Counted from the stretch's first letter, positions 1 through 64,000 are shown. The stretch is DNA of 64,000 nt from Burkholderiales bacterium (GCA_033582675.1 JAVQZY010000019.1:68139-132138); one strand, 5' to 3'. A program made the numbers and translations. Notes: generated from the letters alone by a model not told the origin.

Positions 1-1
1 G

Positions 2-76
2 ATCACGGTGAAAGGAAAATCCGAGCCGATCGGGGTGTACGAGGTGCTCGGGTTGTCGGAAGGAGCGGAAACATGA
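2..76 (+). CDS. 3' end of a class III adenylate/guanylate cyclase-type gene (5' part lies outside the window)
   Basis: Frame 2 reads ITVKGKSEPIGVYEVLGLSEGAET-stop. The VKGK..P..VYEVL string resembles the last strand of cyclase homology domains. TGA 74-76 overlaps ATG 73-75 of the next ORF (ATGA). It is absent from the ORF track because it has no start in the window. Confidence 0.4.
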   Translation: MTVKGKSEPIGVYEVLGLSEGAET

Positions 77-766
77 GCAGGCATAGAGGATCGCTGCTCC
101 GATGGGTGTTCGTCGCCGCGGGCGCCCTGGCGAGCGCGGCCCTCGGGCAGGGCGCAGGCGGCGGGCTCGTCAACTCGGTCTCCGGCACCGTCACCTACAC
201 CGCTCGCGAAGGAGGGCTGCCGCAAGACCTGAAGGCGTTTTCGAGGCTCGCCGAGGGCGATCGAGTGGATCTCGTCGCAAGCGCGCAGGTCCGGATCACC
301 TTCCTCGAATCGGGACGGCAGGAGCGCTGGACGGGCCCTGCGAGTTTCAGGATCGGCAGGGCGGGCGGCGAACCGATCGCGGGCGCGCCGGTCGAGATCG
401 CCACGCTCCCGGCGGGCGTGCCGCAGCGAATCGCCCGGGTGCCCGATCTCGTGCGCACCGCAAAGCTTCGGCGGCATACAGGTTCGCGGCGGGGCTGCGC
501 CCCGGGAGCGAATCGCGCCCGAACCGCAGACGTCGGTCGGCGAGGTGCGCGCGATCTACGAGCAGATGCGAAAGAACGCCGCGGCCGACGACATCACGCC
601 GGAACTCTATCTCTACGCCGCGCTGGAGGAGCACCGCCTCTACGAGCACATGCAGGCGGCGGCAGAAGAGATGCTGCGCAGGCAGCCGGGCGACGAAGCG
701 GCGGCGGCCCTTCTCGAATGGGCGCGCGAGCGGTCGCGGCAGTCGAAGCGGCCGCCGGCGAGATGA
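73..766 (+). CDS. Exported protein with a FecR-like beta-rich N-terminal part and a helical C-terminal part; one frameshift near 465 as read
   Basis: GAAGGAG at 59-65 precedes ATG 73. MSRHRGSLLRWVFVAAGALASAALGQ looks like a signal peptide. ORF 73..915 is sensible up to ..DLVRTAKL and then turns Arg-rich. The frame of ORF 545..766 read upstream gives FGGIQVRGGAAPRERIAPEPQTSVGEVRAIYEQMRKNAAADDITPELYLYAALEEHRLYEHMQ... ending at TGA 764-766. The FecR-like call is by eye only. Confidence 0.5.
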
Positions 767-872
767 CGCCGATCCGTCGAAGCGTCGCCGTGCGGATGGG
801 CTGGCGCCGCCCTCTTTCAAATCGCCGCGGCCGCGCGACGATGCGTTGCGCTGGCAAGGCTCGCTGCCGGCG

Positions 873-3800
873 CTACAGCCAGTTCCCCATCAGGATGAAG
901 GGGGCCCAGAAGTAGGGGTGGGCGTAGGGGCGGCGCTTGCGGCGGCGGGCCGGTCGGTGCGCCGCAGCCCGCGCGCTTCGCCCGCAGCGCCGCTCACCTC
1001 TCCGCGAAGCAGCGCAAGCTGCGCGCGGCGAAGCGCCTCGGCCTTGGTCAGCCGCTCGCGCTCGCGCAGGCGATAGAAGCTTCGCATCAGCAGCCCGGTG
1101 CTCTCGTCAGCCACCGGCCACAGCGTCGCGATCACCCCGCGCGCACCCTGGCGCTGAACGAGCGCCCCGAAGCCTTCGATCTCCGCGCCGTTGGCATCGC
1201 GCCCGCCGCCCACCGCCGTGTCGCAGGCCGATAGCGCCATCAGGTCCACGTGGCGAAAGTCGAAATCGCGCTCCTTCAGCTCCCGAAGCGTCAGGCGACT
1301 GCCGTCACCGAGCAGCAGAAACGAGTTCGCCTCCGTGCCCGGCTGAAACACGAAGTGGCTCGCCACATGCAGCACCGGATAGGCCCGATCGAGCGAATCG
1401 CGCAGCCGCCGCGCGGTGAACTCGTCATCGAGATACACCTCCCCGGGCAGCACCCCGCCCTTGACGATGCCCTCCAGCTCCTCGCGCACCGCAGGCAGCG
1501 GCTCGAACCCTTGCACCGGCCGCGTCAGCCCGAGGCCGACGAAGCGCCAGCCCGGCTGCGGCGCATCGCGCAGCTTGTCCTTCGCTGCCTCGGTGAAGAT
1601 CGCAAGGCGATAGCGCTCCAGAAGATAGCCCTCGCCGTCGTGCAGCGCCGCAAGCGGCAGATAGCGCAGCGCCCCGTCCAGACTCACCATCAGCGTCTGC
1701 GCCCCGGCCTGGCGCAGGTCCTCGGCCACCGGCGCAACGAGAATCCGGTACAGCTCCTGCGCAAGCGGCAGCGGATCGCTGCGCGGGTTCTGCAGCAGCC
1801 TGCCGAAACTCGCCGATCCTGCGATTGAGCTCGCGCGCCCCCACGGGGCTGCTGCGCGCAATCTGCACCGCGGGCGTGGTGAGCAGAACGCTCAGGCGCG
1901 CCTCGCCCATCAGATAGTGAAGCGCCACCACCCCCTCGCCCAGCGCCGCAAGCGTGCCCTGCAGCGCCCGAAGGTGAACGAGCCCCCGCTCGCCCACCTC
2001 GCGCGCGCGCGCCGCACCGGCTGCCTCCACCTCCCGCATGAGCTCGGCAAGAAAGCGCTCGAAGGCAAGCCGCGCAACCCGCAGATCGGCCTCGAGCTCG
2101 GCGCGGCGCCGCTCCTCGGCCTCGCTCAGCCCAAGCCGCGCCTTGCGCCGCAGCGCCTCGAGCTCCGCCCCGAGCGCACCGAGCCGGCCGCTCACCTCCT
2201 CGTAGCGCCGCCGCCACGTTTCTTCCTGCTCGGTGAGCGCGCTCTGCGTCGTCCTCGGATCGGCCCGCGCATCGCGCCGGAGAAGTCGAAGAACTCCTCC
2301 TCCTTCAGCATCGCCAGCACCTGCTGCGCCTCGGGCAGCCGCCCCGCCTCGATCAGCAGCTCGGCAAGCCCCCGATAGACCTGCTCCTTCTCGCGCAGAA
2401 ACGAGCGCTGCAGCTCCCTCTCCAGCTCCGTCAGCCGCCCGCGCAGCCCCTGGATCGTGTTCACCGCCTGCTTGCCGAAGAAGATCGCAAGCTCCGGCCG
2501 GCCCTGGCGCGCCAAGCACCATCCCGCAGACCCGACTGCGCACGCCAGATCGTCTCCGGCGACACCGGCGCGGCTTGCGATGGCGAGCGAGCGCTCGAAG
2601 AGGGGCTGAGCCTTGGCGTTTTCGCCCATGACCCCATACAGCTCCGCCAGGTTGTTCAGGCTCGTCGCCACATCGGGGTGCTCTGCCCCGAGCGCCTTCT
2701 CGAGGATCGCAAGACTTCTCTCGTAGAGCGGCAGCGCCCGGGCATACTCGCCCATGGCCCGATAGAGCCCCGCCAGGTCGTTCAGGCTCTGCGCCACAGC
2801 CGGGTGCTCCGGCCCGAGCGCCTTCTCGCGAATCGCAAGACTCCTCTGGAGGAGCGGCAGCGCCCGGGCATACTCGCCCATGCCTGATAGAGCACCGCCA
2901 GGTTGTTCAGGCTCGCCGCTACATGCCAGGGTGCTCGCGGCACCGAGCGCCTTCTTCGCGAATCGCGAGGCTTCTCTCGCAAGAGCGGCAGCGCCCGGGC
3001 GTACTCGCCCATGGCCTGATAGAGCGCCGCCAGGCCGCTCAGGTTTGTCGCCACATTCGGGTGCTCGGCCCCGAGCGCCTTCTCGAGAATCGCAAGACTC
3101 CTCTCGTAGAGCGGCAGCGCTCGGGCATACTCGCCCATGCGCTGATAGAGCCCCGCCAGATTGTTCAGGCTCGCCGCTACATCCGGGTGCTCGGCACCGA
3201 GCGCCTTTTCGCGAATCGCAAGGCTCCTCTCATAGAGCGGCAGCGCCCGGGCATACTCGCCCATGGCCTGATAGAGCGCCGCCAGGTTGCTCAGGCTTGT
3301 CGCCACAGCCGGGTGCTCGGCACCGAGCGCCTTCTCGAAAATCGCAAGGCTCCTCTCGTAGAGCGGCAGCGCACGGGCATGCTCGCCCATGCGCTGATAG
3401 AGCCCCGCCAGATTGTTCAGGCTCGTCGCTACGTCCGGGTGCTCGGCACCGAGCGCCTTCTCGCGAATCGAAAGGCTCCTCTGGAGGAGCGGCAGCGCCC
3501 GGGCATACTCGCCCATGGCCTGATAGAGCCCCGCCAGGTTGTTCAGGCTCGTCGCCACATCCGGGTGCTCGGCACCGAGCGCCTTCTCGAAAATCGCAAG
3601 ACTCCTCTGATAGAGCGGCAGCGCACGGGCATGCTCGCCCATGTCCTGATAGAGCAGCGCCAGATTGTTCAGGCTCGCCGCTACGTCCGGGTGCTCGGCA
3701 CCGAGCGCCTTCTCGCGAATCGAAAGGCTCCTCTGGAGGAGCGGCAGCGCCCGGGCATACTCGCCCATGTCCCTATACAGCACCGCCAGATTGTTCAGGC

Positions 3801-4228
3801 GTCGTTGCCACCTGCGGGTGCTCTGCCCCGAGCGCTTTCTCTCCGATGGCGATGCTGCGTTGGTAGTACGTCACAGTCCGCGCGTAATCGCCGAGCGCTT
3901 GATGCGCGGCCGCTAGGCGGTCGATGACGGCAACGAGCCCGAGGTGTTCGCTCCCCAGCACCTGCTCTCCCAGCACGAGGGCCCGCTCGTATCGGGGAAT
4001 GGCCCCGCGCAGGTCGCGTGCTTTCTCCAGCGCAAGCCCCTCCTCGAACAGCCGCTCCGCCTCCTGAACGCGCGGGTCGGCCTGCGCCGGCTGCTGGGCT
4101 TGGAGGGAATCGAAGGAAAAGAGGACGAGCGCCAGAACGAGCAGGACACGCGTTGCAAGCCAATTCGCCCAGTTGCGCGCGCGTGCGCGAGGAATCCGCA
4201 AAGCGGGACCGTTCAGCGTGGGATCCAT
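873..4228 (-). pseudogene. Signal-peptide TPR-repeat CHAT-domain protein (about 1100 aa), interrupted by multiple frameshifts as read
   Basis: The N-terminus is MDPTLNG..RVLLVLALVLFSFDSLQAQ. About 12 TPR units of 42 aa follow (MGEYARALPLYERSLAI.EKALGAEHPDVA.SLNNLA.LYQ.), then a coiled linker. The CHAT core shows HVASHFVF and LSACDTA, and the typical tail HPYFWAPFILMGNWL ends at TAG 873-875. The pieces lie in ORFs 3773..4228, 2782..3783, 2192..2881, 1425..2543 and 890..1861, plus another frame for the last ~20 aa. Frame changes occur near 3785, 2880-3000 (several), 2290, 1800 and 935. Confidence 0.8.
2630..3790. repeat. Tandem 126-bp DNA repeat (about 9 units) encoding the 42-aa TPR modules of the CHAT protein
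   Basis: Near-identical units recur every 126 nt, for example catggcctgatagagc.ccgccaggttg.tcaggct.gtcgcca...gggtgctcggcaccgagcgccttctcg..aatcgcaag.ctcctct..tagagcggcagcgc.cgggcat.ctcgcc. The unit at about 2880-3000 carries several small indels. Confidence 0.85.
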
Positions 4229-4488
4229 CGCTCACCTCCGCGCTCGATCGGGCGGCGGCGCGGGAGGGCGCTGCCGCCTGCGGTCGAAAAGGATACCTCG
4301 GCAAGCGGCCGCCTTCCCCCCGCATCCGTTCGCCGCTGCCCCGCTCGCGACGCGCGTCTCCGCCGCCTGCATCGAAGACGCAAAAGCGCGCTCGCTGTCA
4401 GGCCCGCGAGGGGGCCGGCTGCGGCGGCATCCTCGCGCCCTCGGGCTCGGACAGGGTTTGCGGCGGCGTCGTTCGGCCGCGCCCCGAC

Positions 4489-6640
4489 CTAGTTCGCGCG
4501 CCTTGCCCTCGTCTCCCAGGTGTAGAGGCGGATCGCGACCCTGTCGAGGGCGGTTCTGGCGACCCGGAGCCCGCGCGTGCGCTCGGGCGCAAAACCGATC
4601 GCTTCGAGGATCGCGCGAAGCTCGCCCGGGGCGCCGCCGCCGCGCGTCGCCTCGAGGCGCGCCTGCCCGAGAAAACCGAAATCGGCGGAGGCGGCGCCCG
4701 GCTCCGCTTCGGCGACGATGAAGAGAAGGCTTTCGCGCCCGACGGTGTCCGCGTCCACCTCGAATCGGTCGAGGACGAGCCGACCGTTCGGCACCACGCG
4801 GTTGCTCTCTCCGGCCCGGGGAAAGAGCGAGGCGATGCCGTAGCGGCTGTCCATGAAAAGCACCGTCACGTCCACCGGCTGCGTGTGGCGGTTCGCGATC
4901 CGCACGGCGAGCCGGTCGCCCGCGAAAAGCGCCGGCACCCGCTCGGGGAGCAGCGCAAAGGTCTTCCCGGCACGCTCGACCTCGACCGCGATGTCCACTT
5001 TCTGCGCGACCGGGCTCGAGGCGGCGTGCGCCGCAAGCCGAAGGAGGTTCACGACCTTCGCGATCGCCCGCAGGCTCTCGATGAGCTTCTCGCGAAGCTG
5101 CGCGGGATCGTTCTTCGCGAGATCTATCGAGAGCGACCGGTGCGGGCCCTCGGCGACGAGTTCGGCCGAGGGCGAAAGCAGCCAGAGCTTTCCGCCGCGC
5201 AGCAGCAGCCGCAGGTCCGCGCCCTCGCGCGCGGGCACCCACGCGATGGCGAGGCCGGAGAGCGTTTCCTTTGCGAGCTGATCGAGAAGGGCCTTCGCTT
5301 TCGCTTCCTGCGGCCCGGGTTTTGCGACCGGAGGCGGGAGCGCGACCCGTAGCGCGAGCGCGAGCCCGGGATCGACGAGCCGCGCGTAGGCGCCCTCGGG
5401 CACGGCGGAGGCGGCGATCGGCGGCGTTTGGCCGTGCGCCGCGGGCGCAAGAAGCGATCGGGTCAGCTCGATTCGCGTCGCGGCGAGGTAGCCGAGCGCC
5501 TGCGTATCGGCGTCGGCCGGGGCGCGCATCAGCGCAAAGAGCGCGCCTTCGCCGAGCTGGTGAAGCGCTCCGGCCGGGATTCGCAGCGCGCCGGTCCGTT
5601 CGTCCTTTTCGATCGGCCACTGCAGCACCCGCGGGCCCGCTTGCGTCCCGAACACCGGCGCGTCGAGGCTCGGCCCCTCGAAGAGCGGTGTCGGCTGCGC
5701 CTGATTGCGCGCGCGGTAGCGCTGAAGGATCTGCTCGGCCGCCTGCGCGGTAGGTCATCGAGGGGTTCATCGCGAGCGTCTGCGCGAGCGCGAAGGTGAA
5801 CACCCCGTGCGGGCGCCGGTCCGGATGCCCGGCGGGCAGTCGCTCTTCGGGGGCGCGCTCCCAGGACTGCGCGGCGAAGAAGGCGACGAAGCCGCCCGCC
5901 TCGGTGCCCGCCTGCGCGGCGAGCACCCCGGTCATCGGCGCGCCGCGCGGCTCGCCGCGCGTGCGCGGATAGAGCGCCGCTGCGCGCTTCGCCGCGCGCG
6001 CGATCTCGGCCTCGGGGATGCCGAGCGCCGCCGCCGGCACGTCGCGGTAGCGAACGCCGTCGTCGGCGATCCCGCGGGTGATCGTGCCCGCATGGCAGGT
6101 ATCGAACACCGCCCACACGAACGCGCCACGGCTGCGGATCGCTGCGATCGCGGCGCCGAGCTCGTCGTCGACGATCGCGTTCTGCACCGATCCTGCCGCG
6201 CCCGACCACTTGCCGATGTCCCGCGGCAGGAAGATCTCGTCGAGTCCGTCCGGCTCCGGGTTCTGCGGGCCGATCTCGCGCGCCGGCTGCTGCGAGCCGT
6301 GCCCGGCGAAGAAAAGAAACACGAAGTCGCCGCGGGCGGCCTTCTTCGCGAGCGCGGCCAGTTCGCCCATGATCGCGGCGCGCGTCGGCTCGCCCGGCGC
6401 CCGCGACGCCGTCGGCGAGCGTGCGGATGTCCTCCGGCGCAAAGCCTCTCTGCAGCAGGACGGCGCGCATCAGCGCGACGTCGTTCGCCGGCCCGTGAAG
6501 CTGAAGGCTCTGCGGAAGCGACGGATACGACGAGACGCCGACGAGCAGCGCATGCTGCCGCGAGGCCTCCGCCGGATGCGAAAGAAAGACGAGCAGCGCG
6601 GCGAGCGCCGCCGCAAGCGCCCGCCCGCCTTCGCCTGCGC
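4489..6640 (-). pseudogene. Exported caspase-family (peptidase C14) protein with a ~390-aa C-terminal domain (DUF4384-like region); two frameshifts as read; start uncertain
   Basis: The signal-like N-terminus is ALAAALAALLVFLSHPAEA, followed by SRQHALLVGVSSYP. The catalytic His context is FLFFAGHGSQ and the Cys context is AVFDTCHAG. The C-terminal part includes GDRLAVRIANRHTQPVDVTVLFMDSRYGIASLFP. The pieces come from ORFs 5529..7466 (N-terminal), 4232..6442 (middle) and 4489..5655 (C-terminal), with frame changes near 6420 and 5752. There is no ATG near the signal peptide; an in-frame GTG lies near 6677. Confidence 0.75.
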
Positions 6641-6649
6641 GGCAGGGCG

Positions 6650-7381
6650 CTAGTTGGTGAGGATCAGGTACCGGTTCCACACCCGCCCGAGGTTTCGCAC
6701 CTCGATGCGGAAGACGCCGGTCCAGCGGGGTACCCACTGGCAGATCTCTTCGTCCACCGGTCGCTCGGAGCGGCAGACGAGGCGGCCGGCGTCGTCGTAC
6801 ACGAAAAGATCGAGGTCGGTGTCGCCGTCGCCGCTGATGCCGACCAGCGCAGGCTCGAGGCCCCGGAAAGTCACGCGGAAGATGTCGGACGCAAACGCGT
6901 TCACGACGTAGGTCGCGGCCCTCGGGCCGCCGACTGCGCCGCGCACGCCCGCCTTCTCGACGTCGTCGGCGAGCGCAAGCAGGTCCTTGCGCTCGCCGGC
7001 GTACTGCCTTGCGCGGGCAAGGAGCCCGCTCACGGTGGCCTCCCGCGGCTGCGGGGCAGGTGCGCCTTGTTCGCCCTTGCCCTTTCCTGCGCTGCGTTCG
7101 AAAGTTGCCGGCTGAACGCCCGCCTCCGCGAAGAGCCGCGCCGCGACGATGAGCGAAAGCGCGTCCTTCCTTTGCTCGCCGTAGCTCGCGAGCCGGTCGG
7201 CGAGCCGCGCGAGATCGAGCGCCCGCGCCTGCGGCGTCGCCTCGCGGGCGGCCTTTGCGACGACGTTTCTGCCCTTTTTGCCTTCGGCTGCCTTCTCGGC
7301 CGACTGGGCGAGCGCGTTCGCGCCGACCCCACACGCGAGCGAAAGCGCTGCGAGCGAAATCAGTTTGCGTTTTCCGAGCAT
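6650..7381 (-). CDS. Lipoprotein with a C-terminal pre-peptidase (PPC)-like beta domain
   Basis: Intact 243-aa ORF. GGGAGA lies 7 nt upstream of the ATG. The lipobox-like signal is MLGKRKLISLAALSLAC. The C-terminus GISGDGDTDLDLFVYDDAGRLVC...GVFRIEVRNLG resembles PPC domains (GDaDLyv motif). Confidence 0.65.
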   Translation of the reverse strand: MLGKRKLISLAALSLACGVGANALAQSAEKAAEGKKGRNVVAKAAREATPQARALDLARLADRLASYGEQRKDALSLIVAARLFAEAGVQPATFERSAGKGKGEQGAPAPQPREATVSGLLARARQYAGERKDLLALADDVEKAGVRGAVGGPRAATYVVNAFASDIFRVTFRGLEPALVGISGDGDTDLDLFVYDDAGRLVCRSERPVDEEICQWVPRWTGVFRIEVRNLGRVWNRYLILTN

Positions 7382-7664
7382 CGTCGGTCTCCCTGGCGTG
7401 GACGGCCTCGATCGGGCGCCGGCCGCGCGCGCTCGCAGCCAGCCCCTGCGGTTTTCGGAGAATCATATCCGACGAGCAGACGGGCTTCGGTCAGTCGGGC
7501 CGCGTCGCGGTTCGTACGGCCCGGGAAAGCGCCCCTCTTTCGTCCCTGAGTCATCGAACCGAAAGACGCCGTTTCGCGAGTAATGTCAGGCGCGGGCGGC
7601 TCCTGAAACGGCACGGGCACTCGTCGCGAAGCGAAGTCCGATGCCTACCGCTCTCCCGATTCGG

Positions 7665-8232
7665 CTACGGGCGCTTTCTTACCTCGACGGCAAGCCGCGT
7701 GCCCTCGGGCGGGCGCAGATAATGGCGCGCAAGCAGCGCCCGGTGCCGGTCTTCGAGTTCCTTCGGCCACGGCGACTCGACGAGCGTCGCATCCTCCTGC
7801 CGCGTCACGCGCGGCGCAAGTCCCAGCGCCTCGAGATCGCGCGCGAGGCTCTCGGCTGCGCGCGCGGGGTCGTCCGCGAGCAGCGTCTGCGGCCGCTCGA
7901 TGCCGCGAAACGCCGGCTCCTCCTTCTCCGGCTTCGGCACGAGCAGGAAAACGCCCACCGCGACGAGGACGAAGCTCGCGGCGAGCGCAAGCACCGCCTG
8001 GCGGCGCGCGGAAAGCGACCGCGCGCCGTCCAAGCCCTCGCGCCGCAAGCGAAAACGCAGCCGCGCAAGGCCGGCCTCGGTGTCGAATTCCGGCGCAGGC
8101 TCGCGGCTGCGGTGCTCGTCGATCGCCCGGCGCAGCGCCTGCGGCCTCCTTCACGAGCGCGGGATCGGCGCCTGACGGGGGGCCTGCCGGCAAGCGCCTC
8201 CGATCCAGTCGCCGGTCGTCTCGTTCAGCCAT
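7665..8232 (-). CDS. Anti-sigma factor, single-pass membrane protein; one frameshift near 8135 as read
   Basis: It starts 24 nt after the ECF sigma stop. MAERDDRRLDRRRLPAGPPSGADPALVKEAA (ORF 7645..8232) continues in the frame of ORF 7665..8048 as ALRRAIDEHRSREPAPEFDTEAGLARLRFRLRREGLDG...AVLALAASFVLVAVGVFLLV (TM), followed by a periplasmic tail. The length of 568 nt is not a multiple of 3. Confidence 0.6.
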
Positions 8233-8256
8233 GCAGACGCATTGACGCGCGGGCGG

Positions 8257-8823
8257 TCAGTCTCTCAGGTATTCCCGGCACGGTTCGAGGAACTCCCTCA
8301 GCTTCTTGCGGCACTGGGAAAGGTATTCCCGCGATGCGCCCGGGGTGCGCCTGAGCATCGCCGCGACCTCCGCGATGCTCCAGCCGTCGAAAGCGACCCG
8401 CGCGAGGATTTCGGCGCGCTCGGGGTAGCGGGCGGCGAACGCCGCGAACGCCCGGCGCACGCAGTCTTCGAGCCCGCTGCCCGCCTCGCGCGGCGGGTCC
8501 GCCTGCGCGTCGAGGAGCGGCAGGAGCTCCTCCTCGTCGAGCGGCTCCTCGGGCCGTGCGCGCCGGAAATGGTCCGTCAGCGCGTTGCGCGCGATCGCCC
8601 ACATCCAGGCGTCGATTCGCGTCTCGCCGCGAAAGCCGTCGGCGTGGCGCACGATGCTCACGAACACGTCCTGCACCAGGTCCTCGGCGCGCTCGCGCGG
8701 CACGCGGTGCCTGACGAAGTAGGCGAAAAAGCGCGGCGCGTAGCCGCGGTAGAGGTGCGCGACTCCCGCCTCCCTGTACTTGCCGCCGCGCCGGATGTTT
8801 TCGAGCGCCTCGTCGTCGGTCAT
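8257..8823 (-). CDS. ECF-type RNA polymerase sigma-70 family factor
   Basis: The internal ATG at 8823 of ORF 8257..9174 gives 188 aa. Region 2 reads DLVQDVFVSIVRHADGFRGETRIDAWMWAIARNALTDHFRR. Region 4 reads ILARVAFDGWSIAEVAAMLRRTPGASREYLSQCRKKL. A GAGAGGAGAAG RBS lies upstream. Confidence 0.9.
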   Translation of the reverse strand: MTDDEALENIRRGGKYREAGVAHLYRGYAPRFFAYFVRHRVPRERAEDLVQDVFVSIVRHADGFRGETRIDAWMWAIARNALTDHFRRARPEEPLDEEELLPLLDAQADPPREAGSGLEDCVRRAFAAFAARYPERAEILARVAFDGWSIAEVAAMLRRTPGASREYLSQCRKKLREFLEPCREYLRD

Positions 8824-8953
8824 CGGCCGGCCGCCCGGCTTCTCCTCTCGATTCGCGCATTCTAGGGAACTCTCGCCGCTCGGGTTCGAAGCTCGGGCGA
8901 AGACGCTCGGCGGTCGGAAGAGACGCGCAGGGCTCGCACGCGCCCGGTCCCGC

Positions 8954-9446
8954 TCAGCCGCCCCGATCGCGCGCCGGCCTGCGGAACGGGCGGAGCAGCC
9001 GCAGGAGCGCCGCGTGCGCTTCGCGGTAGATTCCGGGGCGCTTGCTCTCGCGGGGACCTGCGACGTTGAGCGTCGCGATGCGGTGCCGCAAGAGCCACGC
9101 GCGAAAGCGCGCCGGGGCGAGGCCCTTTTCGAGCTGCACGACAAAGAGCGGCTTTGCGTAGCGCTTGCGCGCAAGCCGCACGGTAAGGCGCGTCCCGCCT
9201 TCGAGCGCGCCGCGGTTTAGGACGAGCGTGCCGTCGGAGTCGCGCACGTTCCACGCGGTGCGCTGCGCGTAGTCGGCCGAGGGCGTCTCGCGAAGCCGAT
9301 AGCGGCGCGCGATCGGCCCGTCCTCGGCGCGCCGGCCGCGCGGACACCAGCCGCCCGGTCGCGATCCCGAGCGCGCGCGCCGCATCGAGCGCCGCGCGGT
9401 CCACCCCCGTCTGGCCGCCGGAGACGATGCGGAGTCTGGCCTGCAC
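8954..9446 (-). CDS. YpsA-like SLOG family protein (formerly annotated as putative molybdenum carrier); one frameshift near 9350 as read
   Basis: RIVSGGQTGVDRAALDAARALGIATG (ORF 8862..9485 frame) joins GWCPRGRRAEDGPIARRYRLRETPSADYAQRTAWNVRDSDGTLVL...ATLNVAGPRESKRPGIY (ORF 8954..9655 frame). The GTG start at 9446 is tentative. Confidence 0.65.
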
Positions 9447-9659
9447 GGGTCTAACTTCAGGCAGGCCTGCGCAAGATGCGTACAAGACGCAGATGCGGAC
9501 GGTGCCCAGGCGACTGGGCGCGAGCGAAGGAGCTGCGACGATGGCCGCCCGCGCAGATCCGCGACATCGTCACCGAGTTTGCATCCGCCGCGGGGTGTAT
9601 CGCTGCCTTTCAGGACTCGGGCCGCGAGACGCCGGCCGCCCTCCGGCCCATGCAACCTG

Positions 9660-10115
9660 TCACCTTCGGCTCAGCGGACGCCGTTCGCCGAGAAAGGGGT
9701 TGACGATTTTCACCCCGGCGATCGTCTGCCCGTGCGAGAGGTCCTCGCTTGCAAGCTCGGCACATCCTGCTTCTTCGGCGGAAGCGACGATAAGCGCGTC
9801 CCAGAACGAGATCCGTGCGAGCTCCGAGATTTCCGAGGCGCGCAGCACCGTCTGCACAGTGGTGTCGCTCCTCACCCAAGGCCGATATTGCCTCACGATC
9901 TCGCGCGCCTGCGGGAGCGCCAGCGGTATCGCGATCTTGCGGGTGACTGCGACGTAGAACTCTTGCAGAACCTGAACGCTCAGCGCGCCGCTTTGCGTCC
10001 TCCACAGGCGCTCGAGCAGCGCCGCAGCGACAGAGCGCTTCTTGCCCGCGTCGAGGTCGTGGGCGTAGACGAGAACGTTCGAATCAACGAAGACCGAGGC
10101 GGTCGTGGAGCGCAT
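9660..10115 (-). CDS. vapC: PIN-domain ribonuclease toxin, VapC family
   Basis: The internal ATG at 10115 gives MRSTTASVFVDSNVLVYAHD...VLQEFYVAVTRK...SFWDALIVASAEEAG...LASEDLSHGQ, showing the conserved acidic PIN residues. It lies immediately downstream of an RHH antitoxin gene. Confidence 0.85.
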   Translation of the reverse strand: MRSTTASVFVDSNVLVYAHDLDAGKKRSVAAALLERLWRTQSGALSVQVLQEFYVAVTRKIAIPLALPQAREIVRQYRPWVRSDTTVQTVLRASEISELARISFWDALIVASAEEAGCAELASEDLSHGQTIAGVKIVNPFLGERRPLSRR

Positions 10116-10329
10116 CGCGGCTCTCGATGCCGCGGCCGCCGAGATGCAGGCCCTGCCTGAGGAGCGCGAGGGCCTTGCGCCGGCTCTGCCTCCAGGCGCG
10201 CTCCTCGCCGAGCCGACGCTCGAGTTCGGCTGCAACGAGTGCCGACACGCTCGTGCGACGCCGCGCCGCAAGCGCCCGCGCGCGCCGGACAAGCTCGCGA
10301 GGCAGAGAGACGGTGATGTTTTGTTTCAC
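10084..10329 (-). CDS. vapB: Ribbon-helix-helix antitoxin (VapB-like)
   Basis: The GTG at 10329 gives VKQNITVSLPRELVRRARALAARRRTSVSALVAAELERRL... (81 aa), a typical RHH strand-helix-helix. It forms the tail of the spurious ORF 10084..12858 and overlaps the vapC start by 32 nt. Confidence 0.7.
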   Translation of the reverse strand: MKQNITVSLPRELVRRARALAARRRTSVSALVAAELERRLGEERAWRQSRRKALALLRQGLHLGGRGIESRDALHDRLGLR

Positions 10330-10412
10330 GTCAACGGGTTGCGTCGGGTCTCGCGTATCGTACGTGCCCGTGCTCGCCCGGTCAAACGCGAGCGCGCAAG
10401 GGGAGCCGCCGC

Positions 10413-10748
10413 TCACCCCTGCCAGACGGCGTAGCCTTTCTCGCGCAGCTCCTCGGCGAGGTCTTTTTCCATCTCCTGCGCGGCCTCGAAGGGCATCGGA
10501 TTGAGGAACTCGTAGAGCTCTGGCAGAAGGCCGATTCCGTAGTCGCGCACGTAGCGGTTCGCCTTCACGCCCGCCTTGTGGTTCTGGAAGCGCTCGCCGG
10601 GCGGAAGTCCCGTCATGCCGACGTACACGCACGGCATGCCCTCGCGGTAGCCGGGGTTGCGCGCGCGAAAGCGCGGGTCCTTCATCACCGCCGGATCGAG
10701 CAGGACGACGTAGACGTTGTGGCGGTGGCGCTTTTCGGTCTCCGGCAC
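10413..10748 (-). CDS. Small conserved-looking protein, possibly GIY-YIG-like
   Basis: Intact 111-aa ORF lying 9 nt after the DUF2889 gene stop. NVYVVLLD ... CVYVGMTG ... ERFQNHKAG ... N ... EMEKDLAEELR loosely follows the GIY / YIG / R..H / N / E pattern. The family call is weak. Confidence 0.5.
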   Translation of the reverse strand: MPETEKRHRHNVYVVLLDPAVMKDPRFRARNPGYREGMPCVYVGMTGLPPGERFQNHKAGVKANRYVRDYGIGLLPELYEFLNPMPFEAAQEMEKDLAEELREKGYAVWQG

Positions 10749-10757
10749 GCGCGCCGT

Positions 10758-11309
10758 TCAGCGTCCGCGGTAGTACATCGGAAAGAGGCGCTTCACCACC
10801 TCGCCGTCGGCGGCCCACGAATGGCAGCCGTCGATGAAGTAGGGCTTCTTCGAGGTGTCCGCGGCCGGCTTGTCGCCCGCCTTCGGCCAGCTGCCGATCG
10901 TCTGGAAGGCGACGGTGGCGACCGGCATCAGGAGCTCGGTGATGTGCGTGCAGCCCCGCGTGCCGCCGACCGCCTCCGCAACCGCCTTCCTCCAGCCGGC
11001 GCCGATCTTTGCGCCGACAAGGCGCTTGTAGTTCGGCGCGACCTCCGGGCAGGGCGGATAAGGCGCATCGTTCGTCGCCACCTCGATGTCGCGCACGACC
11101 ATGTCCCGGTCCACGCTCACGCGCACCTCCATGTCGTGCACGTGCGAGCCCGCTTCGCGGTGCCCGCGGTAGGGTTCGTCCACCGCGTAGGTCTTGCGGT
11201 CGACGATGCGCGCCTCGATGTCGAAGAGGCCGTCTTCGCGCTCGTAGCCGCGGCATTCGATCGTGCGGGTGTGCAGGTGCCGGCGCGGCGCCGGCGGCGG
11301 AAGGCTCAT
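10758..11309 (-). CDS. DUF2889 domain protein
   Basis: Intact 183-aa ORF. LHTRTIECRGYEREDGLFDIEARIVD and GGTRGCTHITELLMPVATVAFQT match my recollection of DUF2889 proteins. Confidence 0.65.
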   Translation of the reverse strand: MSLPPPAPRRHLHTRTIECRGYEREDGLFDIEARIVDRKTYAVDEPYRGHREAGSHVHDMEVRVSVDRDMVVRDIEVATNDAPYPPCPEVAPNYKRLVGAKIGAGWRKAVAEAVGGTRGCTHITELLMPVATVAFQTIGSWPKAGDKPAADTSKKPYFIDGCHSWAADGEVVKRLFPMYYRGR

Positions 11310-11384
11310 CGGCGATGCTCCTTGCGTGTCGCAGCCGACATTTTGCCTTCGCGCGGCTGCGCCTGCGCGAAACGGCGCGAGCGC

Positions 11385-11784
11385 TCAATCGAGGCGCTTT
11401 GCGCGCAGCGCCTTGATCTCGGCGCGCTCGCGTTTCTCGGCAAGCCGCCGCTCGCGCGCAGCGCGCGAAGGCCGCGTCGGGCGGCGAACCTTCGGCGGCT
11501 GTCGCCGCCGCGGCGACGAGCGCGTGCAGCCGCGCGAGCGCCTCCTCGCGGTTTCGCTCGAGGCTGCGGTGGCGCTCTGCGCGGATCACGATGACGCCCG
11601 CGCGGCTCACGCGCGCATCGCGCCGGGCGAGGAGCCGCGCCTTCACCGGCTCGGGAAGCGAGGAGGCGCGGATGTCGAAGCGAAGCTGAACGGCGTTCGC
11701 CACCTTGTTCACGTTCTGGCCGCCGGGGCCGCGCGCGCGCACCGCGGCGAACTCGATCTCCTGCTCGGGGATGCGAAGCGTCAC
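11385..11784 (-). CDS. arfB: Alternative ribosome-rescue factor ArfB (peptidyl-tRNA hydrolase, RF-1 domain); one frameshift near 11505 as read
   Basis: VTLRIPEQEIEFAAVRARGPGGQNVNKVANAVQLRFDIRASSLPEPVKARLL...VIVIRAERHRSLERNREEALARL contains the GGQ motif. The basic tail QPPKVRRPTRPSRAARERRLAEKRERAEIKALRAKRLD-TGA (stop 11385-11387) lies in a second frame. The GTG start at 11784 overlaps the upstream stop (GTGA). The length is 400 nt. Confidence 0.85.
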
Positions 11785-12998
11785 GCGCTCACCCGGTTGC
11801 GGCCGGATTGCTTCGCGCGGTAGAGCGCCTCGTCCGCCGCCTTCAGCACCCGCTCGGGCTTTCGACCTGCGCTTGCATCCGCCGCGCCGATCGAGACGGT
11901 GACCGAGAGGACTTTTTCGGGTGCGCGCGCACCGCGCAGGCGGCTTCCCTCCTTTTCGTCCTTCGGCCGGTCTTCGCCCCGCACCGCCATGCGGTAGCGC
12001 TCGATTTCGGCGCGGATCGCTTCCAGATGCGGCAACGCCTCCTCGAGCGTGCGCCCGGGGAATAGCACCGCGAATTCTTCGCCGCCGTAGCGATACGCGC
12101 GCCCGCCGCCGCCGATTCCCGCAAGGCGGCTGCCGACCAGCCGCAGCACCTGATCGCCGATGTCGTGGCCGTGGGTGTCGTTGAACTTCTTGAAGTGGTC
12201 CACGTCCACCATCGCGATCGTGTACGCGGGGCCGAGCGCGCGCAGGTCCTCTTCCAGCGCCCGGCGGTTGGGAAGACCGGTGAGCGCATCGCGAAAGGCG
12301 AGCCGGTGCGATTCCTGAAGCACCCCGACGACGATCGCGGCGCCTGCGGCGGAGACGAAGATCGCGGCGGTCGCGGGCGATGCCGCGAACGTGCAGCCGA
12401 TGTAGAAGAGGAGGATCGCGGCGGCGCTCGCCACGTCCACCGGCCGCGCATCGGGCCAGCAGCGCCAGGCGGCGAGCGCAAACGCCGCCCCTGTGAGGAT
12501 GCGGCCCGCAAGCGGCACCGGCGGCCCGCGGAGCAGCCAATGATCGAGCATCGCCTGCCAGGCGGTGCCGGAGACGAGGCTTCGGCCCGAGGCGGCGACC
12601 CAGAGAACGAGGAGCGCCTCCAGCGCGAAGAGCGCGAGCCACCGTCCGCTTCCGTGATAGCGCACGCCGCGCTCGGGGAGCAGGTAGGCCGCAAGGGCAT
12701 TCCCCGGAACGAGGACGACGAGCGCGGCATAGGCGGCTTTCGCCGGCGCCGAGCCCGCGCCCCAGGCCTGCGCGACCTCCCAGCCGGCCCAGGCGGCGAG
12801 GATCGAAAAAGCGAGCACGAACGCGCGCCCGCGGTTGAACCACACGCATACGAGGCACGCCCCGGCGAGCATCGCGTAGGGCCCGAGGGTCGAAAGGCCC
12901 GCGAGCGAAGGCGGAAGGGGCGGGGCGAGCGCCGCCGCGAGCGTCGCCGCCGCAAGGATCGCGGCCGGTGCGGCGAGCGGCCGAAGCGCAGGCGCCAC
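11781..12998 (-). CDS. Membrane-anchored diguanylate cyclase (GGDEF domain)
   Basis: The GTG at 12998 gives 405 aa: about 6 hydrophobic helices, then RDALTGLPNRRALEEDL...VDVDHFKKFNDTHGHDIGDQVL...YRYGGEEFAVLF...SIGAA...ADEALYRAKQSGRNRV. Confidence 0.9.
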   Translation of the reverse strand: MAPALRPLAAPAAILAAATLAAALAPPLPPSLAGLSTLGPYAMLAGACLVCVWFNRGRAFVLAFSILAAWAGWEVAQAWGAGSAPAKAAYAALVVLVPGNALAAYLLPERGVRYHGSGRWLALFALEALLVLWVAASGRSLVSGTAWQAMLDHWLLRGPPVPLAGRILTGAAFALAAWRCWPDARPVDVASAAAILLFYIGCTFAASPATAAIFVSAAGAAIVVGVLQESHRLAFRDALTGLPNRRALEEDLRALGPAYTIAMVDVDHFKKFNDTHGHDIGDQVLRLVGSRLAGIGGGGRAYRYGGEEFAVLFPGRTLEEALPHLEAIRAEIERYRMAVRGEDRPKDEKEGSRLRGARAPEKVLSVTVSIGAADASAGRKPERVLKAADEALYRAKQSGRNRVSA

Positions 12999-13006
12999 GC
13001 GCGCGG

Positions 13007-13755
13007 CTAAAGCCCTGCCTTGCGGGCGAGTTCCGCGCCGTAGAAGCGCTCGCAGAGCATGCGCCGGCGCGTGCGGGAATCGGCCTGCGGCGGCAACGAC
13101 GCCTCGACGAGAAGGCGCGCCGATTCGAACATGTCGGCGCACATCGCGACGCGTTCCTGCGGCGTCAGCTCGGCAAAGCGCCGGCGGACGAACTCGCGGA
13201 ATTCCGGCGTCGGTGTCATCCATGCGCGAGCCTGGCCAGGCAGGTCGGCTACACCCAGTTCTCCGGCCCAGCGCCGGAGGTACTCCGCGTCGGCGCCGGC
13301 GGCGAGCAAGGCGCGTGCATCCCGCAGCTGAAGCTCCGAGCCGGAGTCCTTCGCCCATACGAGCTTCGAGAGGATCAGGTCTTCCTTCGTCACGATCCAC
13401 GCCTGGAACCCGGGCATCGGGACGCGGGTGCGCCGCTCGAACTCGTTGCGCCGAAAGGCATCGTCCTTGCGGACGACGAAGTCCACTTTCACGAGATGGC
13501 CGAGGTGTAGCGCATTGAAAATGCCGCGTTCGCGGGCCGCGCGCGAGGCGTCCTCCGGGAGCAGGTAATAGTCCGGTGCGAACAATTCCGCGACCCGCTG
13601 CGCACCGGCCGGGTCGAGCTCCACGACAAGATCGATGTCCCGGGTCATGCGCGGCGGAGCATAGTACGCAAGCGCCATCGAGCCGGTCAGCATGTAGCGG
13701 ATGCCGGCCTTCTCGAGACGCGCGACCGCGTCCTTGAGTACCTCGATTTCCGCAC

Positions 13756-13759
<4 letters not shown>
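13007..13759 (-). CDS. Pol-beta-fold nucleotidyltransferase-like protein with a helical C-terminal extension
   Basis: The GTG at 13759 overlaps the parC stop (GTGA) and gives 250 aa. IRYMLTGSMALAYYAPPRMTRDIDLVVE fits the hG[GS]x9-13DhDh nucleotidyltransferase motif. The C-terminal ~80 aa (TPTPEFREFVRRRFAELTPQERVAMCADMFESARLL) are unassigned. Confidence 0.6.
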
Positions 13760-16051
<2,292 letters not shown>

Positions 16052-16057
16052 CGGTCG

Positions 16058-16285
16058 TCATCCGAAAAGATCGAGCTGCTTTCCCGCCATCGCCACCGCC
16101 TGCTCGACCGAGCGCTTTGCGCTCGCGAGATCGTCGGCCACGCCCGCGCGCCCGGCCGCCTCCCAGGCGTAGCGGCCTTCGCCCTCGCGCACGACGCGCC
16201 CCAGTTTCGCCTTGCCCTGCCAGAGCACGTGCCCCTTGTAGCCGCGCTCCCACACCGGCTTCGGCGCGCCCCGTTTTCTAGACAT
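16058..16285 (-). CDS. 75-aa protein of unknown function between parE and parC, with a C-terminal QLDLF motif
   Basis: ATG 16285 overlaps the parE stop region by 8 nt, and the stop at 16058 lies 6 nt before the parC ATG. GC3 is high across the ORF and the composition is varied (W, Y, K, H). Sequence: MSRKRGAPKPVWERGYKGHVLWQGKAKLGRVVREGEGRYAWEAAGRAGVADDLASAKRSVEQAVAMAGKQLDLFG. Confidence 0.55.
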   Translation of the reverse strand: MSRKRGAPKPVWERGYKGHVLWQGKAKLGRVVREGEGRYAWEAAGRAGVADDLASAKRSVEQAVAMAGKQLDLFG

Positions 16286-18248
16286 CGGCCTCGACGGTCC
16301 TCCAGTGCTCGCGCATCCAGTTTCGCCGGCCTTCGGCCTCGCCCGCGTCCATGAGCAGTTCGAACACCTTGCGCGCGCGCTCGATCTGCTGCGAATCGAG
16401 CTGCATGCGAACGAGCCGGCGCGTGTCCGGGTTCATCGTGGTCTCCCAGAGCTGCTCCGGGCTCATCTCGCCGAGGCCCTTGAAACGAAGGATCTCCCAG
16501 GCTCCCTCCTTCACCTTTTCCTTGCGAAGCTGCGCGAGCGCCTCCTCCAGCTCCTCGTCGTCGAGGCAGTAGAGGCGGCGCGCCGGCCGGCCCTTGCCCT
16601 GCGCCGGGACCTCGACCTTGTAGAGCGGCGGCTGCGCGACGTAGACGCGCCCGGCTTCCACGAGCTTCGGCATGTGCATGAAGAAGAAGGTGAGGAGCAG
16701 CGCCTGGATGTGCCCGCCGTCCACGTCGGCATCCGTCATCAGGATGATTTTTCCGTAGCGCAGGCCCGAGAGGTCGGGACTGTCCTCGGCGCCGTGCGGG
16801 TCCACGCCGATCGCGGTCGCGATCGCCTGAAGCTCCTTGTTCGCGAGCACCGTGCGCGCGTCCTTGGACATGGTGTTCAGCACTTTTCCGCGCAGCGGCA
16901 GCACCGCCTGCGTTTCCTTGTCGCGCGCCTCTTTGGCCGAGCCGCCCGCCGAGTCGCCTTCGACGAGGAAGAGTTCGTTGCGCGCGATGTCGTCGGAAGC
17001 GCAGTCGACGAGCTTGCCCGGGAGCGTCGCCACCCCGGAAGACTTCTTGCGCTCGAACTTCTTGCCGCGCGAGGCGCGCGCCATCGCCTGCTCGATCGCG
17101 AGCTCGGCGATGCGCTTTCCGTCCTCCGGGTGCTGGTTGAGCCACAGCTCGAACGGATCGCGCACGCAAAGTTCCAGCAGCCGCGCCGCGTGCCGCGTGG
17201 TGAGCTTTTCCTTCGTCTGGCCGTGAAACTGCGTGCGCACGATGCGCGCCGAGAGCGTGAAGCAGGCGCGGCTCCAGAGGTCGTCGGCGACGAGCTTGAC
17301 GCCCTTCGGCTGAAGCGAGCGCGTCTCCATGAAGGCGAGGAGCGCTTCGAACAGGCCGTTGCGGAAGCCCGCCTCGTGCGTTCCGCCCGAGCGCGTGGGT
17401 ATGAGGTTGACATGGCTGTCTGCGAACACCTCCCCCTCGGCCACCCAGCCGACCGCCCACGCCGCGCCCTCGCCCGGCTCGATCTCGGCGTGCTCGGCCG
17501 CCGATTTCTCGTCGAAGTATTTTTCGCCGGTGAAAAGCGGCGCGACGAGCTCGCGCTCGCCCAGCATGTACTCGAAGTACTCGGCCATGCCGCGCGCGAA
17601 GGTCCAGCTCTTTTCCGGCTTTCCTTCCACCCGCAGCACCGTCGTGAGGCCGGGCAGAAGATAGGCCTTCGAGCGCACGAGGTGCTCGAGTTCCGCGAGC
17701 GGAACGTTCGCCGAGTCGAAGTATTTCGGGTCGGGCCACAGCCGCACGACGGTGCCGGTGCGCCGCTCGCGGATGCGCTCGCTCTTCAGCTTCTGCTTCA
17801 CCTCGCCGCCTTCGAAGGCGATCGTGTGCCTGTGCCCGTCGCGATAGACCGTCACCTCGCAGCGCTTCGAGAGCGCGTTCGAGACCGCGACGCCGACGCC
17901 GTGCAGGCCGCCGGCGATGTGATAGACGCCGTCGCCCGAGCGGCTGAATTTCGCGCCCGCGTGCAGCATGGTGAAGGCGACTTCGACCGCCGGACGCTTT
18001 TCGACCGGGTGCAGGTCCACCGGCACGCCGCGGCCTTCGTCGGCGACCTCGACCGAGCCGTCCTTGAACACCGAGACGACGATCCGTCGCCCGTAGCCGG
18101 CGAGCGCCTCGTCCACCGCGTTGTCGAGCACCTCCTGCACGATGTGCAGGGGATGCACCGTGTGGGTGTACATGCCGGGCATGCGGCGCACCGGCTCAAG
18201 GCCCTTGAGGGCCTGGATCGCGGAGGCGTCGTAGGCTTGCCTTGCCAT
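16278..18248 (-). CDS. parE: DNA topoisomerase IV subunit B
   Basis: Intact 656-aa ORF. GHKL ATPase motifs are HIVQEVLDNAVDEA and GGLHGVGVAVSNALS. The Toprim motif is ELFLVEGDSAGGSAK and the tail reads PGKLVDC ... QRFKGLGEM-like (ILRFKGLGEMSPEQLWETTMNP). The pairing with parC supports topo IV rather than gyrase. Confidence 0.92.
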   Translation of the reverse strand: MARQAYDASAIQALKGLEPVRRMPGMYTHTVHPLHIVQEVLDNAVDEALAGYGRRIVVSVFKDGSVEVADEGRGVPVDLHPVEKRPAVEVAFTMLHAGAKFSRSGDGVYHIAGGLHGVGVAVSNALSKRCEVTVYRDGHRHTIAFEGGEVKQKLKSERIRERRTGTVVRLWPDPKYFDSANVPLAELEHLVRSKAYLLPGLTTVLRVEGKPEKSWTFARGMAEYFEYMLGERELVAPLFTGEKYFDEKSAAEHAEIEPGEGAAWAVGWVAEGEVFADSHVNLIPTRSGGTHEAGFRNGLFEALLAFMETRSLQPKGVKLVADDLWSRACFTLSARIVRTQFHGQTKEKLTTRHAARLLELCVRDPFELWLNQHPEDGKRIAELAIEQAMARASRGKKFERKKSSGVATLPGKLVDCASDDIARNELFLVEGDSAGGSAKEARDKETQAVLPLRGKVLNTMSKDARTVLANKELQAIATAIGVDPHGAEDSPDLSGLRYGKIILMTDADVDGGHIQALLLTFFFMHMPKLVEAGRVYVAQPPLYKVEVPAQGKGRPARRLYCLDDEELEEALAQLRKEKVKEGAWEILRFKGLGEMSPEQLWETTMNPDTRRLVRMQLDSQQIERARKVFELLMDAGEAEGRRNWMREHWRTVEADV

Positions 18249-18381
18249 AGATCTAGCGGTTCGCAGCCGGCAGTTGCACTACGTATTGTATGCCTTTGCC
18301 GCCGGCCCCCGCGCGCGAAAACGCTGGCGGCGCCGCGGAGCCCTGCGCCGGCGCGAGCGCGACCGGCGCGCAAGGTCGGAC

Positions 18382-19188
18382 CTAGCGCCCGGTAAAGCGC
18401 GGCTTGCGCTTTTCGACGAATGCGCGCACGCCCTCGCGCCGGTCTTCGGTGTCGACGAGCCGGTTGTACGCCTCGATCTCGAACCGGTAACCGGTGAGGA
18501 GATCCGTCTGCAGGCCGTAGTGGATGGATTTCTTCGCCTGGCGGACCGCAAGCGGGCCGTTCGCCGCGATCGCCTCGGCAGTCGCGATCGTCTCTTCGAG
18601 CAGCCGCGCCGGCTCGCAGACGCGGTTGACGAGCCCCCACGCGAGCGCCTCTTCGGCCGTGAGCGCGCGCGCCGCGAGGATGAGCTCCTTTGCGCGCCGC
18701 TCGCCCACCGCGCGCGCGAGGTTCTGCGTGCCCATGCCGCCCGGCATCAGCCCGCGGCTCGTCTCCGGAAGCGCAAGCCGTGCGCCCGCTGCCGCATAGA
18801 TGAAGTCGCAGCAGAGCGCAAGCTCCAGCCCCCCTCCGTAGGCGTGGCCGTTCACCGCCGCGACGACCGGCACCGGGCACTCGACGAGCGCGACGAAGCC
18901 GCGCTCGAAGAGTTCGTGCTGCGCACGCCAGGCTTCTTCGCTCATGCCGTCGCGCTCTTTCAAGTCCGCACCCGCGCAGAAGGCGCGATCGCCCGCGCCG
19001 GTGAGCACCGCGCAGCGCACGCCGCCCGCGTCCTCGGTGAGCCGCGTCCAGAGGTCGAGCAGTTCGCGGCCCATCTGCGTGTCGATCGCGTTGAGGACCT
19101 CGGGACGGTTCAGCCGCACGAGGAGCACGTGCTCGCCGCGCGATTCGAGCGCGAGGGTGCGGTACTCGGGAAACGTCGCCGCGGACAT
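18382..19188 (-). CDS. Enoyl-CoA hydratase/isomerase (crotonase) family protein
   Basis: Intact 268-aa ORF with VLTGAGDRAFCAGADLKE and AAVNGHAYGGGLELALCCDFIYAA ... LPETSRGLMPG. Confidence 0.88.
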   Translation of the reverse strand: MSAATFPEYRTLALESRGEHVLLVRLNRPEVLNAIDTQMGRELLDLWTRLTEDAGGVRCAVLTGAGDRAFCAGADLKERDGMSEEAWRAQHELFERGFVALVECPVPVVAAVNGHAYGGGLELALCCDFIYAAAGARLALPETSRGLMPGGMGTQNLARAVGERRAKELILAARALTAEEALAWGLVNRVCEPARLLEETIATAEAIAANGPLAVRQAKKSIHYGLQTDLLTGYRFEIEAYNRLVDTEDRREGVRAFVEKRKPRFTGR

Positions 19189-19207
19189 CGGTGCTCGCGC
19201 CCGCCCT

Positions 19208-23253
<4,046 letters not shown>

Positions 23254-23412
23254 TCACGCGTGCCCGTAACATGTCCGGGCGATGCGGTACTTTAAACCGT
23301 TCGGCGAGCGCGGAGAACCTCGCGCGCTCGATACCGGGCCACGGCCGCGGAGCGAGCCGACGGCGGCTCGCGTTCTCGCCCCGCTTCGATACCTCTCGCG
23401 CAAGAGGCCGAT

Positions 23413-25311
23413 GTGACCGCCCCGCTTCGACCCGCTCGCGCCGCGTTTGGCCCCGACGGCACGCCGGTCTCGGCGCTCTACGGCGACGTTTATCACTCAT
23501 CCGCAGGCGGCGAAGCGCAGGCGCGGCACGTCTTTCTCGCGGGCACCGGCTTGCCCGAGCGCTGGCGCGGCCGACGCCGCTTCACCGTGCTCGAGCTCGG
23601 CTTCGGCTTCGGGCTCTCGTTCCTCGTCACCTGGCAGGCGTGGCGGAAAGACCCGGCGCGCTGCGGACGGCTTCACTTCATTTCGGTCGAAAAGCACCCG
23701 TTTCCTGCGGCCGACCTCGCGCTCCTTCACGAACGCTATCCGGCGCTCGCTGCGCTTTCGCAGGAGCTGCGCGAGGCCTGGCCGATCCTCGTGCCGGGGT
23801 TTCAGCGGCTCGAATTCGAGAGCGGTCGCGTCCTCCTCACGCTCGCCTTCGGCGACGTCGCGCAAGCGCTGCCGCAGCTCGAGGCGTGCGCCGACGCGGT
23901 GTTCCTCGACGGCTTTTCGCCGGCGAAGAATCCCGAGATGTGGTCGGCCGAGGCGATGCGCGAGGTTGCGCGGCTTTGCGCCCCGGGATCGATCGCCGCC
24001 ACTTGGAGCGTCGCCGCGCTCGTCAAGGAAAACCTCGCCGCCGCCGGATTTTCGGTCGAGAAGCGGCCGGGCTTTGCCCGCAAGCACGAGATGCTCGTCG
24101 CGCGGCCGGTCCGCCCGCGAAGGGCGCCTCCGCCCGAGCCTCCGACGCGCCGCGCGCTCGTCGTCGGCGCAGGTGTGGCCGGCGCTTCGGTCTGCGAGCG
24201 GCTCGCGCGGCGCGGCTGGGACGTCGTGCTCGTCGAGCGGCGCACGACGCCCGCCGCGGAAGCCTCGGGCAATCCCGCCGGTGCCTTTCATCCGGTGCTC
24301 ACGCCGGACGATAGCCTCCTTGCCCGCTTCACCCGCGCCGCGTTTGTCCACACGCTTCGCGCGTGGAAAACGCACGCCGGCATCCTCTGGTCGGGCTGTG
24401 GGCTTCTTCAGCTCGCCGAGGACGCGAAAGAAGCCGAGTCCCAAGCGCGCTCGCTCGCAGCGCTTTCGCCGCCCGACGATTACGCGCGGCGCGTGAACGC
24501 CGAGGAAGCGTCCTCGCTCGCGGGCGTTCGCCTTGCCGCGGGCGGCCTCTTTTATCCGCTGGCGGGCTGGGTGAGCCCCGCGAGCGCCTGCACCGCGTGG
24601 CTCTCCGCCTGCGGCGGGCGGCTCGAGGCGCGATTCGGCGTCGAAGTGGCATCGCTCGAGAGCGCAGGCGGCGAATGGATCGCGCGCGATCGCACAGGGG
24701 GTGCGATCGCCGCCGCGCCGGTCGCGGTGCTCGCGAACGCCGCCGAGGTCTTGCGCCTTGCGCCGCAGCCGCATGTGCCGCTTCGGCGCGTGCGCGGGCA
24801 GGCGACGCTGATTCCGCGGGTACCCGGGTTGAAAGCGGTCGTCCTGCGCAGCGGCATGCTGCTTCCGGCGGTCGATGGCCGCTCGCTCGTCGGCTCGACC
24901 TACGATACCGACGACGATCCCCTGCCGCGCGTCGAATCGAACGCTGCGAACCTCGCGCGCCTCGAGCGCATCGTCCCGGGTGCGGCGACCGGCCTCGATC
25001 CTTCGGCGCTCGATGCCTGCGTCGGATTTCGCGCCACGGTGCGCGATCGCCTGCCGCTCGTCGGCGCGCTCTGCGCGGCCGATGACGCGCGGTGCGAAGC
25101 GCGCACGCCGGGCCTCTACGGCGCGTTCGCCTACGGCTCGCGCGGCTACCTCTGGGCTGCGCTCTGCGCCGAGCTTCTCGCTTCGATCCTCGAAGGCGAG
25201 CCGCTGCCGCTGGAAAAGCGCCTCGCTGCGGCGGTGGATCCCGGACGCTTCGCGTTGCGCGCCGCGCGCAGGCAAGGCGGCTACCAGCGCTCGAGCCGCA
25301 GGTCGTCGTAA
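23413..25311 (+). CDS. mnmC: Bifunctional tRNA (mnm5s2U34) methyltransferase / FAD-dependent cmnm5s2U34 oxidoreductase
   Basis: Intact 632-aa ORF. The N-terminal methyltransferase half reads FTVLELGFGFGLSFL ... DAVFLDGFSPAKNPEMWS. The C-terminal DAO-type half reads ALVVGAGVAGASVCERLARRGWDVVLVE. Confidence 0.88.
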   Translation: MTAPLRPARAAFGPDGTPVSALYGDVYHSSAGGEAQARHVFLAGTGLPERWRGRRRFTVLELGFGFGLSFLVTWQAWRKDPARCGRLHFISVEKHPFPAADLALLHERYPALAALSQELREAWPILVPGFQRLEFESGRVLLTLAFGDVAQALPQLEACADAVFLDGFSPAKNPEMWSAEAMREVARLCAPGSIAATWSVAALVKENLAAAGFSVEKRPGFARKHEMLVARPVRPRRAPPPEPPTRRALVVGAGVAGASVCERLARRGWDVVLVERRTTPAAEASGNPAGAFHPVLTPDDSLLARFTRAAFVHTLRAWKTHAGILWSGCGLLQLAEDAKEAESQARSLAALSPPDDYARRVNAEEASSLAGVRLAAGGLFYPLAGWVSPASACTAWLSACGGRLEARFGVEVASLESAGGEWIARDRTGGAIAAAPVAVLANAAEVLRLAPQPHVPLRRVRGQATLIPRVPGLKAVVLRSGMLLPAVDGRSLVGSTYDTDDDPLPRVESNAANLARLERIVPGAATGLDPSALDACVGFRATVRDRLPLVGALCAADDARCEARTPGLYGAFAYGSRGYLWAALCAELLASILEGEPLPLEKRLAAAVDPGRFALRAARRQGGYQRSSRRSS

Positions 25312-26183
25312 GACGAAGGATGCGAGATCGGCTCGATGTGCGTGATCGTCGCCGCGTTCGGCACGAGCGAGCGGATGCGCTCTTCGATCTCTTCGGAAAG
25401 CCGGTGCGCGTGCGCGACCGTCCACGAATCCGGCACGAGCAGGTGAAACGACACGAACCGGCGCGCGCCCGCCTGGCGCGTGAGCAGCGCATGGAACTCG
25501 ACGCCGTAGCGGCGCCGGTACTCGGCGAAGACGCGCTCGATCTCGGCGCGTTCGGCCTCGGGAATCGCCGCGTCCATGAGCCCTCGGAACGAGCGGCGCA
25601 TGAGCGAGACGCCGATCCAGACGATGTGCGCGGCGACCGCGAGCGCGACCAGCGGATCGAGCACCGCCCAGCCGGTGAGGGCGACGAGCGCCACGCCAAC
25701 GACGACGCCGACCGAAGTCCAAACGTCGGTCACCAGATGGTGGCCGTCGGCTTCCAGCGCGATCGAGTGAAGCCGCCTGCCTGCGGCGACGAGGAGCAGC
25801 CCGCAGCCGAGGTTGATCGCCGAGGCGAGGGCGTTGATCGCGATGCCGAGCCAGGGCGCGGCGATCGGCTTGGGGTCGAAGAGCCGCGGCACCGCCGCCC
25901 AGACGATCGCCGCCGCCGCGAGGACGATCAGCGCGCCCTCGACGCCGCTCGCGAAATACTCCGCCTTGGTGCGCCCGTAGGGATGCGCGGCATCCGGCGG
26001 GCGCGCGGCGAGCTTGAGCATCGAGAGCGCAAGGAGCGCCGCCGCGAGGTTGACGAGCGATTCGAGCGCGTCCGAAAGCAGCCCGACCGAGTCGGTGACC
26101 GCCCAAGCCGCGAGCTTGAGCGCGATCGTCGCTGCGGCTGCCCCGATCGACAGCCACGCGTAGCGCTCGAGGCGCGGCGCCAT
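25281..26183 (-). CDS. Cation diffusion facilitator (CDF) family metal efflux transporter
   Basis: ATG 26183 gives 300 aa with six TM helices. Motifs include SDALESLVNLAAA, HPYGRTKAEYFAS and EADGHHLVTDVWTSVGVV, plus a cytoplasmic C-terminal domain. It overlaps the convergent mnmC 3' end by 31 nt. Confidence 0.88.
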   Translation of the reverse strand: MAPRLERYAWLSIGAAAATIALKLAAWAVTDSVGLLSDALESLVNLAAALLALSMLKLAARPPDAAHPYGRTKAEYFASGVEGALIVLAAAAIVWAAVPRLFDPKPIAAPWLGIAINALASAINLGCGLLLVAAGRRLHSIALEADGHHLVTDVWTSVGVVVGVALVALTGWAVLDPLVALAVAAHIVWIGVSLMRRSFRGLMDAAIPEAERAEIERVFAEYRRRYGVEFHALLTRQAGARRFVSFHLLVPDSWTVAHAHRLSEEIEERIRSLVPNAATITHIEPISHPSSYDDLRLERW

Positions 26184-27322
26184 CAGGCCGGGCGCAGGAT
26201 CGCCGGGCTCGCCTGCGCGAGATCGGTCAGCCCGCAGAGAGCCATCGTGACGTCGAGTTCCTTGCGCAGGATCTCGAGCGCCGTGCTCACGCCCGCCTCG
26301 CCCATCGCGCCGAGCCCGTAAATGTAGGCGCGGCCGATCATCACGCCGCGTGCCCCGAGCGCGATCGCCTTCAGCACGCTCTGCCCGGTGCGAACGCCGC
26401 CATCGAGCAGGATCTCGGTTCGGCCGCCGACCGCCTCGACGATCTCCGGCAGCGCCCGGATCGAAGACACGGTGCCGTCCAGCTGCCGGCCGCCGTGGTT
26501 CGACACCACGATCGCGTCCGCGCCCGCGGATACCGCGGTCTTCGCGTCCTCGGGATCGAGGATGCCCTTCAAAACGAGCTTTCCGCCCCACAGCCCCTTC
26601 ACCCACTCGACGTCTTTCCACGAGAGCGTCGGGTCGAACTGGCTCGCGATCCACTGCGAAAGCGTCGCGAGCTTGTCCGCGCCCCGGATGCGGCCTTCGA
26701 GGTTGCCGAAGGTCTTTCGGCGGCTCGTGAGGACGTTGAGCGCCCAGCCGGGTTTCGTCAGCACGTCGAGCACGGTCTTCGCGGTGAGCTTCGGCGGCAC
26801 CGTGAGGCCGTTCTTCAGGTCGCGGTGGCGCTGGCCCTGGATCTGGAGGTCGAGCGTCAGAACGAGCGCCGAACACTTCGCCGCTTTCGCGCGCGCGATC
26901 AGCTCGGCGGCGAAGCCCCGGTCGCGCATGACGTAGAGCTGGAACCAGAAGGGCTTCGAGACCGCCGCGGCGACGTCCTCGATCGAGCAGATGGACATGG
27001 TGGAGAGCGTGTACGGGACGCCGAATTTCTCGGCCGCCCGTGCGCACAGGATTTCGCCGTCGGCCCAATTGAGGCCGGTCAGGCCGACCGGCGCGAGCGC
27101 GAGCGGCATCGTCGCCTCCTCGCCGAGCAGCCGTACCCGCGTCGAGCGCCGCTCGACGTTCACCGCGACGCGCTGGCGCAGGCGGATTCGCTCGAAGTCG
27201 GCGAGGTTCGCGCGCAGCGTCTCTTCCTCGTAGGAGCCGCGGTCCACGTAGTCGAAGATGGCGCGCGCGACCCGCCGGCGCGCCATGTCGCGAAGGTCGG
27301 CGATCGATGTGACGACAGGCAT
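26183..27322 (-). CDS. FMN-dependent alpha-hydroxy acid dehydrogenase (L-lactate dehydrogenase / glycolate oxidase family)
   Basis: ATG 27322 gives 379 aa. Motifs include PFWFQLYVMRDR, LVLTLDLQIQGQRHRDLKNG, GADAIVVSNHGGRQLDG and DGGVRTGQSVLKAIALGA. Its stop shares one base with the CDF ATG (TGATG). Confidence 0.88.
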   Translation of the reverse strand: MPVVTSIADLRDMARRRVARAIFDYVDRGSYEEETLRANLADFERIRLRQRVAVNVERRSTRVRLLGEEATMPLALAPVGLTGLNWADGEILCARAAEKFGVPYTLSTMSICSIEDVAAAVSKPFWFQLYVMRDRGFAAELIARAKAAKCSALVLTLDLQIQGQRHRDLKNGLTVPPKLTAKTVLDVLTKPGWALNVLTSRRKTFGNLEGRIRGADKLATLSQWIASQFDPTLSWKDVEWVKGLWGGKLVLKGILDPEDAKTAVSAGADAIVVSNHGGRQLDGTVSSIRALPEIVEAVGGRTEILLDGGVRTGQSVLKAIALGARGVMIGRAYIYGLGAMGEAGVSTALEILRKELDVTMALCGLTDLAQASPAILRPA

Positions 27323-27388
27323 GGGGCGAAGTGTACGACGCGCCCGGAGCGAGCGCGTTTCGCATCGTGGGATAGAATCGCGGCCGCC

Positions 27389-28180
27389 ATGGCCGGGCGC
27401 GCCCCGCAGAAGAACCCGATCCAGGTGATCGAGCGCATGATCAGGCTGCTCGACGTGCTCGCCGAGCACCCGGAGCCGCTCGGGCTCAAGCAGCTCGCGC
27501 ACTACGCCGGCCTGCATCCCTCGACCGCGCACCGCATCCTTTCGGCGATGGCCGCCGAGCGGTTCGTCGACCGCATGGAGCCCGGCACCTACCGGCTCGG
27601 CATGCGGCTGCTCGAACTCGGCAACCTGGTGAAGTCGCGCATCAACGTGCGCGAGTGGGCGCTGCCGGTGATGCGCGAGCTGCACGCGCAGACGGGGGAG
27701 ACCGTCAACCTCACCGTGCGCCACGACGACGAGATCGTGTACGTCGAGCGCACTTCCTCGGGTCGCGCGGCGATGCGGGTGGTGCACGTGGTGGGCACGC
27801 GCGCGCCGCTTCATGTGACCGCCGCCGGAAAGCTCTTTCTGCTGGAGGACGGTTTTGCGCGCCTTCGCGACTACGCGCGGCGCACGGGCCTGCGGGCGCT
27901 CACGAAGAACTCGATCACCACGGTCGCGCAGCTCGAGCGCGAACTGGAACGCATCCAGCGCACCGGCTGGGCGACCGACAACGAGGAAGCCGAAATCGGC
28001 GTGCGCTGCGTCGCCGCGCCGGTGCGCGACGACAGCGGGCGGCTGGTCGCCGCGCTTTCGATCTCGTCGCCCGCCGAGCGCATGAAGCCGCACTGGGGGC
28101 CGCTGGTAAAGGAGGCCGCCGAACGCATCGGCCGCGCGATCGGCTGGCGACGCGACGAGCGCCGGATCGGGGCGGCCTAG
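27389..28180 (+). CDS. IclR family transcriptional regulator
   Basis: ATG 27389 inside ORF 26495..28180 gives 263 aa. The wHTH reads IQVIERMIRLLDVLAEHPEPLGLKQLAHYAGLHPSTAHRILSAM. The effector domain includes GWATDNEEAEIGVRCVAAPV. It is divergent from the hydroxy-acid dehydrogenase gene. Confidence 0.88.
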   Translation: MAGRAPQKNPIQVIERMIRLLDVLAEHPEPLGLKQLAHYAGLHPSTAHRILSAMAAERFVDRMEPGTYRLGMRLLELGNLVKSRINVREWALPVMRELHAQTGETVNLTVRHDDEIVYVERTSSGRAAMRVVHVVGTRAPLHVTAAGKLFLLEDGFARLRDYARRTGLRALTKNSITTVAQLERELERIQRTGWATDNEEAEIGVRCVAAPVRDDSGRLVAALSISSPAERMKPHWGPLVKEAAERIGRAIGWRRDERRIGAA

Positions 28181-28187
28181 GCGGGCG

Positions 28188-29069
28188 CTAGCCGCGCGGG
28201 GCGCGCGCCGCGCTCGTCTCCAGCCAGCGGCGGATGCGGGCGGCGTCGGCCGCGCGCGCGTGCTTGCCCCAGGAGTCGAGCAGCACGACGACCAGATCGC
28301 GCGAGGCCATGCGCACGCGCATCACGAGGCACCGACCCGCCTCGGCGATGTAGCCGGTCTTGGAGAGCCCGATGTCCCACTGGCCGCTGCGAACGAGCGC
28401 GTTCGTGTTGCGGAACTCCTGCGGCCGGCCGAACACCTGCACGACGGCGCGCTCGCGGGTGGAGTACTCGCGGATGATCGGATGCGCGTACGCGGCGGCG
28501 GCAAGGCGCGCAAGGTCGTGCGCGCTCGAGACGTTCGCGGGCGACAGGCCGCTCGCGTCGACGAACCGGGTGTCGGCCATGCCGAGCAGGCGCGCGCGCG
28601 CGTTCATCTGCGCGACGAACGCCGCGCTGCCCCCGGGGAAGGTGCGCGCGAGCGCTGCGGCCGCGCGGTTTTCCGAGGCCATCAGCGCAAGGAGCAGCAG
28701 TTCCTCGCGCGTGAACACCGAGCCCGCCGCGAGCCGCGAGCGGGTGCCCTTCAGCGTGTCGAAGTCCTCCTCGCTGATCACGACGCGCTGCGCGAGGTCG
28801 ACGCCCGACTCGACGATGACGAGCGCGGTCATGAGCTTCGTGAGCGAAGCGATCGGCACCACCGCGGAATCGTTCTTCGCGTAGAGCGTCTCGCCGCTCG
28901 TCGCGTCCTGAACGAGCGCGGCGCTCGCGCGCAGCGCGAGCCGATCGGGCTCGGCGCGCGGCTCGCGCGCCTGCGCAAAGCCGACCGCGAGGGCGAGGAC
29001 CGCGGCAAGCGCCGCCGCAGCGACGATTTTTTCCAGCCGGTGCAACTGCCTCTCCTCTCCGGCGCGCAT
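28188..29069 (-). CDS. D-alanyl-D-alanine endopeptidase/carboxypeptidase (peptidase S11, PbpG/DacB-like)
   Basis: ATG 29069 gives 293 aa with a signal anchor. The motifs are SxxK (IASLTKLMT), SxN (ASENRAA) and KTG (LSKTGYI). Confidence 0.85.
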   Translation of the reverse strand: MRAGEERQLHRLEKIVAAAALAAVLALAVGFAQAREPRAEPDRLALRASAALVQDATSGETLYAKNDSAVVPIASLTKLMTALVIVESGVDLAQRVVISEEDFDTLKGTRSRLAAGSVFTREELLLLALMASENRAAAALARTFPGGSAAFVAQMNARARLLGMADTRFVDASGLSPANVSSAHDLARLAAAAYAHPIIREYSTRERAVVQVFGRPQEFRNTNALVRSGQWDIGLSKTGYIAEAGRCLVMRVRMASRDLVVVLLDSWGKHARAADAARIRRWLETSAARAPRG

Positions 29070-29191
29070 CTTGGTCTTGTTCTCGGGCGCGCGCAGTTTA
29101 GCCGCCCGCGGACCCGAAACGCAAGCGGAATGAGGGGCCTGGAGGCGAAACTTCGCGCGGTTTCGAAGCCGGGCGCGCCCGCCTGCGGCGC

Positions 29192-31015
29192 TTACGCCGC
29201 GCGCGCCTGCTCGAGCACCGCTTCGGCCGCCGCCGCCTGCTGCTGCAGCGCCCACATGCGGGCGTATTCGCCCCCGGCGGCGAGCAGCTCGCGGTGCGTG
29301 CCGCGCTCGACGATTTCGCCGCGCACGAGCACCAGGATCTCGTCGGCGTCCATCACCGTCGAGAGCCGGTGCGCGATGACGAGCGTCGTGCGACCCACCG
29401 CGATCCGTTCCAGCTCCGCCTGGATCGCCTTTTCCGACTTGGAGTCGAGCGCCGAGGTCGCCTCGTCGAAGATGAGGATCCTCGGGTTCTTGAGCAGCGC
29501 CCGCGCGATCGCCACGCGCTGTTTTTCGCCGCCGGAGAGCTTGAGGCCGCGCTCGCCGACCATCGTTTCGTACTTCTGCGGCAGCGACTCGATGAAATCG
29601 TGGATATGCGCGGCGCGCGCCGCCTCCACCACCTCGGCGTCCGTCGCCGTCGGCCGGCCGTAGCGGATGTTGTAGCCGATCGTATCGTTGAAGAGCACGG
29701 TGTCCTGCGGCACGATGCCGATCGCCGCGCGCAGGCTCGCCTGCCGCACCTCGCGCACGTCGCGTCCGCAGACGAGGATCGCGCCGGCGGTGACGTCGTA
29801 GAAGCGATAAAGGAGCCGCGCGAGCGTCGATTTGCCCGAGCCCGAGGGGCCGACGACCGCGACGCGCCGGCCGGCCGGGATCGTGAACGAGACGCGGCGC
29901 AGGATTTTGCGCGTCGGCTCGTAGGAAAACTCCACGTCGCGGAACTCGACGCTCGCCGGACCCGGCGGCAGCTCCGGCGCACCCGGCCGGTCCTCGACCT
30001 CGCGCCGCTCGGCGAGCAGTCGGAACATGCGGTCCATGTCGATCAGCGCCTGCTTCACCTCGCGGTAGACCATGCCGAGGAAGTTGAGCGGGATGTAGAG
30101 CTGGATGAGCAGGCCGTTGACGAGCACGAGATCGCCGACGGTGAACGCGCCCGCGACCACGCCTTCGGCGGCGAGATACATGAGCGCGGTGACCGCCGCC
30201 GCGATGATGAAACTCTGGCCGATGTTGAGGAGCCCGAGCGAGGCCTCGCTTTTCACCGCCGCGGTTTCGTACTTCTGCAGGCTCTCGTCGTAGCGGCGCG
30301 CTTCGTACTCCTCGTTGCCGAAGTACTTCACCGTCTCGTAGTTGAGCAGGCTGTCGATCGCGCGCGTGTTCGCGCGCGAATCGAGCTCGTTCGCGCGGCG
30401 CCGGATCTCCATGCGCCACTCGGTGACCGCCACGGTGAACGCGACGTAGGCGGCGACCGCGCCGAAGGTGACCGCGGCGAAACGCCAGTCGAAGCGGCCG
30501 AGCAGCACCGCGGCGACCAGCGCGAACTCGAGGATCACCGGCAGGATCGAAAAAACGAGGTAGGAAAGGAGCGTCGAGATGCCGCGCGTGCCGCGCTCGA
30601 TGTCGCGCGTCATGCCGCCGGTCTGGCGCTCCAGGTGAAACCGCAGCGACAGGCTGTGCAGGTGGCGAAACACGCCGAGCGCGGCGCGCCGGATCGCGCG
30701 CTGCGTGACGCGCACGAACAGCACGTCGCGCAGCTCGGCAAAGAGCGTGGTCGCGAAACGCAGCAGCCCGTAGATCGCGAGCAGCGCCGCCGGCACCGCG
30801 AGCGCCGCAAGCCGCGGATCGAGCCGGTCGACCGCTTCCTTCATGACGAGCGGCACGCCGACGTTGGCGAGCTTGGCGGCGACGAGGCAGGCGAGCGCCG
30901 CGGCGACCCGCCAGCGGTATTCCCGGAGGTAGGGCAAAAGGAGCCGCAGCGCGCGCCACTCCTTTCCCGAGAGCGACTGCGTCGGCGCCGCCCGATCGTG
31001 TCGGTGCGTAGCCAT
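29192..31015 (-). CDS. ABC transporter, fused permease/ATPase, Atm1/HMT1-like exporter
   Basis: Intact 607-aa ORF with six TM helices. It carries Walker A GPSGSGKST, signature LSGGEKQR and Walker B ILIFDEATSALD. Confidence 0.9.
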   Translation of the reverse strand: MATHRHDRAAPTQSLSGKEWRALRLLLPYLREYRWRVAAALACLVAAKLANVGVPLVMKEAVDRLDPRLAALAVPAALLAIYGLLRFATTLFAELRDVLFVRVTQRAIRRAALGVFRHLHSLSLRFHLERQTGGMTRDIERGTRGISTLLSYLVFSILPVILEFALVAAVLLGRFDWRFAAVTFGAVAAYVAFTVAVTEWRMEIRRRANELDSRANTRAIDSLLNYETVKYFGNEEYEARRYDESLQKYETAAVKSEASLGLLNIGQSFIIAAAVTALMYLAAEGVVAGAFTVGDLVLVNGLLIQLYIPLNFLGMVYREVKQALIDMDRMFRLLAERREVEDRPGAPELPPGPASVEFRDVEFSYEPTRKILRRVSFTIPAGRRVAVVGPSGSGKSTLARLLYRFYDVTAGAILVCGRDVREVRQASLRAAIGIVPQDTVLFNDTIGYNIRYGRPTATDAEVVEAARAAHIHDFIESLPQKYETMVGERGLKLSGGEKQRVAIARALLKNPRILIFDEATSALDSKSEKAIQAELERIAVGRTTLVIAHRLSTVMDADEILVLVRGEIVERGTHRELLAAGGEYARMWALQQQAAAAEAVLEQARAA

Positions 31016-31082
31016 GCGAAGGACGCCATTCTAGTCACAGCCGCGCGCAAGCCCTTGACCGCGAAAGCGCGCGCAGATAGCC

Positions 31083-31100
31083 TTCAAACGTTCGTTTGAA
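31083..31100. promoter_or_regulatory. Candidate TetR operator: inverted repeat TTCAAACG-TT-CGTTTGAA
   Basis: Perfect 8-bp arms with a 2-nt spacer. It lies in the 96-bp divergent region between the ABC exporter start (31015) and the TetR start (31112), 12 nt upstream of the TetR ATG. Confidence 0.5.
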
Positions 31101-31111
31101 CGCGATCCGCC

Positions 31112-31795
31112 GTGCCCCTGCGCGCCGTGAAGCCGCCCGCCGACACCCGCAGCCGCATCCTCGATGCGGCCGAGGCGTTGTTCATGCAGCACGGGTTCGG
31201 GAGCACCTCGATGCGCATGATCACCGCGAAGGCGAACGTCAACCTCGCCGCCGTCAACTACCACTTCGGCTCGAAGCACGCGCTCATCGAGGCGGTGTTC
31301 CGGCGCCGGCTCGACCCGATGAACGCCGAGCGCATCGCGGCGCTCGAGCGGCTGGAAAACGAGGCGCAAGGGGCGGCGCTCGCGCCCGAGGCGATCGTCC
31401 GCGCCTTCGTCGCCCCGAGCCTGCGGCTGCTCGAAGACGCGCAGGGCGGCGGCCGCAATTTCGTGCGGCTTCTCGGTCGCGCCTACACCGAGCCCGCGCG
31501 CGAGATCCGGCATCTGATCGGCGCGCTCTACGCGCCGGCGATGGCGCGCTACAAGGCCGCGTTCGAGCGGGCGCTCGCGCACATGCCGCGCGAGGAACTC
31601 GTCTGGCGCATGCATTTCATGTTCGGCACGCTCGCCTACACGCTCGCGGCCACCGACACCGTGCGGCTGATCGCCGGCTGCAAGCCCGAGGACCGCTACA
31701 ACGCGCAGCTGCTGGAGGAGCGCCTTGCGGCGTTTCTCGCCGCAGGGCTGCTCGCGCCGCTGCCGCGGTCCTGCGCGATCGCGCTGGCGGCCTAG
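31112..31795 (+). CDS. TetR/AcrR family transcriptional regulator
   Basis: Intact 227-aa ORF. The N-terminal HTH reads TRSRILDAAEALFMQHGFGSTSMRMITAKANVNLAAVNYHFGSKHALIEAVF. It sits directly upstream of the fadE-thiolase-fadB-like genes. Confidence 0.9.
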   Translation: MPLRAVKPPADTRSRILDAAEALFMQHGFGSTSMRMITAKANVNLAAVNYHFGSKHALIEAVFRRRLDPMNAERIAALERLENEAQGAALAPEAIVRAFVAPSLRLLEDAQGGGRNFVRLLGRAYTEPAREIRHLIGALYAPAMARYKAAFERALAHMPREELVWRMHFMFGTLAYTLAATDTVRLIAGCKPEDRYNAQLLEERLAAFLAAGLLAPLPRSCAIALAA

Positions 31796-31825
31796 GCAGC
31801 GGACAAGACGTCCGGGGAGAACGCG

Positions 31826-34310
31826 ATGACCGTCTTCGTCGCAGGCACCGTCGTCGTACTTTTCGCGCTCGCGTACTTTCAGGCGCCGCTCGCGGTGTGG
31901 ACCGCGGGCGTCGGCCTCCTCGTTGCGACCTGGGCGGTCGCGCTCGAAGCGGGCGCGGGCACCGCGCCTTGCGCTCGCGGGCGCGTTCGCGGCGCTCGCC
32001 GCCGCGCTCAACATCCCCCCGCTTCGCCGCCGGCTGCTGAGCGACCCCGTGCTCGCCCTCTACCGTCGGATCCTTCCCGACATGTCGCAGACCGAAAAAG
32101 AGGCGATCGAGGCGGGCACCGTCTGGTGGGATCGCGAGCTTTTCTCGGGCAAGCCGGACTGGGAAAAGCTTCTTTCGGTGCCTGCCCCGAGGCTTTCGCC
32201 CGAAGAGCAGGCGTTTCTCGACGGCCCGGTCGAGGAAGTGTGCGCGATGGTGAACGACTGGGAGGTGACGCACGAGCGCTACGACCTGCCGCCCGAGGTC
32301 TGGCAGTACCTCAAGGACAACGGCTTTTTCGGGATCATCATCCCGAAGAAGTACGGCGGGCTCGGGTTCTCGGCGCTCGCGCACTCGGCGGTGGTGACCA
32401 AGCTCTCGACGCGCTCGAACGCGCTCGCGGTGACCGTCATGGTGCCCAATTCGCTCGGGCCGGCGGAACTGCTGCTTCACTACGGCACCGAGGCGCAGAA
32501 GGACTACTACCTGCCGCGACTCGCCCGGGGGCAGGAAATCCCCTGCTTTGCGCTCACGAACCCGGAGGCCGGATCGGACGCCGCGTCGATTCCCGACACC
32601 GGCGTGGTCTGCCGCGGCATGTGGCAGGGCAAGGAAACGCTCGGCATGCGCGTTTCCTGGGACAAGCGCTACATCACGCTCGCGCCGGTCGCGACGCTCG
32701 TCGGCCTCGCCTTCCGCCTCTACGACCCGGAGCGGCTGCTCGGCGACAGGGAGGACCTCGGAATCACCCTTGCGCTCGTCCCCGCCGACACCCCCGGCGT
32801 CGAGATCGGCCGCCGCCATCTGCCGCTCAACGCCGCCTTCCAGAACGGCCCGATCCGCGGGCGCGACGTCTTCATGCCGATCGACTGGATCATCGGCGGG
32901 CGCGAGTACGCCGGCCGCGGCTGGATGATGCTGATGGGGTGCCTCGCCGCCGGTCGCGCGATCTCGCTTCCGGCCTCCGCGGCCGGCGGCGCGAAGGCGC
33001 TCGCGCGCGCAACCGGCGCGTATGCGCGCGTGCGCAGCCAGTTTCGCACCCCGATCGGACGGCTCGAGGGCGTCGAGGAGGCGCTCGGCCGCATCGCCGC
33101 GAACGCCTACCTGATGGACGCCGTCCGCGTGATGACCGCCGGCGCGGTGGACCTCGGCGAGCGACCGGCGGTGCTCTCGGCGATCGCGAAGTACCACATG
33201 ACCGAGCGCGCGCGCCAGTGCGTGAACGACGCGATGGACATCCACGGCGGCAAGGGCATTTGCCTCGGCCCCAACAACTGGATCGGGCGCGGCTACCAGG
33301 CGATGCCGGTCGCAATCACGGTCGAAGGCGCGAACATCCTCACGCGCAGCCTCATCATCTTCGGCCAGGGCGCGATCCGCTGCCACCCGTACGTGCTGCG
33401 CGAGATGCGCGCCGCAAAAGAACTGTCGGGCGAGGCCGCCTCGATCGAGTTCGACGACGCCTTCACGTCGCACATCGGCCACGTGATCGCCAATGCCGCG
33501 CGCTCGTTCGTGCACGGTCTCACCGGATCGCGGTTTGCGCCTGCGCCCGCGCGCTGCGCGCCCGAGACGCGCCGCTACTATCAGCGCGTCTCGCACCTCT
33601 CGGCCGCGTTCGCGTTCCTCGCCGACGTCTCGATGCTCGCGATGGGCGGCGCGCTCAAGCGCAAGGAAAAGATCTCGGCGCGGCTGGGCGACGTGCTCTC
33701 GATGATGTATCTCATCTCGGCGACCCTCAAGCGCTACGAGGACGAGGGTCGGCAGAGGGAGGACCTGCCGCTCGTTCACTGGGCGGTGCGCGATGCGCTC
33801 TGGCAGGCGCAGCAGGCGATCGACGCGATCTACGCGAACTTTCCGCTCGCCTGGCTGCGGCGCTTTCTGCGCCTTGCGGTGTTTCCGCTCGGCACGCCGT
33901 TCCGGCCGCCCAAAGACCGGCACAACCACCGCTGCGCGAAGCTGGTCCTCGAGCCCGGCCCCGCGCGCGAGCGGCTGACCGCCGGCGTCTATCGCGCGCG
34001 CGGCGAGCGCGACGCCACCGCGGTGCTCGAAGCGGCGTTCCTCGCCACCGTGCGCTGCGAGCCGATCGAGAAGAAGCTGCGCGAGGCGGTGCGGAGCGGC
34101 GCGCTCGCGGTGCGCCCGGGGCTGGACACCGCGGCGCTTGCGCGCGAGCGCGGGATTCTCACCGCCGACGAATACGCCGAGTGGCAGAGAAAGGAGGCGC
34201 TGCGCAGGCAGGCGATCCGCGTGGACGACTTCCCGCCCGACTTCGGGCGCGCGGAGATCGTGCAAAAGCTCGAGCGCGAACGCGAAGCGCGCGCCCGCGC
34301 CGCCGCCTGA
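31826..34310 (+). CDS. fadE: Large membrane-associated acyl-CoA dehydrogenase, FadE type; one frameshift near 31967 as read
   Basis: The N-terminal hydrophobic segment MTVFVAGTVVVLFALAYFQAPLAVWTAGVGLLVATWAVALEAGAGTA (ORF 31826..) joins LALAGAFAALAAALNIPPLRRRLLSDPVLALYRRILPDMSQTEKEAIEAGTVWWDRELFSGKPDW... (ORF 31923..34310). This architecture matches E. coli FadE. The length of 2485 nt is not a multiple of 3. Confidence 0.88.
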
Positions 34311-34333
34311 ACCGTACCGACGAAGGAGATCCG

Positions 34334-35638
34334 ATGGCCGGATTCGCCAAGCCGATCTACATCGTGGACGGCGCGCGCACCCCGTTTCTGAAAGCGAAGA
34401 ACCGCCCCGGGCCGTTCGCCGCCTCCGACCTCGCGACGCAAGCGGGTCGCTCGCTCCTCGTGCGCCAGAAGTTCGATCCCCGGGACCTCGACGAGGTGAT
34501 CCTCGGCTGCGCGGCGCCCTCGGGCGACGAAGTGAACATCGGCCGCGTCGTCGCGCTTCGCATGGGGTGCGGCGAGAAGGTCCAGGGCTGGACCGTGATG
34601 CGAAACTGCGCCTCCGGGATGCAGGCGATCGACTCGGGGATCGCCAACATCCTCGCCGGGCGCTCGCATCTCGTGCTCGCCGGCGGCGTCGATGCCCTCT
34701 CGCGCGCCCCGCTCCTCTACCCCGAGAAGGTCGTCGTCTGGTTCGCCGACCTGATGCAGGCGAAAACGCCGCTCGAGCGCGCGATGCATTTCGCGCGGGC
34801 TCCGCTCGCGACGATGTTCCGGCCGGTCATCGGCATCATGAAGGGGCTCACCGACCCGATGGTGGGGCTGCTGATGGGCCAGACGGCCGAGAACCTCGCG
34901 TACCGCTTCCGCATCACGCGCGCGCAAATGGACGCGTATTCCATGCGCAGCCACCAGCGCGCCGCGCGCGCGCAGGACGAAGGCCTGCTCGCGGCAGGCG
35001 GCGGCGAGGTCGAAGCGCTCTACGACGCGCGCGGCAACGTCTATTCGCTCGACGACGGCGTGCGGCGCGACACCTCGATGGAGAGCCTTGCGAAGCTCAA
35101 GCCCTTCTTCGACCGCAAATACGGCAACATCACGCCGGGCAACAGCTCGCAGATCACCGACGGCGCGGCGTGGCTCGTGCTCGCCTCCGAGGAGGCGGTG
35201 CGCCGGCACGATCTCGCGCCGATCGCGCGCATCGTCGACTCGCAGTGGGCGGGGCTCGATCCGGCGCAGATGGGGCTCGGCCCGGTGCACGCGGCAACGC
35301 CGATCCTCGTGCGCCACCGGCTTTCGCTCGAGGCGGTGGACTACTGGGAGATCAACGAGGCGTTCGCCGCGCAGGTGCTCGCGTGCCTCGCCGCCTGGAA
35401 GGACGCCGCGTACTGCCGGACGGAACTCGGGCTCGACGGCGCGCTCGGCGCGCTCGACGAGGAGCGGCTGAACGTGGACGGCGGCGCCGTCGCGCTCGGG
35501 CACCCGGTCGGCGCCTCCGGCGCACGCATCGTGCTGCACCTCGTCAAGGTCCTCAGGCGCAAGAACGCGAAACGCGGGATGGCGGCGATCTGCATCGGCG
35601 GGGGCCTGGGCGGCGCGATGCTCGTCGAGGCGCTCTGA
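34334..35638 (+). CDS. Acetyl-CoA C-acyltransferase (3-ketoacyl-CoA thiolase)
   Basis: GAAGGAGA lies 5 nt before ATG 34334, giving 434 aa. The active-site Cys context is VMRNCASGMQAI and the C-terminus reads NVDGGAVALGHPVGASGARIV ... AAICIGGGLGGAMLVE. Confidence 0.9.
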   Translation: MAGFAKPIYIVDGARTPFLKAKNRPGPFAASDLATQAGRSLLVRQKFDPRDLDEVILGCAAPSGDEVNIGRVVALRMGCGEKVQGWTVMRNCASGMQAIDSGIANILAGRSHLVLAGGVDALSRAPLLYPEKVVVWFADLMQAKTPLERAMHFARAPLATMFRPVIGIMKGLTDPMVGLLMGQTAENLAYRFRITRAQMDAYSMRSHQRAARAQDEGLLAAGGGEVEALYDARGNVYSLDDGVRRDTSMESLAKLKPFFDRKYGNITPGNSSQITDGAAWLVLASEEAVRRHDLAPIARIVDSQWAGLDPAQMGLGPVHAATPILVRHRLSLEAVDYWEINEAFAAQVLACLAAWKDAAYCRTELGLDGALGALDEERLNVDGGAVALGHPVGASGARIVLHLVKVLRRKNAKRGMAAICIGGGLGGAMLVEAL

Positions 35639-35650
35639 AAGGAGAACGCG

Positions 35651-37600
35651 ATGGACCCGGCAAGGACCGCGTACCGGCACTGGCGCTACGAGCGTGACGC
35701 CGAAGGCCTCGTCTGGCTCACGTTCGACAAGGCGGGGGAATCCGCGAACACGTTCTCGCGCGAAGCGCTCGCGGAGCTTTCGGCGGCGCTCGACGAGATC
35801 GCCGCCACCGCCCCGCGGGGGCTCGTCATCCGTTCGGCAAAGGAGAACTTCATCGCCGGCGCGGACGTCGAGGAATTCACCCGCTTTCGCACGCACGAGG
35901 AAGCGCTCGAGTTCGTTCGCCTCGGCTGGGACGTGCTCGCGAAGCTGCGCGCGCTTCCGTTTCCGACGACCGCGATGGTGAACGGCTTCTGCATGGGCGG
36001 AGGACTGGAGCTTGCGCTCGCCTGCCGCTACCGCGTGGCGCTCGACGACCCGCGGACGCGCTTTGCGTTTCCCGAGGTGATGCTCGGGATCGTGCCCGCC
36101 TGGCACGGCGTCGCGTGGCTTCCGCCGCTCGTCGGGCCGGCGGCCGCGTTCGACATGCTGCTCACCGGCCGCGCGGTCGATGCGCGCCGCGCGAAAAAAA
36201 TCGGGCTCGTCACCGAAACGGTGCCGCTGCGCATCCTCGAGAACACTGCGCGCCTCGTGACGCTCGAGGCGCCGCCGCCGCGCCGGCTTTCGCTTCCCGA
36301 CCGGCTGATGCTCGGGCCGCTCAAGGGCCTCGTCGTCGCGCAGGCGAAAAGGCGCGTCTCGAAACGCGCGCGCCGCGAGCACTACCCGGCGCCCTACGCG
36401 ATCCTCGCGCTCTGGAAAAAATACGGCGGCGACCCGTTCGCGAACCCCGAGGACCCCGAGTGCTCGATCCGCATGCTTTTCGAGCACCCGACGACGAAGA
36501 ACCTGATCCGGCTTTTCTTCCTCCAGGAGCGGTTGAAGTCGTTCGGCAAGGGCTCGGCGTTCGCCGCGCGGCACGTGCATGTGGTCGGCGCCGGCGTCAT
36601 GGGCGGCGACATCGCCGCGCTGTGCGCGCTGCGCGGCCTCGCGGTGACGCTGCAGGACACCTCGGCCGAGCGCATCGCGCAGGCGCTCGCGCGCGCGGCG
36701 AAGCTCTTTTCGCGCCGGCTGCGCGATGTCCGGCGCGAGCGCGACGCGATGGACCGGCTGATCCCGGACGTCGCCGGCGCCGGCGCGCGCCGCGCCGACG
36801 TCGTGATCGAGGCGATCTACGAAGACCTGCAGGCGAAGCGCGCGCTCTTCGCGAGGCTCGAGGCGGAGGCGAAACCCGAAGCGGTGCTCGCGACCAACAC
36901 GTCGAGCCTGCGCCTTGCCGACATCGCCGCCGCGCTGCGCGATCCGGCGCGGCTCGTCGGCATCCATTTCTTCAATCCGGTGTCGCAGATGATGTTGGTC
37001 GAGGTGGTCGCCGGCGATCGCACCGATCCGGCGCTCGCGCAGCGCGCCGCCGCGTTCGTGCGTAAGCTCGACAAGCTGCCGCTGCCGGTGAAGGACGCGC
37101 CCGGTTTTCTCGTCAACCGCGTGCTCGGGCCGTACCTTCAGAACGCGTTCCGCATGCTCGATGAAGGCACGAAACCGGAGACGATCGACGCCGCGATGGA
37201 GGCGTTCGGCATGCCGATGGGGCCGATGGAACTCGCCGACACCGTGGGGCTCGACATCTGCCTGCACGCGGGCCGCTCGCTCGCGAAAAGGACGGGCGCA
37301 GCCGAGCCCGAGCCGCCGCAGCTGCTCGCGAACAAGGTCGCGCTCGGGCATCTCGGCAGAAAGAGCGGCCAGGGCATCTACCGCTGGGTCGACGGAAAGC
37401 CGGTGAAGGGCCGCCCCGACGCCTACGGCCCGGACCTCGTCGAGGCGTTGATCGAGCCGTACCTTGCCGAGGCGCAAGCGGTGCTCGCCGAGGGCATCGT
37501 CGCCGACGCCGATCTGGTCGACGCCGGGCTCGTGTTCGGCAGCGGCTTTGCGCCGTTTCGCGGCGGGCCGCTTCACTACCTCGCCGAAAAGAGGAAGTAG
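35651..37600 (+). CDS. Multifunctional enoyl-CoA hydratase / 3-hydroxyacyl-CoA dehydrogenase (FadB/FadJ-like)
   Basis: Intact 649-aa ORF. The N-terminal crotonase half reads FIAGADVEEF and NGFCMGGGLELALAC. The C-terminal half has the NAD site VHVVGAGVMGGDIAALCA and NTSSLRLADIA. Confidence 0.9.
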   Translation: MDPARTAYRHWRYERDAEGLVWLTFDKAGESANTFSREALAELSAALDEIAATAPRGLVIRSAKENFIAGADVEEFTRFRTHEEALEFVRLGWDVLAKLRALPFPTTAMVNGFCMGGGLELALACRYRVALDDPRTRFAFPEVMLGIVPAWHGVAWLPPLVGPAAAFDMLLTGRAVDARRAKKIGLVTETVPLRILENTARLVTLEAPPPRRLSLPDRLMLGPLKGLVVAQAKRRVSKRARREHYPAPYAILALWKKYGGDPFANPEDPECSIRMLFEHPTTKNLIRLFFLQERLKSFGKGSAFAARHVHVVGAGVMGGDIAALCALRGLAVTLQDTSAERIAQALARAAKLFSRRLRDVRRERDAMDRLIPDVAGAGARRADVVIEAIYEDLQAKRALFARLEAEAKPEAVLATNTSSLRLADIAAALRDPARLVGIHFFNPVSQMMLVEVVAGDRTDPALAQRAAAFVRKLDKLPLPVKDAPGFLVNRVLGPYLQNAFRMLDEGTKPETIDAAMEAFGMPMGPMELADTVGLDICLHAGRSLAKRTGAAEPEPPQLLANKVALGHLGRKSGQGIYRWVDGKPVKGRPDAYGPDLVEALIEPYLAEAQAVLAEGIVADADLVDAGLVFGSGFAPFRGGPLHYLAEKRK

Positions 37601-37601
37601 C

Positions 37602-38015
37602 GTGGACCGAAGCGCGCAGGAGCCGCCCGAGGCCGCGCTGCCCGAAGGCCGCCTGCCGGCGCTGCGCGTCGTGCCGATGCCGGCGGATGCCAACCAGAAC
37701 GGCGACATCTTCGGCGGCTGGATCATGGCGCAGGTGGACATCGCCGGCGCGACCGTCGCCGGGCGCCTTGCGCGCGGCCGCGTCGCCACCGTCGCGGTGA
37801 ACTCTTTCGTCTTCAAGCAGCCGGTGCAGATCGGCGACCTGCTCTCGTTCTACGCCGACGTCGTGCGCGTCGGCAACACCTCGATCACCGTGAAGGTCGA
37901 GGTCTACGCCGAACGCCGCCCCGAGGCGCCGAGAATCGTCAAGGTCACCGAAGCGACGCTCACCTACGTCGCGATCGACGGCGAGGGTCGTCCGAGGCCG
38001 GTTCCGAAGTCCTGA
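37602..38015 (+). CDS. Acyl-CoA thioesterase (hotdog fold, YciA-like)
   Basis: GTG 37602 lies 1 nt after the upstream stop and gives 137 aa. The text reads PADANQNGDIFGGWIMAQVDIAGATVA...VATVAVNSFVFKQPVQIGDLLSFYADVVRVGNTSITVKVEV. Confidence 0.8.
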   Translation: MDRSAQEPPEAALPEGRLPALRVVPMPADANQNGDIFGGWIMAQVDIAGATVAGRLARGRVATVAVNSFVFKQPVQIGDLLSFYADVVRVGNTSITVKVEVYAERRPEAPRIVKVTEATLTYVAIDGEGRPRPVPKS

Positions 38016-38133
38016 CGCGGCGCGCGGTGCAGATCGCGGCCGCCGGCGGCTTTCGGCGCGCCGCGACGCTGCATCCGCCCGAGACGCCGAACGGCCGCTC
38101 TGCGCTCGTGCACGGCCGCCCCCCCGGAGGCGC

Positions 38134-38775
38134 TCAACCGAGCCCGGGAAAGAGCTGTCGCAGCCCTTCGGCCATCGTCTGCACCGCGAGCGCGGCAAGG
38201 AGCAACCCGAGCAGCCGCGTCGCGATGTTGAGCCCGGTGGTGCCGAGGCGCGCGCCGATCGGTTGTGCGAGCCGCAGCACCGTCCACGTGGCCGCGCACG
38301 CGATCGCGATGCAGCCGAGGATCGCCGCAAGGTGTGCGGCGCCGCCCGGCTGCGCGGCGAGGATCGTGGTGCTGATCGCGCCCGGCCCGGCAAGAAGCGG
38401 CACCGCGAGCGGCACCGCGCCACTTGCCTCGCCGCTCGCCACCTCGCGCGCTTCCGCCCGCGTCTGGCGCACACCGCCCGCCTCGGCGTTCAGCATCGCG
38501 AGCGACATGAGCAGTAGCACCAGACCGCCGCCGACGCGGAACGCCGGAAGGCTCGCGCCGATGAAGACGAGCAGCCGCTCGCCGACGAGCGCCGAGACCG
38601 CGAGCACGGCGAACACGGTGATCGCCACGACCCGCGCGAGCGAGCGGCGCCGCAGCGCCCCGTGATGCGCCGTGAGCGCGAGATAGACCGGAACCGCGAG
38701 GAACGGGTCGAGGACCGCGATCAGCGTGACCAGAAAGCGCGCGTACGCCGAAAGCGGAAGCAGTTCGGCGTCCAC
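38134..38775 (-). CDS. MarC family (UPF0056) integral membrane protein
   Basis: Intact 213-aa ORF with LIAVLDPFLAVPVYLALT and PLAVPLLAGPGAISTTIL, and six predicted TM segments. Confidence 0.82.
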   Translation of the reverse strand: MDAELLPLSAYARFLVTLIAVLDPFLAVPVYLALTAHHGALRRRSLARVVAITVFAVLAVSALVGERLLVFIGASLPAFRVGGGLVLLLMSLAMLNAEAGGVRQTRAEAREVASGEASGAVPLAVPLLAGPGAISTTILAAQPGGAAHLAAILGCIAIACAATWTVLRLAQPIGARLGTTGLNIATRLLGLLLAALAVQTMAEGLRQLFPGLG

Positions 38776-38781
38776 GCCGCC

Positions 38782-39447
38782 CTACCGCGCCGCCGCCGGT
38801 CTTTGCGCGCTCGCCGCCTCCTGCGCCTCTTTTCGCCAGGCTTTCACTTGCGCGAACGCCGGCCGGGCTTCGATCATCGCGAGGTAGGGCTTCACCTGCG
38901 GAATCTCCGCGAGCATATCGCGGCCGAAGGCGAGGCGCGTGGCGAGCGAAACGAGCGGCAGATGCTGCGCCGCGGCGCAGTCGGCGATCGTGAGCTCGCT
39001 TCCGGCGACGAACGGCGAAAAGCGCGCGAGCGCCCCGAACGCGCGCACGCCCTTCGCGAGATCCCTCTCGACCGACTGCTTCGTCGCGTCGGAGAGCGCG
39101 CCGCCGAAGAACACGCCCGGATAGAGCCGGCGCGCGACGAGCTCCACGTGCAGCTCGAGCACCGCCAGCAGTTCGCGCACCTTCGCGCGCGCAAAGGGCG
39201 CCTTCGGAAGGAGCGGCCTTTGCGGATACGCCTCTTCCAGGTATTCGAGGATGACCGAGGATTCGCACAGCCGGCCGTGCGGCGTCTCGAGATAGGGCAC
39301 CTTGCCCATCGGGCTCCTCGCGAGGAAGTCCTCCGCCTGCGACGGCCGCACCGTCGCGTCCTCCTCGAAGGGCACCCCCTTTTCGATGAGCGCGACGAGC
39401 ACCTTGTTGTGGTAGTTGCTGAGGCGAAAACCGCAGAGCTTGAGCAT
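38782..39447 (-). CDS. Glutathione S-transferase family protein
   Basis: Intact 221-aa ORF. The N-terminal thioredoxin-like part reads [20 protein letters not shown]...[25 protein letters not shown], followed by a helical C-terminal domain. Confidence 0.85.
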
Positions 39448-39500
39448 CGGCGTTCTCCGGCGGGTGGCGGGCGGGCAGTTCGCGGGATCATAGTAGCCGC

Positions 39501-40328
39501 ATGACGACGGCCGACTTCATCACCGACCTTTCCGGCGAGACCTCCTACGGGGGATACCTGCGGCTCGATCTGGTGCTTTCTGCGCAGCAGCCGCGCTCGC
39601 AGCACCACGACGAGATGATGTTCATCATCCAGCACCAGACCTCGGAGCTGTGGATGAAGCTGATGGTGCACGAGCTCGCCGCCGCGATCGCGCACGTGCG
39701 CGCCGATCGCCTCGCGCCCTGCTTCAAGATCCTCGCGCGCGTCAAGCAGGTGCAGCGCCAGCTCTTCGAGCAGTGGTCGGTGCTCGAGACCCTCACGCCC
39801 TCGGAGTACGTGCAGTTCCGCGGCCTGCTCGGGCCCGCCTCGGGGCTGCAGTCGTTCCAGTTCCGCGCGATCGAGTTCATGCTCGGCAACAAGAACGCGG
39901 CGATGCTCGCGGTGCACCGCCACGACCCGAAGGTGTACGCGTGGCTCGAAGGGCTGCTCGAGGCGCCGAGCCTCTACGACGAGTTCCTGCGCCACCTCGC
40001 CCGGCGCGGCATGCCGGTGCCCGCCGAGCGCGTCGAGCGCGACTGGCGCGAGCCGTACGAGCGCCACCCGCAGGTGGTCGAGGTGTTCCGGCGCGTCTAC
40101 GACGATCCGCAGGCGCACTGGGACGCCTACGACATGTGCGAGAAGCTCGTCGACATCGAGGAGAACTTCCAGCTCTGGCGCTTCCGGCACATCAAGACGG
40201 TCGAGCGCGTGATCGGCTACAAGCCCGGCACCGGCGGCACCGCCGGGGTCGCTTTTCTGCGCAGGACGCTCGAGCGGCCGCTCTTTCCGGAACTGATCGA
40301 CGTGCGCACCGAGATCGGCGCCGCGTGA
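39501..40328 (+). CDS. kynA: Tryptophan 2,3-dioxygenase
   Basis: Intact 275-aa ORF with [40 protein letters not shown] ... [19 protein letters not shown] ... [28 protein letters not shown]. Confidence 0.92.
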
Positions 40329-41463
40329 TCGAAGGCCCGCTCACCGAAGAGGCGCTGCGCCGCGCCGTCTGGCCGCAATTTTCCCGGACGCTCGCCGAAT
40401 ACCGCGGCATCTATCTCGCGAACCACTCGCTCGGACGCCCGCCCGACCGCGCGGCCGAGGACGTGCGCGCCGCGCTCGACGCCTGGTACCGCGACATGGA
40501 CGGCGCCTGGGAGCACTGGTTCGCCGCGCGCGAGAAATTCCGCGCGCTCGTCGCTCGGCTCGTCGGTGCGCCGCGCGCCGACTGCATCGTGCCGAAGGCG
40601 AGCGCAGGCCAGGGCCTGCGCGCCGTCCTTTCGGCGCTTCCGGAGCGGGCGCGCGTCGTCGCGACCGACGGCGAATTCGACTCGCTCGACTTCATCCTCC
40701 GCGTCTGGCGCGACCGGGGCCGGATCGAGCTTCGCCTCGTTCCGTGGCGCGAGCTTTCCGCGGCCGGGGCGGACCTTCTGGTGGTCTCGACCGTGCAGTA
40801 CCGCACCGGCGAGGTGGTCGAGGGCCTGCCCCAGCTCGTTCGCGCGGCGCACGCGCAGGGTGCACGCGTGCTCCTCGACGTCTATCATCACGCGGGCGCG
40901 CTGCCGCTCGATCTCGCCGCGCTCGGCGCCGATTTCGCGGTCGGCGGCTCCTACAAGTACACGCGCGGCGGCCCCGGGCGGCCTGGCTCTACGTGCGGCC
41001 GGACCTCGTCGATACGCTTCGCACGCTCGACACCGGCTGGTTCGCAAAGGAGGCGCCCTTCGCCTACGAACGGCCCGAGCCGCCGCGCTTTGCCGCGGGC
41101 GGCGACGGCTGGCTCGAGTCGACGCCGCCGGTGCTCGCGCCGGCGCAGGCGCTCGCCGGGCTCGAAGTGACGCTTTCGCTCGGCGTCGAGCGACTGCGCG
41201 CCTACAACCTCGCGCAAAAGCGGCGCCTTGCAGAACTCCTTGCCGCGCAAGGCATCGCTGTCGAAGGCGAGGGCGAAGCCTACGGCGCCTTCCTCACCGT
41301 GAGGCATCCGCTCGCTGCGCGCCTCGTCGACGCGCTCGCGCGCCGCGGCGTGGCGACCGATGCGCGCGGCGACCGGCTGCGGCTCTGCCCCGACATCCTC
41401 AATCCGGACGCGGAGCTCGCGGCCGCGGCGCGGGCCGTCGCCGAAGCGCTCAGAAGCTGCTGA
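40325..41463 (+). CDS. kynU: Kynureninase-like class V PLP-dependent enzyme; one frameshift near 40978 as read
   Basis: GTG 40325 overlaps the kynA stop (GTGA). ..[12 protein letters not shown]...[12 protein letters not shown]...[16 protein letters not shown] (ORF 39650..41170 frame) joins [23 protein letters not shown]...RLCPDILN (ORF 40744..41463). The kynureninase assignment rests on the kynA linkage plus the SYKY..GGPGA motif. Confidence 0.7.
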
Positions 41464-41481
41464 TCGCGGCGAGGCGCCGGC

Positions 41482-42733
41482 TCAGGGCGCGGCCTTCGCC
41501 ATGCGCAGCGCCGCAGCGAGCGAGGTCTGTTCCGCGAGCTCCAGTTTCGCGATCGCGTCGCGGTGTACTTCGTCCGGGCCGTCGGCGAAACGCAGCGTGC
41601 GCGCGTGCGCGTAGGCGTAAGCGAGGCCGAAGTCGTGCCGCCACGCCGCCGCCGCCGTGCACCTGCATCGCCCAGTCGATCACCTTGCAGGCCATGTTGG
41701 GCGCGAGCACCTTGATCATCGCGATTTCCTTGCGCGCCGCCTTGTTGCCGACGGTGTCCATCTTCCAGGCGGCGTAGAGCACCATCAGCCGCGCCGAATC
41801 GATGAGGATGCGCGCCTCGGCGATGCGCTCGCGCGTGACGCCGTGCTCGGCGAGCGGCCGGCCGAACGCGACGCGCTCGGTCGCGCGTCGGCACATTTTC
41901 TCGAGCGCGCGCTCGGCCTGGCCGATGAGGCGCATGCAGTGATGGATGCGCCCGGGTCCGAGCCGACCCTGCGCGATCTCGAAGCCGCGGCCCTCGCCGA
42001 GCAGGATGTTCGCCGCCGGCACGCGCACGTCCTCGAACTCGATCTCCATGTGCCCGTGGGGCGCGTCGTCGCAGCCGAACACCGGCAGATGCCGCACGAT
42101 GCGGATGCCGGGCGTGTCGGCCGGAACGAGGATCATCGACTGCTGCGCGTGGCGCGAGGGGTTGTCCGGATCGGTCTTGCCCATCACGATGTAGAGCTTG
42201 CAGCGCGGGTCGCCCGCGCCGCTCGACCACCACTTGCGGCCGTTCAGCACGTACTCGTCGCCGCGCCGTTCGATCCGCATCTGGATGTTGGTCGCATCCG
42301 AGGAGGCGACGTTCGGCTCGGTCATCAGGAACGCCGAGCGGATCCGGCCTTCGAGCAGCGGGTCGAGCCACTGCCGCTTCTGCTCTTCGGTGCCGTAGCG
42401 CTCGAGCGTCTCCATGTTGCCGGTGTCGGGCGCCGAGCAGTTGAACACCTCCGGGGCCCAGTGCACCCGGCCCATGATCTCGCAGAGCGGCGCGTAGTCG
42501 AGGTTCGAGAGCCCGCCGCCGGGTGCGCGCGGCGAGCGCGGCAGAAAGAGGTTCCACAGGCCCGCCTCGCGCGCCTTCGGTTTCAGCTCCTCGATGATCG
42601 GCACCGGCTCCCAGCGCCGTTCGCTCCGCACGTGCGCCCAGTACGCGTCCTCGTTCGGGTAGATGTAGCGGTCCATGAAGTCGAGCAGTTTTTCGCGCAA
42701 CTCCTTCGTGCGCGGGCTGAATTCGAAGTCCAT
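41482..42733 (-). CDS. Acyl-CoA dehydrogenase (ACAD10/11-like C-terminal-type); one frameshift near 41640 as read
   Basis: [28 protein letters not shown]...[18 protein letters not shown]...[23 protein letters not shown]...[13 protein letters not shown] turns to junk. The shifted frame gives [37 protein letters not shown]...AKAAP-TGA (stop 41482-41484). Confidence 0.85.
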
Positions 42734-43803
42734 CAGCGGCTCCTTTGCAGAATTTTCTCGACCTGCCGCCACGCGAGCTCGGCCATGAGCGGCGCGCGCG
42801 CGCCGGCCTCCGCCGCATGCGCGCTCGCGGCGGTGCCCTCCACCGCGCGCTTGGCGATGCCTTGCAGGATCGCGGCGATGCGAAACAGGTTGTACGCCAT
42901 GTAGTAGTCCCACACCGACGGATCGACCGGCGGGCGCCCGGTGCGGCGAAAATACGCCGCCCTGTACTCGGCCTCCGACGGGATGCCGAGCTCCGCGAGC
43001 GGCAGCCCGGCGATGCCGCGGAACTGGCCCGGCGGGATGTGCCAGCTCATGCAGTGGTACGCAAAATCGGCGATCGGATCGCCGAGCGTGGAAAGCTCCC
43101 AATCGAGCACCGCGAGGATCTTCGGCTCGCTCGGATGAAAGATCGCGTTGTCGAGCCGGTAGTCGCCGTGCACCACCCGGGTCTCCGCCGCCCGCGGCAC
43201 GTTCGCCGGCAGCCATTCGATCAAGCGGTCCATCGCCTCGATGCGCACGGTCTCGGAGGCCCGGTACTGCTTGGTCCAGCGGGCGATCTGGCGCTCGATG
43301 TAGTTCCCCGGCCGGCCGAAATCCTCCAGGCCGAGCGCGCGGTAATCGAGCGAATGCAAAAGCGCGATCACGCGGTTGAGTTCGTCGTAGATCGCGCTTC
43401 GCTCCTCGCGCGTCATGCCCGGAAGCCCCTGGTCCCAGAGCACGCGCCCCTCGACGTAGTCCATGACGTAGAACGCGGTGCCGATCACCGATTCGTCCTC
43501 GCACAGGAGGTAGGGCTTCGCGACCGGAAAGCCGGCGGCGTGGAGAGCGCCGATGACGCGGAATTCGCGCTCGACCGCGTGCGCCGAAGGTAGCAGCTTT
43601 CCGGGGGGCTTTCGCCGCAGCACGTAGCGGCGGCCGCGCGCGCTGAGGAGGTAGGTCGGATTGGACTGGCCGCCGCGGAACTGTTCGACCGCGATCGGCC
43701 CGTCGAAGCCCTCGAGCCGCTCGCGCAGGTATTCCTGCAATCGCCCGACGTCGAAACGGTGGCGCGCCTCGACCGGCTTTACGCCGACGAACTGCTCGAA
43801 CAT
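42733..43803 (-). CDS. Aminoglycoside-phosphotransferase-fold kinase (APH/ACAD10-N-terminal-like)
   Basis: Intact 356-aa ORF with [31 protein letters not shown] and [11 protein letters not shown]. Its stop shares one base with the ACAD ATG (TGATG). Confidence 0.85.
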
Positions 43804-43897
43804 CGCGGGCGCAAGGATAATGCGAAACCGGCGCCCGGCGGGGATCGATCGCCGCGACGGCGCCCCGCCTCGCGCGGCCGAGGAAAAGCGCGCCGGC

Positions 43898-44125
43898 TCA
43901 GGCCGGGATGTCGGGCACCAGCCGCGCGCGCAGTCGCTCGATCGAATCTTTCAGGAACAGCTTGCGCTTCTTCAGCCGGCGCAGCTGCAGCTGGTCCTGC
44001 GCCGGATGCTTCGCGAGGCGCATGATCACGTCGTCGAGGTCGCGATGCTCGATCTCGAGGGCACGGATCCGCTCCTCGATCCGGGCCCGTTCCTCCTCGG
44101 TAAGCGCGCCCATGGCTAACGCCAC
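43898..44125 (-). CDS. DUF465 (YdcH-like) small protein
   Basis: 75-aa ORF. IRALEIEHRDLDDVIMRL....DQLQLRRLKKRKLFLKDSIERLRARL fits the DUF465 pattern. The start may instead be the second Met, at 44113. Confidence 0.75.
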   Translation of the reverse strand: MALAMGALTEEERARIEERIRALEIEHRDLDDVIMRLAKHPAQDQLQLRRLKKRKLFLKDSIERLRARLVPDIPA

Positions 44126-44326
44126 CCTCCTGACAAATTTTTGCCGGCGCGCGCTCCGCGGCGGCCAGAAATTTCACGGCCCGCCGCGGGTGCCGCTCGA
44201 GCATGCTAGCGCGTCTCGCCGTCAGGGAAAAGACCCGACCCCGGCGCGGCCGGGGTGGCCGATGGCCGGCCGAGGGGCCGAGAATCGGTACCCCTCTGGG
44301 GTCCCCGAGCGCGAGCGGCGTACGCG

Positions 44327-45306
44327 ATGCGACGCAACGACCACGACGTCACCGACCGGATCCGCACGACCGACCCCGCGGCTGTGCGCGCCGAGGTACT
44401 GCGGCTTTTCCGTCGCCTGTACGACGACGCCGCGCGGCCGGCGATCGCGCGCGCGATTCGCGCCGCGTTCGCCGATCTGCGCGCGCGCCTTCCGCGGCGA
44501 GGACCCCCGCTTTCACCCCTGCGACACCGCCTATCACGATATCCAGCACGTGCTCGATGTGACGCTCGCGATGGCGCGGTTGATGGACGGTTACGAGCGC
44601 AGTCGAAGCGGCGCACCCTCGCTTGCGGCCCGCGCACTTCGCGCTCGGCGTGATCGCCGCGCTGTACCACGATTTCGGTTACCTGCGCCGCCGCGCCGAC
44701 CGCGTTCGCCGCTACGGCGCTCAGTACACGCTCACGCACGTCTCGCGCGGCGCGCGCCACCTTCGGCATTACCTTCCCCGCCTGGGGCTCGGCCGCCTCG
44801 CGCGCGCCGGGGCGACCCTGCTGCACTATACCGGCTACGAGCGCGCGGCGGACGACGATCCGCCTGGGCGACGCGCTGCTGCGCCGCATCGGCCACATGC
44901 TCGGCACCGCCGACATCATCGCGCAGATGTCGGACCGCTGCTATCTGGAGAAATGCCGCGATCGCCTCTACCCGGAGTTCGTGCTGGGCGGCATCGCGCG
45001 CCGGCGCCTTCCGAGCGGGCGCGAGCAGGTGCTGTTTCGCTCGGGCGACGATCTGGTGCGCAAGACCCCGCGTTTCTACCGCAACGCCGCGCGGCGGCTC
45101 GACCTGCAGCTTGCGCGCGCCTACGAATACGCCGAGCGCCACTTCGGCGGGCAGAACCTCTACCTCGAGGAGATGCACAAGAACGTGCGCTACGCCGAGG
45201 CGCTCGGGCAGTCGCGCCGGTCCCTGGCTCCTGCAGGCGCAGGCCGCCCGAGACGCTCGCCGACGGCGTCGAGCCGTATCCGAAGGACCTGGTCCTGCGG
45301 AACTGA
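44327..45306 (+). pseudogene. HD-domain protein, about four frame changes as read
   Basis: The reconstructed text is MRRNDHDVTDRIRTTDPAAVRAEVLRLFRRLYDDAARPAIARAIRAAFADLRA / FRGEDPRFHPCDTAYHDIQHVLDVTLAMARLMDGYERSRSGAPSL / PAHFALGVIAALYHDFGYLRRRADRVRRYGAQYTLTHVSRGARHL... / RLGDALLRRIGHMLGTADIIAQMSDRCYLEKCRDRLYPEF...EEMHKNVRYAEAL. The frame changes lie near 44485, 44625, 44862 and about 45220. The C-terminal end is uncertain. Confidence 0.6.
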
Positions 45307-45310
45307 CGGT

Positions 45311-46303
45311 TCAGTCGCCGGGGGGCCGCCTGAGGTGCGCGAGGCGATCGATCGAGCGCACGCGCAGTTCGCGCTCTTCGCCCGACTGCAGCACGCGAAG
45401 CGGCACCTCGACGCCCGCCGCCCCGAGCGCCCACACGCGCCGGTAGAACTCGGCGAGCGAGCCGACCTTCGCCGGGCCGACGCCGAGCACGACGTCGCCC
45501 GCGCGCACGCCTGCGCGCTCGGCCGGGCTTTCAGGCGAGACGCGCGTCACGACGAGGCGTCCGCGCAATTCCTCGGTGTTCATGCCGAGCCAGGGCCGCG
45601 CCGGGCCCCGCGCGCGCCCCTCGGCGATCAGCTCGTCGAGGATGGGGACGAGCAGATCGATCGGCACAAAGAGATTGCCGGGCGCGGGAACGCCGATGCC
45701 GGCGGCGTCCGCCACGATCAGCGAACCGATGCCGAGCAGCTCGCCGCGCGGCCCGAGCAGCGCCGCGCCCGACCAGTTCGGCACCGCCGGATAGGTCCAG
45801 ATCGCCGAATCGAGCAGATATTCCCAGCTTCCCGAAAACGGCCGGCGCGACACCACGCGCACGAAGCTCACCGCTGCGGGGCCCCCGTAGCCGGCAACGA
45901 CCAGCGGGTCGTTTTCGGCGACGCTCGTCGAGTCGCCGAAAGCGAGCGGCCGCGCGCCGATCGGCGCTGCGAGCCGCAGCAGCCCGAAGCCGCTCGCGTG
46001 GTCGTAGCCGACGACCTTCGCGGGCACCGTGCGCCCGTCGGCGCCGGTCACCTCCACCGACTCGGCTTCGAGCACGAGATAGCCGATCGTCGCGACGTAA
46101 CCGTCGCGCACGAGCACCCCCGAGCCCTCGCGCAGCGGCCCGAGCGTCGCGAGGGTTCGCGCATCCGAAAGGATCTTCGCCCGAACGCGCACGATCGCAG
46201 AAAGCGTCTCGGCGGCGCCGGCGTCCTTCAGCTGCGCCTGAGCGACGTTGCCGGCGAGGGCGGCGACGAGGATCGTTGCGACGAGGACAAGGCGTGCGAT
46301 CAT
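45311..46303 (-). CDS. Trypsin-fold (S1C/HtrA-like) domain plus PDZ protein with a degenerate catalytic triad
   Basis: ORF 45311..46375; the likely start is MIARLVLVATILVAALAG at 46303. GSGVLVRDGYVATIGYLV sits where HtrA has TNNHVV, ASGFGLLRL where HtrA has SDIALI, and PNWSGAALL where HtrA has GNSGGAL. The PDZ-like C-terminus reads LVVTRVSPESPAERAGVRAGDVVLGV. Confidence 0.7.
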   Translation of the reverse strand: MIARLVLVATILVAALAGNVAQAQLKDAGAAETLSAIVRVRAKILSDARTLATLGPLREGSGVLVRDGYVATIGYLVLEAESVEVTGADGRTVPAKVVGYDHASGFGLLRLAAPIGARPLAFGDSTSVAENDPLVVAGYGGPAAVSFVRVVSRRPFSGSWEYLLDSAIWTYPAVPNWSGAALLGPRGELLGIGSLIVADAAGIGVPAPGNLFVPIDLLVPILDELIAEGRARGPARPWLGMNTEELRGRLVVTRVSPESPAERAGVRAGDVVLGVGPAKVGSLAEFYRRVWALGAAGVEVPLRVLQSGEERELRVRSIDRLAHLRRPPGD

Positions 46304-47177
46304 GGCGCGCTCCGAGCGATCTTCGAGCGCTATTGTGAAACTGCTTTCGTGGAACATCCAGTGGTGCCGCGGCATGGACGGGCGGGTCGATCCGGGACGG
46401 ATCGCGCACGAAGCCCGGCGGATCGCCGATCCCGACGTGATCTGCCTGCAGGAAGTCGCGCAAGGCTTCGCCGACCTCGCCGGTTCCTCGGGCGAGGATC
46501 AGCCGGCGCTCCTTGCGCGGGAGTTCGAAGGCTACGAGGCGCACTACGCCTTTGCGGTGGACCTGCCCGGCTCGCCGGCGCGCGCGCGCTTCGGCAACCT
46601 GATCCTCTCGCGGCTGCCGGTCCGGCAGGTGTTTCGCCATTCGCTTCCCTGGCCTGCGGATCCCGGGGTGGCGAGCATGCCGCGCGTCGCGCTCGAAGCC
46701 GTGATCGAGACCTCCTTCGGCCCGGTGCGCGTGCTCACCGTGCACCTCGAGTACTACTCGGCGCGCCAGCGCGCGGCGCAGGTCGAGCGCCTGCGCGAGT
46801 TGCACGAAGAAGCCTGCGCGCACGCGCGCGCCGAGCCGCCCGCATCGGCCGCCGGCCCGTTCCGCCCTCTGCCGCGGCCGCGCTCGGCGATCGTCTGTGG
46901 CGACTTCAATTTCGCCCCCGACGATCCGCTTCATGCGCGCCTTCAGGCGCCGTTCACAAGCGACACGCCGCGGCTGCTCGACGCCTGGCCGCTTGCGAAC
47001 CCGGGTGCGCCGCATTCCCCGACTTTCCGCCTGTACGATCGGGAGTACCGCGGCGCGCCCTATTGTTGCGATTTCGTCTTCGTCACCGAGGACCTCGCGC
47101 CGCGGATTGCGTCTGCGCGCGTGTACGCCGACACGCAGGCCTCGGACCATCAGCCGGTTGCGGTGAACTTCGCCTAG
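46302..47177 (+). CDS. Endonuclease/exonuclease/phosphatase (EEP) family protein
   Basis: ORF 46248..47177. The text reads VKLLSWNIQWCRG ... DVICLQEV ... VCGDFNFAPDD ... SDHQPVAVNF. The start is ambiguous: ATG 46302 or GTG 46335, the latter directly before KLLSWNIQ. Confidence 0.8.
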   Translation: MARSERSSSAIVKLLSWNIQWCRGMDGRVDPGRIAHEARRIADPDVICLQEVAQGFADLAGSSGEDQPALLAREFEGYEAHYAFAVDLPGSPARARFGNLILSRLPVRQVFRHSLPWPADPGVASMPRVALEAVIETSFGPVRVLTVHLEYYSARQRAAQVERLRELHEEACAHARAEPPASAAGPFRPLPRPRSAIVCGDFNFAPDDPLHARLQAPFTSDTPRLLDAWPLANPGAPHSPTFRLYDREYRGAPYCCDFVFVTEDLAPRIASARVYADTQASDHQPVAVNFA

Positions 47178-47701
47178 GTTCGCTTCGGCGTCTCGATCCT
47201 CGCGCGCAGCGCTTCGACCCGCCGGCGGTTTGCCCCGAGATCGCTCCAGCCGACGCGCGAGGCCGAGCGCACGTGGATAACGCGCGCGCCGGCGTCGAAC
47301 GCGAATTCCACGTCGTCCACGAAGCGCAGCACGCGCGTGCGGAACTCGGCGTGAAGGTAATCCGCCTCCTCGCGCACGATCGTCGCGCCCGGCGTCGCCT
47401 CGATCGCCGCGCGAACCGCCGCCATCGCCGCCGCGGGCTCGCCGTCGAAGGCGATCGGCGCGACGTAGTGCACCGAATCCGAGGGGTCCGCCTGGCTGGA
47501 AACGCAATTGGGCGAAGAAGGGCACGGCGCGAGCTTTCCGGCCCGCAGGCCGAGATGCTCCGGGCGTTTTCCGAAGAACACGACGTGCTCCGCCGCGTGT
47601 GCCGCCTCGATCGCATGCCCCGCGCCCGCGAGCAACGCCGCAACGGTCGCCGCCGCCGCGCCCCTCAGCACGCGCGGCCCGATGCTAACATCGCCGCGCA
47701 A
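47174..47701 (-). CDS. DUF1499 family protein
   Basis: 175-aa ORF. LAPCPSSPNCVSSQ and the later F.DDVEF....R.IHVRSASRVG.SDLG.NR.R pattern are typical of DUF1499. The start is uncertain: TTG 47701 or an in-frame GTG about 30 nt downstream. Confidence 0.75.
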   Translation of the reverse strand: MRGDVSIGPRVLRGAAAATVAALLAGAGHAIEAAHAAEHVVFFGKRPEHLGLRAGKLAPCPSSPNCVSSQADPSDSVHYVAPIAFDGEPAAAMAAVRAAIEATPGATIVREEADYLHAEFRTRVLRFVDDVEFAFDAGARVIHVRSASRVGWSDLGANRRRVEALRARIETPKRT

Positions 47702-47715
47702 AGGAGGATCCTGCG

Positions 47716-47988
47716 ATGGCAGAGCTCTCGACCCAGCAGCTTGCCGAACTGCTCATCGGCATCGCGCGCGCCCAGACCGCGGTCATCCAGGGCATCGAGA
47801 GCGCCATGCCCGGCACGCGGATGCAGCACATCCTGCCGCAGATCCAGAACGCGGCGCACCTGCGCGATCATCCCGATCCCACGCTCGCCGACCTGCCCTC
47901 GCGCGTCCTGCTCGCCGCACAGAGCCGCACCCCGCCCGATCCGGCGGCCGTCGCCCGCGAGCTCGAGCGCCTGCTCGGCGCGCGCTAG
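47716..47988 (+). CDS. Hypothetical 90-aa protein
   Basis: AGGAGG lies 8 nt upstream of ATG 47716. The composition is balanced ([57 protein letters not shown]...). I recognise no family. Confidence 0.6.
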
Positions 47989-48797
47989 AACCCCTCCGGC
48001 GGCGGCGGGAACGAGGGCCTTCGCTTTTCTCGGTGCGAGGCGAGCCCTTCGCGCGCCTCGGGCCCGGTAAAGCCGAGGATTTCCAGCGCGAGCGACGCAT
48101 CGAACGCGGGCCCGGCGAGGCGCAGCCAGTTGTTGAGGCTGTACTTCGTCCAGCGAAGCGCCGTCTGCGCGCCGGCGGCGAGCTTGCGCGCGACTTCGAG
48201 CGCCTTTGCTTCCAGCTCCGCCTCCTCGCAGGCGAGCGACACGAGACCGATGCGCTCGGCTTCCGCTCCGGAGATCTCCTCGCAAAGGAGCAGGTAGTAC
48301 TTCGCCTTGGCCATCCCGCAAAGGAGCGGCCAGACGATCGCGGCATGATCGCCGGCGGCGACGCCGAGCCGGGTGTGGCCGTCGATGATCCTCGCGTTCT
48401 TCGCCGCGATCGAGACGTCGGCGAGCAGCCCAGCGACGAGCCCCGCCCCGACCGCCGGCCCATGCATCGCCGAAACGACGAGTTTGGAGCAGTTGACGAG
48501 GTTGTAGACGAGGTCGCGCGCCTCGCGCCAGGTGCGCGCGCGCGCGGCGAAATCGCGCTGGATCTCCTCGATCATCGCGAAATCGCCTCCGCCCGAAAAA
48601 CCGCGCGCCGAGCCCTTCAGGATCGCCACACGCGCCTCGGGGTCGCGGTCGAGGTCGAGCCAGATCTCGGCGAGTTCCCAGTGCATGCGCGCGGTCGCCG
48701 TCGGAATCCGCCCTTCGGGCGCGCGCATGCGGATCTCGAGGATTCCCGGCTCGAGCGGCCGGACGTCCAGTTCGCGGTACTTGGCGGCGTAGTCCAT
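47985..48797 (-). CDS. Enoyl-CoA hydratase/isomerase family protein
   Basis: Intact 270-aa ORF with [15 protein letters not shown] and [23 protein letters not shown]. Confidence 0.82.
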
Positions 48798-48845
48798 CGG
48801 CGCATTCTACAATCGGCGCATGCGCCGAGAGCGCCCGCCCGCGCC

Positions 48846-49835
48846 GTGGACGTGACGGTCGGCTACGACGACATCGCGCGCGCGCACGCGCGGCTCGCGG
48901 GCGTTGCGCGCCGCACGCCGGTGCTCTGCTCGGCGACGGTGGATGCGATCACCGGCGCGCGCGTGTTCTTCAAGTGCGAGAACTTCCAGCGCATGGGCGC
49001 GTTCAAGTTCCGCGGCGCCTGGAACGCGCTCGCGCAGCTCTCCGACGAGGCGAAGCGCCGCGGCGTGATCGCCTATTCCTCGGGCAACCACGCGCAGGCG
49101 GTCGCGCTCGCGGCAAAGCTCCTCGGCGTGCCCGCCACGATCGTGATGCCGGCGGACGCGCCGCGGGTGAAACTCGAGGCGACCCGCGGCTACGGCGCAA
49201 GCATCGTCACCTACGCGCGGGGCGAGTCGCGCGAGGAGATCGCAAAGCGCCTCGCCGCCGAGCGGGGCCTCACCCTCGTTCCGCCTTTCGACCATCCGCA
49301 CATCGTCGCAGGTCAAGGCACCGCGGCGAAAGAGCTGATCGAGGACGCCGGGCCGCTCGATCTTCTTCTCGTTCCCTGCGGGGGCGGCGGGCTCCTCTCC
49401 GGCTGCGCGGTCGCGGCGCGGCACCTCTGCCCTTCGATCCGCGTGATCGGCGTCGAGCCTGCCGCAGGCGACGATGGCGCGCGCTCGTTTCGCGCGAAGA
49501 CGCTCGTGCGGGTCGAGGATCCGCAGACGATCGCGGACGGCGCGCGCACGCCTTCGCTCGGCGAACTCACGTTCCGGCTGATCCTCGCGCACGTCGCAGA
49601 CATCGTGACGGTCGCCGATGCGCCGCTCCTTCGCTGGATGTTCTTCCTCTGGGAGCGCATGAAGATCGTCGTCGAGCCGACCGGGGCGCTCGCCGCGGCG
49701 GCGCTCCTCGAGGGCACCGTGCCCGCGCGCGGGCTGCGCGTCGGCGTCATCGTCTCCGGCGGTAACGTCGACCTCGCCTGGGCCGCCGAGCGGCTGATCG
49801 AGGCGCGCCGCGCCGAAGGCGGCAAAGAACGCTGA
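48846..49835 (+). CDS. PLP-dependent threonine/serine dehydratase family protein (serine racemase / threo-3-hydroxyaspartate ammonia-lyase-like)
   Basis: GTG 48846 inside ORF 47508..49835 gives 329 aa. The PLP Lys context is KCENFQRMGAFKFRGAWN; other motifs are SSGNHAQAVALAA and VPCGGGGLLSG. Confidence 0.82.
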   Translation: MDVTVGYDDIARAHARLAGVARRTPVLCSATVDAITGARVFFKCENFQRMGAFKFRGAWNALAQLSDEAKRRGVIAYSSGNHAQAVALAAKLLGVPATIVMPADAPRVKLEATRGYGASIVTYARGESREEIAKRLAAERGLTLVPPFDHPHIVAGQGTAAKELIEDAGPLDLLLVPCGGGGLLSGCAVAARHLCPSIRVIGVEPAAGDDGARSFRAKTLVRVEDPQTIADGARTPSLGELTFRLILAHVADIVTVADAPLLRWMFFLWERMKIVVEPTGALAAAALLEGTVPARGLRVGVIVSGGNVDLAWAAERLIEARRAEGGKER

Positions 49836-49915
49836 CCGCGGGGGCCGCCGCCGGGCACCGCGCGAGCGCGCGGCGCTTTGCTATGATGCGCGCCCCTTCG
49901 TTCGCGAGGACGCGG

Positions 49916-50893
49916 ATGCGCGCTGTCGAAATCACGAAACCGGGCGGCCCCGAAGCGCTCGCGCTCGTCGAGCGGCCGATGCCCGAGCCGAAAGAAAACG
50001 AGATCCTCGTCAAGGTCGCTGCGGCGGGCGTCAACCGTCCCGACGTCCTGCAACGCATGGGCCGCTATCCGGTGCCGGCGGGCGCCTCCGACCTGCCGGG
50101 CCTCGAGATCGCGGGCGACGTCGTCGCCTGCGGCGCGCGCGTCACGATGTGGAAGCCGGGCGACCGCGTCTGCGCGCTCGCGAACGGCGGCGGCTACGCC
50201 GAATACTGCGCGGTGCCCGAAGTGCAGGCGCTGCCGGTACCGAAGGGCCTCTCGCTCGTCGAAGCGGCCTCGCTTCCGGAGACCTTCTTCACCGTCTGGT
50301 CGAACGTCTACGAGCGCGCGGCGCTCAAACCCGGCGAGTCGCTGCTCGTCCAAGGCGGCTCCTCCGGCATCGGCGTCGCCGCGATCCAGATGGCGGCGGC
50401 GCTCGGCAACCGCGTCTTCGCGACCGCCGGCTCCGACGAGAAATGCGCTGCGTGCGTGCGGCTCGGTGCCGAGCGCTGCTTCAACTACCGGACGCAGGAT
50501 TTCGCCGCCGAGGTGAAGGCGGCGACCGGCGGCCGCGGCGTCGATGTGATCCTCGACATGGTGGGCGGCGACTACGTGCCGCGGGAGCTGAAGTGCCTCG
50601 CCGACGACGGGCGGCTCGTCTTCATCGCGTTCCTGCGCGGCCCGAAGGCGGAACTGGACATCAACGAACTCATGCGCCGGCGCCTGACGATCACCGGCTC
50701 GACGCTCAGGCCCCGTCCGACCGAGGTAAAGGGCGCGATCGCGCGCGCGCTGCGCGAGAAAATCTGGCCGCTCATCGAAGCGGGCCGGATCCGCCCGGTG
50801 ATCTACCGGACGTTCCCGCTCGCCGAGGCGGCCGAAGCGCACCGCCTGATGGAATCCTCGCAGCACATCGGCAAGATCGTCCTCACCGTCTAG
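49916..50893 (+). CDS. NAD(P)H:quinone oxidoreductase (zeta-crystallin / PIG3 family MDR)
   Basis: MRAVEITKPGGPEALALVERPMPEPKENEILVKVAAAGVNRPDV ... LVQGGSSGIGVAAIQMA ... SQHIGKIVLTV. An alternative upstream ATG lies at 49883. Confidence 0.85.
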   Translation: MRAVEITKPGGPEALALVERPMPEPKENEILVKVAAAGVNRPDVLQRMGRYPVPAGASDLPGLEIAGDVVACGARVTMWKPGDRVCALANGGGYAEYCAVPEVQALPVPKGLSLVEAASLPETFFTVWSNVYERAALKPGESLLVQGGSSGIGVAAIQMAAALGNRVFATAGSDEKCAACVRLGAERCFNYRTQDFAAEVKAATGGRGVDVILDMVGGDYVPRELKCLADDGRLVFIAFLRGPKAELDINELMRRRLTITGSTLRPRPTEVKGAIARALREKIWPLIEAGRIRPVIYRTFPLAEAAEAHRLMESSQHIGKIVLTV

Positions 50894-51198
50894 CGCCGCG
50901 GCGCGACTTGCGCGCGGCGCTTGCGCCGGATCCGGTCCCGAGCCGCCGCGCTCGAGCCGTCCCCGCATGAGGCTTTTTCATGCGTCGCGTGAGAAATTTC
51001 CGTTTGCGGACGGCGCCGCGCGGCCACAATATGCATGCCGGACGCGGCGGCGAAAAACGCCTTGTGCGGCTCGCCGAAGCGGCGAAGGCCGCGCTCCGTC
51101 GAAAGGTTTTTACGCGAACGACCGCTCGAGGTCGTCGCGACGGCCGCGAGCGCATCCTGCGCAGGCGGCCGACCGGTTCCGCGCGGCGGGGGCGGTGA

Positions 51199-51224
51199 CC
51201 CTCCTCCCTCCCTCCTCCTCCTCC
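51199..51224. repeat. 26-nt pure polypyrimidine (C/T) tract
   Basis: The sequence is ccctcctccctccctcctcctcctcc, whose complement is GGAGGAGGAGGAGGGAGGGAGGAGGG. It lies inside the 418-bp non-coding gap 50894-51311. Confidence 0.9.
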
Positions 51225-51311
51225 AGCCGTCCCCGTCGCGCGGCGTTCGATTCTCGGTCGTCCGCGCGCGGCGCTTAGAATAGGCCGCATCAGCGGAGTC
51301 CTCGAATCCCC

Positions 51312-52208
51312 ATGTTCCGAGACGGCCTTCTTGCGGGCAAGCGCATCCTCGTCACCGGCGGCGGGACCGGGCTCGGAAGGGAGATCGCCGCGAAATACCT
51401 CGAGCTCGGCGCAGACCTCTGGATCTGCGGTCGCCGCGCGGGCGTGCTCGAACAGACCGCGCGCGAACTTGTGGCGGCGCACGGCGGTCGCGTGCGTACG
51501 CACGCGGTCGATATCCGCGACGCGCAGGCGGTGGAGGCGATGATCCAGCGCATCTGGGACGAGGACGGCCCGCTCACCGGCCTCGTCAACAACGCGGCCG
51601 GCAACTTCATCTGCCCGACGAAGGATCTCAGCGCGAACGGCTTCAACGCGATCGCGAACATCGTCTTTCACGGCACGTTCTACGTCACGCACGCGGTCGG
51701 TCGGCGCTGGATCGCCGGCGGCCACAAGGGAAGCGTCATCTCGATCCTGGTGACCTGGGTCTGGACGGGCTCGCCCTACGTCGTGCCCTCGGCGATGTCG
51801 AAGGCGGGCATCCACGTCATGACGAAGTCGCTCGCGGTCGAGTGGGGCAAATACGGCATCCGGCTGAATGCGATCGCGCCGGGCCCCTTTCCGACCGAGG
51901 GTGCGACGAAGCGCCTGCGCCCCGAGGGCAGCTTCGAGGACGCGGCGGCGACGAATCCGATGCGCCGCGTCGGGAGAATGGAAGAGCTGCAGAACCTCGC
52001 GGTGTTCCTGATGGCCGACGGCTGCGAGTGGCTGACCGGCGAGACGATCGCGATCGACGGCGCCGGCTATCTCGCGAACGGCGCTTCGTTCACCGAGCTC
52101 GACCGCCTGACCGACGCCGACTGGGAACGCATGCGCGCGCTCATCAAGGCGCAGAACGACAAGGACCGCGCCGGACGCGTCGCCGGGGCCCCGCGCGGGG
52201 ACGCGTGA
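51312..52208 (+). CDS. Short-chain dehydrogenase/reductase, 2,4-dienoyl-CoA reductase-like
   Basis: Intact 298-aa ORF with ILVTGGGTGLGREIA, NNAAGNF and SAMSKAGIHVMTKSLAVEWGKYGIRLNAIAPGPF. Confidence 0.85.
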   Translation: MFRDGLLAGKRILVTGGGTGLGREIAAKYLELGADLWICGRRAGVLEQTARELVAAHGGRVRTHAVDIRDAQAVEAMIQRIWDEDGPLTGLVNNAAGNFICPTKDLSANGFNAIANIVFHGTFYVTHAVGRRWIAGGHKGSVISILVTWVWTGSPYVVPSAMSKAGIHVMTKSLAVEWGKYGIRLNAIAPGPFPTEGATKRLRPEGSFEDAAATNPMRRVGRMEELQNLAVFLMADGCEWLTGETIAIDGAGYLANGASFTELDRLTDADWERMRALIKAQNDKDRAGRVAGAPRGDA

Positions 52209-52244
52209 GCGGCGCGCGAATCGAGCCCCGCCCGGCCGCCACCA

Positions 52245-53886
52245 GTGATCCTCGTGCGCGACGGCGCGCACGGGCCGGAGGTGCTGCTGCTGCAGCGCTC
52301 GCAGGGCTCGGCGTTCCTTCCCGGCGCGTACGTCTTCCCCGGCGGCGCGCTCGATGCCGCCGACCGCGACCCGCGCGCCGCGCGCCGCGTCGCCGGGCTC
52401 ACCGATGCCGAGGCGAGCGCAAAGCTCGGGCTTTCGTCCGGGGGCCTCGCGTTCTGGATCGCCGCCGCGCGCGAGTGTTTCGAGGAAGCCGGAATTCTCC
52501 TCGCGGTGGACGGCGCCGGCCGGCCGGTCGCGCCCGAGCGGGTCGCGCGGCTTGCGCACCTGCGCGAGTCGATGAACGCTGGGCGTCTCGCGTTCGCCGA
52601 ACTGCTCGAGGCCGAAGACCTCTACGTCCCGGGCGCGGCGCTCGTCTATTTCGCTCACTGGATCACCGCCGCCGGACGGCCGCGTCGCTTCGACACCCGC
52701 TTCTTTCTCGCGCTCGCGCCGGAGGGCCAGCAGGGCGCGCACGACGCCTCGGAGACGGTGCGCAGCGTCTGGATCGCGCGCGCGCGAAGCGCTCGCGCGC
52801 TACGAGCGCGAGGAGATCGAGATCATCTTCCCGACGCGCGCCTCCCTCGCCGACCTCGCCCGCTTCGGCTCGGCCGCGGACGCGCTCGCGCACGCCCGCG
52901 CGCTCGGCGAGATCGAGGTGGACGCCGCCGTCTGGGCGGTCGATCACGAGGGCTCGGCGCGGCTCTTTCGCCGCACCGATCCGCCTTACTACGAAATTCA
53001 CTGGAGCGACCCGGACGAGACCGGCAAGACCTGCTTCGTCATCCAGCCGGGCGTGCCCAAGCGGCTCGACGAGCGCGTGACGCGGCTCACCGCGCCGAAC
53101 CCCGGCGTCATGACCGGACCGGGCACGAACACGTATCTCGTCGGAACCGACGAGATCGCGGTGATCGACCCCGGACCGGCGATCGAGGACCACGTGCGCC
53201 GCATCGCGGAACTCGGCGCAGGCCGCATCCGCTGGATCCTCGTCACGCACACCCACGTCGATCATTCGCCCGCCGCCCGACAGCTGAAGGCGCTCACCGG
53301 CGCCCAGGTGCTCGGCCGCCCGCGTCCGCGGCACGGCCACCAGGACCCGGACTTCGTCCCCGACCGCGTGCTCGAGCACGGCGAGCGGATCGCGCTCGCC
53401 GGCGCGACGCTGCGCGCGATCCACACGCCCGGGCACGCGTCGAACCACCTGTGCTACATGCTGGAAGAGACGCGCATGCTCTTTACCGGCGATCACGTGA
53501 TGCAGGGCTCGACCGTCGTCATCGACCCGCCCGATGGCGACATGCGCGCCTACCTCGAATCGCTCGAGGCGCTCGCGCGCGAAGGCGCGGCGATCCTCGC
53601 GCCGGGACACGGCTACCTCATCGGCAACCCGGTGAAGGAAATCCGGCGCCTCGTCGCGCATCGCCTCGCGCGCGAAAAAAAGGTTGTGGATGCGATCGCG
53701 CGGCTCGGCGCACCGAGCGCCGAAGAGCTGCTGCCCGCGGTCTACGACGACGTGCATCCGCGAATTCACCCGGTCGCGGCGCGTTCGCTCGCGGCGCACC
53801 TCGAGAAGCTCGTCGCCGAGGGCGCGGTGCGCGCCTCGGACGGCCGCTATTCGCTGGTCCGGTCGCGCGGGACCTCGAGAACCTGA
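52245..53886 (+). CDS. Nudix hydrolase domain fused to a metallo-beta-lactamase-fold domain; frameshift near 52787 as read
   Basis: The Nudix part reads VILVRDGAHGPEVLLLQRS...FPGGALD...AAARECFEEAGILLA (ORF 52245..). After ..ETVRSVWIA the sensible text continues in the frame of ORF 52918..53886 as REALARYEREEIEIIFPT..., then the MBL motif ILVTHTHVDHSPAA and HTPGHASNHLCY. The start may instead be GTG 52205 (GTGA overlap with the SDR stop), which would need one more frame change near 52243. Confidence 0.75.
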
Positions 53887-53896
53887 GGCAGCCCGC

Positions 53897-55237
53897 CTGA
53901 GCCCGCAGTACGACCTCTTCGTCATCGGCGCCGGCTCGGGCGGCGTGCGCGCTGCGCGCACCGCCGCCTCCTACGGCGCGCGCGTCGCGATCGCGGAAGC
54001 GGGCCCGTTCGGCGGCACCTGCGTGAACGTCGGCTGCATTCCGAAAAAGCTCTTCGCCTACGCCGCGCAGTTGCGCGACGCGTTCCACGACGCGGCCGAC
54101 TTCGGCTGGCGCCTTGCCGCGCCCGCCTTCGACTGGCCGACGCTGCGTCGCAACAAGGACCGCGAAATCGCGCGGCTCGCCAACGTCTACGAGCGGCTGC
54201 TCGCCGAGGCAGGCGTTTTCATCGTGCGCGGCCGCGCGCGCGTGCTCGATCCCCGGACGGTCGAGGTCGCAGGCGAGCGCTACCGGGCGCGCCATATCCT
54301 CGTTGCCACCGGCTCGCGCCCAGTCAAGCCGGCGATTCCGGGAGCCGAGCTCGGCATCACCTCCGACGAGGCGTTCTTTCTCGAGCGGCTTCCGGCGCGC
54401 GCCCTCGTCGTGGGCGGCGGGTATGTGGCGCTCGAATTCGCCTCGATCCTCAACGGCCTCGGCGTACGTACGACGCTCGCCTATCGCGGCGCGCGGCTGC
54501 TTCGCGGCTTCGACGCGGAGCTCGGCGAGCGCATCGCCGCGGAGCTCGCGAAAAAGGGCATCGACGTGCGCCTGCGGGCGAACCCGGCGCGGCTCGATGC
54601 GGGCATCGAGGTCGCCTTCGAGGACGGCGCGCGCGAGCGCTTCGACCTCGTGCTCTTCGCCACCGGCCGCAGGCCGAACACCGCCGGGCTCGGGCTCGAA
54701 GCGGCCGGCGTCGCGCTATCGGCCGACGGCGCGGTGATCGTCGACCGCTACTCGAAAAGCAGCGTGGATTCGATCTACGCGATCGGCGACGTCACGAACC
54801 GCGTCAACCTCACGCCGGTCGCGATCGCCGAGGCGATGTGGCTCGCGCGCACGCTGTTTCGCGGCGAGCCGACGCCGGTGGATCACGAAAACGTGCCGAC
54901 CGCGGTCTTCGCCGACCCGAACGTCGCCTGCGTCGGGCTGTCGGAGGAAGCCGCGCGCGCACGCTTCGGTGCGGCGGACGTCTACACCGCGTCGTTTCGC
55001 GCGCTGAAGCACACGCTCGGCGCGCGCGACGAGCGCGTGTTTTTGAAGCTCGTCGTCGAGCCGCGCACGCAGCGCGTCGTCGGCGCGCACATGATCGGGC
55101 CGGAGGCGGGCGAGGTCATCCAGGGCATCGCGATCGCGGTGAAGGCAGGGCTCACCAAGGCGCAATTCGACGCGACGATCGGCATCCATCCGACGGTCGC
55201 CGAGGAGTTCGTGACGATGCGCGCGAAAACGCGCTAG
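53897..55237 (+). CDS. gor: Glutathione-disulfide reductase
   Basis: YDLFVIGAGSGGVRAARTAASYGARVAIAE, the redox CxxxxC GGTCVNVGCIPKK, and HPTVAEEF at the C-terminus. There is no ATG or GTG near the conserved N-terminus. I place the start at CTG 53897 (LSPQYDLFVIG) with low confidence in the start itself. Confidence 0.82.
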   Translation: MSPQYDLFVIGAGSGGVRAARTAASYGARVAIAEAGPFGGTCVNVGCIPKKLFAYAAQLRDAFHDAADFGWRLAAPAFDWPTLRRNKDREIARLANVYERLLAEAGVFIVRGRARVLDPRTVEVAGERYRARHILVATGSRPVKPAIPGAELGITSDEAFFLERLPARALVVGGGYVALEFASILNGLGVRTTLAYRGARLLRGFDAELGERIAAELAKKGIDVRLRANPARLDAGIEVAFEDGARERFDLVLFATGRRPNTAGLGLEAAGVALSADGAVIVDRYSKSSVDSIYAIGDVTNRVNLTPVAIAEAMWLARTLFRGEPTPVDHENVPTAVFADPNVACVGLSEEAARARFGAADVYTASFRALKHTLGARDERVFLKLVVEPRTQRVVGAHMIGPEAGEVIQGIAIAVKAGLTKAQFDATIGIHPTVAEEFVTMRAKTR

Positions 55238-56154
55238 CGCGACGGCGCGCCGCGCTCGGCGAGCGCCGCCTCGTAGACGAGGCGCGCCGCGGCCGCATCC
55301 TCGACCGCGAGCCCGAGCGACTTGAAGACGACGGTGCGCCCCGGCTCGGGCGCCGGGCGCAGGCCGCCGAGGATCTCGCCGAGTTCCGCATACACGCTCG
55401 CCCCCGAAAGGATCACGTCGCCCGATTCCTTGAGCGCGGATTCGCGGCTGTCGGCGACCACCACGTTCGCCATCGCCGCGTCGTCCAGTTCGCGCCAGGC
55501 CGGGCGCGGCGCGCCGACCGCGGCGACAAAAGCGCCCGGCTTCAGCCATGCGCCGGCGAGCACCGGGCGGGTGGCGTTCGTGACCGTACAGACGATGTCG
55601 GCGCCGCGCACCGCCTGCTCGGCGCTCGCCGCCGCGACGCCGCCCACCTCGGCCGCGCAGCGCGCGACATTGGCCGGGTCGCGGCTCCAGATGCGGATCT
55701 CGCGCACCGGCCGCACCGCGCGCAGCGCCGTCGCGTGCGTGCGCGCGAGCGCCCCGCTGCCGAGGAGCGCCACCACCTGCGCATCGCGCGCGGCGAGGGC
55801 GTCTGCGGCGATCGCCGACACCGCCGCGGTTCTGAGCGCGGTGAGCCAGGTGCCGTCCATCACCGCGAGCGTGCGTCCGGTGTCGGGCTCCATCAGCACC
55901 ACCGTCGCCAGCGTGGTCGGCAACCCGCGTGCGGCGTTGCCCGGCACCACCGTGACGAGCTTGGTCACAAGCGCCTCCTGCGTGAGCGCCGGCTTGGCGA
56001 GAAAGAGTCCGCCGCTTCGCGGCATCTCGATCGCGAGCCGCAACGGCTGCACCGCGCGCCCGGCCGAGAACTCGACGAGCGCGCGCCGCAGCGCCTGCAT
56101 GAGCGCATCGAGCCGAAGCAGCCGACGCACGTCGGCATCGTCGAGGCAGAGCAT
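55234..56154 (-). CDS. Ornithine cyclodeaminase / mu-crystallin family protein
   Basis: Intact 306-aa ORF with TKLVTVVPGN, DGTWLTALRTAAVSA, LLGSGALARTH and VVFKSLGLAVEDAA. Confidence 0.85.
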   Translation of the reverse strand: MLCLDDADVRRLLRLDALMQALRRALVEFSAGRAVQPLRLAIEMPRSGGLFLAKPALTQEALVTKLVTVVPGNAARGLPTTLATVVLMEPDTGRTLAVMDGTWLTALRTAAVSAIAADALAARDAQVVALLGSGALARTHATALRAVRPVREIRIWSRDPANVARCAAEVGGVAAASAEQAVRGADIVCTVTNATRPVLAGAWLKPGAFVAAVGAPRPAWRELDDAAMANVVVADSRESALKESGDVILSGASVYAELGEILGGLRPAPEPGRTVVFKSLGLAVEDAAAARLVYEAALAERGAPSR

Positions 56155-56216
56155 CGCGAGTACCCGCGGTTCCGGCCGCCATCGATGTTAACGTTCGCGC
56201 CTCGATCGCAAAACCC

Positions 56217-57525
56217 GTGTTCGCCGACCGCTACGGACTGCCGGTCTCGACCCGCTCGCGCGAGGCGCTCGACGCCTACGTCGCCGGCGCAGACGCGATC
56301 CTTTCGGCGGGCGCCGACTGGCGCTTGGCCCTCACGCGCGCGCTCGACGCGGACCCGGAATTCGCGCTCGCGCGCATCGCGCTTGCGCGCGGGCTTTTTC
56401 TCGACGGGGAGGCGGCGGCAGCGCGCGCGCAGGCGGCGCGGGCGCGCGCGGCGGCGCGCGGCGCAAGCGAGCGCGAGCGCAGCCACGTGCACGCGCTCGC
56501 GCTCTCGTTCGAAGCCGAGCGCGACGCGGCGCTCGAAGCCGCGCGCGCGCACCTTGCGCGCTTTCCGCGCGACGCGATGGTGCTTGCGCCCGCGACCGGC
56601 GTCTTCGGCCTGATCGGCTTTTCCGGTCGCCCGGAGCGCGAGGAAGAACTCTACGCGCTGCTCGCATCGCTTTCCCCGCACTACGGCGAAGACTGGTGGT
56701 TCGACGCGGCGTACGCGTTCGCCGCCTGCGAGACCGGGAGGCTCGCGGAGGCCGCGCGCCGCATCGAGCGCAGCCTCGCCGCGCACCCGCGCAACGCCCA
56801 CGGCGCCCACGTGCGCGTGCACGTGCTCTACGAGTCGGGCGAGGCGGCCACGATCCGCGAATACCTCGCCGCCTGGATGCCGGGCTACGACCGGCGCGGG
56901 CTTCTTCACTGCCACCTGTCCTGGCACGCGGCGCTTGCGGCGCTCGCCGAGGGCGACCGAGACGGCGCCTGGGCCGCCTACCGCGCGGCGGTGCATCCGG
57001 GCGCCGCCTGGGGTCCGGCGATCAACGTCGCGACCGACGCCGCCTCGTTTCTCTGGCGCGCAGAGCTTGCGGGCGAACCGCGCCCGGCGGCGCTATGGCG
57101 GGACGTTCGCGACCACGCGCTGCGCTGCTTTCCCGCGGCGGGGCTCGTTTTTGCCGACCTGCACGCCGCGCTCCGCCTGCGGGGTCGACCAGTGCGGCGA
57201 CGAGGGCCAGCTCGCGCGCCTGCTCGAAGAGTTGCGCGAGCGGCTCGCCGAAGGGCGGCTCGCCGCCGGGCCGGTGGTGCCGGCGCTCCTCGAGGGGCTC
57301 GCCGCCTACGGCCGCGGCGACTGGAACGGCGCGATCGCGATCCTCGAGCCGGCGCTTGCCGCGACGGTCCGCATCGGCGGAAGCCGCGCGCAGCGCGATC
57401 TCGTCGAGCTGACGCTCGTTGCCGCCTGCCTGAAGGCGGGCCGCGCCGAGCACGCGCGCTCGCTCGTCGAGCGGCGTGCCGGCCGGCGCGCGCCGCTCGC
57501 TGCGCGGCCGCGCCTGTCCGCGTGA
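56217..57525 (+). CDS. TPR-containing protein, TTC38-like family; one frameshift near 57170 as read
   Basis: ORF 56217.. is sensible to ..GLVFADLHAAL and then turns Arg-rich. The text continues in ORF 56935..57525 as ..GDEGQLARLLEELRERLAEGRLAAGPVVPALLEGLAAYGRGDWNGAIAILEPAL...RAQRDLVELTLVAACLKAG. The family call is from memory of TTC38-like bacterial proteins. Confidence 0.55.
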
Positions 57526-57529
57526 ACGT

Positions 57530-58175
57530 TCAGCGCCGCTCGTCCCCGCCTTGCGGCCCGGAGGTCGTAGAGACCCTCGGCGCGCAGCGTCGCGATCAGC
57601 GCCTCCAGGCCCTGCACCCGGTGCGCGCGGATGCCGAGCGCGCGCGCTGCGGCGACGTTCTCGTCTAGATCGTCGAAAAACCAGACGCGCCCGGGTTCCG
57701 CACCGAGCGCTTCGAGCGCGTGGCGAAAAGCGCGGGAATCGGGCTTCATCAGCCCGGTGCGGAACGAGGCGAAACAGACATCGAAGAGCGTCTGCGCCTC
57801 GCGAAGGCGCGCCCAGTGCACCGGGTTGGGTGTTGCTCAGGCACGCGAGGCGATAGCGCAGCCGAAGCGCGCGCAGCAGCTCCGGTGCGCCGCGATAGAA
57901 CCCCGCCACCCAGTCGCCGAAAGCCGCGAGGAACTCGTGCGGCGCGAGCGAGAGCTCCCACTCGCGCACGAATTCGCGCGCGAACGCCTCGGCCGCGAGC
58001 CGCCCGCTTTCGAACTCGGCGAGCGCGCGCGAACGCTGCCAGCGGCGCGCGATCTCGTCTGCGCCGAGCCCGGGCAGCCACCGCGCAAGGGCCTGCACGG
58101 TCCGCGTCTCGACGAGCACGCCGCCGAGGTCGAAAACGGAGCACCGCCTCGCTTCGCGCCGCGTGCTGCGGTCAT
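57530..58175 (-). pseudogene. HAD-superfamily hydrolase, two to three frame changes as read; both ends tentative
   Basis: The pieces are MTAARGAKRGGA / VFDLGGVLVETRTVQALARWLPG...RLACLSNT (HAD motif I DxGGVL) / VHWARLREAQTLFDVCFASFRTGLMKPDSRAFRHALEALGAEPGRVWFFDDLDENVAAARALGIRAHRV (motifs III/IV). The frame changes lie near 58130 and 57830. The in-frame tail runs antisense into the TTC38-like gene, so a further shift to TGA 57530-57532 is suspected. Confidence 0.6.
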
Positions 58176-58203
58176 CGTGCCTTCCGATCCTGCGCCTCCG
58201 CGC

Positions 58204-58953
58204 CTACGGCGAGATCGCCCGCGCGATGAGCGATGCGCCGCTTGCGAGCAGAACGAGGGCGACCGCGCGCAGCAGCGCCTCGCGCGAGATGCGCCGGAAC
58301 GCGTGCGCCGCGGCCCAGATGCCGGCAAGCCCTGCCGGCACGACCGCGAGCGCGCAGAGCCACACCTTCGCCTCGAGCAGAAAGCCGGTGGCGAAGAACG
58401 CCGCCACCCGCAGCGAAATGCTCGTGAGCGTCGCAAGGCCGAGGGTCGCGCCGGAACTGCTCCTTCGTCAGGCCGCGGTGCGCGAGGTACATCGCGTAGG
58501 GCGGGCCGCCTGCGCCGAAGAGCGCGCTCGTCACGCCCCCGGCGAAGCCGGCGACCCAGGCCCAGCGCGGGCCGAGCCGCGGACCCGCGCTCGGCCCCGA
58601 GGCGAAGCTATAGAGCGCGAACCCCGCGACGAACAGGCCGAGGGCGAGCATCGCCGCACCGGCGCGGCAGGCGAACGAGAAGCGCCACCCCGGCGACGGT
58701 GCCGACGACGGATCGCCGGCACCATGCGCAGCCACTCGGCGCGCACCGCGTTGCGCGGATTCTCGAGCCCGACGCGCAGGGCATTGGCGAGGTCCATCAG
58801 CACGTAGAGCGCGAGCGCGAACGGCAGCGGCACGAAGTGCGTCGCGAGCGGGATCGTGACGAGCGCCGCGCCGAACCCGGTCAGGCCGAAGACGACCGAG
58901 CCGGCGAACGCGAGCGCGGCGAGCGCCGCAAGCTCCGCAGGCGCGACGCTCAC
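58204..58953 (-). pseudogene. TauE/SafE family (sulfite exporter-like) membrane protein, three frame changes as read
   Basis: The pieces are VSVAPAELAALAALAFAGSVVFGLTGFGAALVTIPLATHFVPLPFALALYVLMD...WLRMVPA / SVVGTVAGVALLVRLPR / AAMLALGLFVAGFALYSF...GFAGGVTSALFGAGGPPYAMYLAHRGLTKEQFR / ATLGLATLTSISLRVAAFFATGFLL...LLASGASLIARAI. The frame changes lie near 58712, 58665 and 58450. GTG 58953 overlaps the upstream stop (GTGA). Confidence 0.65.
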
Positions 58954-59732
58954 GCGCCCGGGAACGGCGTCACGACGAGCGCGTGCGCGTCCGAGCGGTT
59001 CATGCGCCGCAGGCGCTCGACGAAACGCGCGAACGGCAGCCGATAGCGCGCCTCGAGGCGCTTCGCGCGCTCGCGCAGCTCGCGCCATTCGATGCGCGCC
59101 GGCGCGCCCTTCAGCGCGAGCGCGACGATGTTCGGGTCGGCGAGCGCCGGCAGCGCGAGCACCGCGCCACCGAAGGCGCGCTCGAGGCGCTCTAGATGCC
59201 GGTCGAGGTGGCGGTCGTCGTCCATGAAGTTCATGACGAGCACCCCCGGCTCTTCGAGCGCGAGCCAGGCCGCGTCGAAGAACGCCTGCGAAACGAGCGC
59301 CGCAGGCGTCGTCTCGTCCTCGAAGCCGTCCACGACCAGCAGGTCGCAGCATTCGGGTTCGAGCGCTTCGCACCCGTCGCCGTGCTCGACCGAGAAGCGC
59401 GCGTCGTCGGCCGGGACGTGAAAAAACGCGCGCGCCGCCGCGATCACGCGCTCGTCGCGCTCGCGCACGCGAAGCGAAAGGCGCGGAAAATGCCGGTGCA
59501 GGAACTTCGCGAGCGATCCCCCGCCCAGCCCGACCATCAGCGCGCGCCGCGGCTCGGGGTGAAAGAGCAGGAACGACATCATGCAGCGCGTGTAGTCGAG
59601 CGCGAGCGCGTACGGGTCATCGAGCCGCATCGCGCTCTGGATCGCCTCGCCGCCGATGTAGAGCTCGCGCAGGCCGCGCGACTCGCTGATCGTGATCGGC
59701 GGGCGGCGGTGCCTGGGGCGAGCGGGGGGCAT
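58950..59732 (-). CDS. Spermidine synthase-like (polyamine aminopropyltransferase fold) protein
   Basis: Intact 260-aa ORF with LRELYIGGEAIQSAMRLDDP, ALMVGLGGGSLAKFL and CDLLVVDGFEDE. Confidence 0.7.
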   Translation of the reverse strand: MPPARPRHRRPPITISESRGLRELYIGGEAIQSAMRLDDPYALALDYTRCMMSFLLFHPEPRRALMVGLGGGSLAKFLHRHFPRLSLRVRERDERVIAAARAFFHVPADDARFSVEHGDGCEALEPECCDLLVVDGFEDETTPAALVSQAFFDAAWLALEEPGVLVMNFMDDDRHLDRHLERLERAFGGAVLALPALADPNIVALALKGAPARIEWRELRERAKRLEARYRLPFARFVERLRRMNRSDAHALVVTPFPGA

Positions 59733-59766
59733 CGGCGGCGCAGTATCGCGGGCTCGCGCCGCGCCT

Positions 59767-61672
59767 TCAGCGCCGCGCGCGCAGGATTGCGGCGAAATAG
59801 CGCGCCAGTTCCTCGCGCGCCGAAAGCGGCAGCACGTGCGCGACGTACTGGTCGGGGCGCACGACCACCATGCAGCCCGCGGCGCGGTCGATGCCGCGCA
59901 TCGCGTAGATGTCCTCGCCGCGCTTGAGGTCGGCGCAGAAGACCTTTTCGTAATCGCACAGGCCGTAGCGGCCGACCTGAGGCCGCAGCAGCGTCGGCAT
60001 CTCGGCGAACTCCACCTCGCGAAAGCCCTCCGGAAACACCGCGCGCACGTCGATCACCGCGTCGATGTCCTCGGCGCACCCCGTGTGGCGCACGACGGGC
60101 GAGGCCGGATCGCGCTCGAGCCACTCGCACAGGCCGGCGATCGCGCCGCCTGCGCGTCCGCGGTCGCCCGCGGGCGCGAATAGAAAAAGCCGGAACCGCG
60201 CATCGGCCTCGATGACGTGGCCGAGGTGCATCGGCTTTGCGTCGGCAAGACGAACGACCGGCGCCGAGTGAAAGCGCTTTCCGATCGGAAAGCCGCGCGC
60301 AAGGTGCTGCCAGGTGGGTGCGCCGGTGAGCACGCTCGGTCGCGTACTCGACCGTCAGCCCGCAGGTGAACGGCAGGTTCGCGACGAACTGGCGCGCCAC
60401 CTCCGGCAGCCCCGCCGCCTCGTCTTCCTTTCGCGAGCCGACCGAGCGCGACCACTCCCGGTCGAAATCGATGAGCGCCTGCGCGACCGCGCGCCGCTCG
60501 GCGGAATACGTGTGCAAAAGGGCCGGTTCCGCGCGCCCGGTGAGCACGAGGACGAGCTTCCAGCCGAGGTTGAAGGTGTCGCCCATGGAGACGTTCATGC
60601 CCTGCCCGGCCTTCGGGCTGTGCGTGTGGCAGGCGTCGCCCGCGAGCATCACGCGCGGGCTGCGGCGTCCGACCTCGGCCTCGGGCACGTCGTCGAACTT
60701 GTCCGTGAGCCGGTGGCCGAAGTCGTAGATCGACCACCACACCACCTCCTTCACCTCGAGCGTGAAGGGGTGCAGGATGCGGCGTGCCTTGGCGATCGCG
60801 TCCTCGACCGTGAAGCCGCGCTGGGCGGCGCGTTCGTTTTCGGCGAGCCGCTCCAGCTCCACGTAGATGCGAACGAGGTGCCCGCCCTCGCGCGGAAGCA
60901 CCATGAGGGTTCCCGCGTCGCGCGAACGCACGAACGACTTCATGCGCCAGTCGGGGAAGTCGGTCACCGCGAGGAGGTCGGCCACCCCCCAGGCCTGGTG
61001 CGACGCTTCGCCGCGCATCGTGCCCCCGATCGCGCGGCGCACCGCCGAGTGCGCGCCGTCGCAGCCGACGACGTAGTTCGCGCGCAGCCGGTGGCGCTCG
61101 CCCGCGCGCTCGGGCGTCGTGCGCTCGAGCGTCACCGTCACCGGGTACGTGGGCGCCGTCGGATCGACGTGCACGTCCACCACCTTCAGCCCGTAGTCGG
61201 GCTCGAGCCGCGCCGGCGCGTTGCGCATGAGCGCGAGGAACCGATCGTGCACGCGCGCCTGGTTGAGGAGCACGTGCGGCATTTCGGAAAAGCCGTCGGG
61301 CACGTCCTGCACGCGCGCGATCCGCTCGAGCGGCCGGCGCTCGCCCGGCCCCCAGAAGGTCGTTTCGTTCACCCAGTTCGCCTCGCGCATCACGCTCTCG
61401 GCGAAGCCGAACGCCTGGAACATCTCCATCGTGCGCACGCTGATGCCGTCGGCCTGGCCCTTGTCGATCGGCCCGAGCTTCGGCTCCACCACCATCGTGC
61501 GTATCGCCGGCACGCGCGCAAGCTGCGCCGCAAGGCACAGCCCCGCCGGCCCGGCGCCGGCGATCAGGACGTCCACCGCCTCGGGCAACGTCCCGTCCGG
61601 GCGGCGCCAGGCCGGCGCCGCCGGAAGGATGTCGGGATCGCCCGGCCGGAATCCGTCTACGTGAAAACGCAT
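59767..61672 (-). CDS. FAD-dependent aromatic-ring monooxygenase, phenol 2-monooxygenase / 3-hydroxybenzoate 4-monooxygenase family with a C-terminal thioredoxin-like domain; one frameshift near 60335 as read
   Basis: ATG 61672. Motifs include VDVLIAGAGPAGLCLAAQLA, YVVGCDGAHSAVRR and MLAGDACHTHSPKAGQGMNVSMGDTFNLGWKL (ORF 59579..62308 frame). After ..FTCGLTVEYAT the text continues in ORF 59767..60333 (LTGAPTWQHLARGFPIGKRFHSAPVVRLADAKPMHLGH...MVVVRPDQYVAHV). Confidence 0.82.
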
Positions 61673-61713
61673 CGTGTCGCCCCCTTGGCTTTTTCGCCCC
61701 GCGCCGCTACCAT

Positions 61714-61738
61714 GTATGCAAATAATATGAATGCATAC
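61714..61738. promoter_or_regulatory. Candidate MarR operator / divergent promoter core: GTATGCA-N11-TGCATAC inside an AT-rich patch
   Basis: It has 7-bp perfect inverted arms (61714-61720 and 61732-61738) around aataatatgaa. It lies within a locally AT-rich patch (about 61712-61740). It sits 42 nt from the monooxygenase ATG (61672, minus strand) and 43 nt from the MarR ATG (61781, plus strand). Confidence 0.5.
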
Positions 61739-61780
61739 GAGTTGCGTCAAGGGCGTCGCCGCGGGGCGGCGCGGGCACCG

Positions 61781-62254
61781 ATGCGTCGCCTCGACATGGC
61801 CGGCCATCTCATCCGGCGTCTGCACCAGCGCTCGACGCAGGTCTTCGAGGCGCGCACGCGCGCGGCCGGCTTCGACCTCACCTCGGTGCAGTTCGCCGCG
61901 CTCGATGCGATCGTCGAGCGCCCGGGGATCGACCAGGCGACGCTCGCGGCGACGATCAGCTTCGATCCGGCGACGATCGGCGGCGTCGTCGAGCGGCTGG
62001 AGCAGAAGGGGCTCGTGCGCCGCGCCGCGAGCGAGCGCGACCGGCGCGTGCGGCTGCTTTCGCCCACGCCCGCCGGCCGCCGGCTGCTCGCCGCCGTGCG
62101 TCCGGTGGTCGAGGCGCTTCAGGCCGAGATCCTCGCGCCGCTTTCGCGCGCGGAGCGCACCGCGTTCCTCGCGCTCGCGAAAAAGGCCCTCGGCCTCGAT
62201 GCGGCCGGGACGGCCCGCGCGCGCGCGAGCCCTCGCGCCGGGCGCCGCGGCTGA
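61781..62254 (+). CDS. MarR family transcriptional regulator
   Basis: ATG 61781 inside ORF 60314..62254 gives 157 aa: MRRLDMAGHLIRRLHQRSTQVFEARTRAAGFDLTSVQFAALDAIVERPGIDQATLAATISFDPATIGGVVERLEQKGLVRRAASERDRRVRLLSPTPAGR. It is divergent from the monooxygenase gene. Confidence 0.88.
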   Translation: MRRLDMAGHLIRRLHQRSTQVFEARTRAAGFDLTSVQFAALDAIVERPGIDQATLAATISFDPATIGGVVERLEQKGLVRRAASERDRRVRLLSPTPAGRRLLAAVRPVVEALQAEILAPLSRAERTAFLALAKKALGLDAAGTARARASPRAGRRG

Positions 62255-62408
62255 GACGGGTCGGGTCGCGGGCACGGGCGGCCCTCGGCGAAGCGCGCGC
62301 CGGCGCAAACGGCAAATAGCGCTCCTTTCCCGCGCCTATTTCGCGCGCGCCGGGCCGCGTGCGCGCGAATAATCGCCGCGAGAACACTTCAGGCCGGAGG
62401 GCCGGACG

Positions 62409-64000
62409 ATGGCGAGTGCCGACACGTTGCCCGCGCGCGAGCCGGAGGGCGAAAGGGAACGGTTCGCGACCCTCAAGCTCGCGTTCTCGCGCGCCCAGGT
62501 GGAAGCGCGCGCGGCGCTTGCGCGCGATGCGCGCGCGCAGGCCGAGGAACGGCTGCGCCAGGCGGCCGAGGAACGCCTTGCGGCCGAAGCGAGCGCGCGC
62601 GAGACGCTCGAGCGGCGCCTGCGCGCCGAGCGCGAGGCGCAGGCGGCCGCAGACGCGCGCCGCCAGGCCGAGGCGCGCGCGGAAGCGCTCGCGCGCGAGC
62701 GCGAGCAGACCGAGCAGGCGGCCGCCCGGGCGGCGGCCGAGCGCGCCGCGGCCGAGGAGCGGCTCCTCGCCGAAGCCGAGCGCCGCCTGAAGGCCGAAGC
62801 GAAAGCGCGCGACCTCGCGGAAGAGCGCGCAGAGCGCGAAGCGGCGCTCGCGCGTCGGCTCGAAGAGGCGCGCGCCGAGACCGAGCGGTTGCTCGCCGAG
62901 GCGCAGGCCGAGGCCGAGCGGCGTCTCAAGGCCGAAGCGCAGGCCGCGGCCGAAGCGGCCGCCCGCTGCAAGGCCGAGGCCGACGCGCGCGAAGCCGCCG
63001 AGGCGCGCGCGCGCACGGAGGCCCGCGCAGCCGAGGAGGCGGCGCGCCGCGCCGCCGCCGAGCGGCGTGCCGAAGAGTCGGCGCGCGAGCGCGCCGCCGA
63101 GGAGGCGCGCGCGGCGATGCTCGCCGAGACGCGCGCGCAGGCCGAAAGCGTCGCCGCGCAAGCCGCGGCCGAGCGCGCCGAGATCGAAGAGCGGCTCGCC
63201 GCCGCCGCGCGCGCACGCGTCGCTGCGGAAGCGCGCGAACGGGCGGCGCTCGAGCGCCGCCTCGCCGAAGAGGAGGAGGCGGCGCGCGCCGCGAAAGCGG
63301 CCGCCGAGGCTGCCGACGCCGCGGCGGCCGAAGCCGCGCGCGCAGCCGAGGCCGAGCGCCAGTGCGAGGCGCTCGAGCGCGAGCGTCTCGCCGCTCAGGC
63401 CCAGCGCGCGCGCCAAGCCGAGGCGCGGCTCGCGGCAGAGCGCGAGGCGCACCGCATCGCGCTCGAAGCCGCGCAGGCGGAAGCCGAGCGCGCCGCGCGC
63501 GCCGAAAGGCTGCGCGAAGCCGAAGCGGCGGCCGCGCGCGCCGCGGCCGAAAACGCCGCCGCGCAGGCTGCGCTTGCGCAGGCCGCGGCCGAACGCGCCG
63601 CGGCCGAGGAGGAGGCGGCGCGCCATGCCCGCGAGCGCACGCTCCTCGAGGCGCGCGCGGCCGAGGCCGCGCGCGAGCGCGCCCGCGCCGAGCGCGAGGC
63701 CGCGCGCGCGGCCGCCGAGCGCGAGCAGGCGCTCGCCGCACAGGCCGAGGCAGCCGCCGAACGCAGCGCGCTCGAGCGCTCGCTCGCGCAGCTCGCTGCG
63801 CAGCGCGCTGCCGCCGAACGCGAGCACGCCGACGCCCTCGCGCGGCGCGTGCGCGAGGAGGAAGCCGCGCTTGCGGCAGAGCGCGAGCGCGCCGCGGAAG
63901 AAGCGCGACTTGCCGCCGCCGCCGAGGCGCGGGCGCAGGCCGCGCAGGCCGCGACCGCGAAAGCGCGCATCGCGGCGGCCGCCGAGGCCGCCCTCGAGAA
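62409..64000 (+). CDS. Open-ended Ala/Glu/Arg-rich coiled-coil protein (over 530 aa within the window; 3' end outside)
   Basis: GGAGGG lies 7 nt upstream of ATG 62409. I read every codon from 62409 to 63998 and found no stop. The text is MASADTLPAREPEGERERFATLKLAFSRAQVEARAALARDARAQAEERLRQAAEERLAAEASARETLERRLRAEREAQAAADARRQAEARAEALARERE..., continuing in the same style. It is not in the ORF track, which lists only closed ORFs. The competing minus-strand ORFs run into marR. Confidence 0.6.
   Translation, partial: MASADTLPAREPEGERERFATLKLAFSRAQVEARAALARDARAQAEERLRQAAEERLAAEASARETLERRLRAEREAQAAADARRQAEARAEALAREREQTEQAAARAAAERAAAEERLLAEAERRLKAEAKARDLAEERAEREAALARRLEEARAETERLLAEAQAEAERRLKAEAQAAAEAAARCKAEADAREAAEARARTEARAAEEAARRAAAERRAEESARERAAEEARAAMLAETRAQAESVAAQAAAERAEIEERLAAAARARVAAEARERAALERRLAEEEEAARAAKAAAEAADAAAAEAARAAEAERQCEALERERLAAQAQRARQAEARLAAEREAHRIALEAAQAEAERAARAERLREAEAAAARAAAENAAAQAALAQAAAERAAAEEEAARHARERTLLEARAAEAARERARAEREAARAAAEREQALAAQAEAAAERSALERSLAQLAAQRAAAEREHADALARRVREEEAALAAERERAAEEARLAAAAEARAQAAQAATAKARIAAAAEAALE

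Follow-up and report, generated by a model that had tools for sequence, protein, structure and literature searches.

What does the short ORF between the two subunit genes of topoisomerase IV (topo IV) encode, and is its product tied to topo IV? The window analysed here is a stretch of 64,000 nucleotides from a Burkholderiales bacterium, in which parE, the ORF and parC lie on the minus strand (Table 1). The ORF is translated as MSRKRGAPKPVWERGYKGHVLWQGKAKLGRVVREGEGRYAWEAAGRAGVADDLASAKRSVEQAVAMAGKQLDLFG. A preliminary description of this DNA had placed its start 8 nt inside parE and its stop 6 nt before parC. It had read the QLDLF near the C-terminus as a motif for binding the beta sliding clamp (DnaN), by which a small adaptor might serve topo IV. 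The geometry and the position of QLDLF at residues 70-74 of the 75-aa ORF agree with that description, to which the strand is added here. So does the gene-like third-position GC content: with 71% GC for the window as a whole, GC3 is 0.84 for the ORF and 0.91 for parE.

Table 1. Coordinates of the features in and around the small ORF, counted from the first nucleotide of the window.
Feature	Position	Strand	Basis or remark
Small ORF, 75 aa	16058..16285	minus	Unnamed family; ORF list, homologues, dN/dS, synteny
Overlap of ORF and parE, 8 nt (ATGTCTAG)	16278..16285	minus	ORF ATG at 16285, inside the parE 3' end
Spacer between ORF and parC, 6 nt	16052..16057	minus	ORF stop 16058-16060 (TGA); parC ATG at 16051
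parE (topoisomerase IV subunit B), 656 aa	16278..18248	minus	TIGR01055 parE_Gneg, 3.9e-203
parC (topoisomerase IV subunit A), split	13756..16051	minus	PF00521, PRK05561
Residues 1-10, Lys/Arg-rich N-terminal tail, predicted disordered	16256..16285	minus	Alignments; pLDDT 62
Residues 11-68, predicted globular domain, five beta-strands and one helix	16082..16255	minus	AlphaFold2, conservation
Residues 70-74, QLDLF, consensus beta-clamp-binding pentapeptide	16064..16078	minus	One residue before the C-terminus
ParC residues 4-9, QDRDLF, xDLF motif ahead of helix alpha1	16025..16042	minus	~40 nt from QLDLF

Organization of the Operon

The parE product contains the Pfam domains HATPase_c, DNA_gyraseB, Toprim and DNA_gyraseB_C. 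Neither a terminator-like site on the ORF strand nor a promoter-like site was found between parE and parC, and no Rfam model matched across this interval. An RNA element, an internal terminator or a promoter between the two genes was thus rejected. Co-transcription of the small ORF with parE and parC is probable, and the overlaps of start and stop codons suggest translational coupling with its neighbours. These overlaps and short junctions, together with the lack of a terminator, promoter or Rfam match, place the ORF in the operon, probably coupled on both sides. The small gene therefore appears to belong to the topo IV operon. Downstream of parC (11781-13847, minus strand) lies a gene for a GGDEF diguanylate cyclase, as it does in several related loci (L001, L102 and L004).

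Conservation, Synteny and Selection

The homology search (E ≤ 0.01) revealed 182 homologues of 72-90 aa with 60-77% identity, from Burkholderiales and Betaproteobacteria MAGs. Their names are all absent or "hypothetical". In a scan with one genome per GTDB species, the small ORF was encoded in 149 genomes. Synteny was compared at 86 loci: the best 80 of these 149 species-level genomes, all of which are uncultured Burkholderiales MAGs, and six metagenome loci. The order parE-ORF-parC on one strand is seen in 85 of the 85 loci that span both flanks; the 86th stops at a contig edge before parC. More distant orthologues, at 59%, 58% and 50% identity, show the same gene order. The overlap between the start of the ORF and the end of parE measures 8 nt in 27 loci and 17 nt in 13 others. 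The gap from the ORF to parC is 9 nt or less, or the two overlap, in 61 of 85 loci. The operon form is carried by MAGs only.

Across 74 unique orthologues, the median pS is 0.58 and the median pN is 0.22, with dN/dS of ~0.22. This indicates that purifying selection acts on the frame of the ORF. The small protein changes faster than its neighbours; identity among orthologues is 50-77% for the small protein versus ~80-90% for ParE and ParC.

Individual loci show variations. Four (L043, L048, L064 and L077) have an ORF without ATG, GTG or TTG, and its sole candidate start is a CTG overlapping the TGA of parE (C-TGA). A non-canonical start or termination-reinitiation is suggested by these CTG-only ORFs. 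Midway through the ORF of one orthologue there is an in-frame stop codon (L027, ~470; …GEGR*TWEAAG…), which may be a sequencing error or may mark a pseudogene. In one genome, a 503-aa gene sits between the small ORF and parC (L014, 4219-5730). It encodes a hydrophobic N-terminal segment and has no assigned family, and the small ORF there retains its 8-nt overlap with parE.

DNA of 71% GC has many long ORFs in all frames, and the ORF might be spurious or part of a conserved non-coding spacer. The stop in one of the 86 loci and the lack of a canonical start in four are on the side of this reading. It is nevertheless effectively refuted, and its probability is negligible. The dN/dS value, the constant length, the hundreds of homologues including those in unrelated contexts, the confident AlphaFold2 fold and the absence of an Rfam match all stand against it. 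The protein-coding nature proposed in the preliminary description is thus upheld by the two-flank loci, the dN/dS ratio and the 182 homologues. The comparison it had recommended, that of the parE-parC gap in relatives, revealed the ORF in all related loci, with QxxLF kept in the 82 orthologues compared. The small ORF is almost certainly a real gene.

C-Terminal Motif

The tail of 62 of the 82 orthologues reads QLDLF; the others have QMDLF (7), QRDLF (6), QPDLF (4), QLNLF (2) and QFDLF (1). In all 82, the motif is located 1-5 residues from the C-terminus. In 44 more diverse members (31-59% identity), M1, W12, Y39, A56 and Q70 are invariant. Conservation is at least 90% at L73 and F74, with variation at positions 71 and 72. 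The variants in these members include QLSLF, QLPLF, QLTLF, QFSLF, QYDLF, QLRLF and QLGLF. Homologues extended at the C-terminus bear a new QxxLF at the new end, for example QPELF in P0212 and QADLF in P0216. The C-terminal QLxLF is the best-conserved feature beyond the core of the fold.

In E. coli, C-terminal clamp motifs are found in Pol II (QLGLF), Pol IV (QLVLGL) and UmuC (QLNLF). The small protein is like them in having Qxx[LM]F in a flexible terminal tail, with Q, L and F conserved and positions 2 and 3 tolerant. In the clamp-binding motif, the Gln contributes the largest share of the affinity; Leu is required at position 4 and Phe at position 5, position 2 tolerates substitution, and position 3 is free (PMC11139829). 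QLDLF is the strongest consensus clamp-binding peptide, and its overexpression inhibits the growth of E. coli (PMC11139829). The substitution pattern in the orthologues and relatives agrees with this tolerance profile. The sequence thus has the pentapeptide, the flexible terminal site and the conservation, with the known tolerance, of a clamp client. It is likely that the tail functions as a clamp-binding motif. The same pattern in 82 orthologues and 44 relatives substantiates the conservation of QLxLF that the preliminary description had proposed to check.

Predicted Structure and Family Searches

The AlphaFold2 single-chain model was built on an alignment of 69 sequences and has a pLDDT of 84.5 and a pTM of 0.70. 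The predicted strands are residues 11-15, 18-23, 26-33, 39-43 and 46-50, followed by a helix at 53-68. W12, R14, Y16, H19, G29, Y39, A56 and V60 are invariant or near-invariant in the globular domain. Residues 69-75 form a low-confidence flexible tail (pLDDT ~50) after the confident helix. The 75-aa sequence contains no cysteine and has a net charge of about +7.

Searches of Pfam, NCBIfam, PHROGs and PADLOC with the ORF and the 44 diverse relatives gave no matches. The small ORF matched nothing at E ≤ 1 in Pfam and NCBIfam, including the known small topoisomerase regulators. Against PDB sequences, a profile search gave hits to designed helical repeats alone (E 0.75). Foldseek found no significant match in PDB (best E 0.16), and in BFVD it found weak similarity to uncharacterised phage proteins (best E 3.9e-3). 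As neither comparison gave a significant match, the small protein was assigned to no fold family. The globular domain is an undescribed protein family, absent from curated libraries.

Homologues Outside Topoisomerase IV Operons

The profile search against 1.84 billion representative proteins detected 153 clusters at E ≤ 1e-3. Given this number, the family is small. Large proteins of the TPR/CHAT type (P0181, P0189, P0236 and P0247) were discarded since they matched repeatedly, and only to the helix segment. The repeat proteins P0194 and P0201 were removed as spurious for matches limited to the same segment. The fusion partners of distant homologues contain no informative Pfam domain.

Membership of the family extends beyond topo IV loci; its distant members include stand-alone genes and copies borne on plasmids and integrative and conjugative elements (ICEs). 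P0135 is located upstream of an allF/allG/allH cluster, and P0349 is flanked by TonB-ExbBD genes and a DoxX gene. P0272 adjoins nfi, msrA and nrdA. P0133 follows a GGDEF gene near DUF1840, msrA and nrdA, and it overlaps the preceding GGDEF gene by 4 nt (L095).

The screening of plasmids by tblastn revealed copies in cultured bacteria. Plasmids of Burkholderia glumae, B. gladioli and B. cenocepacia encode a 117-aa form with an internal QPDLF. Homologues on Burkholderia plasmids are found at L098 5935-6288 and L223 ~14001-14198. These copies belong to an ICE-type module in the order ParB ... X ... PFL_4669, DUF3158, ssb ... DNA topoisomerase, where X is the homologue. The module also holds DNA methyltransferases, and its topoisomerase gene is ~8 kb downstream. 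The PLSDB gene table, which is incomplete, has no entry for the Burkholderia plasmid homologues. The copy on a Cupriavidus malaysiensis plasmid ends in QLSLF and is near the genes for ParM, H-NS and RepB. The chromid of C. metallidurans CH34 encodes a 107-aa copy, also ending in QLSLF (L099 5908-6231). The Cupriavidus homologues of 107-109 aa, including P0205, have MQLDF at the start in addition to QLSLF at the end. This MQLDF is possibly a second clamp-motif-like peptide, at the N-terminus. A 160-aa protein of the Caulobacter jumbo phages CcrColossus and CcrPW has the beta-domain as its C-terminal part and lacks the motif; in CcrColossus this is gp295 (L100 2228-2710).

As homologues are stand-alone or on plasmids, ICEs and a chromid, the unit of domain plus putative clamp motif predates its place between parE and parC and is more general than that setting. 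Since these homologues are outside topo IV operons, the globular domain need not recognise topo IV. The small protein may be a generic clamp-associated and perhaps DNA-binding (basic) protein of replication, repair or mobile elements, inserted between parE and parC by chance in one Burkholderiales clade, where it would profit from the expression of these genes without contact to topo IV. The distant homologues with domain and QxxLF, stand-alone or in replication/partition modules of plasmids and ICEs, are consistent with this explanation. So are the domain without the motif in the Caulobacter jumbo phages and the faster divergence relative to ParE and ParC. However, the arrangement is present in all 85 two-flank loci and in orthologues down to 50% identity, and most junctions with parC are tight (61 of 85). 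Such an arrangement is hard to keep without a functional tie. The adjoining ParC also bears a similar motif, as described below. A generic protein is an explanation that we consider rather unlikely. Of the topo IV adaptor proposed in the preliminary description, the conserved operon gene with its motif stands, but the family extends beyond topo IV.

N-Terminal Peptide of ParC

In the related loci, the stretch of ParC before helix alpha1 contains T-x-D-[LM]-F (at about residues 5-10) and then an acidic linker. Examples of its start are MDDTQTLDLFTPDNGDE, MDTRTPDLFTPENGDD and MDDRTGDLFVNENGDD, and a further N-terminal peptide of ParC from this clade is MDDTQTLDLFTPD. The distribution of this peptide was analysed in a metagenome sample of ParC loci that is blind to similarity, drawn by a DNA pattern for an 11-residue protein stretch. 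In this sample, [QT]x[DNSGET]LF is present in the N-terminal extension of 19 of 27 ParC proteins of the Burkholderiales type, versus 0.16 expected from shuffles, and in none of 49 ParC/GyrA proteins of other types. The small ORF occurred only in the five loci whose ParC is at least 78% identical to that of the window. ParC of the TxDLF type is encoded without the small gene at L118, L126, L141, L157 and L187.

The profile search gave 120 N-termini of Burkholderiales ParC, which include Herminiimonas, Herbaspirillum, Trinickia, Piscinibacter, Pollutimonas and Quisquiliibacterium. Strict QxxLF is found in 63 of them, mostly from residue 4 (for example, QANLF, QQTLF, QTNLF and QTDLF). Another 32 have other xDLF forms. 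The last 25 are mostly hexapeptide-like, such as QPTLDF and QTTIDF (QxxLDF/QxxIDF) and QLTLMP. A mixture of pentapeptides and hexapeptides is typical of clamp-binding motifs (PMC11139829). Judged by these sequences, ParC across Burkholderiales bears an N-terminal clamp-motif-like peptide, with or without the small gene. This motif may be the more general result.

The tail of the small protein and the N-terminus of ParC have the 9-mer GATCTTTTC (D-L-F) in common, at 16064-16072 and 16025-16033 on the plus strand, respectively. An origin of the tail by duplication of the parC 5' end was rejected because the motif is present in homologues far from parC.

Could the tail instead mimic the N-terminal xDLF arm of ParC and bind topo IV (ParE or ParC) rather than DnaN, as an assembly factor or an inhibitor? 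The two xDLF peptides are ~40 nt apart, both allow L, P or R at the second position, and the gene is inside the topo IV operon. But the clamp consensus fits both motifs: most Burkholderiales ParC have Q at position 1, and the ParC variants, pentapeptide and hexapeptide, match it as well. The motif is also retained where homologues are encoded on mobile elements or otherwise away from topo IV operons. We know of no pocket in topo IV for a peptide of the xDLF type, which counts further against such mimicry. Its probability is low.

In the window, a 1-nt insertion near 14938 divides parC into two ORFs, 14582..16051 and 13756..14901. They match PRK05561 at positions 2-338 and 352-733. The sequence at the insertion is GGGCCTGC in the window versus GGG-CTGC in L007 (JAOAFL010000121), a MAG contig with 97.6% identity in which parC is intact (764 aa). 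The split is likely an assembly error; a real pseudogene is the alternative. Compared with L007, the window also has a compensated pair of indels (+1/-1) at 16036-16042, and it changes the ParC start from MDDRTGDLF (L007) to MDDQDRDLF (window). It deletes the Thr that is otherwise conserved in TxDLF. Either an assembly error or strain variation could account for this pair.

Possible Mechanism

The tail QLDLF-G would insert in the hydrophobic pocket of the DnaN (beta) clamp, as Pol II, Pol IV and UmuC do with the motifs at their C-termini, and the globular domain or the basic tail would grip topo IV or DNA. The small protein would then be a clamp-tethered accessory factor of topo IV. Decatenation would be concentrated on newly replicated DNA, which is marked by the clamps left behind the fork. 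In this scheme, the conserved operon gene, its conserved motif and its predicted fold are observations. We infer the binding to DnaN, any contact made with topo IV, and whether the effect is recruitment or competition.

Since ParC has its own N-terminal clamp-motif-like peptide, the small protein is not required as the sole tether. A tether is not obviously needed, given this peptide and the TxDLF-type ParC without the small gene. The ParC peptide of this clade usually lacks the key Gln (TxDLF). The small protein would therefore provide a second, high-affinity contact to the two pockets of the clamp dimer, or it would tune the contact made by ParC.

The opposite effect on topo IV can also be considered. 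As a competitor or regulator, the small protein would fill the clamp pockets and displace the weaker motif of ParC or other clients, thereby limiting or timing topo IV. QLDLF is the strongest motif and inhibits the growth of E. coli when overexpressed as a peptide (PMC11139829). ParC of this clade usually lacks the Gln, the main contributor to affinity, and homologues on mobile elements could use the same activity. Against this, expression coupled to that of a low-abundance enzyme seems ill suited to the titration of clamps, a simple plug needs no conserved folded domain, and no toxicity or immunity partner is evident. Competition is improbable.

The best reading is that the function of the small protein is tied to topo IV, as a clamp-tethered accessory factor. 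This reading is tentative, at slightly under even confidence, because of the homologues outside the operon and the TxDLF-type ParC without the small gene. A wider proposal is more doubtful. Topo IV of Burkholderiales would be a direct clamp client through the N-terminus of ParC, and one large uncultured clade would have added a dedicated third, operon-encoded mini-subunit with the highest-affinity peptide. The two would jointly tether decatenation to the clamps on newly replicated DNA, an undescribed targeting independent of MukBEF.

Comparison with Known Systems and Implications

Pol II, Pol IV and UmuC are large enzymes, whereas the small protein has 75 aa, no catalytic domain and an undescribed fold family. 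Hda, YabA of B. subtilis and the Caulobacter toxin SocB are small proteins that rely on docking to DnaN by a short motif; Hda is an AAA+ protein with the motif at its N-terminus. The small protein is like these in its putative short-motif docking, but it has no sequence or family match to them. To our knowledge, none of the three is encoded in a topoisomerase operon.

Small size is also seen in regulators that act on type IIA topoisomerases. The gyrase inhibitor YacG of E. coli is a Cys4 zinc finger. NstA of Caulobacter is a small topoisomerase regulator with a redox-sensitive disulphide (PMC4470285). The 75-aa protein is similar to both in size, but it has no cysteine and no family match to them. 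The genes for NstA and YacG are not located between subunit genes, and neither protein has a clamp motif. In sequence and fold, the small protein is unrelated to NstA and YacG, to Hda, YabA and SocB, and to Pol II, Pol IV and UmuC. The comparison with YacG, NstA, GyrI/SbmC and the pentapeptide-repeat proteins Qnr/MfpA revealed no family match.

What is known of the delivery of topo IV to sister DNAs, newly replicated and still intertwined, comes mainly from E. coli, where it proceeds via MukB, which binds ParC's C-terminal domain. MukBEF is, as far as we know, limited to some Gammaproteobacteria. In E. coli, topo IV is recruited by the interaction of MukB and ParC (PMC3950513, PMC5061553). The problem is the same here, to bring topo IV to new DNA, but the candidate contact is different: clamp-type peptides on the mini-protein and on the N-terminus of ParC.

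The literature searched yielded no link between topo IV or ParC and the clamp, and no gene between parE and parC; the preliminary description likewise knew of no such intergenic gene. The word topoisomerase is absent from the 2024 review of the clamp (PMC11139829). What is new is the protein family and the genomic setting of this clamp-motif client, putative as read from its sequence.

A new family of small proteins, with members on plasmids and ICEs, is thereby defined beyond the curated libraries. The N-terminal motif of ParC is directly testable in cultured species of Burkholderiales. For bacteria without MukBEF, the clamp peptides offer a concrete hypothesis on the delivery of topo IV. If this is true, a type II topoisomerase joins the clamp interactome, and the clamp would link replication to decatenation.
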